From contig CBDCXV010000011.1 in assembly GCA_965223905.1 (NCBI GenBank), positions 1,056,001 to 1,120,000 of the forward strand: a stretch of 64,000 nucleotides of DNA, given 5' to 3'. The notes beneath the pieces were generated by a model, which did no database searches, was not told the DNA's origin, and saw nothing but the letters and a program-made list of their open reading frames with translations. Of the stretch, positions 1-64,000 are shown one piece after another. Origin of the DNA: Candidatus Latescibacterota bacterium (GTDB lineage Bacteria > Latescibacterota > UBA2968 > UBA8231). Made by a program: the position numbers and the translations under genes. Within the stretch, counting starts at the first letter, position 1. Each line of letters opens with the position of its first letter.

Positions 1-237
1 CTGTCGCGTCTCGATCCTGTTCACCGCGCTTGAGACAATCTCTTCCTCTCCCTCCTGCATTTCCCCTTGCAGATCGCCATGATCCTCCGCCGCCCCGAGT
101 GTCGCAGCGTTGGCGAGTTCAGAAGTCAGGACCGTGGAGTCATCTGCAAAGAATGCGGTTAACTCCAGAAAATCGGCGGCGAGATCGACATCGATCGACG
201 GTCCGGAAACCGCGTCTATTGGTAGATAAAGAGGCAT
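1..237 (-). CDS. 5' part of a hypothetical protein coupled to the ParB-like gene (possible restriction-endonuclease-like partner); runs off the window
   Basis: TGATG overlap with the upstream stop at 237; reads MPLYLPIDAVSGPSIDVDLAADFLELTAFF...; possible frameshift near 60. Confidence 0.55.
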   Translation of the reverse strand, partial: MPLYLPIDAVSGPSIDVDLAADFLELTAFFADDSTVLTSELANAATLGAAEDHGDLQGEMQEGEEEIVSSAVNRIETRQ

Positions 238-1370
238 CACTCCCCCGCGCTGGCGTCACGGTACTTCCGGGACATGCTATGATACAGGCTATCCGCCGTT
301 TCCTTTACATCCTCGGCGATGTCGAGCAGGGACCTGTCCATTCCGTCGTAAGCCCGCAGTGAACCTGTTGCTTCACGGACCGCATCCCGCGCACGCAGCA
401 GCGACGCAGTAAACCGTTTGTCCACGGGCTCCGTGCTGGCGTGTGCCTGATCGAGATTACCCCTTTGCTCCAGGACATGTCGCCCCTCCGCGTGGGCGAG
501 CACCTCCCCCAATCGCTTGATGTCCGGGTTCTGCGTAGTCACCACCGGCCGCGCGTCGTCCGACTTCGATCCATAGATCCAGACGAGCACCTTTCGAAGC
601 TCATCCAGCTTCTCCCGGGGAACCTGATCCGGTTTCGGGTCGTGTCGCGCCCAAGCGGGTTCGAGGCCCAGATACTCCATGTACTGGGAGCGCGAAAGCG
701 CAGTGTACAGATGGGAGAAATTAAACTTGCTGATGTGGCGATCTTCGACCTCGAACAGCCTCTCTTCATTCGCCTGCTCCAGCACGCAGATTGCCGACAC
801 CATCCGCTTGATCGTATCGTGCCGGTCGCCGATGGCAGTCGCGATCTGCTCGAGGTCCAACCCTTGAGATCGCCCCGACCGGTACCATTCCGCTGCGAAA
901 CGGGCCTTGGCGTAAGCGTCCCACTTGGCCGGGCCGTTGATGTGCTTATACCCGATGAACGCCCGCGCGTGCTCCCGGTTTTCGACGAGGTAGACCGACA
1001 CTTGATCCAAGGTACTGCGCACCGCATCGTCGATCTCGGGCACCGCTATACGGGTATCTTCCGAGGACGCGATCCTGCCAACCAAGGCCGGTTCCACCAA
1101 AAGACGAAGCGTGGCGAGCCTCCGGTTTCCCTCAAGGACGATCAGCGTGTCACCTTCAGAGGCGCGCATGACGACGAGCGGCTCGATGTCGAGGTACCCG
1201 TTGGCGGATATCGACTGAAGAAGCTCGTCGAGCTCCGCTGAGCGGTAGAGCCGCGCAATGATCGACTCGTCGGATGCATCCTCCGCCTGGCCTAACAGCC
1301 GCGGGTTTCTACGATCCAGTCGAAGCCTCTCTACCGGCACCTTGGTGGTCGTTTCAAGTTCCATTGGCAA
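237..1370 (-). CDS. ParB/Sulfiredoxin-like N-terminal domain protein
   Basis: Motifs LRLDRRNPR, GYLDIEPLVV, VLEGNRRLATL typical of ParB-N fold proteins in defence islands; AGAAGGA RBS upstream. Confidence 0.8.
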   Translation of the reverse strand: MPMELETTTKVPVERLRLDRRNPRLLGQAEDASDESIIARLYRSAELDELLQSISANGYLDIEPLVVMRASEGDTLIVLEGNRRLATLRLLVEPALVGRIASSEDTRIAVPEIDDAVRSTLDQVSVYLVENREHARAFIGYKHINGPAKWDAYAKARFAAEWYRSGRSQGLDLEQIATAIGDRHDTIKRMVSAICVLEQANEERLFEVEDRHISKFNFSHLYTALSRSQYMEYLGLEPAWARHDPKPDQVPREKLDELRKVLVWIYGSKSDDARPVVTTQNPDIKRLGEVLAHAEGRHVLEQRGNLDQAHASTEPVDKRFTASLLRARDAVREATGSLRAYDGMDRSLLDIAEDVKETADSLYHSMSRKYRDASAGE

Positions 1371-1607
1371 CCGTCCTTCTCCATTTTCTGGCTATGACCG
1401 ACACCAAGTTTCCACCCCACTACCTGACAGAGAGCATTCCCCAGTTCAACCGTCCCAGCGACCGACCATCTTGCACCGATACTGCGTTGGATGCAGTTCC
1501 GGCACATATGCCCCATAAGCGGGGGGGCCGTATCTCTTCTACAATGACCAGGTACTCAGTCTGTGACATCTCCACCATTCGTGTCAGTTCTATTTGGCAC
1601 GCCTGCC

Positions 1608-1638
1608 CGAGGCCAAGTTCGGAGGTGTCGGTGGGCAC
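1608..1638 (-). pseudogene. Type I R-M HsdR 5'-end stub 1 (MPTDTSELGL)
   Basis: Resembles the M(T/P)TDTSExGLE N-terminus of an HsdR family; similarity stops after GGCCTCG. Confidence 0.6.
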
Positions 1639-1646
1639 TGTGAAGC

Positions 1647-2060
1647 CTATTGCTCTGCGAACGGGTTTATGACCCGGAGGCCATCGTAGTCCTGTTCCGA
1701 ACTGAGGTCCTCAGAATAGACCACGTCGCAGCCGAGGGTCCGGGCTGCGGCAAGGATCGCGCCGTTCCAATAAGACAGCCGAAAACGTCGGCTGATGGCC
1801 ACGGCCTCGAGAAAAACGTCTATCGTCATGGTCTGAATCCGGAACAGCAGAATCGGCTCCAGGAATTGCAATGCTCTATTGCCAGAAAGACTGCGGGTCC
1901 GTGTCGGCCGGGTGGCTTGGTGATAGAACTCCTGCAGCACCTGAACGGACGCGGCGAGGTCGGGTTCTGTCAGGACTTCCCGCGCCCGCGCCCGCTTGTC
2001 GGCCTCCTCCGGGACCTCACTGACGGCGTACAGCAGGACATTGGTATCTACGAATCGCAT
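1647..2060 (-). CDS. vapC: PIN-domain (VapC-like) toxin
   Basis: MRFVDTNVLLYAVS...SVQVLQEFY...VYSEDL; overlaps the upstream antitoxin. Confidence 0.9.
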   Translation of the reverse strand: MRFVDTNVLLYAVSEVPEEADKRARAREVLTEPDLAASVQVLQEFYHQATRPTRTRSLSGNRALQFLEPILLFRIQTMTIDVFLEAVAISRRFRLSYWNGAILAAARTLGCDVVYSEDLSSEQDYDGLRVINPFAEQ

Positions 2061-2410
2061 GGCGAGGTTCTGAGTGCTTCGGAGATGCTGCGCTGCCGCT
2101 CGCGCTCGGCGACAGCCTCGGCCCTTGCCGCGACGCGGTCGTACAACGCCTCTCTGGGAAGGTTGTCGGACATCCGCAACCCAATACCCTGCCCATCGAA
2201 GTTCGCGAGCACTTCCCGCAGCAGCCTGCACCGACGCTGATAGATGGTTTCGCCAGACTCGGCACTGGCTTCGCCCCCCCCATCCGGACCCGCCACCAGA
2301 TGTCTCAGGTAGTCTCGCACCAGGGCCGATACCGACGTGTCCAGCTCCGCCGCGCGGATGCGGGCGAGCCGGTGGGTCTCTTCGTCGACGGATACGGTGA
2401 TGTTCTTCAT
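2048..2410 (-). CDS. Ribbon-helix-helix antitoxin (DUF6364/VapB-like)
   Basis: MKNITVSVDEETHRLARIRAAELDTSVSALVRDYL, directly upstream of the PIN gene. Confidence 0.85.
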   Translation of the reverse strand: MKNITVSVDEETHRLARIRAAELDTSVSALVRDYLRHLVAGPDGGGEASAESGETIYQRRCRLLREVLANFDGQGIGLRMSDNLPREALYDRVAARAEAVAERERQRSISEALRTSPCDS

Positions 2411-2572
2411 GGTCACAGCCTCACAGTTTCTGTGTAACACACTAGTAGGTGCTCATTGGCCGATGGGCAACACCTGCGGTGGCGGGGGAGCTTTAGGGGC
2501 GAGGTTGAAGTCCCTTAGGTAGACCGGCTGGTTGACCCGCCGGTCTTGGAACATGTTGCGCACTGTTTTGGT

Positions 2573-2603
2573 CGAGGCCGCGTTCGGTGGTGTCGGTTGT
2601 CAT
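2573..2603 (-). pseudogene. HsdR 5'-end stub 2 (MTTDTTERGL)
   Basis: ATGA overlap with the DUF1828 stop; ATG ACA ACC GAC ACC ACC GAA CGC GGC CTC G, near-identical to stub 1. Confidence 0.65.
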
Positions 2604-3378
2604 GCCGCTTCGCTCAAGACCGCGGCGAATTCGTCCGGCCGCGACCAGCGCGAAACCATGGACAAAGGCTCGACCAGCCGAAAATCCTCATCCGCCCAGA
2701 CATCGGCGGTATCGTCAAACAACGAGACGAAGGTCAGGGCTTCCGGTCCCGCTGCGAGGTGATTCAGATCGTGCCAGGCGGCCAGCACGTGCTCGGAGAC
2801 CCTGTGTGCTGCGGCGCGATTTCCGGTACTCAGCACCTGGACCAGTGAACTGCGCAGCCTGGTCCGGACGTGAAAATCGACCGTCCAGCCACGTCCCGAC
2901 CTGCCGGCCAGCTTTTCGCCGCGGTCGAAACCGAATTCACGCTCTTTCAAGAAATCGGCTACCTCGTCCGTAATGGACAAGCCGCCCGGGGTTCGGAAGG
3001 TGAACCACAAGTCGGACACCCGCAGCGCCGCCTGCGCAACCCGGGTAACGACATGCGCCAACTCGTCACCGGGCCGGCATCGTGCCTGAAGCATTCCGCG
3101 GTAGAACTCCGTGCCGTGTGTCAGGCACGCATCTTCGATAGGCTGCTTCTGCTTCGGCGATCGGCGGAGGGCCGTCGACTGCATGCGAAGCCAGCCCGTG
3201 GTTTCCGCAAGATCGCTAACCGTCACCACGTCCTCCTGGACCTTGCAGAAAAGATCGATGTTGTCGCCGTCCGGGTAGAGGAACGGCGTGCGAATTCGCA
3301 GATAGTCGCCCTGCTCGGAGCATATGAACGAGGCTCCGATCTTCGCTGGATATCCTGGCACAAGTGGCTGTCTTTCAT
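2600..3378 (-). CDS. DUF1828/DUF1829-like protein, frameshift near the 5' end
   Basis: TPFLYPDGDNIDLF...VTVSDLAET and GRSGRGWTVDF motifs; likely start MKDSHLCQDIQ (3378) lies in a different frame from the body. Confidence 0.75.
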
Positions 3379-3521
3379 CACCACAACTCCTTCTGTGTCG
3401 CAGGCGGTTCTTCCAGTCGCCAAGGGGTTCCATGGTCAGACAGGATCCGCATGGGCTGCTTTGGTATCGAGGTCGCATGGCCGATAGGCAATGCCTGCGG
3501 CCGGATGGCCATCCTGATCTG

Positions 3522-3550
3522 GTAGGGGCAGGTTTCGAACCTGCCCCTAC
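3522..3550. repeat. REP-like GTAG palindrome
   Basis: GTAGGGGCAGGTT-TCG-AACCTGCCCCTAC, perfect 13-bp stem with GTAG/CTAC ends. Confidence 0.8.
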
Positions 3551-3641
3551 GGTCGGAACCCGGAGGCGGTTGCACCGATAGCCGAATAGGGCGGTGCACT
3601 ATAGGACGCTCCAGCCCCTTCCCGCTGGTGTCGGTGGTCCG
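3551..3641 (-). pseudogene. HsdR 5'-end stub 3 (TTDTSGKGLERPI/CTALFG...)
   Basis: Degenerate match to the HsdR N-terminus MTTDTSExGLERLICTALxG; start codon lost, one frameshift; ends at the REP. Confidence 0.6.
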
Positions 3642-3643
3642 CG

Positions 3644-3935
3644 CTATGCCTCGTCTCTCATCGGGATGGGGACTTCCCGTACTTCACCGGGCTGAATTTC
3701 ATCCAATGCAATGCGGATGGCTTCCGTTCTCTGCGAGATGCGCGGCCAAGCGGTGTTCATCAAAACGACCACGGCCACCTGTCTGTTTGACATCGAAGCC
3801 GACTTCTTCAGCACGGTCCAGCAAGTCTCCGTTGGACAAGCCGTCCCAACCGCGCTCCCTGGCCTCTTCAACGACATGGCCGAAAAGCCGGAGGCGCAAC
3901 TGCCTGGGTGTCCCGTTATCAAACAGGATGCGCAT
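3644..3935 (-). pseudogene. DUF5615 PIN-like toxin, internally deleted and frameshifted
   Basis: N-half MRILFDNGTPRQL...LSNGDLLDRAEEVGFDV and C-half VAVVVLMNTAWPRI are in different frames; the expected ITTDQN segment is missing. Confidence 0.75.
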
Positions 3936-4158
3936 GAACGACCTTTGCCCGGAGCTCCTGCGCCACGTGCTCCAGCACCGCCTTCACCTCCGTTTCATCC
4001 ACTCCTCCGAACCACTCGATGAAGTCGTGGATGGTCGCACCCGCAGCAAGGTTCTCGAAAAGGGCGTATACCGGCAAACGGGTGCCGGTAAACACCCAAT
4101 TGCCACTCACCTTGCCGGGTACGCTTTCGACCGCCGGGCACTTGCTCCAGTCTGTCAT
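3919..4158 (-). CDS. DUF433 family antitoxin
   Basis: MTDWSKCPAVESVPGKVSGNWVFTGTRLPV...GATIHDF; AAGGAG RBS; overlaps the DUF5615 gene. Confidence 0.9.
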   Translation of the reverse strand: MTDWSKCPAVESVPGKVSGNWVFTGTRLPVYALFENLAAGATIHDFIEWFGGVDETEVKAVLEHVAQELRAKVVHAHPV

Positions 4159-4271
4159 GCTGTCAACTCCTTTTCGATGGTGTATCAGCTACCGGCCCAA
4201 CACTGCACGAGGCAAACAACCGAAACTGCGGGTGCAGCTCCAATCCGTCATATGGCCACCACCTATTTTTT

Positions 4272-5827
4272 GGGTGTAGCCGCGTTTTTACGCAGCCATG
4301 GTGTAGGGTTGCGAGGTGGTTTTTTTAAGGTACCAGTTCCAGAAGGCCTCCCATCGTTTCGATTGAACGTGGACTCGCAGGTTGAGAATCTGCTGTCCGC
4401 CCTCGCGCCTCCAGCGCATGCCGCTGCGTTTGAGTCGATGGCCGACCAGGGTCTTGGCGGCTGCCTCCACGGGACCACTGGAGAGGATCAAGCCCGAAGC
4501 GTGATAGCCAGCGTAGTCCATTTTATCCCGGTTGTTGCGGAAGTAGCCCAGTTCGGTGGTCGCCTGACGATGGCGTTGTGATCCTTTTGGGAGTGTGCGG
4601 CAATGGTAGACCAGGGAACGGATCAGGCCCTGAACGGCACCGGGCTCATGGCGCAGTTTGTGGCGCCATCGTCGATACCAGCGAAAAGCTTTTCCCGACC
4701 GCTTGCCGAAGAGGTGCTCGGCGGCCTTCGACAGATGCTGGGCGGCGTGGTAGAAGTCGAGAATGCGGGTGAAGCCGTCGAACACCCCGTGCTCCTCCAC
4801 GGTACGCCAGATCTCGCGCTTGCCGTCGGCCAACACCACCCGGTGCTCATAGCTACCCTGCTGCAAGGCCCGACCTGTCTGGTTCACCAAGCCGTTGACC
4901 AAAGTTTCCATTTTCGCCTCCGGCATGCGCGCGGCATAGCGCACGTCGACGCGTTGGGGCTCTTCCCTGTCGGGATTCAGCGGCGTCAGGTAGGTGGCGA
5001 CCATGCCCACCCCCGCCTCTTTCCAGGCCGTGGGGGCGCTGTCGGTTTCGCTGTCCATCGGTCGTTCGGCGGGCCGTCCGCGCTTGGGTGCCGGTTCCCG
5101 CAGGGGCACGGTAACCCCGTCCCAACTGACCACCAGGGTGTCGCCTTCGGGATCCAGTGGCGCCGCTGCTTGCAAGGCCAGCTCGAGTTGTTCGGCGTGA
5201 TCCTCCGCATACTGCCCTACAGTCGTCAACAGGTATTGAATGGCGGTGCGCGAGGGCGGCTCGGGCAGCAGCTCCCCCAAGCAGTCCCGGACCTCGGCAG
5301 GGACCATGCCGGCGCCCAGAAACGCCGTCAGGCGCTCCAGTTCCGGCACCATGAATCGCTTGACCATGCCGCAGCGCTCGTCCAGAGGCACCCGACTCGG
5401 TCCGCCGCGATCGGGCTGATACAGCCGCCGCGCCACCACAACCTTGCCCCACAGGGTCATCCACTCCTTGTCGACCACCTGCTTGAATCGGTACAACTTC
5501 CCCTGGTGTACCACGGTGTCGTCGCTCATTTCACAAGCTTGAGCCAAGCGTTGGAAGCCGCTTCGACCGATGTCGTCCAAACACGAACGAAACTCCCCCA
5601 GCATCTGGCGAAATGCATCCGGTCCTGCTTGCCCGGACTGCAGGCGATGTTCCCACTGCCGGACATTTTCCTGCAGGTTGGTCAGGCGAGCGCTCAAATC
5701 GTGCGTATCTTCCATCTGGGACCCCTTTCCGGTTTTTGGGCTAAGTCGTTACCCCCAAAAGTACAACTCGTACCCGGACTTGGGGTCCCACTCTTGTTAA
5801 GAAATGCGTAAAATGGAGGCTACACCC
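4272..5827 (-). mobile_element. Complete insertion sequence, ISKra4/ISLre2-like (IS256 superfamily)
   Basis: Imperfect 22-bp IRs GGGTGTAGCCgcgtttttACGC / GGGTGTAGCCtccattttACGC; 8-bp DR TATTTTTT at 4264-4271 and 5828-5835. Confidence 0.9.
4288..5715 (-). CDS. ISKra4/ISLre2-family (UPF0236-type) DDE transposase
   Basis: SWDG, LADGKREIW, LDFYHAAQHL and SSGPVEAAAKTLVGHRLKRSGMRW motifs. Confidence 0.9.
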   Translation of the reverse strand: MEDTHDLSARLTNLQENVRQWEHRLQSGQAGPDAFRQMLGEFRSCLDDIGRSGFQRLAQACEMSDDTVVHQGKLYRFKQVVDKEWMTLWGKVVVARRLYQPDRGGPSRVPLDERCGMVKRFMVPELERLTAFLGAGMVPAEVRDCLGELLPEPPSRTAIQYLLTTVGQYAEDHAEQLELALQAAAPLDPEGDTLVVSWDGVTVPLREPAPKRGRPAERPMDSETDSAPTAWKEAGVGMVATYLTPLNPDREEPQRVDVRYAARMPEAKMETLVNGLVNQTGRALQQGSYEHRVVLADGKREIWRTVEEHGVFDGFTRILDFYHAAQHLSKAAEHLFGKRSGKAFRWYRRWRHKLRHEPGAVQGLIRSLVYHCRTLPKGSQRHRQATTELGYFRNNRDKMDYAGYHASGLILSSGPVEAAAKTLVGHRLKRSGMRWRREGGQQILNLRVHVQSKRWEAFWNWYLKKTTSQPYTMAA

Positions 5828-7251
5828 TATTTTTTGATTCCCTGCTCTTCTGCCGATTCTTCGGCGTCGCCGGAGAGGTCTTCTTCAGGCAGTTCAGCCG
5901 ACGCCTCGCGCACGTCGAGTTTGCCGGTGACGGCATCGGCGATCAGGCGGGTGCGGTATTCGTTGAGGAGGTCGATCTGACGGCGACTGCAATCAAGGGC
6001 GTTGTCTTTATTGGTCCTCCACTTATCTACGAAGTTGACAATGGCTATCTGCTCAGGAAAAGGCAACTCAGGCAACATCAATCGGGATACCATTCCCGCG
6101 TTCAGATTATCCATCGTGGCACCGATCGATGACAGACTCAGAGTATCTCTAACCCCTGGTGCATTGAGAACAAGAAGGAGATAGGCAGGTACGAATATTC
6201 CAGACCTTGGTCTAATCCGAAGGCTGCCCGTTCCGCAAAGCCAGCCAGCTTCTATCTCTGTAACCAGCGCGCATCGACCCATTTCTCCACGTCGCGCCAT
6301 AACGATATCGCCAGGCTTTAGTTCGTGTCTTGACAATTCTTCTGCTTTTTTTTGACTAATCGAGATTGAGGGGTCTGGCTCAATGCTGCTATTACGCATA
6401 TGCGACGGGTTAATGACCGGAATTCCACCACTTACATAGTCGCTGGCGTGCAGTTGGCTCCCAAATGGCCCTGTTTGGACTGAGTCTGCTGCTGCCCCCA
6501 GAGAAATTCCCCCCCAATGCTCTGGCACTTCCCGTAACCATTCTACGCCCAAGGACTTATAGGTGGGGTAAGGCAGACCGGTTCGGACGTCGATCTGGCC
6601 CGTGACAGCCTGGTGGATGACGGCCTGCTTCTGCTCCTCAAGCAGCCCAATCAGTTTCTGCTTGGCGCGGATGTAGCGCCGGATGCGCCGGTCGGCGTGG
6701 TCGAGGAAGCGGACGATGGCGGTTTGTTCCTCGGTGGGCGGTTTTGGGAAGGGCTCACATTTCAAAAGCTCCATTGGAATCCGCATGCGGTGAGACAAAA
6801 TACCGTTGCCGATACGAACAAGACTTTCCTGAAACGGCTTCGTCTGAAAGAAGGCGTTCAGATATCGAGGATCATCATCTTTCAACCGCCTTTTAAGCAC
6901 GTAATAAACTGGACTGAGACATCCCGTGTAAGGTGATAGTCCTACGGACCCGATAATGACATTCATGCAGTTCACTACGATGTCATCAGGCCTCACGACT
7001 TTGTATCTTGTGATGTCCTCTGACATCTTATTGCCAATGTTGCCCTTTTCAGAATAGGGAATTACGCCTCGGTCTCGCAGTACCGAGAGAACTTTAACGA
7101 CCTTCCCATTGCTGTTTACCTCACCGCGCTCCTGCAGGATAGCCCCGAGTCGAGGGAGTTCCCAATGCTCCGGCACCTTCCCCAGCCATTCTACACCAGT
7201 GTCCTTCATCTCCGGATACGGTTTCAGTACGCCGACGTTGGGTAACTTCAT
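5827..7251 (-). CDS. hsdS: Type I R-M specificity subunit
   Basis: Repeated conserved blocks PYPEMKDTGVEWLGKVPEHW / PYPTYKSLGVEWLREVPEHW, PPTEEQTAIVRFLD, RTRLIADAVTGKLDVR flanking two AT-richer TRDs. Confidence 0.95.
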   Translation of the reverse strand: MKLPNVGVLKPYPEMKDTGVEWLGKVPEHWELPRLGAILQERGEVNSNGKVVKVLSVLRDRGVIPYSEKGNIGNKMSEDITRYKVVRPDDIVVNCMNVIIGSVGLSPYTGCLSPVYYVLKRRLKDDDPRYLNAFFQTKPFQESLVRIGNGILSHRMRIPMELLKCEPFPKPPTEEQTAIVRFLDHADRRIRRYIRAKQKLIGLLEEQKQAVIHQAVTGQIDVRTGLPYPTYKSLGVEWLREVPEHWGGISLGAAADSVQTGPFGSQLHASDYVSGGIPVINPSHMRNSSIEPDPSISISQKKAEELSRHELKPGDIVMARRGEMGRCALVTEIEAGWLCGTGSLRIRPRSGIFVPAYLLLVLNAPGVRDTLSLSSIGATMDNLNAGMVSRLMLPELPFPEQIAIVNFVDKWRTNKDNALDCSRRQIDLLNEYRTRLIADAVTGKLDVREASAELPEEDLSGDAEESAEEQGIKK

Positions 7252-7466
7252 ACCAAGAGAACCTCATCGCGGACGAAGTGAAGGGGAATCAACTTGGGCC
7301 TCGGCATGGCGTCCTCGAAGTAGCAGTCAATGGCTTCCTTGACGGGGCGGCCGATCTCTTCAACTGTGTCTCCCTGCGAATGGATGCCATATCCAAGCGC
7401 ACTTGCCGTGTAACCACCGTCCACCTCGTCTTCTTTGACCAAAAAAATGATTTCGGCGCTGGACAT
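7248..7466 (-). CDS. HicB-like antitoxin (orphan)
   Basis: EIIFLVKEDEVDGGYTASALGYGIHSQGDTVEEI...KEAIDCYF, a HicB-type fold. Confidence 0.75.
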   Translation of the reverse strand: MSSAEIIFLVKEDEVDGGYTASALGYGIHSQGDTVEEIGRPVKEAIDCYFEDAMPRPKLIPLHFVRDEVLLV

Positions 7467-7502
7467 CGCTCGCTCCTGCGGTATCAGTTTCTCTCTCTTG
7501 GC

Positions 7503-7718
7503 TCAGTCGTCGCGACTATCCGTCGGCCTGCCCTGTGTTGATTGGCGCAATCGCGCGGCCAATTCTTCCAGCGCGGGGTCGGAATACCGCTTGGAATTGA
7601 ACCACTCTATCCGTTCGTCAATCGTCATGTTGGCGGTCTCGGCGACACTGCGGGCGCGGGCTTCGCGCATGAATTTGACGCAGTCGAATTTCTTCTTGGT
7701 GGGACGGGCTTTAGTCAT
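7503..7718 (-). CDS. Small protein, probable antitoxin partner of the HsdM-fused PIN domain
   Basis: MTKARPTKKKFDCVKFMREAR; overlaps the PIN stop; resembles small KxFDCVxMxR proteins that follow PIN genes. Confidence 0.6.
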   Translation of the reverse strand: MTKARPTKKKFDCVKFMREARARSVAETANMTIDERIEWFNSKRYSDPALEELAARLRQSTQGRPTDSRDD

Positions 7719-10149
7719 GGGCAATTTCCTCCGGAGTTCGAATGTCAATAGCAGAGTAGCCGTTCTCTCGATTTACCTTGTTGCAGACCCTGATGCGCCG
7801 CCAGTTCACCATGTGCCTGAAGTTCCAGCTCACCAGGACATCGGCCTTGGCCAAGGTCGCGAGAGCGATGTGCAGCGCATCGTTCAGGTTGGCCCCACCC
7901 ATGGCCCCAGCCGAGATGTAGGCATCGGCAAGCTCTTCTGCCTCTCTTGAAGTGGCGAGCAGCTCCGCGTGTTCCGGGGGAACGGTGCTGGTTGCCTGCC
8001 TGACGGAGGGCGGAGCATCCGCAAGTTCATCCAGAGTGATGCCCGAGAGGAGCATCTTGGCTTCTCCTTGGCGAAACATCTCGAACAACTGCATCGATTG
8101 TTCGCGGAATTCATCGTCATGGCAGCCGCCGATCACCGAGGTGTCCACGTAGATGCGCGGCTTGCCGTACTCAGTCGGCGGTTCGCGCACCATCGGCAGA
8201 TCGCCGAGCAGCCCCTCAGTCTCTTTCTCTATCTCTAGAATATCCGCCCCGATCTCCTGCAGCGTCCGCATCGGCTGGGGCTTGTAGAAGTACCGCGTGA
8301 AGCTGATCTCGTAGCCGATCCTCACGCTGTCCGGTTGAGACCAGGCGTCACCGGCATAGGGCAGGACCTCCCGCCGCAGGAACGCTTCGATACCCCCTTC
8401 TTCCTGCAGCGGAATCTGCTCGGTGTCGCGCAGATCGGTGTCCGGTTCGTACTCCACCACGACGGACCTGCCGTTGACCGTGGCCTCGAACCGGCCGCGC
8501 AGCGGGTCGGCCTCCGTGCCTCGTTCGTGGATCTTCCGGACGACGGGCGGCGCGGTCTCGCTGCGCTCGCAACTCTCCTTCAGCTTCTTGATCTCGGCGG
8601 CCTTGTAGGCGCGGTTGGAGTCAACTCCCTCAAGCCGCAGCGGCCGTTCGACCGTCACCTTCCAGTAGCCGAAAGCGGCGTTGTCGAAGATCCTGCTCTG
8701 CTCGCTCTCCTCGAAGGCGAGGAAGGTGTCGCAGATGCGCTGGATGTCCTCCCCGCCGAGCTCGCAGTTCTTCTTGCCCAGGTTCTTGCGCAGCGGCCGG
8801 TGCCACCCGGTGGCGTCGATCAGCTGCACCTTGCCCCGGCGATGCTCCGGCTTGCGGTTGGTGAGCACCCAGACGTAGGTGGCGATGCCGGTGTTGTAGA
8901 ACATGTTGAGGGGCAGGGCGACGATCGCCTCCAGCCAGTCGTTCTCGATGATCCAGCGACGGATGTTGCTCTCGCCCTGCCCGGCGTCGCCGGTGAACAG
9001 GGAGCTGCCGTTGTGCACCTCGGCGATGCGGCTGCCGCCCGGCTTCATCTTGGAGAGCTTGTTGGCGAGGAAGAGCATCTGGCCGTCGCTGGAGCGGGTG
9101 ACCAGGGAGTACTCGGGATCGCCGGCATGCTCGATCACGAAGCGCGGGTCGCGCATGTCGCTCTTGCCGCCCATGCGCTCCAGGTCGGTCTTCCAGCTCT
9201 TGCCGTAGGGCGGATTGGAGAGCATGAAGTCGAACTCGCGGGAGGGGAAGGCGTCGTTGGCCAGGGTGGAGTGCTCGGGGCCGCCCACGATGTTGTCGGC
9301 GGCGTCCCCTTCCCCCTTCAGCAGCAGGTCGGCCTTGCAGATGGCGTAGGTCTCGGCATTGATCTCCTGGCCGAACAGGTGGGTGGAGACCTGCCTGCCG
9401 CGTTCGGCGGCGAGTTGCTGCAGCACGTCCTCGGCCACGGTCAGCATGCCGCCGGTGCCGCAGGCCCCGTCGTAGATCAGGTAGGTGCCGGACTTGATCC
9501 GGCCGGCGACGGGCAGGAAGACCAGCTTCGCCATCAGGGTCACGGCGTCGCGCGGGGTCCAGTGCTCGCCCGCCTCCTCGTTGTTCTCCTCGTTGAAGCG
9601 CCGGATCAGCTCCTCGAAGATCGTGCCCATGCCGTGGTTGTCGAGGCCGGGGTGCCTGACCGCGCCGTCGGCGTTGTGCACGGGGGCCGGGCTCAGGTTG
9701 ATGTCGGGGGAGGTCAGCTTCTCGATCAGCGTGCCCAGGGCGTCGGCCCTGGAAAGCCGCGATACCTGGTTGCGGAACTCGAAGTTTTCGAGGATGTCCT
9801 GGACGCTGGGCGAGAACCCGTCGAGCCAGGCGCGGAAGTCGGCCTCGAGCTGCTGGCGGTTGGCGCGGGCGCGCAGGTCGCTCAGGGTGAATTTCGAGGT
9901 GTTGTAGAAGGCCTCCCCGGCGACCTGCCGCAGGGTCGCATCCTGTTCGATGACGCCGGCGTCGTCGAGGGTGGCCTTCATCTCCAGGACCGCCTGCTTG
10001 CTGTCCTCCAGCACCGCGTCGAGCCGGCGCAGCACGGTCATCGGCAGGATCACGTCGCGGTACTTGCCGCGCACGTAGAGGTCGCGCAGGACGTCGTCGG
10101 CGATGCCCCAGATGTAGTTCGCGATCCAGTTGAGGTCGCCGTTGCTCAT
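7711..10149 (-). CDS. hsdM: Type I R-M methyltransferase subunit with C-terminal PIN domain
   Basis: IWGIADDVLRD, YDGACGTGGML (motif I), NPPY (motif IV), GYEISFTRYFY; then in-frame IYVDTSVIGG...DALHIALAT...VSWNFRH PIN domain. Confidence 0.95.
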   Translation of the reverse strand: MSNGDLNWIANYIWGIADDVLRDLYVRGKYRDVILPMTVLRRLDAVLEDSKQAVLEMKATLDDAGVIEQDATLRQVAGEAFYNTSKFTLSDLRARANRQQLEADFRAWLDGFSPSVQDILENFEFRNQVSRLSRADALGTLIEKLTSPDINLSPAPVHNADGAVRHPGLDNHGMGTIFEELIRRFNEENNEEAGEHWTPRDAVTLMAKLVFLPVAGRIKSGTYLIYDGACGTGGMLTVAEDVLQQLAAERGRQVSTHLFGQEINAETYAICKADLLLKGEGDAADNIVGGPEHSTLANDAFPSREFDFMLSNPPYGKSWKTDLERMGGKSDMRDPRFVIEHAGDPEYSLVTRSSDGQMLFLANKLSKMKPGGSRIAEVHNGSSLFTGDAGQGESNIRRWIIENDWLEAIVALPLNMFYNTGIATYVWVLTNRKPEHRRGKVQLIDATGWHRPLRKNLGKKNCELGGEDIQRICDTFLAFEESEQSRIFDNAAFGYWKVTVERPLRLEGVDSNRAYKAAEIKKLKESCERSETAPPVVRKIHERGTEADPLRGRFEATVNGRSVVVEYEPDTDLRDTEQIPLQEEGGIEAFLRREVLPYAGDAWSQPDSVRIGYEISFTRYFYKPQPMRTLQEIGADILEIEKETEGLLGDLPMVREPPTEYGKPRIYVDTSVIGGCHDDEFREQSMQLFEMFRQGEAKMLLSGITLDELADAPPSVRQATSTVPPEHAELLATSREAEELADAYISAGAMGGANLNDALHIALATLAKADVLVSWNFRHMVNWRRIRVCNKVNRENGYSAIDIRTPEEIAHD

Positions 10150-10239
10150 GTTCGGGCTGCTCCTCGACGGGGGCTTCGGGCGGTGGGTTGGTGCTGGTTA
10201 TCGGGCATCATACAAAGATATCCCCCCGGCCGCCTTTAC

Positions 10240-11322
10240 CTACCGGTAGCGCTCCTCGAACACCCTGACCCCGGTGCGCACCGTCGTCAGCGCCAGCTCC
10301 ACCCGCTGCGCGAACGAGCCGTACATCCCCATCTCGGTGCCGAAGGCCATGCCGTGCCCGCGGGAGGCGTAGTCCATCAGGTTGAGACCCTCCCCGCGCC
10401 TGGTGGCGTCGAGCCAGAAGACCGCCTGCTGTGAGCTAGTGAACCACTTCGACGGGGCGTCGCCCTGCCCGGCGAGGGTGACCCCGGTGGCGGCGATCTC
10501 GCGGATGATCTCGCGCGCCGCCCGCTCCTCCCAGCGCTGGCTCTCCTCGTCCGGCTGCCGCCGCGCCGACAGCCAGAAGCGGTCCTCCATCAGCGAGGAT
10601 TCGTGCAGGTCGAAGCTGATCCCGGGCTCGATCTCCTCCATGAGGCGGCGGGTCACCCGCGGCTCCACCGGCGCCCAGGCGGTGTCGTGGAAGCGGTTGA
10701 TGTGCAGGATCTCGCCGTCGAAGCCGATGATCAGGGTGTAGGCGCGCCCGAAGTCCCCGGTCCCTTCGACACCGGGTTGGCCGGGGTTCATGTACACGCG
10801 GCGGCCGTACACCGGCTCGAGGACCCCCGGCTCTTCCCTGAACAGCCGCTGCAGCCGCTCGAAGAAGAAGATCTGGGTGCAGGCCCGCTCCGCGCGCGGG
10901 CGGCTGAGGGTGTACCCGTACTCGCCGATCAGCACGAGGACGAGGTCTTCCTCCTCGAACAGCACCTCCCCCTGTTCCCGCAGCAGGGACTCGAGCTCGT
11001 CGTAGGAGCCGAATTCCGGGGTTTCCCCGAGGCCGAGCCCGAGGGCGTGGGCGAAGCCGTTGAGGCCGGCCGGGTCGCGTGTCGGGATGACGTACACTGC
11101 GTGCTCGGTGTCGAGCCGGTCGATCAGCTCGACCGCGGCGCTGACCCCGGCGTGCTCGGTCGAGTGGCTGCCCGCGGTGATGAAGACGGCCGGCGCCTTG
11201 TCCCCGCCGCCGCGGGCGGCTACCAGGGGGGAGCCGTCGACGGTGTGGCCGAGGGTGCGCACCCGCGGGCTGCGGCGCCCCACCTCGTCGAGGAGCTCTT
11301 CGTATTTCCAGTAGATGTTCAT
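10240..11322 (-). CDS. M14-like zinc carboxypeptidase/deacylase
   Basis: ITAGSHSTEHAG (HxxE), FDLHE, GTEMG. Confidence 0.7.
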   Translation of the reverse strand: MNIYWKYEELLDEVGRRSPRVRTLGHTVDGSPLVAARGGGDKAPAVFITAGSHSTEHAGVSAAVELIDRLDTEHAVYVIPTRDPAGLNGFAHALGLGLGETPEFGSYDELESLLREQGEVLFEEEDLVLVLIGEYGYTLSRPRAERACTQIFFFERLQRLFREEPGVLEPVYGRRVYMNPGQPGVEGTGDFGRAYTLIIGFDGEILHINRFHDTAWAPVEPRVTRRLMEEIEPGISFDLHESSLMEDRFWLSARRQPDEESQRWEERAAREIIREIAATGVTLAGQGDAPSKWFTSSQQAVFWLDATRRGEGLNLMDYASRGHGMAFGTEMGMYGSFAQRVELALTTVRTGVRVFEERYR

Positions 11323-11378
11323 GGTATCCTCAAGCGGTAGTGGGACAGGAAAGAAATGGACCTGGATAGTATCCCTTC

Positions 11379-11407
11379 TTGACAAGCGTCTGCATTGCAT
11401 TCATATC
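11379..11407 (+). promoter_or_regulatory. Putative sigma70 promoter
   Basis: TTGACA-N17-CATATC upstream of the two small genes. Confidence 0.45.
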
Positions 11408-11446
11408 AAAAAGCAAGACCTTTTCTCGCCCAGGGAGAACCTCCAG

Positions 11447-11653
11447 ATGAATTGGGGTGATCTGATTGCAATCATCGCGGCGATAGGTGCCGCAACCGCG
11501 GTCAATGTGACCGGGTTTTTGTATCTCGGCAGCCGTATCGACACGCTGACGGGGAATATCGCGAGACATGGAGAGCGTCTGGTCCGAATCGAGGAACGGA
11601 TGAAGATAGTCTCCGCCGAAGCCTTCCAGGAACCGCCAGGTCAGGGGCAGTAA
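11447..11653 (+). CDS. Small single-TM plus coiled-coil protein
   Basis: MNWGDLIAIIAAIGAATAVNVTGFLYL...ERLVRIEERM; GGGAG RBS. Confidence 0.65.
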   Translation: MNWGDLIAIIAAIGAATAVNVTGFLYLGSRIDTLTGNIARHGERLVRIEERMKIVSAEAFQEPPGQGQ

Positions 11654-11859
11654 TGGACTGGAGCAGCTTCATCGCGCCTGGCATTGTCGGGGCTTTGCTC
11701 GGGCTGTACCTGAAGAGCATCAGCCAGCGTATCGACGAGATGGGCAAACGACTTGATGCCCTGCAGACCGAAGTGACTGCGCAAGGCAAGGCGCTTGCGC
11801 GAATAGAGGGCCGGCTCGACCCCTACGACCGCACAACGAGTAGCCCATCCCCTGAATAA
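11653..11859 (+). CDS. Small single-TM plus coiled-coil protein (paralog-like)
   Basis: TAATG coupling; MDWSSFIAPGIVGALLGLYL...KALARIEGRLD. Confidence 0.7.
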   Translation: MDWSSFIAPGIVGALLGLYLKSISQRIDEMGKRLDALQTEVTAQGKALARIEGRLDPYDRTTSSPSPE

Positions 11860-12013
11860 CCCGACAAGCCCTCGGAATCGGTCCTTTTCCGGGGGCCTTT
11901 TGTATCCCCCAACCGAATCGGAAACAGATACTGGAGCATTCCGCGAGACGGCGCGACGCGGATTCCGCGCGGGCCCCTGCCGGTCGTCCCCACGCGGAAC
12001 TTCGCCCTCCGCC

Positions 12014-12784
12014 CTATATCGCGGTCCAGCCGCCGTCGACGTAGAGGGTCTGCCCGGTGATCAGGCCGGCCGCGGCGCTGGCGAGAAACACCGCGGCCCC
12101 GGTGACGTCCTCCGGCATGCCGACCCGCCCCATGGGAATGCGGGCGAGCAGGTCCTTCCTGATGTCGGGGTCGTCGAACGAGGATTGGGTCAGCGCCGTG
12201 AGGATGAAGGTCGGACCGATGGCGTTGACGTTGATGCCGTAGGGGGCCCACTCGATCGCCAGCACCCGGGTGAGGTTGACGACCCCCGCCTTGCTCGAGC
12301 AGTAGGCGGCGCGGTTGTAGTACCCGACCGCGCCCATGATGCTGGCGAGGTTGATGATCCGGCCGCCGCCCGACTCCTTCATTCGCCGGGCCATCCGCTG
12401 CGACAGGAAGAACAGCCCCTTGAGGTTGACCCCGAGGATGCGGTCCCAGTCCTCCTCGGTGACGTCGAGGGCCGCGGCCGGGGCGTTGACCCCGGCGTTG
12501 TTGACGAGGATGTCGACGCGGCCCATCTCCGCGCAGGCGCTCTCGGTGAAGGCGTCGATGCTGTCGAGGTCCGGCAGCTTCAGGGGCAGGGGGAGGGCCT
12601 TCCTGCCCCCGGCTCGCACCGCCTCGCAGACCGGATCGAGATCCCCCATGCGCTCCGGCAGCTCGCCGAGCACGCAGTCCGCTCCCGCCGCGGCCAGGGC
12701 GCGGCTGAGGGCGCTGCCGATGCCGCCGCCGGCCCCCGACACCGCGGCGACCTTGCCGTCGAGACGCATCGAGAGATCGCTCAT
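12014..12784 (-). CDS. SDR family oxidoreductase (KduD/gluconate 5-dehydrogenase-like)
   Basis: SGAGGGIG, NNAG, YCSSK, VNAIGP. Confidence 0.9.
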   Translation of the reverse strand: MSDLSMRLDGKVAAVSGAGGGIGSALSRALAAAGADCVLGELPERMGDLDPVCEAVRAGGRKALPLPLKLPDLDSIDAFTESACAEMGRVDILVNNAGVNAPAAALDVTEEDWDRILGVNLKGLFFLSQRMARRMKESGGGRIINLASIMGAVGYYNRAAYCSSKAGVVNLTRVLAIEWAPYGINVNAIGPTFILTALTQSSFDDPDIRKDLLARIPMGRVGMPEDVTGAAVFLASAAAGLITGQTLYVDGGWTAI

Positions 12785-13686
12785 CCCTTCTCCTCCTCCG
12801 GGGAGCGCACCTCCACCCCCATGACCTGCTCCCACACCTTGATCATCGCCCCCTTGCTCTCTTCCCCGAACCCGCGCGCCAGCGCCGTCTTGTAGGTCTG
12901 CATCGCCGCCGAGGCGACCGGCAGCGGCACCTGCAGGGCGTCGGCGTTCTCCATCACCGTCTTCATGTCCTTGAAGGCGGCCCCCATCGGGTAGCCCTCG
13001 TCGAACACCCCCCTGAGGGCGCGCTCGGAGAAGTAGTCGAAGCCGAAGCTCTGCCCCGAGCCCGTGCCCACGACCCGGCGCATCTTCTCCGGGTCGAGGC
13101 CGAGCCGCACGGCAAAGGGAAGCATCTCCGCCATGGCGGCGCAGGAGATGTTGTAGAGGACGTTGTTCGTCATTTTGGCGAGCTGCCCGTTGCCGGACTC
13201 CCCCATGTGAAGGACGAGGCTGCCGATCCGCTCCAGCACCGGCAGCACCGCGGCAAAGGCGCCCTCGTCGCCCCCCACCATCACGGTCAGGGTTCCCGCC
13301 TCGGCGCGGGTCTCCATCCCGGTCACCGGGGCGTCGAGGAAAAAGGCGCCGCGGCCGGCGAAGCCGCGGGCGGCGGCGCGGGTGTACTCCGGGTGGGTGG
13401 TGCCGCAGTCGACGACGATGTCCCCCTCCTCCAGGGATGCGAACAGCCCCCCTTCCCCGAACACCACCTCGCCGACGGCATCCGCGTCCGGCAGGGAGAG
13501 CAAAATGCGGTTGCAGGTCCCGGCGATATCGGTGACATTGTCCGCCGCCTCGGCGCCCCTGGCGGCGAGCTCGGCCACCGCATCCTCGCGCAGGTCGAAA
13601 ACCGACGTGGGAAAGCCGCCGCAGACGTTGGCGGCCATGCGCCGCCCCATCAACCCGAGACCGATGAACCCGACTTTTTCCTTCAC
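12781..13686 (-). CDS. 3-hydroxyisobutyrate dehydrogenase-family NAD(P)-dependent oxidoreductase
   Basis: GFIGLGLMG, DAPVTG, GQLAKMTNN. Confidence 0.9.
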   Translation of the reverse strand: MKEKVGFIGLGLMGRRMAANVCGGFPTSVFDLREDAVAELAARGAEAADNVTDIAGTCNRILLSLPDADAVGEVVFGEGGLFASLEEGDIVVDCGTTHPEYTRAAARGFAGRGAFFLDAPVTGMETRAEAGTLTVMVGGDEGAFAAVLPVLERIGSLVLHMGESGNGQLAKMTNNVLYNISCAAMAEMLPFAVRLGLDPEKMRRVVGTGSGQSFGFDYFSERALRGVFDEGYPMGAAFKDMKTVMENADALQVPLPVASAAMQTYKTALARGFGEESKGAMIKVWEQVMGVEVRSPEEEKG

Positions 13687-13745
13687 CCGTTCACCCCTTT
13701 CTCTTTCCTGACGCCGCCGACCCCGGCCGTCCGAAGCCGCCGCTC

Positions 13746-14312
13746 ATGAGCAGATTCAAGCAGTTGGATCGCACCGACCTCGACGCCGAGCAGACCCGTA
13801 TCTACAACGAAATCGTCGAATCCCGGGGCAGCATCGCCGGACCGTTCTACACCTGGCTGCACAGCCCCGAGTTCGCCGACCGCGCCCAGAAACTGGGGGA
13901 ATTCGTGCGCTACCGCACCAGCCTGGGGCCGCGCCTGAGCGAGCTGGCGATCCTGATCACGGCGCGCTTCTGGGACTGCCAGGTCGAGTGGACCCTGCAC
14001 GAGGGGGCGGCCATCGAGAGCGGCGTCAACCGCAACACCATCGACGCGATACGCCAAAGCCAGTACCCCGAGTTCAACCGCCGGGACGAGCACGCCGTCT
14101 ACGACTACACCAGCGAGCTGCTCTACAACCGCTTCGTCCAGGACCGCTCCTTTGCCGCGGCCACCGAGGAGCTGGGCAAGACCGGGGTCGTCGAGCTGAC
14201 CGGCCTGGCCGGCTACTACAGCATGGTCGCCCTGACCCTGAACGGATTCCAGATACCGGTCCCCGAGAACTACGCGCCCACCCTCGTCGACTGCCCCACC
14301 TTCCGGCGCTGA
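13746..14312 (+). CDS. Carboxymuconolactone decarboxylase/AhpD-like protein
   Basis: GPFYTWLHSP, ELAILITARFW...EWTLH, GYYSMVALTLN. Confidence 0.85.
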   Translation: MSRFKQLDRTDLDAEQTRIYNEIVESRGSIAGPFYTWLHSPEFADRAQKLGEFVRYRTSLGPRLSELAILITARFWDCQVEWTLHEGAAIESGVNRNTIDAIRQSQYPEFNRRDEHAVYDYTSELLYNRFVQDRSFAAATEELGKTGVVELTGLAGYYSMVALTLNGFQIPVPENYAPTLVDCPTFRR

Positions 14313-14315
14313 GGG

Positions 14316-15224
14316 CTACGCCAGCACCTCGCAGGCCTGCATGATCTGCTCCGGACGCTTGATCCCGAGCAGGATGCTGGTTATCCCCGGAACGCCAACG
14401 GTCTCCTGCAACACGTGCTCGTAGAGGCTCCGCCCCCGCTCCCGGGCCGCCTCCTGCAGCTTGCTCACCTGCCCCATGATCTCCTCGTCCTCGAGCTGCG
14501 GAATCCATGCCGGGAGGTCCTCCGCCCTGCTGCCCGCCGGGATCCCCCCTTCGTACTTGCCGCTCAGCAGGCCGCTCTCCAGCACCCGGTACGGGACCAG
14601 GCCGATCCCCTCGCTGCGGCACAAAGGCATCAGGTCCGCCTCGATGTCGCGGTGGACCAGGCTGTACTGGGGTTGGTGCAGCACCGGCCGCGGCCAGCCG
14701 CCGGCGTCGCAGGCCGCCAGCAGGTCCTTCGTCTGCCCGCAGTCGAAGTTGGAAATCCCCCAGGAGCGGACCTTCCCCTCCTCGATCAGGGCCGCCATCG
14801 CCGCTACGGACTCCTCGACCGGCGTGGCCTCGTCCGGGGTGTGCATGTAGTAGACGTCGATCCAGTCGGTCCGCAACCGGCGCAGGCTGCGCTCGCATTC
14901 CCGCCGCATGTGGGCAGGGCTCAGGCCGCGGTCGTCTGCCTTCGGCCCGACGGCCATCCCGACCTTGGTCGCGATCACCGCTTCCCGCCTGCGGCCCGCC
15001 AGGGCTTTCCCGAGGAACTCCTCCGAGAGGCCGCCCGCGGACCCGATGTAGCGGGTGTAGCCTTCGTACATGTTGGCGGTGTCGAAGAAATTGGCGCCGC
15101 CGTCGAGAGCGGCATCGACGATGGCCGCGGCCTCCGCTTCCCCTACCGGGGTGCCGAAGAGCATGGTGCCGGTGCAGACTGCGGAGACCTCGATGTCGGT
15201 ATTGGGGATCAGCCTGGATTGCAT
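14316..15224 (-). CDS. Aldo/keto reductase
   Basis: GTMLFG, FDTANMY, IATKVG, SLRRLRTDWIDVYYMH, WGISNF. Confidence 0.92.
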   Translation of the reverse strand: MQSRLIPNTDIEVSAVCTGTMLFGTPVGEAEAAAIVDAALDGGANFFDTANMYEGYTRYIGSAGGLSEEFLGKALAGRRREAVIATKVGMAVGPKADDRGLSPAHMRRECERSLRRLRTDWIDVYYMHTPDEATPVEESVAAMAALIEEGKVRSWGISNFDCGQTKDLLAACDAGGWPRPVLHQPQYSLVHRDIEADLMPLCRSEGIGLVPYRVLESGLLSGKYEGGIPAGSRAEDLPAWIPQLEDEEIMGQVSKLQEAARERGRSLYEHVLQETVGVPGITSILLGIKRPEQIMQACEVLA

Positions 15225-15452
15225 GTCCGGTTTCCTGTCTTGTTGGGGGCAATGCGCCCCGCCCGGGCTTTCCCCGGTGCGGGCCGCCACTAAATAGGGC
15301 GCCTTGGCACCCGGGTTGCAAGGCGGCCACCGTCGGCGGTTCAGCGCCGGGCGGATCGGATTCCGGGAACCTGTTGCATCGCAGGAAGTAACATATCGGG
15401 CAGCGGCCGCTGCCGGGATCCGGAAGGATGAAGCGGCCCTGCCACACCGTAC

Positions 15453-16037
15453 ATGCGCGTCAGGAGAATAGTGAAAATCGTCCAGACGAAGACGGAGCAG
15501 GAGTGGGTCCGGAAAATCCGCAAAGGGGACGGAGCCGCGTTCGAAATGCTGTTTCGCTCGTACTGCCAGCCCCTGATCCGTTTCGTCCGCCGCTACGTGG
15601 GGGACACATCCATAGCGGAGGACCTGGTGCAGGATGTCTTCCTCGCCGTCTGGTCGAACGCCGTCTGGTCGAACCGGTCGCGGCTGGACCCCGCCGCGAG
15701 CATGAAGATCTACCTGTATGCCGCGGCCAGAAACCGGGCGCTGAAGCATCTGCGACACGGCGCAGTGGAGCGACGGAGCGCAGGAGATGTAGAACGGACG
15801 CTTCCCCGCCAGAAGACACCCGCGGATGAATTGCAGGGAAAAGAGCTGGCCGGCGCCGTTGCCGAGGCGATCGAAGCGCTCCCCGAGAGGACCCGGATCG
15901 TCTTTTCGATGAACCGCTTCGACCGCCTGACCTATGCCGAAATCGCCGGGATCCAGGGTGTTTCCATCAAGACGGTCGAGACCCAGATGGGGCGAGCCCT
16001 GAAATCCCTGCGCGACCGCCTCGCGCACTGCCTCTGA
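15453..16037 (+). CDS. ECF sigma-70 factor
   Basis: AEDLVQDVF, YLYAAARNRAL, LTYAEIA...TVETQMGRAL; start may be GTG 15471. Confidence 0.92.
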   Translation: MRVRRIVKIVQTKTEQEWVRKIRKGDGAAFEMLFRSYCQPLIRFVRRYVGDTSIAEDLVQDVFLAVWSNAVWSNRSRLDPAASMKIYLYAAARNRALKHLRHGAVERRSAGDVERTLPRQKTPADELQGKELAGAVAEAIEALPERTRIVFSMNRFDRLTYAEIAGIQGVSIKTVETQMGRALKSLRDRLAHCL

Positions 16038-16229
16038 ATTCCCTCCGCCGCCGATGCTGCGGTCGTCCCTTCCCTGGGTCGTTGCGGGGACGTTTCCCCC
16101 CTTGCCGGGAATTTTTTTGATCCTTGTCAGGGTATTCGCAGCCTCGGGGGTCATACAGATGAGCGAGCAGGGATATGTCAGGTGATTGCCCTGCTCACAT
16201 GCTGCTTCATCTGAACCCGGAGATTCGTC

Positions 16230-16907
16230 GTGAAAAGAACAATCGGGATTTTCGCCCTGCTGCTTTGCCTCTTCATGCTCTTCCCCACCGAAGAGGCAGC
16301 GGCAGAGCAGGTCAACGGTGGAGGGGACGTGCTCAACGAAGTCCCCATCTGGCCCGTTCCGCCCGGGATGACCCTGGAAGAATACACCGACGCCAACCGC
16401 AGACTGGGGGTCGGCCTGGCCTTGATGTCGGTGCCGCTCCCCGGGGCGCTGCACTTCTATGCCGGTGAAAGCAGAGAAGGGTGGATGCATGTCGGCGCCG
16501 CGGTACTGGGGAGCGCTTCCATAGTGCTCGGCGCAGCCATGATCGACGAAAAGGAGAATGCCTGGGAAGAGACGGACTTTGAAATCGTCGACATAGAAGG
16601 AAGAAGCGGTGAGGTAGTGCGGTATGAGAAGATACCCATCGAGGAAGAAGGCGGAGTGTTTACCTACCGGCTGAAAAAGCTCGATCGCAGAATCGAGGGG
16701 GCCGGGGCTGCATTCGTGGCCCTCGGAGCCGGTTTGCTGGTGGGTCAATTGCTGCACGACTTGATCGACGGCATAAGGACGATCGAGCGAAAGAGGGATG
16801 CCGTGCGGTATAAATACGGCAAGTCAGCCGGCTATGAGTTGAGCGTGAATCCCAATGTGAATGTCGAGCGAGGCAGCCTCGGGGCGCAGCTGGCGCTGCG
16901 TTTTTGA
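16230..16907 (+). CDS. Hypothetical exported/membrane protein
   Basis: Signal peptide MKRTIGIFALLL; PGALHFYAG hydrophobic hairpin; C-terminal LALRF. Confidence 0.7.
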   Translation: MKRTIGIFALLLCLFMLFPTEEAAAEQVNGGGDVLNEVPIWPVPPGMTLEEYTDANRRLGVGLALMSVPLPGALHFYAGESREGWMHVGAAVLGSASIVLGAAMIDEKENAWEETDFEIVDIEGRSGEVVRYEKIPIEEEGGVFTYRLKKLDRRIEGAGAAFVALGAGLLVGQLLHDLIDGIRTIERKRDAVRYKYGKSAGYELSVNPNVNVERGSLGAQLALRF

Positions 16908-16918
16908 TTCGGTCCATC

Positions 16919-17983
16919 ATGGCCAAGGACAGAAGCGACGACTGGGCCTTGCTGGCGCGTTATCTATCCGGCGAGTGCACTGAAGAAGAGAGGGCCGATG
17001 TCGAGGCGGCGATCGCCTCGGACCCTGAAAAAAAGCGCCTCGTCAACTTGATGCACTCCGTGTGGGAGACCACGGAGCCGCAGGCCGGCGGGTCTGATGT
17101 AAGCAGACTGTGGGGCGAGGTTGCCGGGAAGGCGGGGATTGCGGCAGGGTCCGATGCGGCCCGGAACCGCGGCCGCCAGGGGATCGGCGGGCGCCTTGTC
17201 GAGTGGTTTCAGCCGCAGCCGAAGCTCGCCCGGTACTACGCGGCCGCGGCTGTCCTTCTCATCGTCTCCTCGCTGGCATACTACGGGTCCCGGGAAACCG
17301 GGATCCTCCCGTCTTCCCGGGAGACCCGGTGGTTGACGCTGGCGGTCGAGAGCGGCGCCGGCGACGTGCTCACCCTGAGCGACGGCACGCGGATCCGGCT
17401 CGACGCCGGCAGCACCCTGCGCTACCCGGAGAGCTTCCGCGGGGACGAGCGCCCGGTCTTTCTCGGCGGGGAGGGCTATTTCGAGGTGGCGCCCGACGCG
17501 GACAGGCCGTTCAGGGTCCGCCTGGAACACGCTGTCGTCGAAGTGCTCGGGACCCGGTTCAACGTCAGGGCCTGGCAGCCGGAACAGAGGGTCACCGTCG
17601 CCGTGGCGGAAGGAAAGGTCGCGCTCATTTCCGGGCAGGAGAAGAAAGCGGTCGAGATCGGAACGGGTCAGATGAGCACGCTATCTGAAAGCGGCCCCCC
17701 CTCCGAACCGCGCCCCGCCGATATCGACATACACCTGGGGTGGATGCGCCGGGCGGCGTTCTTCGACGACGCCCCCCTGCGGGACGTCCTGTTCCAGCTG
17801 GAACGCTGGTACGATGTCCAATTCACTCTCGAGGACACTTCCATGGCCGCGGAACGACTCACCATGCACGTCGAGGCAAAGTCTCTCGATAGCGTTCTCG
17901 AGCTGATCTCGGCCCTGACGGGACTGGACTGCCGGCGTGACGACGGCAGGGTCCTGCTGGCATCGAGAGACAAGGGCGGATGA
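16919..17983 (+). CDS. FecR-family anti-sigma factor
   Basis: LLARYLSGE, LSDGTRIRLDAGS, GEGYFEV, VLGTRFNV, LERWYDV. Confidence 0.92.
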   Translation: MAKDRSDDWALLARYLSGECTEEERADVEAAIASDPEKKRLVNLMHSVWETTEPQAGGSDVSRLWGEVAGKAGIAAGSDAARNRGRQGIGGRLVEWFQPQPKLARYYAAAAVLLIVSSLAYYGSRETGILPSSRETRWLTLAVESGAGDVLTLSDGTRIRLDAGSTLRYPESFRGDERPVFLGGEGYFEVAPDADRPFRVRLEHAVVEVLGTRFNVRAWQPEQRVTVAVAEGKVALISGQEKKAVEIGTGQMSTLSESGPPSEPRPADIDIHLGWMRRAAFFDDAPLRDVLFQLERWYDVQFTLEDTSMAAERLTMHVEAKSLDSVLELISALTGLDCRRDDGRVLLASRDKGG

Positions 17984-20560
17984 TGGATCGCTTGACGAGA
18001 GCGATGCTCTGGACCATGGCGGCGCTCGCAATCGCCGCTCTGAACGACGCCGCGTCGGCGCGGCCCCCTGCCGTCCAGGTCGGCGGACTGAGGGTGCCCG
18101 AATCCATGCTCACGGTGATATCCGTCGATCTCGAGAACGTCCCTTTCGAGGCGGCCCTTGCAGCCATCGCGGCAAAGGGAAACTTCGACCTGAGCTACAA
18201 CCGCAGCCGCATCCCCGTCGACGAGAAGGTAACCGTGAGCATGGAGGGGGTCCGCGCCCTGGATGCCCTGTCCTACGTGTTGGAGGAAACCGACACGGAA
18301 CTTGCCGTTACCAGCGACGGGCAACTCGCGGTCGTTCCGTCGGCAGCTCCCGATGACCGGCGGGCGGAAAGGTCAGCCACCCTCAGCGGCTTCATCCGCG
18401 ACCGCAGCGACGGCGAGCGCCTGCCCAACGCCACGGTCGCGGTCGGGGACCGGGAAATGGGCACCCTCAGCAACGCCGAAGGCTACTACGCCCTGCCCGG
18501 CATCCCAGCGGGAACCTGGGTTATCGCCGTGTCCTACATCGGCTACGCCGTGCACCGGGACACCCTCCACCTCGCCGCCGGCCAGGAGCTGCGCCGGGAT
18601 ATCGAGCTCGGTCGAGATGAGCTGGAGATGGAAGCCGTCGTCGTCGAAGCCGCGGCGGACCGGGTGGAAAACGAGCTGAGCCGGCAGTCGAGCGTCGTCG
18701 TCCTGCCGATGAAGTCCCTGCAGAAGATGCCTGCCATGGGAGAACCGGACCTGCTGCGCAGTCTGCAGCTGTTGCCCGGCGTCCAGACCGCTTCGGATTA
18801 CAGCAGCGGCCTCTACGTGCGCGGCGGCGGACCCGACCAGACCGGCATCCTGCTGGACCAGGTGCGGCTCTACAACCCGTCGCACGCCTTCGGCTTCTTC
18901 TCCACCTTCAACCCGGATGCCATCAAGGACGTCACCTTCTACAAGGGCGCCTACCCGGCCCAGTACGGCGGCAGCCTCGGGGCCATCCTCGACGTGCAGA
19001 ACCGCGACGGCTGACCGCCGCCGTTTCAGCAACAGCGGCGGCGTCAGCCTGATCTCCAGCCGCTTGATGAGCGAGGGGCCGCTGGGCAGGGGCTCGTGGA
19101 TGGTGGCCGGCCGGCGCACCTACATCGACCCGGCGTTGCGGGCGGTGCGGAGAAGTGTCGACGGCCTCGGCCTGGGCTACTGGTTCTACGACCTCAACGC
19201 CAAGATCAACACCCAGCTGACCCCCGACGACAACCTCATGGTCAGCGCCTATGGGGGGGACGACCATCTCGACATATCGGTGAGCGACAACACCGACACC
19301 CTTTCCTTCGTAAACGAGTGGGGCAACCGCGCCCTGACCGGGCGCTGGACGCACCTGTTTTCGCCGGCGCTCTTCGGGCGCGCCATCCTCCTGTATTCCA
19401 GGTACCACAGCGACATCATCATCGACTTTTTCGGCACCCCCATCGAGATACGCAACAAGGTGCGGGACGTAACTCTCAAGGGGGATCTCGACTGGTTCGC
19501 CTCCCCGGAGCACACCTTGCGCGCCGGTGTCGACCTCACCCGGTTCCGCTTCGATTACGGGGTGCGCTTCGACGAGTACGAAGAGGATCAGGTAGTAGAG
19601 CCGTACCTGCTTTCCGCCTATGTCCAGGACGACTGGCAGGCGACGCCCCTGACCGAGGCCCGGCTGGGTCTGCGCGGAACCTGGTACGAGGAGGGAGGGC
19701 GCCTGTCCCTGAACCCGCGCTTCTCGCTCAGCCGGGTGTTGCAGGAGGGCTTGCGCGTCAAGCTCGCCGGAGGCAGCTACCGGCAATTCCTGCAGCTGGT
19801 GTCGACGGAGGGGTTCGGCGGCGGCGACGTCTGGGTCTCCCTCGACGAGACCGTGGATCCAGGGCGCTCTTTCCAGGCGGTCTCGGGACTGGAGTGGGAG
19901 CCCTCCGGCACCTGGCGGGTCAGCCTCGAGTCCTATTACACGGGCCTGGCCAACCTCGTGCTCCTCGACGAGGACCAGGAGGAGAACGCCGAGCAGGAGA
20001 CCTCGGAGGACATCTTCAAGACCGGGGGAAAGGGCTACGCCACCGGACTGGAGCTGTTCGCCGAAAAACGGCGCGGGGCCCTGACCGGCTGGCTGGGCTA
20101 CACCCTGGGGCGGACGCGGAGAACATTCCCCGAGATCGACGAAGGCCGCTCCTTTCCGCCCAAGTACGACCGGCGGCACGACGTCTCGTTGACCGCCAAG
20201 TACAGCTCGGGCCGCTGGACCTGGACGGCCAATTTCGTCTACGGCACGGGCCAGGCCTACACGCCGGCGGGGGCCCGCTACACCCTGCGCGACCCGGCGT
20301 CCGACCGCCCCGTGGACCGGCTCCTGGCGGCGCGGCGCAACAGCGCCCGGCTGCTTCCCTACCACCGTCTCGATGCCGGGGCGCGGCGCCATGTCCGGCT
20401 CTTCGGCGCCGAGGTCGAGTTCTACCTGCAGATCTTCAATCTGTACAACCGCCGCAACGAGTGGTTCATCCAGTACCACCCCGAGGATTCCGAGCGGGAA
20501 CCGACCGTGGTCGGGATGCTGCCCGTACTGCCGACCTTCGGCTTCGACTTCAGGTTCTGA
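17980..20560 (+). CDS. TonB-dependent receptor/transducer, frameshifted near 19010
   Basis: N-terminal STN-like and carboxypeptidase-regulatory domains, plug GLYVRGGGPDQ, C-terminal LPTFGFDFRF; split over ORFs 17980-19014 and 18917-20560 by one extra base. Confidence 0.88.
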
Positions 20561-20562
20561 CG

Positions 20563-21579
20563 ATGCCTGTATTCCTGTTGCTTCTGACTCTCGCGCCGCT
20601 CCTGTCCTGTGACGCGCCGGGCCCCCTGGCCGCCGACCGGGATCCCGGGGAGCTGTTCGGCCCCGCCGAGGAGGAGCTGATCGTGGTCGACGCCATCCTC
20701 ATCGTCGGCGCGCCGCTGCCGCCGGTCATGTTGCGGCGCACGGAGGCGCCCGGGGTTTCCTACGAGGCCGCGGCCGCCGGCCTGACCGGGGCCGAGGTTC
20801 TGATACGGAGGGGCGACGCCCTGTTCGAGTACCGCGCCGATCCGGCCATGCCGGGGCGCTACCTGCCGCCGGACAGTGCGCCGCGGGTCGAACCCGACCG
20901 CGTTTACGAGCTGCAGGTTGCGAGCGGGGACGCCCCTGTCGTGCGCGCCCGGACCCTGACGCCGGCGCGGGCGCGCATCGAGGAGCTGGTGTGGCTCGAC
21001 GACGACCTGGAGACCGAGCTGCAGCAGCTCAGGCTGTTCTCCGAAATCGGCGACGGGGTCTACGACGCCGGGGAGAACCAGCTGGAGTACCCGGTGGGCG
21101 TGCTGATAGCCCGGCTCGGGGTCGGCGGGGAAACCGGGTTCTACCAGTTCGCCACATTCAACCTCGAGAGCTCCAGTCCGTATCTGTTCGACACCGATTG
21201 GATCGAGGAGGGAGACCTGGAGGAAGAGGAGGACTTCGAGCTGGAGCGCGACAACACCTCCCCCCTGTTTCGTGCCGAAGGAAGCGAGCTCTACGTCCCC
21301 TGGGACGGCATCTATTACGCCGGGCGCTACAAGGTCAGGCTCTACGCCGTCGACCGGAACTGGTTCGACCTCGTGCGCACCGACAACCTCGATTCGGAGC
21401 GCAGCGCCGGGGAGGCGGGCCAGTCCTTTCAGCGGCCCCTCTTCCACGTCGACAACGGGATCGGCCTGTTCGCTTCGGCCTCGGTGGATTCCTTCGGCTT
21501 CTTCGTCCGTCCCGAGGGGAGCCCGGCCTGCTCCGGGTGCGAGTGCTGGGGTTGCGAGGAGGCTTCTCCGAGCGAGTGA
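20563..21579 (+). CDS. DUF4249-like lipoprotein associated with the TonB receptor
   Basis: Lipobox LLSC, LIVVDAIL, HVDNGIGLFAS. Confidence 0.7.
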   Translation: MPVFLLLLTLAPLLSCDAPGPLAADRDPGELFGPAEEELIVVDAILIVGAPLPPVMLRRTEAPGVSYEAAAAGLTGAEVLIRRGDALFEYRADPAMPGRYLPPDSAPRVEPDRVYELQVASGDAPVVRARTLTPARARIEELVWLDDDLETELQQLRLFSEIGDGVYDAGENQLEYPVGVLIARLGVGGETGFYQFATFNLESSSPYLFDTDWIEEGDLEEEEDFELERDNTSPLFRAEGSELYVPWDGIYYAGRYKVRLYAVDRNWFDLVRTDNLDSERSAGEAGQSFQRPLFHVDNGIGLFASASVDSFGFFVRPEGSPACSGCECWGCEEASPSE

Positions 21580-21652
21580 TCGGGCGCCATCGACCGGACA
21601 CTGCCGTCGGTGTACCGACCTCGCTACCCGGCCCCGGGCCGATCTCAGAAGA

Positions 21653-21988
21653 TCAAGCGCGCCAGAAACGCAACGATGGATGTTTCACATCTCGCTTCAG
21701 CAATTGAAAGTTTCCATCTGCCAGTTTTTGAATGTTCGGAGGAAGTTTTCGATAGCATTCCCAAAACGAAGGAGTTGCGAAATGATTTATAGTTCCTTGC
21801 ACTTTCCCAGCCCGGCAATCTCCGATGGCATGGTTAGCCAATCGATCCAACTTCCCCGATATAGCGTCTTCTTCGATCTGAAAATCCCAAGCTTCGGCAT
21901 CAAATTCATCCAACCATTCCCTGAAACGGGCAAGGTCCTCCGGCGAAAGCCGGGAAACGGCTGATTGAAGTTCAGATACGGATTGCAT
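21653..21988 (-). pseudogene. Degenerate antitoxin + RelE/ParE-like toxin pair fused in one ORF
   Basis: SELQSAVSRLSPEDLARFREW...WDFQIEEDAISGKLD antitoxin, then NHFATPSFWECYRKLP...HPSLRF toxin, truncated. Confidence 0.7.
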
Positions 21989-22537
21989 GATTATTTCCTC
22001 CACTTCCCTGGCAAGGCAATTCTATTCTGGGATAATGTACCTTCCTTGTAGGTGCAGGACGAGTCCGGACAACATCTGTCTCGTCAAGGCCCGCTTGTTG
22101 TCTCGTCAAGGCCCGCTGCAACTGAAATGCTTGCTCAGGAAGCTGGATTTCGGCCTCCCCTCCCAGCTGTCCTCGGCCCCACGGCCCAGCGCGGTTCTCA
22201 GAAAACCAGCCGCGCCAAGCTGTGCCGGGGAAGCCTGAAGGCAATCCCGCCTTCCGTCGGCTCGACCTCCAGGCTGCCCGCTCCGAACCTCGACGCCGGC
22301 AGGAAATGGGCGCTGCCCAGGAGCGCGGCCTCCGACAGCTCCGGCGGCTCCTCCGCGTCAAGCGCGCAATTCCGCGTGAATCCGGCCGTCCTCGTTTCCT
22401 GCCGGACTCGCGCGAACACACAGGCTCCCCTCCCCCGGCGGTTCTTGTAGTACCGGGCGGCCATCCTTTCCTTCAACCCCTGCCGCGAAGGCAGACCACC
22501 ATCAACTGAAAACCCGCTTCAACAAAGGGAGATTGTC

Positions 22538-23308
22538 ATGAGTTCGGACACGCCCGGCCGCGTCGCCGGCAAAGTAGCCATCGTCACCGGGGCCGCCTCC
22601 GGGATAGGAGAGGCGACCGCCAAACGGCTGGCCGAAGAGGGGGCCTCGGTCACCGTCGCCGACATCGACGAAACCAACGGCAAGCGCGTCACCGGAGAGA
22701 TCAAGGCCGCCGGGGGAGATGCCTTTTTCGTCAGGACCGACCTGAGCAGGACCCCCCAGATCGAGCGCATGATCGACCGCACCGAGCAGCACTTCGGACG
22801 CCTCGACATCCTCCACAACAACGCCATCGCCTTCCAGCACGGCTCGGCCACCGAGCTCGACGAAACGGGATGGGACCTGACCTTGAACGTCGGGCTGAAG
22901 GCGGTTTTCCTGGCGGCGAAGTTCGGCATCCCGGTGATGCGCCAGACCGGCGGGGGGGTCATCATCAACACCGGATCCGTTCACTCCCTGGTCAGCTTCG
23001 CCACCTGCACCGCGTACGATTCCGCCAAGGCCGGCATCCTCGGGCTCACCCGCGTCCTCGCCCTCGACTACGGCCCGGACATCCGCGTCAACGCGGTGCT
23101 GCCCGGGGCGATCCTCACCCCTTTGTGGGACAACCTCGAGGTGCCGGAAAAGGAGCGGCGCCGCTACGCCGACATGGTGCCGGCGAAACGGCTCGGCTAC
23201 GGCGACGACATCGCCAACGCCGTGCTTTTCCTGGCGTCTGACGAGGCCTCGTTCGTCACCGGCACCCACCTCGTCGTCGACGGCGGGCTGCTCTGCCGCA
23301 CCGAGTAG
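22538..23308 (+). CDS. SDR family oxidoreductase
   Basis: TGAASGIG, NNA, YDSAK, RVNAVLPG. Confidence 0.92.
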   Translation: MSSDTPGRVAGKVAIVTGAASGIGEATAKRLAEEGASVTVADIDETNGKRVTGEIKAAGGDAFFVRTDLSRTPQIERMIDRTEQHFGRLDILHNNAIAFQHGSATELDETGWDLTLNVGLKAVFLAAKFGIPVMRQTGGGVIINTGSVHSLVSFATCTAYDSAKAGILGLTRVLALDYGPDIRVNAVLPGAILTPLWDNLEVPEKERRRYADMVPAKRLGYGDDIANAVLFLASDEASFVTGTHLVVDGGLLCRTE

Positions 23309-23328
23309 GGCGCCCGGGAGGGAGCCGG

Positions 23329-23580
23329 ATGACCTTAAACGGACCCGAGAAGCGGTGGTGCGCCGCCCTCGGTCTGCTCCTGTCACTGACGATGTCGGCG
23401 AGGGCTCATGCCGGCGACCGCGTCTACCCGATTGCCTACCTCACCGACGAGGTGCCGGAGTAGATCCGGCTCGACGTCGATGGCATCCTGCTGTCCGCCG
23501 ACCCGTCCGAACTGGGGGAAGGCAGCGCGGTCGAGTCGGTTGCATGGGGCCGGATCAAGGCTTCCCTGGAGTTGAAGTAG
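23329..23580 (+). pseudogene. Collapsed remnant of a secreted WGRIK-tailed protein
   Basis: Signal peptide...AHAGDRVYPIAYLTDEVPE*IRLDVDGILL...SAVESVAWGRIKASLELK*; in-frame TAG at 23461; most of the body missing. Confidence 0.65.
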
Positions 23581-23661
23581 ATGGCTCCCACCAACCAACC
23601 CCTCTCTCTGACCAACTCGATCTTGGCACGCCCCTCGCCCTGAGGGTCCTTCTCGGAGCCA

Positions 23662-25431
23662 CTACCGGCCGTCCCGGGTCAGGGTCAGGACCTGATTGGC
23701 AGCCACCCCGGACAGCTCCTGCTCGGCGCCGTCCGGCCAGCGCACCGTCAGGAGGTCGACCTGCGCAGCCGGCCCCAGGCCGAAGTGAAGGCGGGTATCG
23801 TCCTGGGACAGGTAGCCGCCCCCGGCGCGCACCTCCCGCAGCATCAACAGCTTTCCGGACCTGGCCGTCACCCGCGCGCCGATGGCGTGGGTGTTCGGGC
23901 CCTGGTCCCGTAGCCGCAGGATCAGCCAGTTGCCGCGGTTGCCCCCGTCGTTGCGCAGCAAGGTGGGGGGCGCGTCGAGGTTGGAGACGACGATGTCGAG
24001 GTCGCCGTCGTCGTCGAGGTCCCCGAGCGCGGAGCCGCGGCTCGACAGCTCGACCTCGAACCCCGGGCCTGACAGCCGCGAGACGTCGATGAAGCGCCCC
24101 CCGGTGTTTTCGTAGAGCTGGTTGGGCTGGCGGTAGCTCGTCCCGAGGCCGCCGCGGTCGACCGCCGGGAAGACGTGCCCGTTGGCGACGAACAGGTCCT
24201 CGTCGCCGTCGTGGTCGCAGTCGAAGAAACCGGCCCCCCAGCCCAGGTACGACAGGCTCGACAGCCCGAGCCCGACCTGCCAGCTGGCGTCGCTGAAACC
24301 GGCGCCTCCCCGGTTCTCGTAGTAGGTGTTGTGGTCGTGGGAGAAATTGGTGACGAAGAGATCGATATCCCCGTCGCCGTCGGGATCGCCCGCGGCCGCA
24401 CCCATCCCGGATTGTTCGCGCCCGTCCTTCTCGAAGGCGGCCCCCGCGACGACGGCGATATCGACGAACCGCCCGGCGTCGTTGCGGTAGAGCACGTTCG
24501 GCGTCGAGTCGTTGGCGACGTAGATGTCGAGGTCGCCGTCGTCGTCGTAATCCCCTGCCACCGCGGCGAGGCCGTAGTACTCGTACTCCAGCAGGCCAAC
24601 TTCGGCCCCGGCGTCGGTGAAGGCCCAGCCGCTTTCCGGCCCTTCGTTGCGGAAGTAGAGGTCCCTGGCGCCGGGCAGGCCGTTGGGCCCGCAGAACACC
24701 TCCGTCAAGCCGCGCCAGGTGCAGTAGGCGTCGCGGTCCTCGGGAACGAAGCCGGGATCGAAGTCGATGTAGTTGGTCAGGTAGAAGTCGAGATCCCCGT
24801 CGCCGTCGAAATCCCCGAACGCCGCGGCCGATCCCCATCCGGGGTGGGCTACCCCCGCGGCCCCGGCGACCTCCCGGAAGCGCTCCCCGTTCCGGTAGAG
24901 GGCGTTGGCGCCGTAGTTGGCGAGGTACAGGTCGACGCGGCCGTCGCCGTCGTAGTCCGCCGCGGCGACCCCCATGCCCCAGCCGACGTGAGCGGCCCCC
25001 AGTTCTCCTGCGACCTCGGCGAAGCGCCACTCCCGGTCGTTGCGGTACAGGGCGGCGCGCGGCGCGGCCCCCTCGGGGACCCCGCCGAGGCGGGAGCCGT
25101 TGGTGAAGAAGATCTCGAGGTCCCCGTCGCCGTCCTGGTCGAAGAGGGCGACCCCCCCGGTGGTGCTCTCGACGATCAGCTTTTTTTCCGGGCTGCCGCT
25201 GACTATGGGGGTTGTGAGCCCCGCCTCGCCGGCGACGTCGACGAAGGGGGGGAACCCTTCCCCGGCCGCTGCGGAACGGCTGGAACCGGGCTGCTCCCGG
25301 GTCACCCGCTCCCCGAGGGAGGAATCCGCCGCGGCAGCCGCAGTTCCTGCCCCCGCGGCAGCGGTTGCGGCAAGGGCGATCCCCCAGAGGGTCAGCTTCG
25401 GTGAAATAGACGCTGCCCTTCTGCTGTCCAT
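23662..25431 (-). CDS. CRTAC1-like FG-GAP repeat / ASPIC-UnbV protein
   Basis: Multiple DxDGDGDLD repeats, AIGARV, GGGYLSQ, LHFGLG, VRWPDG. Confidence 0.92.
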   Translation of the reverse strand: MDSRRAASISPKLTLWGIALAATAAAGAGTAAAAADSSLGERVTREQPGSSRSAAAGEGFPPFVDVAGEAGLTTPIVSGSPEKKLIVESTTGGVALFDQDGDGDLEIFFTNGSRLGGVPEGAAPRAALYRNDREWRFAEVAGELGAAHVGWGMGVAAADYDGDGRVDLYLANYGANALYRNGERFREVAGAAGVAHPGWGSAAAFGDFDGDGDLDFYLTNYIDFDPGFVPEDRDAYCTWRGLTEVFCGPNGLPGARDLYFRNEGPESGWAFTDAGAEVGLLEYEYYGLAAVAGDYDDDGDLDIYVANDSTPNVLYRNDAGRFVDIAVVAGAAFEKDGREQSGMGAAAGDPDGDGDIDLFVTNFSHDHNTYYENRGGAGFSDASWQVGLGLSSLSYLGWGAGFFDCDHDGDEDLFVANGHVFPAVDRGGLGTSYRQPNQLYENTGGRFIDVSRLSGPGFEVELSSRGSALGDLDDDGDLDIVVSNLDAPPTLLRNDGGNRGNWLILRLRDQGPNTHAIGARVTARSGKLLMLREVRAGGGYLSQDDTRLHFGLGPAAQVDLLTVRWPDGAEQELSGVAANQVLTLTRDGR

Positions 25432-25492
25432 GCGCTGGCGCCGCTGCCTTTCACCAAAGGGACCGGGAACCTCCCGGGGCGTTGCGGGCACG

Positions 25493-25821
25493 CCTGGTGA
25501 ATGGAGACTCCTCCGGCATCGGGCTCAGCTTGAGAACCGACGGCTCCGGTGCGGGAAACCGCGATCCCCTGCGGATTGCCGCGGCGAGCCGGCAGGCGGC
25601 CACACGGCGGGGGAACTCCTGGCGAATGAAGGTTTCGTCCGGAATCTGGCCTGCCTTGAGAACCGACGGCTCCGGTGCCGAATCCGTGATCCCCTGCCGA
25701 TTCCGCAGCGAGCCAGCGGGCGGCCAAATGCCGGGAACTCCTGGCGAATGAAGGCTTCGTCCGGCATCCGGCCTCGGGGTCTGAAAAACCGGCTGCCCTG
25801 GCTTCCGAACCCGGAATCCCC
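25493..25821. repeat. Imperfect ~123-bp tandem repeat, about 2.6 copies, intergenic
   Basis: Units start at 25493, 25618, 25740; identical 24-mer CTTGAGAACCGACGGCTCCGGTGC at 25529 and 25655. Confidence 0.8.
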
Positions 25822-25930
25822 ATGAGAATTGCCGGAATCCCGGACCACGGCACGCACCCGCCGGGGCCAGCCGTCCCCGCCCTGCACCGAGGGCCGAAAA
25901 GCCCGCCCCTTGCGGCCGGTTCCCCTCCGC

Positions 25931-27667
25931 TCAGGCGGTGAAGAAGGCGACGACGGTCCAGCAGATCGCCGCCAGGCCGGCGGCGATGGAGGCCTGGGGA
26001 ATCTGCGTCTTGACGTGGTCCATCAGGTCGCAGCCGGTGCACATCGAGCTGAGCACGGTGGTGTCGGAAATCGGCGAGCACTGGTCGCCGTAGACGCTGC
26101 CGTCCATGACCGCGGCGAAGCAGAGGGTCATGAACAGCTCGGGATGGGCGAGGCCGTGAGCCCCGGCGACCGCCCAGGCCAACGGCATGGCCAGGGGGAA
26201 GGCGACCGCGTAGGTGCCCCAGCTCGTGCCGGTGGAGAAGGCGATGACCATGGTCATGACCTGCAGCAGCACGGGCAGCAGGAAGTAGGGAATCGCCGCG
26301 CCGAGCTGCTCGACCAGGAAGATGCCGCCCCCGGTCTCCTTGCTGATGCCGCCGATGGTGATGGCGAGCAGGAGGATTACGGAACCGAGCACCACCCCCT
26401 TGAGGCCGTCGTGAAAGCCGGAGACGAGGTCCTTGAGCGACATCCCCTTGGCCAGGGCCATCCCAGCGGCGAGCAGCAGGGCCGTGCCGAAGGCCCACTG
26501 CACGTTGGGAGAGCCCCCGACGACGAAGGTGCCGACGGCGATGCCGATGAGGGCGATCAGGGGCAGGAAGAACTCCAGCACGTGCGGGGTGTAGCCTGCG
26601 GGCACGTTGCTTCCCTGCAGCTCCTTTGCGCTCAGGGGGGCGGCCCCGTCGGCGTCGAGCTGGCCGGTCTCGCGGGAGCGCTCCATGGCCGCCTTGAGCC
26701 GTTTGCCGAGGAACAGGGGCTTCTCGATGCTGAGGAGAAGGGTGCCGAGCACGGCGAAGATCGCGTAGAAGCAGAACGGCACGCTCTGGAAGAAGAAGGC
26801 GATGCGGTCGGTCTCGGTGGCGAGGAAGCTGACGCCGGAGACGAAGATGAAGGCCTGGACGTACCCGGGCCAGGCGTTGAAGGCGAGCTGGGAAGCGATC
26901 GGCGAGGCGGTCGAGTCGACGATGTAGGACAGCTCTTCGTGGCTGACTTTTTCGTTGTCGGCGATCGGCTTGACCGTGGTGCCGACCAGCACGGTGCTGA
27001 CCGTGCCCCCCTGGAAGAAGACGACGCCGAGCATCCAGGCGACGAGCTTGGCGCTCCTGGGGCCGCGCACGAAGCGCACGGTCATGAACTCGGCGAACGC
27101 CTTCGCCGCGCCGGTGCGGGACCAGATCCCCATGAGCCCGCCGAGCAGCCAGAGGTAGAGCAGCAGTACCCCGGCGGAGCTCGTGGAGGCCAGCGAGGGG
27201 ATCAGCACATCGCCGGTGAAGTCGTAGCGGCTCAGCACCAGGGCCCCTGAGAGGATGCCGCCGAGGAGGGAAGTGACCGGCTCCTTGGTCAGCCAGCACA
27301 GGAGCACGGCGACTACCGCGGGCAGCAGGGACCAGAAGCCCCAGTGGTGCTTCGCCAGCAGCTGGTAGTAGAAGGTCCGGGGCTCCCCCTCCTCCATTTT
27401 GACCGCGGAGACGAACTCCTTGGTCACCACAGGGGCCTCGCGCGAGCCCTTCATTCTCTCGGGGTTGAGCCGCGCGTCCTCCATAGGGACGGCTTCGAAA
27501 TAGGCCGGCTTGTCCCGGTATATGTAGTAGAGCCTGCCGTCGCTGTCGCTGCGGGCATCGAGGGCGACCTGCTCGACGGTCCAGGTCGGGGCCACGTTGA
27601 TGCCGACGATCCAGGAGACGATCAGGGCGATGGCGAAAACGACGAACTTGCGGATACCTGGGCTCAT
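25931..27667 (-). CDS. Na+/H+ antiporter NhaC-family transporter
   Basis: SYIVDSTASP, FSTGTSWGT, GDQCSPISDTT, DHVKTQ. Confidence 0.9.
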   Translation of the reverse strand: MSPGIRKFVVFAIALIVSWIVGINVAPTWTVEQVALDARSDSDGRLYYIYRDKPAYFEAVPMEDARLNPERMKGSREAPVVTKEFVSAVKMEEGEPRTFYYQLLAKHHWGFWSLLPAVVAVLLCWLTKEPVTSLLGGILSGALVLSRYDFTGDVLIPSLASTSSAGVLLLYLWLLGGLMGIWSRTGAAKAFAEFMTVRFVRGPRSAKLVAWMLGVVFFQGGTVSTVLVGTTVKPIADNEKVSHEELSYIVDSTASPIASQLAFNAWPGYVQAFIFVSGVSFLATETDRIAFFFQSVPFCFYAIFAVLGTLLLSIEKPLFLGKRLKAAMERSRETGQLDADGAAPLSAKELQGSNVPAGYTPHVLEFFLPLIALIGIAVGTFVVGGSPNVQWAFGTALLLAAGMALAKGMSLKDLVSGFHDGLKGVVLGSVILLLAITIGGISKETGGGIFLVEQLGAAIPYFLLPVLLQVMTMVIAFSTGTSWGTYAVAFPLAMPLAWAVAGAHGLAHPELFMTLCFAAVMDGSVYGDQCSPISDTTVLSSMCTGCDLMDHVKTQIPQASIAAGLAAICWTVVAFFTA

Positions 27668-27879
27668 CTCTTTCTCCTACTTCTCCTATTGATCCAGATG
27701 AAGAGAGGGGAGCATTGTCGTGGACGATGCCCCGCGATACGGTGATGGGTCACCGGCGGCCGCGGCCCCGTGGGGCCATGGTGCCGGCCGCTTCGATAAA
27801 GCGGGTTGGTTATGTCGTGGTCAAGGGATCTGCCCCGGTCTCTGCCGCGGATTCCCGTGGCCGGTCCCGGCCCTGCCGT

Positions 27880-29175
27880 TCAGCCCAGCAGTTCCAGAAC
27901 GTTGCGATGGGGCCTGCTGTCCAGCCCCTTTTCCGGCCCGCTTCCCGGACCGGGCTGGTACTCGTTCGGGTACCCGGCGACGTACTCGAGCGGGGTCACA
28001 TCCCGCAGCAGGGTGAAACCGTTGCCCGGACCGGGTACGCGGATATTGGCGGTGACGTCGAGGGTGGCCCCGTTTTCGAGCAGCAGCAGCAGCACCGCAA
28101 AGCTGCGGTTGTGGTTCGAGGTGACGGCGTGAAAGACCGGAGTCTCGTTGCCGAAGCCCTCCCTGTCGGGCTGCGCCCTGCGGTTGGCTTCCGCCCCCGC
28201 GGCGATCAGGACCCTGGCGGCCTCGAGGGACCCGTACTCCGCGCAGACATGCAGGAGGGTCGCCCGCTGCAGGGGCGCCCCGCCGAAAAAGCCGCCGAAT
28301 CCCCTGTCCCCCTCCTGGCGGAAGCCGGAGTGCGCGTCGACGAGCCCCGGATCGTCGGCCAGCCTCCCCTGCAGCAGGTCGATCCGGCCCCTGAGGATGT
28401 CCATCTCGGCGCCGTCCGTGTAGTTCGCGCCTGCCTGGACCAGGAGCTCGAGGCATTCCTCGCGGTGTTCGTGCTGATAGGTGTCGAGGACCATGTCGAG
28501 GGCGCTGCCGTCCCTGTCCCTGTAGTTCGGGTCGGCGCCGTGCTCGAGCAGGAACCGCAGGCCGTCGGGGTTCAGGCTCTCGCAGGGTCCCATGATGGTG
28601 CCGCCGCCGTAGTGGGTCGCCGGGTCCACCCCGTGGGCGAGCAGCTCCTCCATCACCGGCAGATTGCCCTGGGTGGCGGCGCGGGAGAGGGCGTCGTCCT
28701 CCGGGTCGGCCCCGCCTGCGATCAGCAGACGGACGATGGCGACCTGGTTCGGTCCCTCGGCGTTGTCCCCGGCGGCGAAGCGCAGGGGCGTACAGCGCCG
28801 GGAGCGGTCGGGGGTCATGTTGACGTTCACGATCTGCGGATGCGCCTCGAGCACCCTGCTCACACCGCCGACGTCGCCGGTGTTTATGGCTTTGCGCAGC
28901 TCTGCGATCGGAGCGGCGAGCCCCGCGCCGGGCTCGGTCGCATCGACTACTCTGGCCCACTCCGAATAGCCGTGTTCCCTGGCGATGACGTGCTGCGCTT
29001 CCTGCAGGGTCAGGTCCGTTCCCGCGGTCCCCGCCGGCACGCCGGACAGGCGCGGCAGGTGGGTGCCGGCACGCACCCGTGCCTGCGTCCGGCCGTCGCG
29101 GTATTCCTTCAACAATTCCTTGGCTTGCTTCTTGAGGTGGGCCAGGCTGGCCCGCTTCGGGAGTCGTCCAGACAT
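27880..29175 (-). CDS. Ankyrin-repeat protein with N-terminal LPxRxSLxHLKKQAK...AQHVIAREHG domain
   Basis: Ankyrin repeats (TPLRFAA, TLLHVCAEYG, TPVFHAV); AGGAG RBS. Confidence 0.85.
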   Translation of the reverse strand: MSGRLPKRASLAHLKKQAKELLKEYRDGRTQARVRAGTHLPRLSGVPAGTAGTDLTLQEAQHVIAREHGYSEWARVVDATEPGAGLAAPIAELRKAINTGDVGGVSRVLEAHPQIVNVNMTPDRSRRCTPLRFAAGDNAEGPNQVAIVRLLIAGGADPEDDALSRAATQGNLPVMEELLAHGVDPATHYGGGTIMGPCESLNPDGLRFLLEHGADPNYRDRDGSALDMVLDTYQHEHREECLELLVQAGANYTDGAEMDILRGRIDLLQGRLADDPGLVDAHSGFRQEGDRGFGGFFGGAPLQRATLLHVCAEYGSLEAARVLIAAGAEANRRAQPDREGFGNETPVFHAVTSNHNRSFAVLLLLLENGATLDVTANIRVPGPGNGFTLLRDVTPLEYVAGYPNEYQPGPGSGPEKGLDSRPHRNVLELLG

Positions 29176-29193
29176 GAGGATCCTCTCCTGCGA

Positions 29194-29294
29194 GAGCCCG
29201 AGGTCCGCTGGTTCTCAGGCAGAAGAAGGTTAGGTTGTCTCGACAGATCGGGAACGTGAGGTGGGTTCAACCCTTCCCGCGGACGTGGAGGCTC
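29194..29294 (-). ncRNA. Putative structured cis-regulatory 5' leader
   Basis: Nested pairings GAGCC/GGCTC and GTCCGC/GCGGAC enclosing a GGGTTGAACCC hairpin, between promoter and RBS. Confidence 0.5.
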
Positions 29295-29311
29295 CCCCGA
29301 AGCACGAGCCG

Positions 29312-29340
29312 ATTTTATAAAGCGCCCCCCGGCTGGTCAA
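29312..29340 (-). promoter_or_regulatory. sigma70 promoter of the ankyrin gene
   Basis: TTGACC-N17-TAAAAT on the minus strand. Confidence 0.7.
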
Positions 29341-29512
29341 CAAAAGGGCAACCTGCGAGCCTCGAGGCCTGGCTGATGCCGGCACCCACCCCGGCCTCGG
29401 GAGATGGACGCCGCGGCTGCCCCGCGTCGCTCTCCTGCCTGAAGCGCCCCGGGCGGGTTCTGGCGGGGGCCGGGCGCAAGGCCCTGCGGACTCCCCGCAC
29501 CTGAGGAAACCC

Positions 29513-30245
29513 ATGCTCTCCGAGCCGCAAATACGGCAGTACACAACCTTCGGTTTCGCCGTCATGCGGAAGGTCCTGCGCCCCGGCGAGATCCCGCTCT
29601 GCGCCGCCGAGCTCGAGCGGGCCCTCGACGGAGACCCCGTTCATGGCTTCCCTGCTGGAAGATCCGCGGATTCTCGGCCCGGCGCAGCAGCTGGGCGGCG
29701 ACGTTCTCGGACTGATCTCCGACGTCAATCGCCGCGTCGGCGACACCCCCTGGCATCCCGACGCCGACGCCGGTTTTCCATGCGGGGTCAAGTTCGCCTG
29801 GATGCTCGAACCGGTCGGGGCCGCCAGCGGCGCCCTGCGCCTGGTTCCCGGCTCGCACCTGAATCCGCTCCACGACGACCTGCGGTCGCTGCTGCTTCCC
29901 TTCCCGCCGCCCGGCGAGCCGCCGAAGGTCCCGGTAGCCGGGGTTCCCGCCCATGCCTGCGAGGCCGGGGCCGGCGACGTAGTGGTCTTCGACCCGCGGG
30001 CCTGGCATTCGAGCGTGGGGGGAGCCGACGGCCGCAGGCTGTGCACGCTGTCCTACCTCGCCGACCCGAAGACGCCCCCCCAGGAGGCCTGGGCGCCGAA
30101 ATATGCCGAAGGGGTGGCGCTCATCCCCGCAAACCACGACCGCGCCGGCCAGCCGTGGTACGACCCCGAGTGGGTCGCCAACCAGGACCGCATGCCCCAG
30201 GCGCCGGCGTTGGATAGAGCGCCTGAAGGAGCTTGGTTTCTTTGA
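29513..30245 (+). pseudogene. Phytanoyl-CoA dioxygenase (PhyH) family protein, frameshifted/deleted
   Basis: MLSEPQIRQYTTFGF; then TPWHPD, GALRLVPGSH, GDVVVFDPRAWH in another frame. Confidence 0.75.
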
Positions 30246-30384
30246 GGCGGCAAGGCCCTGACCCCCCCGCGTTGATCTCACCGTCCACTCGCCCGGGGCT
30301 CGCGCAGCCGTCCTGTTCGGCAGGGCCGCCCCTTTTCGTCCTCAAGCGGCGTTGCCCGGAATGGCCGCCTCGTTGCAGCATGTC

Positions 30385-31500
30385 ATGAGCCCCCGCCTGA
30401 CGAACCGCTGGCCCCTGCTTCTGTTCCCCCTCGTTCTGTCGGCAGAGCCGGCGCCTGCCCGGGACGGCGACGCCTGGACCCGCTACCACCGGATCAGGGA
30501 CCGCCAGATCTTCGCCGACGTCCACGCCCACCCGAGCCGCTTCCACCGCGACGACGTCGAACGCGTGGGGGAGCGGGAGCTCTCCATCTATCGGCGCGAG
30601 GGGTTCGGCGTCGTGGTCTGCAGCGTCAGCTCCGACGCCCCTTTTCAGGGCGGATACACCAACCGGGACGGCAGCGAGGTGCCGCGGCTGGGCGGCAACG
30701 ACTCCCACGACCTCGCTCCCGGCGAGGCCTTCGACTTCACCTTGGACCGGATGATGCGGGTCTTGAAGGCGGTCGACGACGGGGACGCGGCCTGGGCCTC
30801 GAGCCCGGGCGCCGTCGGGGAAGCCGTGAAGAAGGGGCAGGTTGCCCTGCTGCCGGCGCTGGAGGGAGGCGACGGCCTCGAAGGGGAAATCGCGAACCTG
30901 CGGCTGCTGCACCGCCGGGGCCTGCGGCTGCTGCAGCTTGTCCACCTGCGCGACAACGACCTGGGCTGCAACCAGACCGAGCCCTACCTCGAGGGCGGGC
31001 TCACCCCCTTCGGCAGGGAGGTCGTGCGCGAGTGCAACCGCCTCGGCATCATCGTCGATCTCGCCCACGCCAACACCCGGACGATCACCGACGCCCTCGC
31101 CATATCGAGCCACCCGGTGATTTTCAGCCACACCGGCGCCAACGCGGTCCGCGAGGCGGACCGCCATCTCGACGACGCCGAGATTCGGGCCATCGCCGCA
31201 GCCGGCGGCCTCATCGGGATATGGCCGTTCCCGACCTGGATGCCGGCGGTCTCCGACATGATCGACCACATCGATCACGTCAGAAGCCTGGTCGGCGCTG
31301 ACCACCTGGCGATCGGCAGCGACTTCGGGGGCCTCTCGAGCTACACCCGGGAGTTCGGCGACGACGCCCGCTTCTCGGCGATCGCCATCGCCATGCTGGA
31401 GCGCGGCTACCCGGAGGACGAGGTCGGCCGGATCATGGGAGGCAACTTCTTCCGGCTCTGGGAAGAGGTGGGGGCGGCAGGTTCCGAGGGGAACCGCTGA
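30385..31500 (+). CDS. Membrane dipeptidase (peptidase M19)
   Basis: DVHAH, LEGG, VDLAH, FSHTG, IGSDFGG, GGNFFR. Confidence 0.9.
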   Translation: MSPRLTNRWPLLLFPLVLSAEPAPARDGDAWTRYHRIRDRQIFADVHAHPSRFHRDDVERVGERELSIYRREGFGVVVCSVSSDAPFQGGYTNRDGSEVPRLGGNDSHDLAPGEAFDFTLDRMMRVLKAVDDGDAAWASSPGAVGEAVKKGQVALLPALEGGDGLEGEIANLRLLHRRGLRLLQLVHLRDNDLGCNQTEPYLEGGLTPFGREVVRECNRLGIIVDLAHANTRTITDALAISSHPVIFSHTGANAVREADRHLDDAEIRAIAAAGGLIGIWPFPTWMPAVSDMIDHIDHVRSLVGADHLAIGSDFGGLSSYTREFGDDARFSAIAIAMLERGYPEDEVGRIMGGNFFRLWEEVGAAGSEGNR

Positions 31501-31530
31501 CGGAAACCGGACATCCCCGGCCGCCGCGCG

Positions 31531-32274
31531 TCACTCCCCCGGAAAATGCCCGCGGTACTCCAGCCCCAGGAGGTCGCGGGAGCGGGCGACGTTGCAGTAC
31601 CGGTCCGCTTCCGGGTGGCTGGCGGTGTGCATGACGTCGAAATCGATGGTCTCGTTCTCCAGGGCCAGGTGGCAGGCCTCGGCCAGGTCGTGCCGGCACA
31701 CCCAGCCGATGCCGCCGCTCGCCTGATTGCCGTCGCGGTTGATGCCGAGCCTGCTGTCGCCGATGCCGCAGGGCCGGAAGACGATGACGCGGGTGCCGTA
31801 GGCGTCGTGGTACTGGCGGCAGACCTCCTCCTGGAGGCGCTTGGTGATCCCGTAAAGGGTCCCCTCGACGCTGCGCACCTCCGACGACAGGAAGACCCCG
31901 TCCGGGCGCTGCACGACGCAGGAGCCCATCTGCACCACCCGCCTGAGCTGCCGGCGGCGGGCGGACTCCAGGATGTTCCACATCCCCTTGACGTTGACGA
32001 GAAACGGCTCGGCGCTGTCCTCGGGCGGGGCGTCGTAGCCGAAGAAGGCCGACAGGTTGACGACCCCCTCCATCCCCTCCAGGGCGCGGTCGACGTCATG
32101 GAAGTCGGCGACGTCGCCGTAGACCTTCTCCCCTTCCCAGTCCCCGTCGAAGCGCCGGTACACCTCCCAGGCCTCGGGGCCGAAGTCGAAGGCGCGCACC
32201 TCGTGGCGGCCGGCGAAGTTCTCCAGCACTGCCCCGCCCACCCATCCGGCAGCGCCGATTACGGCTACTTTCAC
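31531..32274 (-). CDS. NAD-dependent epimerase/dehydratase family protein
   Basis: GAAGWVG, VNVKG, YGITK. Confidence 0.88.
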   Translation of the reverse strand: MKVAVIGAAGWVGGAVLENFAGRHEVRAFDFGPEAWEVYRRFDGDWEGEKVYGDVADFHDVDRALEGMEGVVNLSAFFGYDAPPEDSAEPFLVNVKGMWNILESARRRQLRRVVQMGSCVVQRPDGVFLSSEVRSVEGTLYGITKRLQEEVCRQYHDAYGTRVIVFRPCGIGDSRLGINRDGNQASGGIGWVCRHDLAEACHLALENETIDFDVMHTASHPEADRYCNVARSRDLLGLEYRGHFPGE

Positions 32275-32833
32275 AGCTCCTCCTCGATCTTTTTTGCGGT
32301 GAAGATTTCGGGTTGAATCCGGTTGTATTCAGCGGTGCCGGCTCGGCTCGTCGCCCATGTCGGGGACTGCGCCGGCTCGACCCGGTAAGGGAACATGCCA
32401 TGCAGGAATACAAGGTAACCAACCTCACTCCTGGTTTGCTGCTGGCCGCACTTGCCATGCTGTCGGGCTGTCCGGGGTCTCCGTCCCGTTCGCTCACCCC
32501 TCCTGGGGAGCCCCCTGCCCGACAGGAAGCACCCTGACCGTACAGGTTCCGGAGGGTTCGGGGTTGATCGCCGAAGCAGGCAGCATCTACGGTCAACAGG
32601 GTACCGGAGTCGATCAGGGCAGATTGGGAACTCGCCGAAAGGAATTTCGACACGGATGCCATGATGGCATCCCTCGGGTCCCATGACGGTCGCTACATCT
32701 CCTCCCCAGTTACGGACATCCATCGGTTTATCCTGCCGCTCAGCGTCGTACTGAGGCTCGAAATCGCCGCAAACGACGATACCCTTAGCCCCCTGCCCTG
32801 AATCGCGGGCCGCAGCGATAGACCTCGGCAGGT

Positions 32834-33622
32834 TCAGCCATCCGACCTGCAGGGCTCGAAACCCAGCTCGACCAGCCTCGAGATCATCCGCCGGATGCGC
32901 GGGCGCTTGCTGTTCAGCGTCGCTTCGGTCGGCCGCACGCTCCACCGGGTCCTGTCGTGGATGTCCCTCACTTCCGCGACCTGGGCATCCGTCCGGGGGT
33001 TGCTGAAGAAGTTGATGGCGTGCTGATGGCGGCCGGGCCTGCCGCCGAATGCCCCGTGGAGCACGCATTCGGTGAAGACGACGATGTCACCGGGCTCCAC
33101 TTCGAGGGGGACGCTGGGAATCTCCTCCGGAGCGAGCCCGAAGGGCCTGGAACCGGGGTCCGTGGCGGTCTGGCGCAGGGGCGCCAGCGGATCCGGATCG
33201 CAGGGGATGTGGGATCCTGGCACGACGCGCAGACAGCCACTGCCGCGGGTCAGCGGTTCGGGGTAGAAGCCGATCTTGATCCAGCGCAGGCCGCTGCGGA
33301 AACGGTCTCCCGCATGCCACGGCGTCGGCTCGACGCGCAGCCTGCCCTCCGTCTGATCGAGAACGAAGTCGGGACCGAGCAGATCGACCCCGATGCCGTA
33401 GATGCGGTCGTCGTCGAGCAGACTGAACAGGAACGGCCGCCGCTCGAAGAAAGGCTGGACGTACTCAGTCGTCTCTCCCGAAAACGCCCGCCCGCCCCGG
33501 TCCTCGTCGAAAACCTCCTCCGCTTCGCGCTTCAGGGTCGCCGCCTCCCCGGGGTCGAGGAGCCTGGGCAACAGGAGGAACCCGAAGGCTTCGAAGTGGG
33601 CTATCTGTTCCGGTGACAGCAC
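32834..33622 (-). CDS. PhyH family dioxygenase
   Basis: MLSPEQIAHFEAFGF, TPWHAGD, GCLRVVPGSH, PGDIVVFTECVLHG. Confidence 0.88.
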   Translation of the reverse strand: MLSPEQIAHFEAFGFLLLPRLLDPGEAATLKREAEEVFDEDRGGRAFSGETTEYVQPFFERRPFLFSLLDDDRIYGIGVDLLGPDFVLDQTEGRLRVEPTPWHAGDRFRSGLRWIKIGFYPEPLTRGSGCLRVVPGSHIPCDPDPLAPLRQTATDPGSRPFGLAPEEIPSVPLEVEPGDIVVFTECVLHGAFGGRPGRHQHAINFFSNPRTDAQVAEVRDIHDRTRWSVRPTEATLNSKRPRIRRMISRLVELGFEPCRSDG

Positions 33623-33686
33623 CTCGGCTCTCTCCTTGCTGTGAAATGAAGCCTGCCGGCAGGAGCTCGCTTGCCGGCGCCGGCAT

Positions 33687-35272
33687 TCATGGTACCGCCT
33701 GCCCCGCCATCACCCCCGTGCAGCGCTCCCCGTCGACGGCGACCTGCCCGTTGACCAGCACGAAGGGGATGCCCACGGGGTACTGCTTCGGGTCCTCGTA
33801 GGTGGCGGTGTCGATGACGCGGTCCGGATCGAACAGGACGACGTCGGCGAAACAGCCTTTCTCCAGACGCCCCCGCGAGCGGATACCGAACCGGCGCGCC
33901 GGGTTGTCGGTCATGCGCTGTATCATCTGCTCGAGGCTGAGGACCCCGAAGCGACGTCGCAGGCGGCCGAGGAAGCGGGGGTAGGCTCCGTAACAACGCG
34001 GGTGGGGCATGCTCCCTGTGGGGGTGATGTCGCTGCAGGCCATGTAGTCGGGACGGGAAAGCAGCTCGAGCGAATCGCGGCTGACCTGCCTCCAGAGGCC
34101 GGTGTTCACCGGCGGCGCGGACAGGTAGCCAATCTTCAGCTCCTCCTCCAGCAGCAGTTGGCACATCGCCTCCCCCAGCGGCAGGCCGCGGTCGCCGGCG
34201 ACATCGGTCAGGGTCATACCCTCCAGCCCGGGGTTCTTCGGCAGAGAGGTGAACACGACCTCATCGAGGGGTTCGTACTCCTCCTCGAGAAACCGGGCTA
34301 TGCGCGCCCGCTCCGCCGGATCGGCGAGCCTCCGGAGAATGGCGTCCGGCCCCCCCCTTCCTGGGCGAACCCCGGGAGGGAGGCGACGCAGATGCTGCTG
34401 CCGGCGGGGTAGGGATAGATGTCCAGGCTGCAGTCGACTCCTTCTCCTTCCGCCTTCGCCCGGTCGATGGGCCCCAGCAGGGTCTCCACCTGTCCGGCGT
34501 TGTGGGCCCCTGTCCTGAAGTGGGCGAAATGGACCTTGACCCCGGTTTCCCGGCCGATGTGTAGCGCCTCCTCGACGCCGTCGCCCCCCCAGGCGCGGTC
34601 GAGCTCGACCTTTCTCGGCTCGACCACGTAGACGCTGCCGGCATCGGCAACCGTGCGGCACAGGTCGAGGAACTCGGCGGTGTCTCCCCAGGGACTGGGA
34701 TAGTAGCTGGCTCCCGTCGAAAAGCCGACGGCCCCCTCCTCGAGGCCTTGCGCTACCATGCGCCTGGCCTCCTTGGCGTCGTCGCCGGTCAGGGGCACGT
34801 CGCGGAACCCGAGGAGCTCGAGACGGATGGCCCCGTGCGGCACGAGATAGGCGGTGTTGATGGCGACCCGGCGATGGTAATGGCTGCGGAAAGCGGCGAC
34901 CGAATCCATCGCCAGGCCGGGGATCGGTTCCCCGAGCAGGCCGGCAAGCCAGCGCCGGTAGGTGAGATGGTTGGCCGCCGACAGGGGCGCGAAGGACATT
35001 CCGTCGAGGCCCATGACCTCGGTGGTGATCCCTTGGCGCAGTCCGTTGGCGTGCTGCGGGTCGGCGAGCAGGTCCCCCTCGGAGTGGGTGTGGGTGTCGA
35101 TGAAGCCGGGCGCCACCGCCAGGCCGCGGGCATCGATGGCGCGCGCCGCCTCGGCCTCGGCGAGATCGCCGACCTCCTCGATGCGCTCGCCGCGGATGCC
35201 TATGTCGGCGAGCCGGCCGGGAGCCCCGGTTCCGTCGTACACGGTACCGCCGCGGATGACGATGTCGAACAT
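33687..35272 (-). CDS. N-acyl-D-amino-acid deacylase (amidohydrolase), frameshift in a G8 run at 34350-34357
   Basis: APGFIDTHTHS, HPRCYGAYPR, RGRLEKGCFADVVLFDP, VLVNG. Confidence 0.85.
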
Positions 35273-35330
35273 GCAGCCCTCCTGGAAATTCCCTACCGCC
35301 GGTTTTCCGGCACAGGCGAGTACGCCGTCC

Positions 35331-36217
35331 TCACGATGCGATCCTCTCGATCTCCCACTTGCCGTTCCTGACCACCGCCCTCGCCCCCCGCTGCTCCGGC
35401 TCCATGGCGGCGAACCTGCGCAGGCTCTTCAACCAGGCCGCCCGCCGCGGGTGCTTTCCGGCATCCGCCGCCCATTCCTCCGGCATGCCCGGAGGGTTCC
35501 AGGGGTCCGCGGAGTTGTCCCGCCGGCCCAGGTGACCGCGGGCATTGAGGATCGTCAACTCGACCTCGGCGGGCTTGCGGGGATAGTGGTAGTAGGTGAA
35601 AGAGCACATGCGCCGGCCCCGGGCGCCCCCCTTGCTGGCGTGGTAGGTACGCAGGTCGAAGGGTCCCCCGGGTCGGAATCGCAGACGACGCAGGGAACGG
35701 CGCCGATCCCGGCCAGGGCGGCCTGCCGCTCCTGCGGGGTCGCCGCGGCGCGGCTGAAGCGGGGGCCGATCGGGTCGACCGCGGCGACCCTGTCGTGGAA
35801 GGGGCGCAGGTGGCTGCCCGGGATCAGGCGCAGGGCCCCGGTATCGGCCCGCACCGGATCGAGGTAGATCGCGAACTTTATGCCGTAGGCCTCGTACCCA
35901 CCGGCGTCGTAGTGCCAGACCGTATACCCGGCGTAGTGGTGCAGGAGGGGGTTGGCGCAGATGAGCCGGCCGAAGAGCTGCTCGCCGACGCCGGCGAGAC
36001 GGTCGTCCTCGAACAGGCTGGCGGTGAACGGAGTGGAGGGGACCAGGCCGCTCATGTCGCGGGACTGGCCCTCGGCGAGAGGCACGAGGCGCGCCGATTC
36101 GGCTACGCGGGTGGCATGCTCCCTTCGCAGCAGGTCCACCTCGGCGGGGCTGAGCGCGTTCCTGAAGACGAGGAAACCGAAGGTGTTGAAGCGGCGGACC
36201 TGCTCCTCCGTCAACAT
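35331..36217 (-). CDS. PhyH family dioxygenase, frameshift near 35665
   Basis: MLTEEQVRRFNTFGF, VWHYD, GALRLIPGSH; C-half FDLRTYHAS in another frame. Confidence 0.8.
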
Positions 36218-36372
36218 CGGTGGATCTCCTTTCCGTCGCATCCGGGGATCTGGCCGAAGCCCGGGGCATTCCCGGTAGAATCGGGGGTTCCATGGCCCCT
36301 TGGCAGCCGACTATATTGCAATGCCGGTTTGCCTGCAATCTTTTTGCGGACATCACTCGAAGAGGTGAAAAT

Positions 36373-37914
36373 ATGCGCGATTCGATCACCGGAGCGGCCG
36401 CTTTTCCACGCCGCCCGGAAGGGTACAGTCCGAACCAGCGGCCCAGGCGCTGCCCGGCCGGGATCCTGCGCTGCCTGGCGGTTTCCCTCCTGCTCCTGTC
36501 GGTGTCTTCCGCGGAGGAGCCGGAGTACCCGAGGAAGTCGGGAGAGGACGTCGGCTCCTGGCTCGACGAGATCACCGGGAACATACCGCCCCTCCGGCAC
36601 GACCGCGGCGATCGCTGGCCGCTGATCCTGTGGGAAGGGGTGGGGTTCGATCCCCTCGCTCCCGAGGTCCACGCGGCCCTGCTCGAGCGCGGAATCGTCC
36701 AGCACGTCCGCATCGATACGGCGATGATCGCGACGGCGAAGGCGATCCAGAAAGCGGGCGGCCCCGTTATCCTGATGGAGGGTCGCGGCGGGACCTGGTC
36801 GTACGAGCTGGGCGGCGACGAGAGCGAGTGGGCGCATCGATTCGACGACGGGTACACCCCCTCCGGAAGGGTGCGTGCCTGTCCCCACCGGTATGCCGGT
36901 TTCGCCGTGCAGGCGGAGAGGGTGCGGGGAATCATGCGCGCCTATGCCGAGGCCGGGGTCACCGTGGACGCGGTCTGGGCGGACTGGGAGGGAGACCCGT
37001 ACGTCGGCAGCGCCGCCGGAGACCGCTACGAGCAGGCCAGCCACTGCACGCGCTGCCGCGCCGAGCTGCCCGCGGAGATCATCGGCGACGAGAAGAGCTT
37101 CCTCGACTACTGCTGGCGGCTCTACTCGCAGCTCTGGGGCGCCTGCCTCGCCCTGCCGGTGCTCGAGCGGTTCCCCCGGTGTGCGGTCACCAACTGGATG
37201 ATCCTCTACTCGACCCCGGAGCGCACCGTCCGCCACTGGACCGACCGGGTCCTCGTCCCCAACATCCCGCCAGCGTTCACGGCGACCAACCCGGTGGCCT
37301 ACGGCAACGACAAGTTCTTCCGCGCCGCCTGGCGCGAGGAGTTCACCCTCGACCGCGAGCACGTCGACCAGCTCTACATGCACCTGCTGCTGCGCATGGT
37401 ATCGGACGACGCGGAGAACCGGCGGCACTTCGGGCCCCACGTGAAGAGCTTTCCCTGGGTGGACCGGTGGTGTCCGGACGTCGACGACCCGCAGATCCCG
37501 ATGATGAGCCGGCCGGCCTACCGCGAGGCCCTGCGGCACATGTGGCTGCGCGGGGTCGACGGCATGCAGATCTTCCAGCCGCGGCGTCCGGAATACGGCG
37601 ACATCGTCAGGGCCGAGGTGGAGGACGCGGTCGCGGTGTACGACGAGATGCTCGCCTACCGCGAGTTCCTCGACCGCGGGGAGGTGCTCAACACCGAGGT
37701 ACCGGAGGTTCAGGACGGCGGCGTGCTCTGGTCCGGGCTCAGGGTGGGAGACCGGGCGCTGGTGCGCCTCTGCCGGCAGAGCTCCGGGGAGGGAACTTTC
37801 GAGATCGAGCCCTGGCCGGGAGCCGCGGCCGCTCTCGCCGCCGGCCCCGAGGGGCGGACCTTCCTGCTGGAGCGGACGGCCGCGGGGGTCCTGTCGGAGG
37901 AGATGCCCAGGTAA
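36373..37914 (+). CDS. Hypothetical exported protein, possibly TIM-barrel/glycoside-hydrolase-like
   Basis: Signal peptide; VDAVWADWEG; CxxC (HCTRC); HMWLRGVDG; function inferred only. Confidence 0.65.
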   Translation: MRDSITGAAAFPRRPEGYSPNQRPRRCPAGILRCLAVSLLLLSVSSAEEPEYPRKSGEDVGSWLDEITGNIPPLRHDRGDRWPLILWEGVGFDPLAPEVHAALLERGIVQHVRIDTAMIATAKAIQKAGGPVILMEGRGGTWSYELGGDESEWAHRFDDGYTPSGRVRACPHRYAGFAVQAERVRGIMRAYAEAGVTVDAVWADWEGDPYVGSAAGDRYEQASHCTRCRAELPAEIIGDEKSFLDYCWRLYSQLWGACLALPVLERFPRCAVTNWMILYSTPERTVRHWTDRVLVPNIPPAFTATNPVAYGNDKFFRAAWREEFTLDREHVDQLYMHLLLRMVSDDAENRRHFGPHVKSFPWVDRWCPDVDDPQIPMMSRPAYREALRHMWLRGVDGMQIFQPRRPEYGDIVRAEVEDAVAVYDEMLAYREFLDRGEVLNTEVPEVQDGGVLWSGLRVGDRALVRLCRQSSGEGTFEIEPWPGAAAALAAGPEGRTFLLERTAAGVLSEEMPR

Positions 37915-38064
37915 CCTGCACCCGAGGTGCGAACTACCGACAGAGCCGTGAGGCAGGGAGCAACGCTACAGCGGAAGTGAACTCTGCCGAGATGGGGAAG
38001 GTTACGGGCAGGGCAGGACGGCAGCCACGGTGCCGGGTCAGCCCCGGACCTTGAGCTCCCGGGG

Positions 38065-40311
38065 TCAGTAGGCGACGGAGACGGGAATCGCCCGCTCCTT
38101 GTCGCCGGCATCCCCGTCGACGAGAATCCGCGCCAGGTACAGGCCGGGAGGCACCACCTGGCCGGCGTCGTCGGTCCCGTCCCAGGGGATCTCGTAGACG
38201 CCGCTGATGCCGGCCTCGTCATGCAGCCGCCGCACCCGGCGGCCCCCGAGATCGAACAGATCGACCTGCACGTCGCGGAGGGCGTCCACCTTCAGGAGGA
38301 TGAACCGCACCACCGCCTCGTCGTTGACGGCGTCGCCGTTGGGCGTGAAGACGCCGGGAGCGATCCCGAGGTCCTTGATCAGGCGATCGGACTCGGAGAA
38401 GGCGGGAAGCTGCACGGTCAGCAACCCGGGGGCCTTGACCCGGACCCGCTGCCAGGGGCTTTCCCCGTTGGCCACCGCCCCCTCGAAGAGGGTGTTGTCG
38501 CGCTCGAGACGGGTTTTGAAGGAGGCTTCAACCGCAAACCGGGTCGGCGTCTCCATCTCGATCACCACCGAATCGGGAAGGTTCGCGATCACCTGCGACG
38601 GCACCGGGGAGCCGTCGATCCGGACCTCGACCGAGTCTACCACGTCCGGCGCCCGGATAAGTATGCGGTCGAACCCCGGATCGCCGAAGCTGCTTTGCGG
38701 CTGCAGGAAACAGGTGAACCGGGTCAGCGAGTCCGGGCGGGTGACGCGCGGCTCTATGCGTCCGAAGATCGCCTTGACCAGGGGATCGGCCTGCCGCAGG
38801 ATGACGCTCTCGAGACCCGCGGCCACGCCGGGGTCGTCCGACTCCAGCCTGACCTCCAGCTGGACGAAGTCGGTCGGCGACGGCGAGGGAAACGGCTGTC
38901 CGGCCACCGGTGTCAACGGGGTCCAGCCGCTCCACTCCTCTTCGATGGGCAGCCGCTTCGTCGTCACCGGGCCCTTGAACGACTTCGGCAGGGAATTCCA
39001 TTTATCCTCGGTCACCACCTTCCCCTTGTTGTCCTTGAAGATCGAGGTGTCGATCACCGCGTCGCCGCTGCGGCTGCGCATGAGGACCCGGGTTCCCGGG
39101 GGCGTATCGGCCACCCAGTCGAGCGCGGTCACGTAGCCGCCCCCGGTGGCGATCACCTCCGAGGTCAGGGTCACCGCGGGCAGGAAGCCCTCGCCGAAGA
39201 GCATGAACTCGCTGAAGAAGGCGCCGCTGACGTGCGCCCCGGTACCGTGGAACTGGTACCAGAAGACGTAGCGGGCTTTTGCCGGGGGATCCAGGGTGAA
39301 GTCGTTGTGCCGCGGCCAGCGGTCCTTGTTGTCGTGGTCGACGACCTGCTGCCACTCGAGATTGCGGCCTTCGACCTGCCACTCCTCGGTTCGGGTCAGG
39401 ATGCTCTCCGTGCCGTCGGAGAAGTGGATCTGGTACCCCGGCATGCCGCTGAGAATGTCGAGGAACAGGTGTTCGATCCAGAACGAGGTTCCGAGATCGA
39501 GGCGGATCCAGTTGCCGGAGGAGATCCAGTCGTTGCCGAAGCGGGAGAGCTGGACCTGGGAGGTGACGACGCCGTCGAAGATCACCTTGGCCCCGGTGTT
39601 CTTTCCGGTCAGGACGCTGCCGCCCCGTTCGAGCGTGCCCATGGCAATGTTGTCGCCGACGGTCCAGACCTCGGCCTCGGCGAGGCTCGCCCCCTCGACC
39701 TTCTTGTCGAATACCACCTTGGCCATCTGGATCGGCCTGCCCAGCAGGATCTCCCCTCTCTCATTTGTCCAGGGGAGCGGGATCTCGACGATCTGCTCCT
39801 CGTTTCTGGCCACCGTCTGGTGCACCAACCGGTATTCCGGGAGCTTCGTCGCCGGCCTCGTCGCCCCGTCGGAAACGTACACCTTGAAGTCCCCGAAGGG
39901 GGGGCCGTCGGCTCCGAAGACCAGGCGCAGCTTCTTCGCCAGTACTTCGCGCCCCGTGTCGAGCTCGATCCACCAGGAGTCGACCGGGTCGTCCATTCCG
40001 GGGAGCCAGGCCGTGGCGGTGTCGCCGTCGATGGCCAGTGCCGCGCTGGCCTCGCTGGTGCCGACGGTGCGGATACCCCCCGTTCCCGCCAGGCGGCCGA
40101 GGTACTCGAACTCCGGGGCATCGAGCATGGCGTTGATGTCCTTGCGGATCGAGTCGGGACGGATGAGGCCGTCCTCCCCGAACCTGACCGCCCCGCCGGG
40201 ATGGGTCCAGCCCGTCTCGGGGTCGAGGATTTCCCCGGCAAGGATGACCAGGTCCCTGGCAGCACTTGCCGGAAGCGCCAATCCGGCCAGCAGAATAATG
40301 AGTGCGATCAT
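38065..40311 (-). CDS. Secreted protein with discoidin-like domains and C-terminal FlgD-Ig domain (paralog 3)
   Basis: Signal MIALIILLAGLALPASA; AIDGDTATAW; PGVFTPNGDAVND...WDGTDDAGQVVPPGLYLARI. Confidence 0.85.
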   Translation of the reverse strand: MIALIILLAGLALPASAARDLVILAGEILDPETGWTHPGGAVRFGEDGLIRPDSIRKDINAMLDAPEFEYLGRLAGTGGIRTVGTSEASAALAIDGDTATAWLPGMDDPVDSWWIELDTGREVLAKKLRLVFGADGPPFGDFKVYVSDGATRPATKLPEYRLVHQTVARNEEQIVEIPLPWTNERGEILLGRPIQMAKVVFDKKVEGASLAEAEVWTVGDNIAMGTLERGGSVLTGKNTGAKVIFDGVVTSQVQLSRFGNDWISSGNWIRLDLGTSFWIEHLFLDILSGMPGYQIHFSDGTESILTRTEEWQVEGRNLEWQQVVDHDNKDRWPRHNDFTLDPPAKARYVFWYQFHGTGAHVSGAFFSEFMLFGEGFLPAVTLTSEVIATGGGYVTALDWVADTPPGTRVLMRSRSGDAVIDTSIFKDNKGKVVTEDKWNSLPKSFKGPVTTKRLPIEEEWSGWTPLTPVAGQPFPSPSPTDFVQLEVRLESDDPGVAAGLESVILRQADPLVKAIFGRIEPRVTRPDSLTRFTCFLQPQSSFGDPGFDRILIRAPDVVDSVEVRIDGSPVPSQVIANLPDSVVIEMETPTRFAVEASFKTRLERDNTLFEGAVANGESPWQRVRVKAPGLLTVQLPAFSESDRLIKDLGIAPGVFTPNGDAVNDEAVVRFILLKVDALRDVQVDLFDLGGRRVRRLHDEAGISGVYEIPWDGTDDAGQVVPPGLYLARILVDGDAGDKERAIPVSVAY

Positions 40312-40325
40312 GGCCCTGCTTCCCG

Positions 40326-42956
40326 TCAGTTCTCGAGACCGGCGAAGACCTGGATGAAGATCACGTTGCCGGTCCGGGTGATATCCTTGAAATAGCGGGT
40401 TTCCTGCCGGAAGCCGACCTTGCTGGTCAGCGCGTAGCCGAGGTAGGCCGAGCGGTTGGTGTACTCGGTGGCCAGCACCAGGCCCTGGAAGTCGTCCTCC
40501 TGCGCCGCCGCCCTGACCGCGTCCTTGTCGAGCAGGTTGAAGAAAGCGGTGTACTCGATGCCGAACTCGACCGAGCTGCTTGCCGTGACCGGTTGCATCG
40601 CCAGCAGAGTCAGGGTCTCGCTCAACTCCTTCTGGCGCCGCCCTCCCTGCTCGAAGGGGGAACGGAAGCCGTAGCGGCTCTTGAACTTGGGAATCAGCTT
40701 GAGGCTGCTCACCTGATAGGAGGTGTGGCCGCGGTTGACGATGCCGAGGAACTCGGAGACCTCCTTCAGGCCGGGCCGTTCCTCCCGCTGGGAGTAGCGC
40801 TCGTACTTGATCTTGTTGACGATGGTGGCCCACCCCAGGCCGGTGTAGGTGAAATCGCTGTACAGGGTGTTGATCCAGGTGTCCCTGGCGACGAGGGGGT
40901 CGGCGAAAGCTACCATGGTGCCTCGCGTTCCCGGGGTCACCTCCCAGATCTCGAGGTTTTCCGGGATATCGTCCTTTACCGAGCGGATGTACTCGAAAAG
41001 GCGCCAGACGCCGGCCGGCATGTCCTGCTCGCTGGTCAACAGCGCGTACCAGGCCCGGTTCCTGCGATCGGTGGAGATCAGGTTCTCGCGGAAGCGGCCG
41101 GCCAGCACCCTGACCCCGCGGGCGATCTCGCCGCCGACGTAGGCGTTGTACCCCTGGTGATCCCGCTTGTAGGGGTAGTCCGCCTCGAGGTCGTTCTCGA
41201 AGCGGTCGACGACCGTGTTGTTGTTCATGTCGACCCCGAACAGGTACTCCGGGGGATCGACGACGTAGCGCAGGAAGGGCTCATCGTAGTCGGGGGTGAA
41301 GTTGTCGTTCTGGTTGAAGTCGGAGATGAAGTCGTTGTTGGCGTCGAGCCCGGGGTAGACTCCGCCGAGGCGCCGTTGGACCTGCGCCACCTCGTTGCTC
41401 GAGCGCTGGTTGTCCGCCTTGCGGATCCAGTCCGGCAGGCGGTCCTGGTCGTCGTTGTCCTCGACCATCTCGAACCAGTAGCGCTGCTCGTTGGAGTAGT
41501 CGATGATGCCGCTCTGGTCGGGAACGTACATGGTGGTGCTGTATTCGGGATCCATCGAGAACGCCTCGGCGTAGGCGAACCACGGGTAGAACAGACGCTG
41601 GGCGCTGACGTACCAGGCGTTGGACTTTTCCGAGGCCAGGGTGTGGTCCCGAATCCGGGTGTTGGCGTTGGGAAACCGGCGATGCCGGCGATTTAGGGCG
41701 AACTCGCTGCGCAGCCAGAAACCGTACAAGTCCTCCAGTTCGAAGGTCGCGCTGTAAATCTCGTTGCCTGTCGGCAAACCGTAGTCGAAGCGGACGACCT
41801 GCTGGTTGGTGGCGTCCTTTACGTTTTTCTCCGCCGCAGCGACCGGCAGAAACACCTCCTGCCCGAGATGGCCGAGCTGGCTGTTCGAGGTGACCTCGAT
41901 GCGATAGTCGTTGGCCACCACCAGGTTGAAGGTGACGCGGCGAAACCAGTTCACGTCGCGCACTTCCTGGTCTTCGTTGACGTAGGACCAGCCTTCGAGG
42001 TTGTAGGTTAGGAAGATCTCCTCCGGGCCGCTGGCCTCCCGGCGCCCCTTCTTCACCGTGCCGCCCCTGACTGCGGGCGATATGTCGGCCCGGCGGCCGT
42101 CGATGAAGATCGACTGGCTGAAGAGCAGGGCTCCGCCCTCGCCGTCCTCGGGGGAGTCGTCGCGGAGCCGGATCGTGATTTCCCGGACGAGCTGCCCGTT
42201 CTGGTCCGTGGTCAGCTTCCCCTTCATCGAGTTGTCCGCCCAGTCGTGCAGACTGCGGCCGAGAAAGACGTTGGCGTAGGCGCCCCCCACGGTGACGAAA
42301 TCGCCGACCTGCGCCGTTGCCCGGCCTCCGATCAGGGTGGCGATATCGGTGCGCGCCAGGGGTGGGAACCTTTCGGACTGGAGGGACTTGGCCGGGTCGC
42401 TGGCCCTCGAGGCGATGATGGAAACCGCGTACTTGTCGCTGAGGAAATCCCACTGGACGCCGTTGAAGGTCGGCTTGGAGAACGTCAGCGGGGTCAGCGT
42501 GGTCCTGATCTCCTCACCTATGGTCAGGGCTGTGTAGAACTGCCCCCGGGTGGAGGAGGAGACCAGGAGATTGGAGAACCAGCTGCCGAAGCGGGGATCC
42601 TTGTAGACGGTGCTGCCGAAGGCGCGAGGTTGATCCTGGCTCCAGTCGTAGATCCTCCAGCCCCGGGTGATGTAGTTGCCGTAGATGTCGTACAGGCGCG
42701 AACCTTCCAGCGCCACGTTGGTGTAGCGCTGGTACTGTTGACGCGCGTAGTTCGAATAGCGCCACTGCTCCCAGCCGTACTGGCTGTAGAGCTCCTGGGG
42801 CACGTACCACTTGCGGAACGTCGGGTCCGCGGCCGCCAGGTCGCTCCCCGGGCCCTGAATTCGCGACGGGTCGAACCCGGTGCCGTACTGGGCCGTAGCG
42901 AGTCCGGCGCTGCAGGTGAGGAGCGCACCGGTCAGAGCTGCAATCTTGCTCCGCAT
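40326..42956 (-). CDS. Large exported protein, probable outer-membrane beta-barrel with Ca-binding DxDxD loops
   Basis: Signal peptide; amphipathic strands; DNDDQD, DANND, DMNNN motifs; C-terminal VIFIQVFAGL. Confidence 0.75.
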   Translation of the reverse strand: MRSKIAALTGALLTCSAGLATAQYGTGFDPSRIQGPGSDLAAADPTFRKWYVPQELYSQYGWEQWRYSNYARQQYQRYTNVALEGSRLYDIYGNYITRGWRIYDWSQDQPRAFGSTVYKDPRFGSWFSNLLVSSSTRGQFYTALTIGEEIRTTLTPLTFSKPTFNGVQWDFLSDKYAVSIIASRASDPAKSLQSERFPPLARTDIATLIGGRATAQVGDFVTVGGAYANVFLGRSLHDWADNSMKGKLTTDQNGQLVREITIRLRDDSPEDGEGGALLFSQSIFIDGRRADISPAVRGGTVKKGRREASGPEEIFLTYNLEGWSYVNEDQEVRDVNWFRRVTFNLVVANDYRIEVTSNSQLGHLGQEVFLPVAAAEKNVKDATNQQVVRFDYGLPTGNEIYSATFELEDLYGFWLRSEFALNRRHRRFPNANTRIRDHTLASEKSNAWYVSAQRLFYPWFAYAEAFSMDPEYSTTMYVPDQSGIIDYSNEQRYWFEMVEDNDDQDRLPDWIRKADNQRSSNEVAQVQRRLGGVYPGLDANNDFISDFNQNDNFTPDYDEPFLRYVVDPPEYLFGVDMNNNTVVDRFENDLEADYPYKRDHQGYNAYVGGEIARGVRVLAGRFRENLISTDRRNRAWYALLTSEQDMPAGVWRLFEYIRSVKDDIPENLEIWEVTPGTRGTMVAFADPLVARDTWINTLYSDFTYTGLGWATIVNKIKYERYSQREERPGLKEVSEFLGIVNRGHTSYQVSSLKLIPKFKSRYGFRSPFEQGGRRQKELSETLTLLAMQPVTASSSVEFGIEYTAFFNLLDKDAVRAAAQEDDFQGLVLATEYTNRSAYLGYALTSKVGFRQETRYFKDITRTGNVIFIQVFAGLEN

Positions 42957-43004
42957 TTATCTACTCCCTTCCCTTCTGGCGGGTCACTTGCGGAAGCCCG
43001 CTCC

Positions 43005-44942
43005 TCAGTAGGCGATGCCGACGGTCGCCATCCGGGCGAGTTCCCCGGCGTCGCCGTCGAGCCTGATCCTGCACAGGTACAGCCCCGGAGGCAGCAACCT
43101 GCCCTCCCGGTCCCGTCCATCCCAGCTCAGCTCGAAATCGCCGCTTTCGACCTCCTCCGATAGAACCCCGGCCATCAGGCGTCCGGAGAGGTCGCGTATC
43201 TCCACCTCCAGCACGGCTGCGCCGATCACCTGGGAAACCTGGAAGGCGATGCGGGTCCGGTCGTTGACGTCATCCCCGTTGGGGGTGAGCAGGCGCGGCT
43301 GTATCGACAGGTTGGTCAGGATCCTGCCGAGCGACTGGTCGGAGCCGAGGACGGTCAGGTCTCCCACGGATTCTTCCTCGATGTCCTGCGGAAGCAGATC
43401 GGGGTCCCAGCTGGACCAGACCCGTCCGCCGAAAACGGTGCCGTAAACGAGAATGCTCGCATCGAAGGTCAGCTCCAGGGTGTCCAGGCTGCTGGCGACC
43501 CGGTTCTCCTCTCCGAGCAGCAGCACCTGGAGCGCCTCCCCGGTCCTCGATTCGTACTCTTCGCCCCTGGTCAGCAGGCGGTCCCCCAAGCGGACGCCGA
43601 GCAGCCGGACATCGGTCGGAGTGTCGAGCTCGATGGCGTCGAAGCCGACGTCGTCCTCCCCGATATCGGAGGCCAGCCGGTAGGTGAAGGTGGTATCGAC
43701 CCCCAGCTCGATTCCCTCGCGGGGAGTGATCTGTCCCGCCACCTGGCGCGCCTGGGTCGGACTCGAGAATTCAAAGGCGATGGAGTCGAGCCGCGCGCGG
43801 CTGCTCCGCACCGAGGTCTCGAGGATCGCCCTGAACTGGAAGAACTGCTTCGGCCCGGTGGTCGCCGCCCTCTGTCCCGGCGCTTCGTACGGCGCCGACC
43901 AGAGCGTCCAGTTCTCGATGTCGTCTCCGCTGGAGCCCTGGGAAGGACCCTGCAACCTGCCCCAGGCTGTCTTGTTGTCCTCGTCGCTTCCCTTTTCGAG
44001 CGGCACCTCGGCGCCGACGTCGTTGATCTCGTTGTAGATCCGGGTGGTGGGGTCGCTGCCGAAGCGGGTCTGGATTACCGCCCGGGTTCCCGGGTCGGCT
44101 TCTCCCGACCAGAACAGGCGGTTGAAGTTGGCCGGCGCCGGCAGCTCGATTACCCGGGAAGTGTAGACGGCCCGCTGGACGAAGCCGTCCCCGCGGAGGT
44201 CGATCTGATCGATCTCGAACGGCTGGGGCGTGGTGACCCTGATCTGGAGAAAGCGGGTGTACTCGGGCTCGAAGTCGGAGTTGCGGACCTCGGGCTCGGA
44301 ATTCGAGCCGACCTTGGCGAGGATTTCGAACCCGCAGGAAGCCTGGTTCGGGTTCCAGTAGGAACCGCTCGACCCCCCGGGGTCGCCGCACCGCTCCCAG
44401 ATTTCATCCGAGTCGTCCCTGGTCAGGAGCTCGTACCCCTTGATGAAAAGATCGACGTGGTGGCCGAACAGCAGCGGCCTGAAGATAACCGTGGTGAGGG
44501 GATACGCTATGCCGAGGTCGAGATAGAAGGACACCCCGATGTTGCTGCGGTCGCGGTTGAAGCGGTCGAAGGACACGCCGTCCTCTTCCCCGTCGGCGAG
44601 GATCACCAGCTCGGAGCGCTGGCCGAAGGGCAGGTGATGGGTCCAGATGCGGCCGTCCCCCGGTTCGTCGAAGACCGAGAGGCTGGCCGTGCCCCTCAGC
44701 CGCCCCCGGGCATACAGGTCGTTCAGCAGATTGACGCTGGAATCGGCGCGAACCGGCTGCAGCCACCCCGGCTCGGAATCGACGTCCGCAGCCACCATGG
44801 ATCCCCACTCCGCCCAGGGACGCTCGTCGTTGCCGACCGTGAAGCGGCCGAGCTCTCCGTGGGCGCCCGAACCCAGAACCAGGGCGCCGATCAGGAGCAT
44901 CCGCGATCGCAGCGCGGAGGAGGCTTCAGGCATGGTTGCCAT
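43005..44942 (-). CDS. Secreted FlgD-Ig-tailed protein (paralog 2)
   Basis: FTVGNDERPW N-terminus; YTSRVI, NFNRLFW, FFQFR, PRLLTPNGDDVND, WDGRD...PPGLYL. Confidence 0.85.
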   Translation of the reverse strand: MATMPEASSALRSRMLLIGALVLGSGAHGELGRFTVGNDERPWAEWGSMVAADVDSEPGWLQPVRADSSVNLLNDLYARGRLRGTASLSVFDEPGDGRIWTHHLPFGQRSELVILADGEEDGVSFDRFNRDRSNIGVSFYLDLGIAYPLTTVIFRPLLFGHHVDLFIKGYELLTRDDSDEIWERCGDPGGSSGSYWNPNQASCGFEILAKVGSNSEPEVRNSDFEPEYTRFLQIRVTTPQPFEIDQIDLRGDGFVQRAVYTSRVIELPAPANFNRLFWSGEADPGTRAVIQTRFGSDPTTRIYNEINDVGAEVPLEKGSDEDNKTAWGRLQGPSQGSSGDDIENWTLWSAPYEAPGQRAATTGPKQFFQFRAILETSVRSSRARLDSIAFEFSSPTQARQVAGQITPREGIELGVDTTFTYRLASDIGEDDVGFDAIELDTPTDVRLLGVRLGDRLLTRGEEYESRTGEALQVLLLGEENRVASSLDTLELTFDASILVYGTVFGGRVWSSWDPDLLPQDIEEESVGDLTVLGSDQSLGRILTNLSIQPRLLTPNGDDVNDRTRIAFQVSQVIGAAVLEVEIRDLSGRLMAGVLSEEVESGDFELSWDGRDREGRLLPPGLYLCRIRLDGDAGELARMATVGIAY

Positions 44943-44961
44943 TCTCCCGTGCAGACCGGCC

Positions 44962-46751
44962 TCAGTAGGCCACCCCGACGGCCCCGAGCCCGACGTGGGT
45001 CTCCGCATCCCCGTCGAGGTGCACGCGCGCCAGGTAGATCCCGGGAGCCACCAGGGCCCCGGAGTCGTCCCTCCCGTCCCAGGGCAGCAGGAAACTGTCG
45101 TTGGCGACCTCCCGGTCGTGGAGCGTGGCCATGGGCCGGCCGGCGAGATCGTATATCCGCACCTCCAGCGGTGCTGGGCCCAGGACCTGGGCAACCTGGA
45201 AGGCGATCAGGGTGCGATCGTTGATCCCGTCCCCGTTGGGGGAGAAGACCGGCGGCTGACTGGAGACGCCTCCGAGTATGCGCCCCAGGGAAGACTCGAA
45301 GCCGAGCACGGTCAGCGCCCCCTCCCGGGCGGCTTCGAGGCGCTGGGGCAGGAGGGCTTCTTCCCAGCTCGCGCGCACGCGGCCGCCGAATACCGTGCCG
45401 TACACGAGCATGGTGGTCTCGAAGCCCAGCTCGACGACGTCCTCGTCGCTGGCGACGCGGTCCCCTTCGTCGAGCAGCCGCACCTCGAGGAGGTTTTTTT
45501 CGATTGTAGTTCCGTAGCTCTCCCCGCCCAGAAGCCTGCCGCCGACGCGGACCCAGCGCACGGTGGCCGGGGAGGGCATGTCGAGTTCCACGGTGTCGAA
45601 GCCGGTATCGTCCGGGTCGATCCGCGGTTCGATGCGATAGGTGAACTCGGAGCGCCGGCCGACGTCGACGGTGTCGGGGGATATGGCGGCCAGCACCTGC
45701 CGGGCCGGCGTGGGAGAGGAGTACTCCAGGGCGATGGAGTCGATCCGGGCCTGACTGGCGATCAGATCGGTTCCCAGATCGATTCGGAACTGGAAGAACC
45801 GGGCCGGTCCCGGCGCGACCAGATCCTGGCCCGACTCCCCGTAGGGATCGGACCATTCCCAGCCTGCGGTATCCTCCAGGGTCCGGGCGAAGCGGGTCCG
45901 CACGACGGCCTCGGCCCCCGGGTCGGTGTCGGCGGCCCAGAACAGTCGTCCGAAGTTGGCGATATCCCCTTCCAGCTCATGCATGTCGATGACTTCGGAA
46001 GTAAACGCCGCCTGCTTGACCGAACCCTCCCCCCTGATTTCGAACTGGTCCATCTCAAACGGTTCCGGCGCCGTGTTCCTGAACCTGATGTAGCGGATGT
46101 ACTGGGGAGGGAAGCTCGAGTTCTGCACCAGCGGATTGACGTTGGTCGCTTCCTGGGTCAGCAGGAAGGCAGGGGACTTGAGATCTGGCTTGCCCAGCAC
46201 ATCGACCGCTTCCGGGTCGCCGTCGTTGGCGAACAGCTGGTAGCCGCGGACGAAATCGTCGTCGTGCGGGTCTCGAAGACGTGGATGAAAGCGGATCTCG
46301 TCTACCGGGAAGGGTGCCCCGAGGTCGATGATGATGGAGACCCCGGCCTTGCTCGAGGCGCCGCCGAGAAAATGGAGGAACGCCTCGTCATCCTCGGTGC
46401 GGCCGTCCGCCAGCAGGATGAGGTTGGCGTTGTCCCCGTCCCCCGTCGCCGCACCGGTGCCGTTCACGGTCCAGATGCGGCCGTCGACCCCGAGCCTGAA
46501 ACCTTCGGCCCTGGGTTTTTCCCGGTGTACAACATGCCGTCGAGAAAAAGCTGGTGCAGGATATTGACGTCCCGCGTGATCCAGACCGGCGCCAGCCATC
46601 CCGGCCGGGCTTCCAGATCGACAGCCTCCATCTCTCCCGCCTGCGCCCAGGGACGCTGGGCATTGCCTACGACGAAGCGCTGAATTTCAGCCAGGGAGGG
46701 TGAAACGGCCGCCAATGAGGTCAGGGCGGTGAGGGTGCAGAGCCGTTTCAT
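44962..46751 (-). CDS. Secreted FlgD-Ig-tailed protein (paralog 1), frameshift near 46510
   Basis: MKRLCTL...FVVGNAQRPW in ORF 46464-46751; body in ORF 44962-46599 with FTSEVI, NFGRLFW, FFQFR, PPVFSPNGDGIND. Confidence 0.82.
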
Positions 46752-46764
46752 CAGGCCGCGGATT

Positions 46765-47508
46765 TTACTCCCGCTCCACCGTTCGCGCGAAGTGGAAAAC
46801 CAGGTCGCGCGTCTCGATCGGCTCGCTGCGATAGTCGAAGCGCAGGGACACCTCTTCGAGCGCCACCGAGACGTTCTCGACGTCGTCGTGCAGCCTGGGG
46901 AAGACGACGAACCCTTCGACTTCCTGTCCTGCGAAGACCAGTTCGGACTCGGGGTACATGGTGCTCCGCAGAATGCTTACGCGCTCGTTGAAGTTGCTGC
47001 TGGGGATGCCGGCGTAGGCGGTGTTGTACGGGTAGTAGGATTCCTTGAGAAAAGAGACGCTGCGGGACGGGTAGATGCGGCCGTTGCCGCTGCCCATCGT
47101 CATGTTCTGGGGATCAATCAGCACCTTCGGGAAGGAGTAGTTCTCCACCTTGAGGAAGAAGATGGTGAAGCGCGACGGGGTACGGGTTTCTCCCTGCGGA
47201 ATCCAGTTGCCGTAGGTGTATGGATTCAGGGAGTTCTCCTCGTCCCCGGAGTACTGCGGGAACTGCCGGTTCACCTCCTCGTCCGTCATCGCCTTGAGGC
47301 TCACCCGGAGCCGCTCGATATGGTGGGTGACCGTGCCGTCGTCGGCGATGCTGACGTTCTCGCCGTGCCGGACCTCGGGCAGCGGCTTCAGCGGGCCGGG
47401 AAGGAGGCGGTAGGCGCATCCGGTTGCCAGCGCCGCCACCAGCAGAACGGCCGCGAGGGAGAGCGGGACTGCGAGTCTGGCCGGGACTTTGTGCAGCTTC
47501 ATGTCCAA
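46765..47508 (-). CDS. Lipoprotein of unknown function
   Basis: Lipobox ATGC; NPYTYGNW...RFTIFFLKVENYSFPKV. Confidence 0.8.
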   Translation of the reverse strand: MDMKLHKVPARLAVPLSLAAVLLVAALATGCAYRLLPGPLKPLPEVRHGENVSIADDGTVTHHIERLRVSLKAMTDEEVNRQFPQYSGDEENSLNPYTYGNWIPQGETRTPSRFTIFFLKVENYSFPKVLIDPQNMTMGSGNGRIYPSRSVSFLKESYYPYNTAYAGIPSSNFNERVSILRSTMYPESELVFAGQEVEGFVVFPRLHDDVENVSVALEEVSLRFDYRSEPIETRDLVFHFARTVERE

Positions 47509-47528
47509 AGCCTCTGATAGTGGAATGG

Positions 47529-47565
47529 AAGGGGGGCGAGAAATCCCGGATTTCCCGCCCCCCTT
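47529..47565 (-). terminator. Strong intergenic hairpin (terminator or mRNA stabiliser)
   Basis: AAGGGGGGCGGGAAATCC-G-GGATTTCTCGCCCCCCTT on the minus strand; weak U-tract. Confidence 0.6.
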
Positions 47566-47604
47566 GTCGAACGGTGCTTCGTGCGGGCTGGAGCGTTGTG
47601 GATA

Positions 47605-48519
47605 CTACTGGGCCAGCGCCGCCTTCACCCTGCCCCAGGAGCTGTTCTCGACCGCGGTCGCGGTGTTGTAGAGACCCTCGGTATCCTCGACGCTCAACAG
47701 GAACCAGTCGGCCAGCACCTCGCCGCCGATCTGGGAACCCCCACCGAAGTGGAAGCTGACGCCGCCGCTGTTGCCGCCGTCGGCGTCCTTGTCGGAGACG
47801 CTCATGGAAAGGCCGACGATCTCCCCGACCTCCCATTCGGCCAGTCTCGAACCGTCGATGCCGCCTGCGGAGCTGTTGGCGATGTGATCGAAGGGCTGGT
47901 ACAGGTACTCGACATTGTAGGAGCCGTCGGCACCTTCGACCCAGTCCCTGCGGCTGAACTCCAGAAAGACGTAAGGAGGTTCGAAGGCCCAGTCCATCTC
48001 CTCGTGATCGACGAAGGCGCCGGTGATGCCGCCCAGTTTGGGCTGAACGTATATCTGCTGGTAATCGTGCATGGTGTCGAGCATCTGGCCCGTAAAGGAG
48101 ACCTCGCCGCCGTGGTCGGCGTCGATGGCCATCTGAATGTTGTCCTCGGCCCAGCCCATGCAGTAGCATTCGTCCGGGGAGTAGAAGTAGTCGTCGACGA
48201 CCTGGACCGCCCAGAGAACCTGGTCGGTCGCGGGGACCCAGGCGGGCCCGTAGATGAGCAGATCGAAGTCGTCCTTGGTCTTGAGTTGCTCGTCCTCATT
48301 CCACTTCCCGCTGGGAATGAACCAGTCCAGGTTGTAGATGTACTCGTCCGGGAAGAAGGCCCAGTCGCTGAGGTCGCCGTCGATGGCCGGGACCAAGTCC
48401 TGGCGAACGGCGGGGACGAAGAAGGGGTTGCCCTCGTCGTTCGGGCCGTACGCGTGTCCGCTGACCGTCCCGTTAACTGCGAGGATGAGGGCAAATGCTG
48501 CTAGGAATAAGCGATTCAT
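47605..48519 (-). CDS. Secreted CBM9/DOMON-like protein with C-terminal TAVExxSWGRVK tail
   Basis: Signal peptide; PAIDGDLSDW, VVDD, IDADHGG, SVSDKD; ends TAVENSSWGRVKAALAQ. Confidence 0.75.
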   Translation of the reverse strand: MNRLFLAAFALILAVNGTVSGHAYGPNDEGNPFFVPAVRQDLVPAIDGDLSDWAFFPDEYIYNLDWFIPSGKWNEDEQLKTKDDFDLLIYGPAWVPATDQVLWAVQVVDDYFYSPDECYCMGWAEDNIQMAIDADHGGEVSFTGQMLDTMHDYQQIYVQPKLGGITGAFVDHEEMDWAFEPPYVFLEFSRRDWVEGADGSYNVEYLYQPFDHIANSSAGGIDGSRLAEWEVGEIVGLSMSVSDKDADGGNSGGVSFHFGGGSQIGGEVLADWFLLSVEDTEGLYNTATAVENSSWGRVKAALAQ

Positions 48520-48646
48520 CAGGTCGATCTCCTGTCAGTTGTTGTTGGGTATCTCAAGTCCGCTCGGATCAGGTGCCGCCCGTTTGTCGCCTCCTTCCGG
48601 TTTCAGGCGGGTTTGAGTTGTCCAACCGGACACTCACTACGCCGTC

Positions 48647-49141
48647 TCAGTATGCGTCCTGCTGTACTGCGAGTTCGATCAGGATGTGCTGTGTTCCCAC
48701 GGGACGGTCCGGATCGGTGGGTACCAGCCGGATGATCGTGTTTCCGTCCATTTCGAACGAGATCTGGTTGCTGTCGTACTTGTCGGAATCCACCCGGAAA
48801 TGAACCTCGGTACCGCCGGGAAGGAACTCTCCCGTCAGGTCGTAGAGCCTGCTCCGCCAGAACTTCCAGGGCAGCGCGTCGCTGACGTCGACCCGCTGCG
48901 GCTGAACGTCTCCGCCCCAGAACTTCAGGGCGATCGGATCGAGGTTCTCCACCTCCATGTTGATTCGGATCGTGCCGGCAGCCGCGTACCCCGGATCGAG
49001 ATCGAGCATGAGGAACAGGCGGCCATCGCCGGAAGAATCCACCGTGTTGTGTGCACAACTCCCCAGCGTCATGCCCGACAGGGCGAGGAAAGCGCAAAAC
49101 GCCGGGATGGGTGTCAGGCGGGGCAAGGGAAGGTGTCGCAT
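48647..49141 (-). CDS. Small lipoprotein, beta-rich
   Basis: Lipobox LGSC; FEMDGNTIIRL. Confidence 0.65.
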   Translation of the reverse strand: MRHLPLPRLTPIPAFCAFLALSGMTLGSCAHNTVDSSGDGRLFLMLDLDPGYAAAGTIRINMEVENLDPIALKFWGGDVQPQRVDVSDALPWKFWRSRLYDLTGEFLPGGTEVHFRVDSDKYDSNQISFEMDGNTIIRLVPTDPDRPVGTQHILIELAVQQDAY

Positions 49142-49188
49142 CTCGGAAACATTGTTCTTTTCCTCTGCAGATGCGAAAAATCGGGGCT

Positions 49189-49217
49189 AATAAACAGGAG
49201 AGGAATAGTCAAGTCAA
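49189..49217 (-). promoter_or_regulatory. Putative sigma70 promoter for the surface operon
   Basis: TTGACT-N17-TTTATT in an AT-rich intergenic patch. Confidence 0.45.
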
Positions 49218-49232
49218 CAAAAAATATCGGGC

Positions 49233-50882
49233 TCAGTCTTCCTTCGCAGCGACTTGGCGAAGGTTGTCTTCGAAAATCGTCACCCGGTCCGCGTATCTTT
49301 CTCTCAGAAAGGTGGTAAACTGGTCGAACCGATTGTTTTCCTTGAGTTTCCTCACCATCGTCCCGGCCTTGAATTCGACGCGTTTGTCCTCGAAGGTCTT
49401 CTCCTCCCGCTCATGGCCGAGAACGGTGAAGATCGAATACCCCCCTTCTACGGCCAAGGGACCCTGGAGCCGGTCGAGGGGCGCTGTTGCCGCCGCCTCC
49501 ACCAGGCCGGGGTAGCGCGGCTTCTCATGGGGATGGAAATGGAACTCGCCGCGGTTTTTCCTGCCGGCGGCGCGCAGGGTGTGCTCGGAGGCCAGGGTCG
49601 GGAAGTCCGCCCCGTCCCGCAACCGCCGCAGCAGGTCCCGGGCCTCGGCCTCGGTTTCGACCAGGATCTCCCGTACCCGGATGATCTCGGAGCCGCGGAA
49701 AAACTCCGGGTGTTCCTCGAAATAGGCCTCCGCCTCCTCCCGGGTCACTGAAACCGGTCTCTTTACGGCCCGCTCGAGCAGCTCTTCGGCAAGCCCCCTG
49801 TCGCGATTCTCCGCGAACCGGGACCTGACAGGGGCGTCCATGCCGAGACGGCCCGCCTCGGCGAGGACCAGCTCGGCGGGGACCGCGAAGTCTCGCAGGA
49901 ACGGCATGACGAGGCTGGTGTCCCCCAGGTCGATTTCGCTTTTGCCGCGATTGGCCAACTGGTCCAGGAGGCGGCCTGCGGTGATGCCGCCGCCGTCGAA
50001 TTCCCAGATGACGGTTTCCCTGCTTACGCCGTCCCGGCCGGCCGCGGCCGCTTCCTGAAAGAGGCGATCCAACCCTTCCGCCACGGGCCCGGAGCGGTAC
50101 TTGCGGGAAAGCTCCTCCAGGTGCCGCCGTCTTTCCCCGCGAAACATCTCCTGGCGATAGTGCTGGCGCAGGCTCTTCGAGTCGCCGTCGAACGGAAGGC
50201 TGCGCTCGGCAACCACCTTGACGAGACCACCGGAGCGGCCGAACCAGACAGGCTCGGACACCTCGTTCAATTCCAGGGAGAAGATGATGTCCTGAAGGGC
50301 GCCCCCGGTGAAGTCGGGTCCGAAGTAGCGGCCCTCGAGCCGGCGCTGCACCGCAGTCGGTTCCGCCCCTTCGCCGCGGAAGCTCTCGAAACCGGCCCCG
50401 GCGCGGATTTTTTCAAGGGCCTCGCGCGCCTCCGGAAGGGTTTGAAACTCGACGACCTCGAGCATGAGCTCGCGGTCCCTCCCGGAATCGTGAAAGAATC
50501 GCCGCAGTTCCCCGGGGGCTATCGCGAGTTCGGCCATCAGTTTCTTGTGGTAGAGCTGGGATATGCTCTCCTCGAGCCGCTTTCGTTGGCGCCTGAGGTA
50601 GTCCGGGTCCCGATCGAGCCCGGTCGCCCTGGCCTCCATGAGCAGAAGCTCCCGGTCGATCATGGATTGAAGGTGCTCCCGATGGCCGTCGATCCCCGGT
50701 TTCTCGGATTTCAGTTTTTCGGGCAGATCCTCGTAGTAGGCATTGTATTTTTCGATGGTAATGGCGACGTCGCCGACCTGGGCCAGGCGATCGCCCGCAC
50801 CGGGGTCCTGGCAGGCCGCCAGAAGCAACCCCAGGAGCAGTACCGGGAACAGAGGGGGTGGTTGTCCGTGACTCATGGCCAT
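49233..50882 (-). CDS. Parvulin-type peptidyl-prolyl isomerase lipoprotein (PrsA/SurA-like)
   Basis: Lipobox LAAC; LAQVGD, IDRELLL, VREILV...GADFPTLASEH...GEF, GGYSIF. Confidence 0.85.
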   Translation of the reverse strand: MAMSHGQPPPLFPVLLLGLLLAACQDPGAGDRLAQVGDVAITIEKYNAYYEDLPEKLKSEKPGIDGHREHLQSMIDRELLLMEARATGLDRDPDYLRRQRKRLEESISQLYHKKLMAELAIAPGELRRFFHDSGRDRELMLEVVEFQTLPEAREALEKIRAGAGFESFRGEGAEPTAVQRRLEGRYFGPDFTGGALQDIIFSLELNEVSEPVWFGRSGGLVKVVAERSLPFDGDSKSLRQHYRQEMFRGERRRHLEELSRKYRSGPVAEGLDRLFQEAAAAGRDGVSRETVIWEFDGGGITAGRLLDQLANRGKSEIDLGDTSLVMPFLRDFAVPAELVLAEAGRLGMDAPVRSRFAENRDRGLAEELLERAVKRPVSVTREEAEAYFEEHPEFFRGSEIIRVREILVETEAEARDLLRRLRDGADFPTLASEHTLRAAGRKNRGEFHFHPHEKPRYPGLVEAAATAPLDRLQGPLAVEGGYSIFTVLGHEREEKTFEDKRVEFKAGTMVRKLKENNRFDQFTTFLRERYADRVTIFEDNLRQVAAKED

Positions 50883-51133
50883 TTCCCTTGGTAATTCCTG
50901 ATTCGAGTATTGCGCGACCTCGAGGAAAATGTCGGAAAGCTTCTCCGTTCGCCCCGGATCGGAATCCGGGTCTCCCCCAATGGGTTGCGCCGATCGGATG
51001 GCAACATATCGACTTGGGAAACCCGCATCAACAACCCCGCTTGACCCCACCTGCCGAGCCGGACCTGGGGCCTGGTCTCTCTCTTTCACTTCTGTGCTCC
51101 CTGCCGCAGGTGAGGGGACCGGGTAGGCATTCC

Positions 51134-51958
51134 ATGCTTCGCCGGCTCCTCACCGGGTTGATCCTGGCAGTGCTCGCCGCGGCCGGCTGCGACCGGGAAG
51201 GCAAGGGGACGGACGGCCCGGAAAGCGCCGACCTGGTAGCCGGCCTCCCGGGAGGCGGGGCCATGGAGTTCGTCTGGATCGAGCCTGGGAACTTGCGCAT
51301 GGGGTCCCCCCTTTCCGACAGTCTGCGGTCCCCGGACGAGGGCCCGGAACACCGGGTTGCGATCACGCGCGGGTTCTACCTGGGACGGTACGAGATCACC
51401 CAGGGCCAGTGGGTGAAGGTGATGGGAACGGCGCCCTGGGAGGGACATCGCCTGGTGCGGTCGGACCCGCGGCACCCGGCGGTCAACATCACCTGGTACG
51501 AGGTGCAGGAGTTCATCCGCCGGCTCAACGCCGCCGCGGGCGAGGAGGTCTACCGCCTGCCGACCGAGGCGGAGTGGGAGCACGCCTGCCGGGCGGGGAC
51601 GGCGACGGCGTGGTCGTTCGGGGACGACCGGGAGCAGCTGGACGAGCACGCCTGGTACCACGACAACGCCTGGGACACCGGCAGGGGGCATCCCCGGGAG
51701 GTGGGAACGCGGCGGCCCAACCCGTGGGGCCTGTACGACATGCACGGCAACGCCATGGAGTGGTGCCAGGATCGGGCGGCGCCGTATGCCGCGGCGGACC
51801 GGGTCGATCCCACCGGCGCGGCCGCGGGGCTCAACCGGGTGATCCGCGGCGGCGACTTCGGCAGCGACGCCCGCTACGTGCGCTCGGCGTTCCGCTGCAA
51901 CCACCCCCCCGACGCCCGCGGCTACGGCCTCGGAGCGCGCCTGGCGCGGAGCCGCTGA
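51134..51958 (+). CDS. Formylglycine-generating enzyme (SUMF1/FGE-sulfatase) domain lipoprotein
   Basis: MGSP, YEITQGQW, RLPTEAEWE, PNPWGLYDMHGN, VIRGG. Confidence 0.92.
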   Translation: MLRRLLTGLILAVLAAAGCDREGKGTDGPESADLVAGLPGGGAMEFVWIEPGNLRMGSPLSDSLRSPDEGPEHRVAITRGFYLGRYEITQGQWVKVMGTAPWEGHRLVRSDPRHPAVNITWYEVQEFIRRLNAAAGEEVYRLPTEAEWEHACRAGTATAWSFGDDREQLDEHAWYHDNAWDTGRGHPREVGTRRPNPWGLYDMHGNAMEWCQDRAAPYAAADRVDPTGAAAGLNRVIRGGDFGSDARYVRSAFRCNHPPDARGYGLGARLARSR

Positions 51959-52193
51959 CCGGGCCGCGGCCCGGAGCGGTGGCCTCCGGACCGCCTGCGG
52001 GTCATTCCCTGTCCACTGGTCCAGTTTCGGGAGCGGCCGGCGGTCCTTCCCGTTCGACCGGTCCGCGGTGGCGCAACCCCCCCCGCCCCGACAGCGGAAC
52101 CTCGGCCGCTGCCAGTGGCCGAGGGAGGTTCGTTTCCTTCCGCCGGCCCGCGTCCTGCTCCCCGGAGGATCGGACGGCACAGCCTCGGCGAGC

Positions 52194-54674
52194 TCAGTCC
52201 TGCAGCTGCCAGAGGGCGCCGAAATGCCCCGCCTTCAGGTAGCGGCCCTCGGTCTTCCCGAGGAAGCCCCCGTCGAAGATCGCGTAGTCGTAGCCCGCCG
52301 AGTTCGGGAACTGGACCGGGGCGGCGATGTCGAGCCCGGTCATGTGCAGGTTGGCGGTGCCGCGGTGGGTGACCCCGCCGCCGACGAGGACGTAGCGCTC
52401 GGGATTGAGGGGATTCGGGTAGATCACGTGGAGGGCTACGTCCTCCCCGGAAAAGCGCTCCCCCCCGGCGACGACGGCATCGCCGTCGAAGCGGACCGGC
52501 AGGCGCTCGTTGATCTTCCCGATGATCCGGTTCGACCCGGGGTTGCCGAAGAGGACGAGGTTGCGCTCCTCGACGTCGGCATCGGTAACCTCCGTATCGG
52601 CCACCACCCGGCACTCCCCGTCGGCCCAGATCTGCCACCAGGTCTGGGCGAAGCGGGCCTGCCTGCGGTTCGCCGCGGCCTCCGCCTCCGAACCGCCGCT
52701 GCCGTACACCAGCAGGAACGGCGAGTTGAAGGCCTCGAAGATCGGACCGGCCTGACCGGCGCGCTTCTCCATGGCGCTCTCGGACTCGCCGGCCTCCGCC
52801 CAGGAGCCGGCTCCCTTCCCGATGGTCACCTCCCCCGCGGGCCCGTTATAGCTTTCGGCCCCGTCGGTCAGGATGGTCACCGGCTCGTCCATGTTCAGCA
52901 GGTTTTCGTGCAGTTCCAGGGTGTAGCGCGAGACGTTCTCGACCTGCACGTCGACCTTGTTCCCCGGCAGGATCGCCGCCCGTATCTCGGCGGCCTCCCC
53001 GTGCCGCTCGAACTGGTCTATGCGCACCCAGTACGCCCTGTTGAACCGCAGCTCCTCGGTCTGGTAGATCACCTTGTGAGGATGGGAGTGGAGCCGGTGC
53101 CGGCTGAAGTAGTCGTAGAGCCGCGGGTCGTCGGTGCAGGCCTGGGTGCGCTCGGCATCCTGCCACCACCAGTGAGTGGCCTCGGGCGGCTCGTGGTAGC
53201 GGAAGGAATAGTCCAGTTCCTCGAGAATCCTTACGACCTCCCGCGACTGCTCTACATCGACCACCTTGTCCCGGGCTCCGTGGAAGACGTAGGTCGGCAG
53301 GTTCAGGGCGTTCTCGATCACCGGCAGGGCGAAGGAGTTGCCCCCGGCGAACGGGGCCAGGGCGGCGAACAGGTCCGGCTTGCGCAGGCCGATGTACCAG
53401 CTGCCGCGCCCCCCCATGGAGTGGCCGTAGAGGTAGATGCGCTCCTCGTCGATGTTGTAGCGCTCCTGCATCGCCTCCATCATCTCGAGGACGTCCCACA
53501 TGCCCGCCTCCTTGTACGGCACCTCCCCGCGGGCGTTGGCCGCGGCGGTGAAAAGCCAGGGGCGGGAGGAGATCGCCTCGTGGGGTCCGGACGCCGCCTT
53601 GTACCCGTGCATGTTCAGGGCCAGGGAGTAGGCCCTCTCCGGGTCGTACTCGCGCGGCGCGATGATGCGGAAGGGCTGGATCGAGCCGTCGATCCTCGAC
53701 CGGTAGGAGGTGGCGAAGTACTCGCCCCGGGCCCGCAGCCTCGGCTCGAGCCGGAAGCGCTGGACCTCGTCCTCGACGGTGACTACCAGCTCCATGCCGG
53801 TGCTGTCCTCCGGCCCTACCACCCCTTTCGAGCGCATGTGGAACGGAAGTTGCCGGGTGACCCCCGGGGCGATGGACGCGAGCGTCTCCTCGCTGGCCTC
53901 GAGCACCTCGTTGGCCAGCACCGAGGCGCGAACCTCCTTCAGTGGACTCGTGGTGAGGTTGGTGACGTTGATGGCGCCGAGCACGTCGAGCTGCTCGCCG
54001 ACGACGAGGTCGGGAAGGAACAGGTACTGCTCCTCGCCGACGTGCCCTGCCGGGGTGCGGTCGGTGGCGTTGACGAAAAGCCTGGCTTCGGGCTCGAGGA
54101 CGGCCAGGGAGAATTTCCAGGAACAGCAGCGGCGGCCCCCCTTCACCAGGATGCGGTTGGTCCCCTGCTTCAGCTCGACGGGGAACAGCTCCTGGAAGGG
54201 CTTGTAGTAGCGGCTGGCCAAGCTCAGGTGGACGAGCTCCCCGTTGACGCGGATCGCCATCTGGTCCTCACCCCCCATGGCGAGGAAGACGCGCCTCGCT
54301 TCCGGGCTTTCCAGCTCGGCATAGGCGTAGCCGACGCGGCGGCGGGTCTGCCTGCTGTCGCCGGTCGGGTTGGTCAGCTTCATGAAGTCGACGGAGCCGT
54401 TGTCCGCGGCCGTCTGCGCCTGGCAGCCGACCGTTTCCCCGTCCGGGCGCCCGAGCTCCATGCCCTCCTCGAGGCGGGCGTTCTCCTCCCCGCCCACGCT
54501 TTCCAGGTAGTCGATGTGGAGCATGTCCGGTGCGGAGACCCAGGGCCCGCACACAGTCCAGTCGGTGATGTACCCTTCGGCCGCGGCCGGATGGGGCTCC
54601 GCGGCCGAAGGAACGGCGAAGGCGAAGGCGAGAAACGCCATTCGAGCCATACCCCCTGGAACGGATGGTCTCAT
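52194..54674 (-). CDS. Secreted multidomain alpha/beta hydrolase (S9/esterase-like)
   Basis: GHSMGG nucleophile elbow, FHGARDKVV, THWW; N-terminal beta-sandwich. Confidence 0.82.
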   Translation of the reverse strand: MRPSVPGGMARMAFLAFAFAVPSAAEPHPAAAEGYITDWTVCGPWVSAPDMLHIDYLESVGGEENARLEEGMELGRPDGETVGCQAQTAADNGSVDFMKLTNPTGDSRQTRRRVGYAYAELESPEARRVFLAMGGEDQMAIRVNGELVHLSLASRYYKPFQELFPVELKQGTNRILVKGGRRCCSWKFSLAVLEPEARLFVNATDRTPAGHVGEEQYLFLPDLVVGEQLDVLGAINVTNLTTSPLKEVRASVLANEVLEASEETLASIAPGVTRQLPFHMRSKGVVGPEDSTGMELVVTVEDEVQRFRLEPRLRARGEYFATSYRSRIDGSIQPFRIIAPREYDPERAYSLALNMHGYKAASGPHEAISSRPWLFTAAANARGEVPYKEAGMWDVLEMMEAMQERYNIDEERIYLYGHSMGGRGSWYIGLRKPDLFAALAPFAGGNSFALPVIENALNLPTYVFHGARDKVVDVEQSREVVRILEELDYSFRYHEPPEATHWWWQDAERTQACTDDPRLYDYFSRHRLHSHPHKVIYQTEELRFNRAYWVRIDQFERHGEAAEIRAAILPGNKVDVQVENVSRYTLELHENLLNMDEPVTILTDGAESYNGPAGEVTIGKGAGSWAEAGESESAMEKRAGQAGPIFEAFNSPFLLVYGSGGSEAEAAANRRQARFAQTWWQIWADGECRVVADTEVTDADVEERNLVLFGNPGSNRIIGKINERLPVRFDGDAVVAGGERFSGEDVALHVIYPNPLNPERYVLVGGGVTHRGTANLHMTGLDIAAPVQFPNSAGYDYAIFDGGFLGKTEGRYLKAGHFGALWQLQD

Positions 54675-54760
54675 GATTGCCTCCCTCTCTCTTGAGGTGG
54701 AAACTCGATTCATCCCCTGCAAGGCTACATCCCCGGACGGGCAGGTCCAAATGGAATGGG

Positions 54761-56230
54761 TCAGTCGCGGTAGTTCATCGGCGCGGAGCGATCCCCGAGC
54801 AGCGGCCGGTAGTCGAAGTCCTGCCCGCGTTTCTCCTCGAACTCCTGCCGGGCCGCAGCGACCAGGGAGGGATCGGTGATCGCGTCTACGGCGCTCATCG
54901 CCAGGGTCTTGGCGGCGACCATCATCCCCTTGATCCCGATGCCGGTGCCCCCGGCCGCGGTCGCCTGCCAGCTGTGGGCGGGAGTGCCCGGGACCCAGGT
55001 CGCCGTGACCAGACCCGCGGTCGGCACGTTCCAGCTCACGTCCCCGACGTCGGTGGAACCTTTGCCGTGCCAGATCTCGTACTCCATGACCTCCGACTGC
55101 GAGCCGGGCTCCCGCTCCCCGCCGCCGAGGGTTGCCCGGATGCGGCGGGCGAACTCATCCTCTTCGCTCGTATACTCCACCCCGCCGACCTCGGTCAGGT
55201 TGGCGTGCACGACCGCGGCGAGGGTTTCGTTGAGCAGCAGGCTGTGGTTGCCGTGGATGACCTCGTGCTCGACCTGGGTCCCCGTGCCCAGCGCCGCCCC
55301 TTCCGAGGCCTGCACCACGCGCGGCCAGATCTCCTCGAGGACCTCGGCTTCCGGGTGGCGGACGTAGTAGTAGACCTCGGCGAAGTCCGGGACGATGTTG
55401 GGGGCGGTGCCGCCGCGGGTAATCACGTAATGGACGCGGGCGACGGAGGGCAGGTGCTCCCGCATCAGGTTGACCATGTGGTTCATCGCCTCGACGCCGT
55501 CGAGGGCGGAACGCCCTCGTTCGGGTGCAGAGGCGGCGTGGGTGGCGATGCCGCGAAAGCGGAACTTCGCCGACTTGTTGGCCACCGAGGTGCGCGGGCT
55601 GGCGTTGTTCCGGTCCGAAGGGTGCCAGTGAAAGACCACGTCGACATCGTCGAAAAGCCCGGCGCGGGTCATGTAGACCTTTCCCGACCCCCCCTCCTCG
55701 GCCGGGGTGCCGTAGACGCGGACGGTGCCGCTCGACCCGGAGCGCTCGAGCCATCCGGCGATGCCGATGGCGGCCGCCGCGGAACCGGTCCCGAACAGGT
55801 GGTGGCCGCAGGCGTGCCCGGCGCCGTCGGGTATCCTGGGCTCCCGTTCGGGGGCATCGGTCTGCGACATGCCGGGGAGGGCGTCGAACTCGGCGAGCAG
55901 GGCGACGACCGGCGCCCCGGCGCCGTACGAGGCGACGAAGGCGGTGGGCAGGGCGGCGACCCCGGCCTCGACCTCGAAGCCGGCGCCGCCCAGCAGGGAC
56001 TGCAGGAGGGCGGAGCTCTCCTCCTCCCTGTATCCCAGCTCGGGGTGCTCCCAGATCTGCCGGGCGATGCCGGCGAGCTCGGAGCGCCTGGATTCGATCG
56101 CCTGCACCGCGGCCTGCTCGCCGGCCGGGGCAGGTCCGGGCCGGTTTTCAGCCTCCGGCGAGCCAGGGGAGGGCGCCGCCAGAACCGTTGCCGCCAGGGG
56201 AATGAAGACCGCTTTTGACGCTCTACGCAT
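54761..56230 (-). CDS. M20 amidohydrolase (AbgB-like)
   Basis: HPELGY, EFDALPG, GHACGHH, TPAEEGG, GSTDVGDVSW. Confidence 0.92.
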   Translation of the reverse strand: MRRASKAVFIPLAATVLAAPSPGSPEAENRPGPAPAGEQAAVQAIESRRSELAGIARQIWEHPELGYREEESSALLQSLLGGAGFEVEAGVAALPTAFVASYGAGAPVVALLAEFDALPGMSQTDAPEREPRIPDGAGHACGHHLFGTGSAAAAIGIAGWLERSGSSGTVRVYGTPAEEGGSGKVYMTRAGLFDDVDVVFHWHPSDRNNASPRTSVANKSAKFRFRGIATHAASAPERGRSALDGVEAMNHMVNLMREHLPSVARVHYVITRGGTAPNIVPDFAEVYYYVRHPEAEVLEEIWPRVVQASEGAALGTGTQVEHEVIHGNHSLLLNETLAAVVHANLTEVGGVEYTSEEDEFARRIRATLGGGEREPGSQSEVMEYEIWHGKGSTDVGDVSWNVPTAGLVTATWVPGTPAHSWQATAAGGTGIGIKGMMVAAKTLAMSAVDAITDPSLVAAARQEFEEKRGQDFDYRPLLGDRSAPMNYRD

Positions 56231-56408
56231 GTGCTGCCCTCCAGGAAATCCGGATGAATCGGGTGGGGGTGGGAGCGTGAAATATCGAGGCTGTCCCGCG
56301 GCGGCGCGACCGCATTCCGGAAGCGGAAGCCGCTTTCCTCGAAACTCCCCCCGGCAGGGGCGCGCCTCGGGGGCTTCCCCTCTCCCCTGCTGATCCGAGG
56401 AGAACGCC

Positions 56409-58373
56409 ATTCCTTCCGCACCGCATTCCGGAGTCGCGGGCTACCGCGGCTGCAGCCTGCGAGCCATCGCTGTCGGCCTGGCGTCGGCGGCCTTCATGGC
56501 GGTCGCCATTCCCTACGGCGACATGGTGCTGAAGGGCTCCCAGATGGGCGTCTGGAACACCAACCCCGGTTCGATATTCCTGTTCTTCGTCATCATCGCC
56601 ATCGCCAACGTCATCGTCGGGGCCGTCCACCGGCCCCTGGCGCTGGACCGCAGCGAGCTGGCGGTGGTCTACGTCCTGCTGCTGATCGCCAACACCCTGC
56701 CGGCGCGCGGCTTCGCCGGGTACGTGCCCCCGGTGGCCACGGGGGCCTTCTACTACGCCAACCCGGAGAACAACTGGGAGGAGCAGGTCCACCCCTTCCT
56801 CCCGCGCTGGGCAGTCGTCGACGACGAGCGGGCGGTGACGCGGTTCTACGAGGGGGACGCGGTCAATCCCGCCATACCGTGGGGGGAGTGGATCGGGCCG
56901 GTCCTCGCCTGGATCCTCTTCGCCCTCGCCCTCTACCTGGTGATGGTCTCCGTCTGCGTCATCCTCCGCAAGCAGTGGGTGGAGCACGAGCGGCTCGTCT
57001 ACCCGATGATGCAGCTGCCCCTGCAGATGCTCGAGGACGACGCGCAGCGCTCGACGCTCAAACCGTTCTTCCGAAAAGGTCCGATGTGGCTCGGCTTCGC
57101 CCTGCCCTGCGCCATCGTCTGCATCAACGGACTGCACCACTACTACCCCAACTTCCCGGTGATCGACACCAACTTCGGCACCATCGAGCTGCTCAAAGGG
57201 GGCGCCCATCTGCGCTTCTACCTCAGTTTCACCATGGTCGGGTTCTCCTACTTCGTCACCCGCAGCATCGGCGCCGGACTCTGCTTCTTCTACATCCTGA
57301 ACCGCCTCGAGGAAGGGGTGTTCCATCTCCTCGGGGTCGGCATCGACCCGGGACCGGTCGGCGCCTTCGGGCACTACGCCGATCCCATCGTCATGTACCA
57401 GGCCATGGGCGGAATGATCGTCCTCGTGCTCATGGGGCTGTGGAACGCCCGCCGGCACCTGTTCCAGGTCCTCCTAAAGGCGTTCACCGGGGCGCCGCAC
57501 ATCGACGACTCGCAGGAGATGATGTCCTACCGCCAGGCGGTTTTCGGTGCCCTCGCCGGGCTGATCGCGATGGGGGCCTGGCTGTGGCTGGCCGGCATTC
57601 CCCTCGTCGCCATCGCCGTGCTCTTCTTCGGCTGCCTCGTCGTCTTCCTGACCATCACCCGGGTCGTCATCGAGGGGGGCGTTGCCGTGATGTTTCCACC
57701 GATGACGGGCCCGGACTTCACCGCGGCGGCGCTGGGAACCCGGCTTCTGGGGCCGCACGGCGGCGCCGGCATGGCCATGACCTACGTCTGGGGAACGGAC
57801 GTTCTCGTGCTGCTGATGACCTCCTGCAGCAACGGCCTCAGGCTCGCCGACCAGATCGGGCCGCGCCTGCGGCGCCTGTTCTGGGCGATTGCGATCATGA
57901 TCCCGGTGACCATCCTGCTGTCGGTCTGGGTGCGGCTCGACGCCGCCTACACCCACGGCGCCATCAACCTCAACCACTACTACGCCAACTACGCCGCCCA
58001 GTACCCGTACCGTTTCCTGCAGGCCGTCGTCGCCTCCCCCGCGGGGCCGCACATCGACGGCCTGGTGCAGATGGGGTTGGGCGCCTCCATCATGCTGCTG
58101 CTGGCAATGGCCCACTACCGCTGGGTGTGGTGGCCCTTTCACCCCCTCGGCTTCCCGATCAGCGCCGCCTTCGGAGGAATGTGGTTCAGCGTCGTCATCG
58201 CCCTGGTGGTAAAGACCGTCGTGGTCCGCTACGGCGGGCCGGTCTGGTACCGGCGGACCACCCCCTTCTTCCTCGGCCTGATACTGGGCGAGATCGTCAC
58301 CGCGGGATTCTGGCTGGTCGTCGACTTCTTCACCGGCACGCGGGGAAACGTGCTCGGCTCGTTCCTCAACTGA
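56409..58373 (+). CDS. DUF6785/DUF6784-type polytopic membrane protein (putative peptide transporter)
   Basis: ELAVVYV, RKQWVEHERLVYP, WWPFHPLG, PFFLGLILG; likely ATT start behind GAGGAG (first ATG at 56496). Confidence 0.8.
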   Translation: MPSAPHSGVAGYRGCSLRAIAVGLASAAFMAVAIPYGDMVLKGSQMGVWNTNPGSIFLFFVIIAIANVIVGAVHRPLALDRSELAVVYVLLLIANTLPARGFAGYVPPVATGAFYYANPENNWEEQVHPFLPRWAVVDDERAVTRFYEGDAVNPAIPWGEWIGPVLAWILFALALYLVMVSVCVILRKQWVEHERLVYPMMQLPLQMLEDDAQRSTLKPFFRKGPMWLGFALPCAIVCINGLHHYYPNFPVIDTNFGTIELLKGGAHLRFYLSFTMVGFSYFVTRSIGAGLCFFYILNRLEEGVFHLLGVGIDPGPVGAFGHYADPIVMYQAMGGMIVLVLMGLWNARRHLFQVLLKAFTGAPHIDDSQEMMSYRQAVFGALAGLIAMGAWLWLAGIPLVAIAVLFFGCLVVFLTITRVVIEGGVAVMFPPMTGPDFTAAALGTRLLGPHGGAGMAMTYVWGTDVLVLLMTSCSNGLRLADQIGPRLRRLFWAIAIMIPVTILLSVWVRLDAAYTHGAINLNHYYANYAAQYPYRFLQAVVASPAGPHIDGLVQMGLGASIMLLLAMAHYRWVWWPFHPLGFPISAAFGGMWFSVVIALVVKTVVVRYGGPVWYRRTTPFFLGLILGEIVTAGFWLVVDFFTGTRGNVLGSFLN

Positions 58374-58419
58374 CTGCAGCTCAAAGCCGCGAGCAGCCTG
58401 CAGACGGGTGCCGCTCCGT

Positions 58420-60096
58420 TCACCAGGCGGCGACCGCGCGCCGCGGCGAGCGGCCGTCCCCGATCCCCTCGATCACACCCCCTTCGTGGAGGCGGACCAG
58501 GCTGAAGTTGCCTCCCCAGCCGAGGTCGCCGACCGGATGGCCCCGGTCCGCAAGCCTGCCCGCCACCTCCTCGCCGATTCCCGCCTCCAGCGCCAGGCGG
58601 GCGGAGGCAGCCCTCAGTCCCGGGCCGTAGTAGCGCCAGCGCGGGGCGCCGACCGCTTCGGCGGCCGTCATACCCTCGTCGATGAAACGGGTCAGCACCT
58701 GCAGGTTCCACTGCACCTGTCCGTAGTCCCCGGGGGTGCCTCCGGCTAGAAGCGGTCTCCCCTCCTTCGCCAGGATGAAGCTGTTGAGGGTGAAGACCGG
58801 CCTCTTGCCCCCCGCGAGCCGGTTGGGGCTGTCCGGGTCGAGGCTGAAGTCCGTCATGCGGTTGTTGAGGAAGAGGCCGGTGCCCTCGGGAATGACCGCG
58901 GCCCCGAAGCCGTACCAGAGGCTCTGCACCACCGATACCAGGTTTCCCGCGCCGTCGGCGACGACGAACGTCGTCGTGTCGCCGTGCGGCTCCTTCGGGC
59001 GGCCGGCCGGAACCTCCGACATCGCGCGCGCCATCGATATCCGGCCCCGCTGCCGGGCGGCGTACTCGGCGGACAGCAGCCGCTGCAGCGGCACCTCGAC
59101 GAAGGCGGGATCGCCGGCGAAGGCATGGAGATCGGCGAAGGCCAGCTTCATCGCTTCCGCCAGAACGTGGACCCCCTGCGCGGATCCCGGCCCGATCCGG
59201 GGCAGGTCGAATCCCTCGGCGATGTTGAGCGCCTCGAGGAGCAGGAACCCCTGCGATACCAGCGGCTGTCCGTACACCGTGTAGCCGCGGTAGGTCGCCG
59301 CGACCGGGTCCACGATGCGGGCCGGATACTGTCGCAGGTCTTCCGCGGTCATGAAACCGCCCCCCTTCCCGGAGGCCTCGAGTATGGCCGCGGCCACCCG
59401 GCCGCGGTGGAACTCCGACCTGCCGCCGGCGGCAATGGCGCGCAGGGTCGCGGCGAGGTCGGGCTGGCGGAACCAGCCGCCGGTTGCAGGTACCGCCCCC
59501 CCGGAGCCGGCCAGGAAGGCGGCCACCGACCGGGGGAACTGCTGCTCGAAGGAGCGGTAACGCCCCGCGGCCTCGGCGAACCAGGGGGAGACAGGCAGGC
59601 GTTCAGCGAGCTCGATGGCCGGCTGCAGCACCTGCTGCGCCGTCATGCTGCCGTACTCCTCCAGCATGACGGCGCAGGCGTCGACCGCGCCCGGGACCAG
59701 GACCGCCTTCATCCCGCGCTCGGGAACCCCCTCCGGAAAATCCTCCAGCCGGGCCCTCTTCGGGGCCGGACCGGTGCCGTTGATCGCCTTCACCTCCCCC
59801 CGGTCCGCGTCGTAGAGCATGATGAGGGCGTGTCCCCCGAGGTGGCTGTTCGACGGATCGACGACGTTCATCGCCATGGCGACGGCGACCGCGGCGTCGA
59901 AGGCGTTGCCGCCCCCCTGGAGGATCCGCAGGCCCGCGCCCGCGGCCAGCGGATCGTCGGCGACGACGACCCCGCGCGAGCCGAAGGCGACCTTCGCTGT
60001 TTCCCCGGAAACCGCCGCGGTCCCCGCGAGCAGGCAGACAAGGGCGCACCCCGCGGATACCGCGGCCCGCCTTCCTGCATGAGATACCCTGTCCAT
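58420..60096 (-). CDS. ggt: Gamma-glutamyltransferase family protein
   Basis: GGNAFDAAVA, HGDTTTFVVAD, LNNRM, GTPG. Confidence 0.9.
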   Translation of the reverse strand: MDRVSHAGRRAAVSAGCALVCLLAGTAAVSGETAKVAFGSRGVVVADDPLAAGAGLRILQGGGNAFDAAVAVAMAMNVVDPSNSHLGGHALIMLYDADRGEVKAINGTGPAPKRARLEDFPEGVPERGMKAVLVPGAVDACAVMLEEYGSMTAQQVLQPAIELAERLPVSPWFAEAAGRYRSFEQQFPRSVAAFLAGSGGAVPATGGWFRQPDLAATLRAIAAGGRSEFHRGRVAAAILEASGKGGGFMTAEDLRQYPARIVDPVAATYRGYTVYGQPLVSQGFLLLEALNIAEGFDLPRIGPGSAQGVHVLAEAMKLAFADLHAFAGDPAFVEVPLQRLLSAEYAARQRGRISMARAMSEVPAGRPKEPHGDTTTFVVADGAGNLVSVVQSLWYGFGAAVIPEGTGLFLNNRMTDFSLDPDSPNRLAGGKRPVFTLNSFILAKEGRPLLAGGTPGDYGQVQWNLQVLTRFIDEGMTAAEAVGAPRWRYYGPGLRAASARLALEAGIGEEVAGRLADRGHPVGDLGWGGNFSLVRLHEGGVIEGIGDGRSPRRAVAAW

Positions 60097-60551
60097 TGTC
60101 CGTTCCCTTTGGTATTCGCCGTGCCCCGGCGGAAGGCGGCTGCCCGCCTGCGATGTTTGCCGCTCCGGGCTCGACTGGAACCGCGGAGGTATGTCGGGGC
60201 CTTGGGACCGCGGCCCCGGCCCGTTGGGCGCCGCCCGATCCCGGGCCGAACCTGCCCTTGCAATCCGCAGCAAACCCGGCGCCCACAGCTTCACGAGACA
60301 CCCCGTCCCTGTCCGTTCCCTTGCTGGTGGTCCCGGCCCTGCGAGGGCGGCGGCCTGCAGGTGAGGCCCGCGGGCTGAGATGAAGTGGATTATAACGAGG
60401 CGCCCCGGATCTTCCTTGTGGCACCACAGCCGAACTTCCCGGCACCCCACCATACCGCCCCGAACCCCCTGCCATTCCACCTGCAACCGCGGTTGCTTTG
60501 TGCCGCCCGACCCTCCCCCTACATTTGCCGCCCCACGCGAAAGGAGCCGAT

Positions 60552-61323
60552 GTGCCTCGCAGAGCCTGGGAGATCCCCGAGCGGGAGGCCACGAGCGAAA
60601 GCGCCTTCCTGAACCGCCGCCGATTCCTGAAGGGGCTCGGGGCGGTGAGCCTGCTTCCCGGATGCGGGTACGAGCGCAGCTTCGAGCCGCGGCCCTGGCA
60701 GGTGACCGTGGACGGCCTCGTGCAGCAGCCGCGGACCTGGGCGTCGACGCCCTCATCGCCGGATGCCCCTCGAGGAGCGGCTCTACCGGCACCGCTGCGT
60801 CGAGGCCTGGTCCATGGCCATCCCCTGGACCGGGTTCGCGATGAAATCCCTGACCGACGAAGCGCGGCCCCTGTCTTCGGCGCGCTACGTGAAAACGACT
60901 TCCTTCCTCGATCCGAAGATCGCCCAGGGCCAGTGGGACGACGAGCTTCCCTGGCCCTACGTGGAAGCCCTGACCATGGATGAGGCGGCCAACGAGCTGA
61001 CCCTGCTGGTGACAGGAGTCTACGGCCACGAGCTCCCCAAGCAGCACGGCGCCCCGCTGCGCCTGATCGTCCCCTGGAAGTACGGCTTCAAGGGGATCAA
61101 GTCGATCGTCCGCTTCGAGTTCACCGCGGAGAAACCCGCGACCTTCTGGAACACCGCATCCCCCGGCGAGTACGAGTTCGACGCCAACGTCGACCCCGCG
61201 GTCCCCCATCCCGGCTGGTCGCAGGAAAGGGAGCGCTTCATCCTCTCCGAGACGGAGACCGAGGACCGGGCCACCCTGCCCTTCAACGGCTACGGGGAGT
61301 TCGTCGCCGGCCTCTACGGATGA
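60552..61323 (+). pseudogene. msrP: Methionine-sulfoxide reductase catalytic subunit, deleted and frameshifted
   Basis: Tat-like NRRRFLKG; YRHRCVEAWSM, GAPLRLIVPWKYGFKGIK, FNGYGE; lacks the YNNFYEF block; frameshift near 60740. Confidence 0.82.
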
Positions 61324-62882
61324 GGGATCGCCGCCCATCGCAGCCCGCCCAAGCCCTGCCGGCCCTGTGGAACCAGGGTACTGCGGCAGATGTCCGGTTT
61401 TTTCGAAGGGAGCCCGGGGGGAGCACATGCCGAACGGGTCCCCATCGGGCAGGGTTGCTGCTCCTCCTCCTCTCCCTCCTGATCCGCCTCCCCTGCTTCG
61501 GGCAGGAGGCGGAGGTCGGCATCCTCGGGGGGCGGGTGATGGACCCGGCCAGCGGCCTCGACGCGCAGCGCAACCTCTACGTCCGCGACGGCCGCGTCCT
61601 CGCCGTCACCGACAGCCTGATGCCTGCGGCCCGCACCATCGACGCCGGCGGTCTCGTCGTCGCACCCGGTTTCGTCGACGTGCTCGCCGGGGTCCCCGCG
61701 GCGAGGGAACCCCAGCGCTACAAGGTGATGGACGGGGTGACCACCGTCCTCGCCATGCACGGCGGCCCGGTGGACGCCGCAGGCTGGTACGGCGCCCTCA
61801 AGAAGGCCGGCTCCCTGGTCAACTACGGCACCACCGTAGGGCACGAGGAGCTGCGCCGCGCCGCGGGCGCCACCGACCCGTACGCCCCGGCGACCGCGCA
61901 GCAGCTGCTCGCCATGCGCGCTCTCGCCGCCGCCGCCATCGATTCGGGCGCGGTGGGAATCGGCTTCGGCATCAACTACGTGCCCGGGTCTTCCTACGAG
62001 GAGGTCCTGGCGATGTTCGAGGTCGCCGCGGCCAGGGGAGTGCCCGCCCACGTGCACTCCCGCTACAAAGGGTCGGTGTTTCCCGGCACCATCGTGCAGT
62101 CCCTGCAGGAGGTCATCGCCGCGGCCGCGGTCACCGGGGCCAGCGCCCAGATGGTGCACCTGGCCTCCTCCGCGGTGGGCTCGATGGCGACCTGCCTCGA
62201 GATGATCTCCGGCGCCCGGCGCAACGGCGTCGACATCATGGCCGACATCTATCCGTACCTGGCGAACTCCACCACCCTGCAGTCCCCCCTCTACGATCCC
62301 GGCTGGCAGGAGCGTTTCGGAGGCATCGGCTACGGGGACATCATGCTGGTGGAGACCGGAGAGCGCCTGAGCGCCGGGAGTTTCGAGCACTGGCGGCAGC
62401 GGGGGGCCCGGGTAATCACCTTCTTCATTCCCGAAGAGGAGATGGTGACTGCCCTCCGCCACCCCCACGTGATGGTCGCCAGCGACGGCGTCATCTCCGG
62501 CGGCAAGGGGCACCCCCGGGGAGCCGGCAGCTTCTGCCGCGTCGTCGGGCGTTTCGTGCGCGAGCGGGGCTGGCTGACCCTGATGGAGGCCCTGGCCAAG
62601 ATCAGCCTGATGCCGGCGCAGCGCCTGGAGAAGGTCGCCCCCTCCATGCGCGGCCGCGGCCGGCTCGGGCCCGGGGCCTGGGCCGACATCACCATCTTCG
62701 ACCCCAACGCCGTCATCGACCGCGCCACCTTCAGGGAGCCGGCCCGGTACTCCGAGGGCGTCGAGTTCGTCCTCGTCAACGGCCGTCTCGTCGTCGACCG
62801 CGGCGAGCTCGTCGAGGGGGCGGCCCCCGGACTGCCGATTCGCAGCGACCCGGAAACGGGCGGCGGCCCCGCCTGCTTCTGA
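61320..62882 (+). CDS. Amidohydrolase (D-glutamate deacylase-like), start uncertain
   Basis: GGRVMDPAS, VAPGFVD, MVASDG, HPRGAGSF, ADITIFDP. Confidence 0.82.
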   Translation: MRDRRPSQPAQALPALWNQGTAADVRFFRREPGGSTCRTGPHRAGLLLLLLSLLIRLPCFGQEAEVGILGGRVMDPASGLDAQRNLYVRDGRVLAVTDSLMPAARTIDAGGLVVAPGFVDVLAGVPAAREPQRYKVMDGVTTVLAMHGGPVDAAGWYGALKKAGSLVNYGTTVGHEELRRAAGATDPYAPATAQQLLAMRALAAAAIDSGAVGIGFGINYVPGSSYEEVLAMFEVAAARGVPAHVHSRYKGSVFPGTIVQSLQEVIAAAAVTGASAQMVHLASSAVGSMATCLEMISGARRNGVDIMADIYPYLANSTTLQSPLYDPGWQERFGGIGYGDIMLVETGERLSAGSFEHWRQRGARVITFFIPEEEMVTALRHPHVMVASDGVISGGKGHPRGAGSFCRVVGRFVRERGWLTLMEALAKISLMPAQRLEKVAPSMRGRGRLGPGAWADITIFDPNAVIDRATFREPARYSEGVEFVLVNGRLVVDRGELVEGAAPGLPIRSDPETGGGPACF

Positions 62883-62883
62883 A

Positions 62884-64000
62884 GTGGGATCTTCCGGCCG
62901 CGGGGCGGGGGCGGACAACGGCAGCCACCCCCGCGTCACCGAGCTGTCGACCCTCGCCCTGCTGCTGGTTTTCTCCGCGGCCGGCGCCGTCATCGGGCTG
63001 CAGCTCGTCACCACCCTCGGTGTCACCCCGAACACCTCGATAATCGGGGTTCTGCTCGCCATCGCCGCCTCGCGCCTGCCGCTGCCGGGGTTCGGCCGCT
63101 TCCGCTCCGTGCACCGGCAGAACCTCGTGCAGACCAACATCTCCAGCGCCACCTTCGGCGCCGCCAACTCGCTGCTGGTCCCGGTCGGGGTGCCGGTGCT
63201 GATCGGCCGCCCGGATCTCCTGGTGCCGATGCTCCTCGGCGCCACCTGCGGGATGTTCATCGACCTGGCGATGCTCTACTGGTTCTTCGACTCCCGCCTC
63301 TTTCCCGGCCGCGCCCCCTGGCCGGTCGGCATCGCCGCGGCGGAAGCGATCATCGCCGGCGACGCCGGGGGGAAACGCTCGCAGGTGCTCGGCCTGGGGG
63401 CGCTGGCGGGGGTGCTGGGCTCCTCGGAGATCTTCGGTCTGCTGCAGCCGGTGCTGGCATCCGGCCTGCCGATGGCCGCCCTGGGACTGGCGTTTCTCGG
63501 CAATGTCTGGGCCCTGTCGATGTTCGCGGTCGGCCTTCTGATCCGCGCCTATGCTCCCGTCGCCGGGGTCCTGGACCTCGACCGCTATCTGGTGCCCCAC
63601 GGAGTCATGATCGGCGCCGGACTGGTGGCCTTGGCGCAGGCGGTGCTGTTCGTCGCCCGCCGGCAGCGCGGGACCCCTGAGCGGAGCGGAAATGACCGGG
63701 CCGGACCGGGGGAAGCCGGGGGCGCCGACGATGAGATCGCAGCCTTCACCCGCACCGACGGCGACGTCCGCCGCGGCCTGCTGGGGGGTCTCGGACTCTA
63801 CGTGATCGCCGCTCTCCTCCTCGCCGCGGCCGGAGGCCTGTGGAGCGACATGTCGCCGCTGCAGCTCGGAGGCTGGATCCTGTTCGCGGCCGCGGCCTGC
63901 GTCGCCGCCGAATTCATCGTCGGGTTCTCCGCCATGCACGCCGGCTGGTTTCCCGCCTTCGCGACCTCCCTGATCTTCCTCATCGTCGGCCTCGCCCTGG
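62884..64000 (+). CDS. OPT/YSL-family oligopeptide transporter (partial, runs off the window)
   Basis: Open frame from GTG 62884: LGVTPNTSIIG...RSVHRQNLVQTNISSATFGAAN...SAMHAGWFPAFA. Confidence 0.85.
   Translation, partial: MGSSGRGAGADNGSHPRVTELSTLALLLVFSAAGAVIGLQLVTTLGVTPNTSIIGVLLAIAASRLPLPGFGRFRSVHRQNLVQTNISSATFGAANSLLVPVGVPVLIGRPDLLVPMLLGATCGMFIDLAMLYWFFDSRLFPGRAPWPVGIAAAEAIIAGDAGGKRSQVLGLGALAGVLGSSEIFGLLQPVLASGLPMAALGLAFLGNVWALSMFAVGLLIRAYAPVAGVLDLDRYLVPHGVMIGAGLVALAQAVLFVARRQRGTPERSGNDRAGPGEAGGADDEIAAFTRTDGDVRRGLLGGLGLYVIAALLLAAAGGLWSDMSPLQLGGWILFAAAACVAAEFIVGFSAMHAGWFPAFATSLIFLIVGLAL

Follow-up and report, generated by a model that had tools for sequence, protein, structure and literature searches.

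Genes for defence and toxin–antitoxin (TA) functions are already known to reside inside restriction–modification (R-M) operons, and this arrangement has been exploited in the search for new defence genes. Type I R-M operons are known to hold PrrC, TgvAB and the 'guilt-by-embedding' candidates as embedded accessory and defence genes (PMC12707154, PMC11411939, bioRxiv 10.1101/2024.01.29.577857). The locus analysed here resembles those in these reports in that its cargo genes lie within the operon, flanked by hsd genes and oriented like them, and its DUF1828 protein matches the PADLOC family PDC-M24B. What those reports describe is the cargo and not its route of arrival, whereas serial stacks with boundary scars are a feature of the present locus; the words recombination, remnant, truncated and hsdR each occur 0 times in the main text of bioRxiv 10.1101/2024.01.29.577857. 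A literature search covering titles and the beginnings of abstracts returned no paper on hsdR remnants or stubs, and how cargo enters R-M operons is not worked out in the literature searched.

A second precedent is the insertion of R-M gene complexes with long target duplication, reported by Furuta, Abe and Kobayashi in 2010 (PMC2853133). The inserts described there share three properties with the present one: they carry no mobility gene, their flanking direct repeat occurs once in a relative's empty site, and the repeat varies in length. There, whole R-M systems are inserted anywhere in the genome and the repeat criterion is >30 bp. Here, in contrast, non-R-M cargo enters an R-M operon repeatedly at one gene boundary, and the repeat measures 27 bp in the window (the whole 64-kb stretch of DNA that was analysed) and 50–137 nt in relatives. 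The present locus is a variation on both precedents, genes embedded in type I R-M operons and insertion with long target duplication.

The locus belongs to a type I R-M family with the order hsdM, hsdS, cargo, hsdR, whose many alleles vary in the content of the hsdS–hsdR interval. In the window, three short copies of the hsdR 5′ end, termed stubs here, close successive cargo blocks. The features are listed from hsdM towards hsdR.

7711–10149, minus strand: hsdM, 812 aa, with a PIN-like domain fused in frame at its C-terminus (Pfam N6_Mtase 8e-51, HsdM_N 3e-20; PADLOC MTase_I 2.5e-233)
5827–7251, minus strand: hsdS, 474 aa (Pfam Methylase_S 8.8e-10, two stretches)
4262–5825, minus strand: ISKra4-family insertion sequence, separating hsdS from the cargo (NCBIfam transpos_ISKra4 1.4e-53, 182 bits, below the cut-off of 205)
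3919–4158, minus strand: cargo 1a, DUF433 gene, 79 aa (Pfam DUF433 4e-11)
3644–3935, minus strand: cargo 1b, DUF5615 (PIN-like) gene, broken by a ~40–44 nt deletion with frameshift
3546–3641, minus strand: stub 1, ~90 nt of a divergent TDTSEKGLE-type hsdR 5′ end, start codon lost (nhmmer profile positions 1–89)
3522–3550, minus strand: hairpin with a perfect 11-bp stem at the end of stub 1, read from the sequence
3478–3500, minus strand: vapB-upstream motif, copy 1, 23 nt, separated from vapB by the DUF1828 block and identical to copy 2 at 20 of 23 positions
2600–3478, minus strand: cargo 2, DUF1828 protein, defence candidate PDC-M24B (Pfam DUF1828 4.6e-9; PADLOC PDC-M24B 6.9e-97)
2572–2603, minus strand: stub 2, start codon overlapping the DUF1828 stop as ATGA, then 26 nt from the hsdR 5′ end
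2497–2560, minus strand: relic joined to stub 2, the central portion of a CopG/BrnA-type antitoxin gene (79% across 68 nt against the paralog C11:1044173-1044239)
2457–2479, minus strand: vapB-upstream motif, copy 2, in its native place
1647–2410, minus strand: cargo 3, vapB (RHH) and vapC (PIN), both intact (Pfam PIN 1e-10; RHH families 1e-3, below cut-offs)
1608–1638, minus strand: stub 3, GTG start followed by 25–27 nt from the hsdR 5′ end; the left-hand copy of the target duplicated in the last insertion
1490–1607, minus strand: relic, last ~25 nt of a hicA-like gene and first ~100 nt of a hicB-like gene
237–1370, minus strand: cargo 4a, ParB-like protein, 377 aa (PADLOC PD-Lambda-5_A 9e-23)
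From 240, running off the window: cargo 4b, 332 aa, no family
Outside the window, before the intact hsdR: cargo 4c, DNA methylase (PADLOC MTase_II 7e-26; Pfam N6_N4_Mtase)
C11:1051054-1054065, minus strand, starting at window coordinate −1935: intact hsdR, 1004 aa, open frame with no stop

The motif ACCGACACCNNCGR occurs three times in the 64-kb window, on the minus strand only (1619–1632, 2584–2597 and 3622–3635); shuffled windows give an expectation of 0.07 copies, and three copies were reached in 0 of 100 shuffles. All three stubs match the 5′ end of the intact hsdR, which lies on the same strand 1.9 kb past the left edge of the window and whose product begins MTVRTTDTSERGLERLIC. Stub 1 matches it at 14/14 positions and then over ~89 nt in a profile search, stub 2 at 25/26 and stub 3 at 25/27. 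The profile was built from 32 intact alleles; nhmmer missed stub 3 in a large search and reported it in a small database (E 3.9e-4). A six-frame search of the 7.9-Mb genome for TDT[ST]..GL in a stub or hsdR context found only four sites, the three stubs and the intact gene. These matches bear out the initial annotation, which had taken the stubs for remnants of HsdR N-termini, and extend stub 1 from its ~33 nt to ~90 nt. Its statement that no full hsdR is present holds for the window itself, but the intact gene stands just outside. That gene matches the NCBIfam hsdR model at 1.7e-58 and 198.7 bits, below the model cut-off of 284.55; the N-termini of the remaining hsdR genes in this genome differ from its own, and the hsdR alleles of this locus family are 80–97% alike. 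The C-terminal PIN match of hsdM is likewise below cut-off (Pfam 0.0018, aa 666–772).

The stubs differ from the resident allele. Stub 2 is identical at 26/26 positions to the alleles of G020 and G129b, against 25/26 to the resident gene, and stub 1 is of the TDTSEKGLE type, the hsdR type linked to DUF5615. These matches show that the three stubs derive from different hsdR alleles, unlike the resident and unlike each other.

The DNA past stubs 2 and 3, which had seemed anonymous, consists of recognisable gene relics. The fragment after stub 2 aligns to a CopG/BrnA-type paralog (Pfam CopG_antitoxin 0.0013) that adjoins a BrnT-like gene, and the junction of stub 2 with this relic is also present in G052. 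The relic after stub 3 aligns to the complete hicA/hicB-like genes of G012, G020, G052 and G019. The broken DUF5615 gene has its halves in different frames here and in a single frame in G002, and contigs of three runs contain 40 additional letters at 3790–3793, within this gene; Pfam matched neither half, and the name rests on tblastn relatives and on a DUF5615 paralog downstream of hsdR. Pfam also found no match in the ParB-like and 332-aa proteins. The PADLOC name assigned to the DUF1828 protein belongs to the PDC series, which we take to denote defence candidates from R-M embedding work.

Intact loci elsewhere show what the stubs once adjoined. At least 7 of 41 relative loci have vapC immediately before an intact hsdR, DUF1828 is coupled to an intact hsdR by ATGA or GTGA in 4 of 66 loci from other phyla (L088, L090, L099, L115), and DUF5615 lies beside an intact hsdR in, for example, L127 and L147, with the same junction as at stub 1. 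For DUF5615, DUF1828 and vapC, the stubs thus retain native cargo–hsdR junctions. Both stubs and junctions are widespread: stubs recur in relatives and in other phyla, and junctions are reused across Latescibacterota, Binatia, Acidobacteriota, Spirochaetia and others. In other phyla, 58 loci have an hsdS end that can be recognised; the hsdS–hsdR gap is at most 150 nt in 7 of them and exceeds 1 kb in 34. Together with the window's cargo types found beside intact hsdR elsewhere, these sizes agree with the earlier proposal that the gap holds variable cargo.

The most recent arrival can be seen against its empty site. This last insertion comprises 3,555 bp (the hicA′B′ relic, the ParB-like gene, the 332-aa gene and the methylase) and is flanked by a 27-bp repeat (25/27). 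Its empty site, in which vapC runs into an intact hsdR, is directly observed in at least 7 relatives among the 41 loci, and there the repeat is a single-copy target. Pfam, NCBIfam and PADLOC found no mobility gene among the three inserted genes. The criteria of PMC2853133 call for a repeat above 30 bp around an insert with both R and M genes; the repeat here is 27 bp, and the insert has a methylase with no restriction gene recognisable by Pfam, NCBIfam or PADLOC.

Duplications of a like kind mark other boundaries. The 23-nt vapB-upstream motif flanks the DUF1828 block; its only copies genome-wide are copies 1 and 2, and it is conserved upstream of 18 of 22 vapB copies. G057 and G077b have the uninterrupted order stub 1, motif, vapB, and G111 shares this order, its motif having diverged. 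We considered whether the motif is decayed hsdR and rejected this: an nhmmer search of 22 vapB-upstream segments with the hsdR 5′ profile gave a best E of 0.12, which is not significant, and 20x shuffles gave no hits. Labelling it a promoter is a guess only, because a sigma-70 consensus scan of 1300–4300 returned 0 sites. At a further boundary, hsdM 3′ fragments are repeated in the hsdM–hsdS gap of G020, G052, G056, G057 and G073b.

In four genomes (G077a, G079, G118 and G121), an hsdR stub directly abuts an hsdS 3′ fragment, which is followed by DUF433. The junctions differ among the four (R1-137|S126, R1-100|S165, R2-78|S79 and R1-65|S93), as expected if the 5′ region of hsdR had been linked to the 3′ region of hsdS from a different copy. 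The stub of G121 is identical to its resident hsdR at 67/67 positions and 283 nt of hsdS 3′ end plus DUF433 are duplicated at 97%, which points to a recent event. L103 has three hsdR 5′ end copies in tandem.

Stubs 2 and 3 were said to lose similarity at a common point, and indeed they end at profile positions 26 and 25, 1–2 nt apart. As proof of a fixed site this coincidence was rejected, as the end points of ~16 events are spread over 25–137 nt (25, 26, 40, 42, 50, 52, 54, 55, 59, 65, 70, 78, ~90, 91, 100 and 137 nt). Both stubs end where the 10-codon conservation island of hsdR ends; across 29 alleles, mean nucleotide identity is 0.81 in codons 1–10, 0.52 in codons 21–30 and 0.76 overall. 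Because stubs much below this 25-nt conserved island go unrecognised, the two shortest sit at the detection floor.

We consider it probable that the stubs are scars of additive homologous-plus-illegitimate recombination, trimmed by later deletions, and not working sites. TA and defence cargo from other alleles of one R-M system would thus have accumulated serially, a reading that the sequence comparisons support, and ordinary recombination, not dedicated cassette machinery, most likely stacked it. The incoming DNA, from either a different allele or a misaligned sister copy (the window fits both), would recombine with the resident operon. One crossover would be homologous, within a conserved hsd gene, and the second join would be illegitimate, a few dozen bases into the resident hsdR. 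Because that second join falls inside the resident hsdR, the incoming cargo and hsdR start would be added rather than substituted, and the former hsdR start would be left behind as a stub. Repeated rounds would build the stack, in an order of events that we infer, while subsequent deletions would shorten stubs and erode cargo. The enzymology would be a RecA-type crossover with microhomology end joining. Where stub 3 is joined, hsdR and the hicA-like source have CTC (up to G.CTC) in common, a microhomology of 3–5 nt; later deletions have reshaped several other junctions, so the original joins are partly lost. Counting against this explanation is the coincidence of stubs 2 and 3, which could reflect a preferred break or crossover point invisible in a sample of ~16 events.

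Homology-facilitated illegitimate recombination in naturally transformable bacteria integrates foreign DNA additively through a homologous anchor and a microhomology join. The route proposed here would be analogous, with one anchor and a join of a few bases, although that process is not known from this phylum. Islands also accrete in tandem at gene ends, such as tRNA 3′ ends and the dusA 5′ end, with partial gene copies remaining. As here, each arrival supplies a replacement gene end and the old end marks the boundary, but such islands bring an integrase with them and share a fixed segment of identity, and neither was found at this locus.

Integron cassette arrays and integrase-less attC clusters are one-way arrays of small cargo units closed by a recurring sequence, and the initial annotation had read the hsdR start in this sense, as a landmark through which cargo from different alleles is stacked. 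The stacking from different alleles stands, given the stub–allele matches, native junctions and empty sites. A single integron-like landmark is unsupported, because end points vary over 25–137 nt, hsdS is joined at four different points, other boundaries carry like duplications and no recombinase is nearby. In its explicit form, the first ~26 nt of hsdR would be an attachment core at which a remote recombinase inserts circular cassettes in tandem. The single orientation of the blocks, each closed by a common core, the almost identical last base of stubs 2 and 3, a 25-mer identical across many genomes of several genera and the 27-bp target repeat around the last insert all suit such a core. Yet the stub ends scatter, and the left ends of inserts are unrelated gene fragments (from hicA, from a brnA-like gene and from the 3′ end of hsdS). 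What recurs is the beginning of a coding sequence, that of the downstream gene, and neither an inverted repeat of attC type nor a constant crossover point is present; Rfam, which may lack an attC model, gave 0 matches in 1–8000 at E up to 1. The earlier remark that no integrase is visible proved correct on a wider scale: there is no tyrosine or serine recombinase match within 600 kb of the locus (~1,051–1,066 kb), the nearest Phage_integrase match on the contig lying at ~384 kb and the sole Resolvase match on another contig. We regard such an attachment-core system as very improbable. Function of the stubs themselves, as regulatory elements or as short leader ORFs linking translation of the cargo before them to what comes next, is harder still to credit. 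Stubs 2 and 3 do retain a start codon, stub 2 its overlap with the upstream stop, and each of the two opens an ORF, of 36 and 72 aa. But stub 1 has no start codon, the G002 copy of stub 2 differs in length and runs into a stop at codon 10, the G052 copy shows decay along its whole length, and the ORFs run on into unrelated gene fragments. Pfam, run on the stub 3 ORF and on a 73-aa ORF over the stub 1 tail, matched neither.

A purely internal origin is a stronger competitor, if an unlikely one. Unequal crossing-over between sister chromosomes would tandemly duplicate the interval from hsdS 3′ to hsdR 5′, and cargo would later be swapped allelically, with the stubs as homology arms. Tandem duplication classically creates a novel joint of the hsdR 5′|hsdS 3′ kind, and the near-identical G121 duplicate and the tandem 5′ ends of L103 fit it as well, as do G000 and G002, which differ by local patches, the remaining stack being ~90–95% identical. 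In the window, however, no stub is followed by an hsdS 3′ fragment, and the three stubs come from three alleles, which means that an outside origin holds at least for the units of cargo plus stub. Concatenation of alleles from co-existing strains during assembly has next to no probability. The source does resemble a community sample with related strains, and in public-run contigs many letters vary, with one form that lacks the IS and one in which DUF5615 is intact. But G002, a separate one-contig record from the same genus, has the same architecture, order and all three stubs, and comparable stacks occur in other complete records such as G118. The stub 3 junction (1278–1686) is bridged by contigs of four public runs from two studies, and the stub 2 junction (2420–2628) by one public-run contig. 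No bridging contig covers two stubs, because the Logan contigs are short; the parts uncovered there are uninformative. The stub array is almost certainly no assembly artefact.

Read as scars of additive recombination, the stubs are a legible record of hsdR's neighbour before each arrival and of the different-allele origin of the cargo. Orphan hsdR 5′, hsdS 3′ and hsdM 3′ fragments offer a simple marker with which to date and order acquisitions at defence loci, and this marker could test whether TA cargo biases recombination towards accretion. It is possible, though we hold the idea tentatively, that the conserved hsdM 3′, hsdS 3′ and hsdR 5′ ends act as portable homology arms, which would turn this widely transferred operon into an integrase-free cassette platform for exchange of TA and defence genes across phyla. 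Stacking would then beat replacement in a one-way ratchet, with only additive events surviving, because resident TA cargo punishes its own loss. The stub array would in that case be a record of the surviving additive events.

The sole mobile element, the ISKra4-family insertion sequence, stands outside the stub system. It has a 10-nt direct repeat on both sides and four full copies in the genome, and contigs of three of the four public runs have the IS-free joint 4261->5826. The hairpin at the end of stub 1 was considered as a genome-wide repeat and rejected, with only two genome matches, one of them imperfect and on another contig. Separately, the hairpin site coincides with a depth spike in metagenome contigs.

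Every gene of interest in the window lies on the minus strand, and short 5′ remnants (stubs) of hsdR separate the accessory genes, or cargo, between hsdS and hsdR.

Features of the restriction-modification (R-M) locus, in downstream order
10149-7711, minus strand: hsdM fused to a PIN-like domain, first in the order
7503-7748, minus strand: 81-aa gene of no family, after hsdM and overlapping its end
between the 81-aa gene and hsdS, minus strand: HicB-like gene
7251-5827, minus strand: hsdS
5825-4262: ISKra4-family IS, after hsdS
4158-3644, minus strand: DUF433 and broken DUF5615
3546-3641, minus strand: stub 1
3478-2600, minus strand: DUF1828
2572-2603, minus strand: stub 2
2410-1647, minus strand: vapBC
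1608-1638, minus strand: stub 3
1370-237, minus strand: ParB-like gene
3′ of the ParB-like gene, minus strand: 332-aa gene, extending past the window edge

In the whole genome, the 332-aa gene is followed by a DNA methylase and then by an intact 1004-aa hsdR (N-terminus MTVRTTDTSERGLERLIC) starting 1.9 kb outside the window; the initial annotation, which saw no full hsdR, was thus right only inside the window. The HsdM-PIN fusion is in frame and C-terminal (812 aa versus about 651 aa in other alleles), with a weak Pfam PIN match (0.0018, under the cut-off), and relatives as well as members of other phyla also have fused HsdM (tblastn q1-809/812 in, for example, survey loci L104, L106, L116, L119 and L125). 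No family was found for the 332-aa protein in Pfam, NCBIfam or PADLOC; its ParB-like partner matches PADLOC PD-Lambda-5_A (9e-23), the methylase is type II-like, and in L106 and L118 the trio is also present at a place other than the hsdS-hsdR gap.

Alignment to hsdR N-termini bears out the proposal that all three stubs are hsdR 5′ remnants. Stubs 2 and 3 are identical to the resident hsdR at 25/26 and 25/27 nt, and stub 1 aligns over about 89 nt with an hsdR 5′ profile that draws on 32 intact alleles. Where 0.07 copies of the core pattern would be expected in the window, there are three, and with its context the pattern is confined, in the 7.9-Mb genome, to the three stubs and the intact hsdR; the N-termini of the genome's other hsdR genes are unrelated to this type. 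As had been noticed, stubs 2 and 3 lose similarity at the same point, their ends lying 1-2 nt apart.

We then compared the junctions across three locus sets: this genome plus, from 61 relatives, the 20 loci that best matched hsdR (set 1, n=21); 20 loci picked by pattern scanning from 132 genomes of the class (set 2), biased because four were picked for two close-lying matches; and 79 loci from all prokaryotes, one genome per species, 66 of them outside Latescibacterota (set 3). In at least 7 of 41 class loci the vapC 3′ end is joined directly to an intact hsdR, through the same junction as at stub 3. Likewise, DUF1828 meets intact hsdR with overlapping stop and start, as at stub 2, in survey loci L088, L090, L099 and L115, while in L127 and L147 DUF5615 leads through TAG-CGTG-ACC into an intact TDTSEKGLE-type hsdR, the junction of stub 1, whose GTG has decayed relative to these loci. 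Each cargo with its stub represents the right-hand end of a single-cargo allele. Stub 2 is identical at 26/26 nt to the alleles of relatives G020 and G129b, against 25/26 for the resident gene, which together with the native junctions indicates that the stack was built from different alleles, as the initial annotation had suggested.

The ParB-like/332-aa/methylase block appears to be the last arrival, and its insertion can be reconstructed. Relative to empty sites, this genome and G002, of the same genus, carry a 3,555-bp insert (hicA′B′ relic, ParB-like gene, 332-aa gene and methylase) inside hsdR, 25-27 nt past the conserved ACC, with a 27-bp repeat on both sides. The insert begins at its left with the final ~25 nt of a hicA-like gene, and at the stub 3 joint this end and hsdR have CTC (up to G.CTC) in common. 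The DNA adjoining stub 2 is a middle fragment of a CopG/BrnA-type antitoxin gene, and the joint is the same in relative G052. The DUF1828 block interrupts a conserved vapB-upstream sequence, duplicating 23 nt; this sequence is uninterrupted in G057 and G077b, and in G111 the order is unchanged but the motif has diverged.

The stacked arrangement is no assembly artefact. On one contig, G002 has the same order, with stub 1 present, stub 3 identical and a longer stub 2 (70 nt, stop at codon 10). Short contigs from four public runs (two studies) cross the junction of stub 3, and a single public-run contig crosses that of stub 2; none of the short contigs of the four runs covers two stubs. Public-run contigs also hold an IS-free form (three of four runs) and a form in which DUF5615 is 40 letters longer at 3790-3793 (three runs), so both the IS insertion and the deletion in DUF5615 are polymorphic. 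The IS (4262-5825) immediately follows the hsdS stop codon, flanked by a 10-nt direct repeat; the genome has four full copies, two 99.7-99.9% identical. Loss of about 40-44 nt at 3790-3793 has made DUF5615 a pseudogene in this genome; in G002 the gene is in one frame. Over 3501-3750, four runs show a summed contig depth 5-10x that of the adjacent bins. This stretch surrounds a perfect hairpin (11-bp stem) near stub 1 with only one exact copy in this genome; many copies may therefore sit in other organisms of the samples.

An integron-like hotspot at the hsdR start had been proposed, and the junctions argue against it. About 16 stubs in the class and other phyla end at 25, 26, 40, 42, 50, 52, 54, 55, 59, 65, 70, 78, ~90, 91, 100 and 137 nt. 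In G077a, G079, G118 and G121 the stub directly abuts an hsdS 3′ fragment, followed by DUF433, through four different joints, which is the product expected from joining hsdR 5′ of one copy to hsdS 3′ of another; in G121 the stub is identical to its own hsdR (67/67) and the hsdS-3′ and DUF433 segment is duplicated at 97%. In L103, from another phylum, the hsdR 5′ end is present three times in tandem (9636-10604; first ~235 nt, period 365 nt). Five relatives (G020, G052, G056 with three copies, G057 and G073b) have repeated fragments of hsdM 3′ between hsdM and hsdS, mirroring the stubs at the operon's other gap, and such fragments also lie at L031, L032, L036, L047 and L068. Searches gave no tyrosine or serine recombinase match within 600 kb of the locus and no Rfam match at it. 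With ends so spread, joints so varied, hsdM 3′ repeats and no recombinase match within 600 kb, a site-specific system is unlikely.

The mechanism is probably ordinary. Scars and empty sites are observed directly, as are the origins of the alleles and the variety of junctions; for the enzymology and order of events we infer additive recombination between alleles: one crossover would be homologous, in a conserved hsd gene, and the second join illegitimate, within the resident hsdR 5′ region, the partner being imported DNA or a misaligned sister copy, and deletions would come afterwards. Codons 1-10 of hsdR form a small conservation island, followed by the gene's most variable part. A local hotspot at the end of this island is a possible alternative, suggested by two window stubs ending exactly there; among about 16 events, this coincidence may reflect chance or a detection floor.

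At least one 5′-anchored stub upstream of hsdR (nhmmer E of 0.01 or less) was found in 5/21 loci of set 1, besides two weaker cases (G054 and G052), in 6/20 of the biased set 2 and in 3/66 outside the phylum (L094, L111 and L148), where three further loci have internal fragments and three have extra long copies. An upstream hsdS end is recognisable in 58 of these 66; the hsdS-hsdR gap spans at most 150 nt in 7/58 and exceeds 1 kb in 34/58. Outside the phylum the gap holds DUF433 in 21 loci, DUF1828 in eight and vapB in six. The first 300 hsdR residues are 72-85% identical in Binatia, Acidobacteriota, Spirochaetia, Proteobacteria, Dehalococcoidia and others, which suggests that the operon has spread widely by horizontal transfer.

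Earlier reports describe type I R-M operons with embedded genes, namely PrrC, TgvAB and guilt-by-embedding candidates (PMC12707154; PMC11411939; bioRxiv 10.1101/2024.01.29.577857). The cargo here resembles these in lying inside an R-M operon, including DUF1828, a match to PADLOC PDC-M24B. PMC2853133 likewise describes R-M systems that inserted with long target duplications of variable length and without mobility genes. The literature searched gave no description of a serial stack within an R-M operon with an hsd gene-end scar at every boundary, in several phyla; these scars let the history of defence-gene embedding be read. Downstream of hsdR (C11:1044078-1050535 of this contig; L069:78-6535) lie a DUF5615/PIN-like gene, an 824-aa SMC/ABC-type ATPase with PADLOC mad3 and LmuB-like matches, and a BrnT-like/CopG-antitoxin pair, so the defence neighbourhood extends past the operon.
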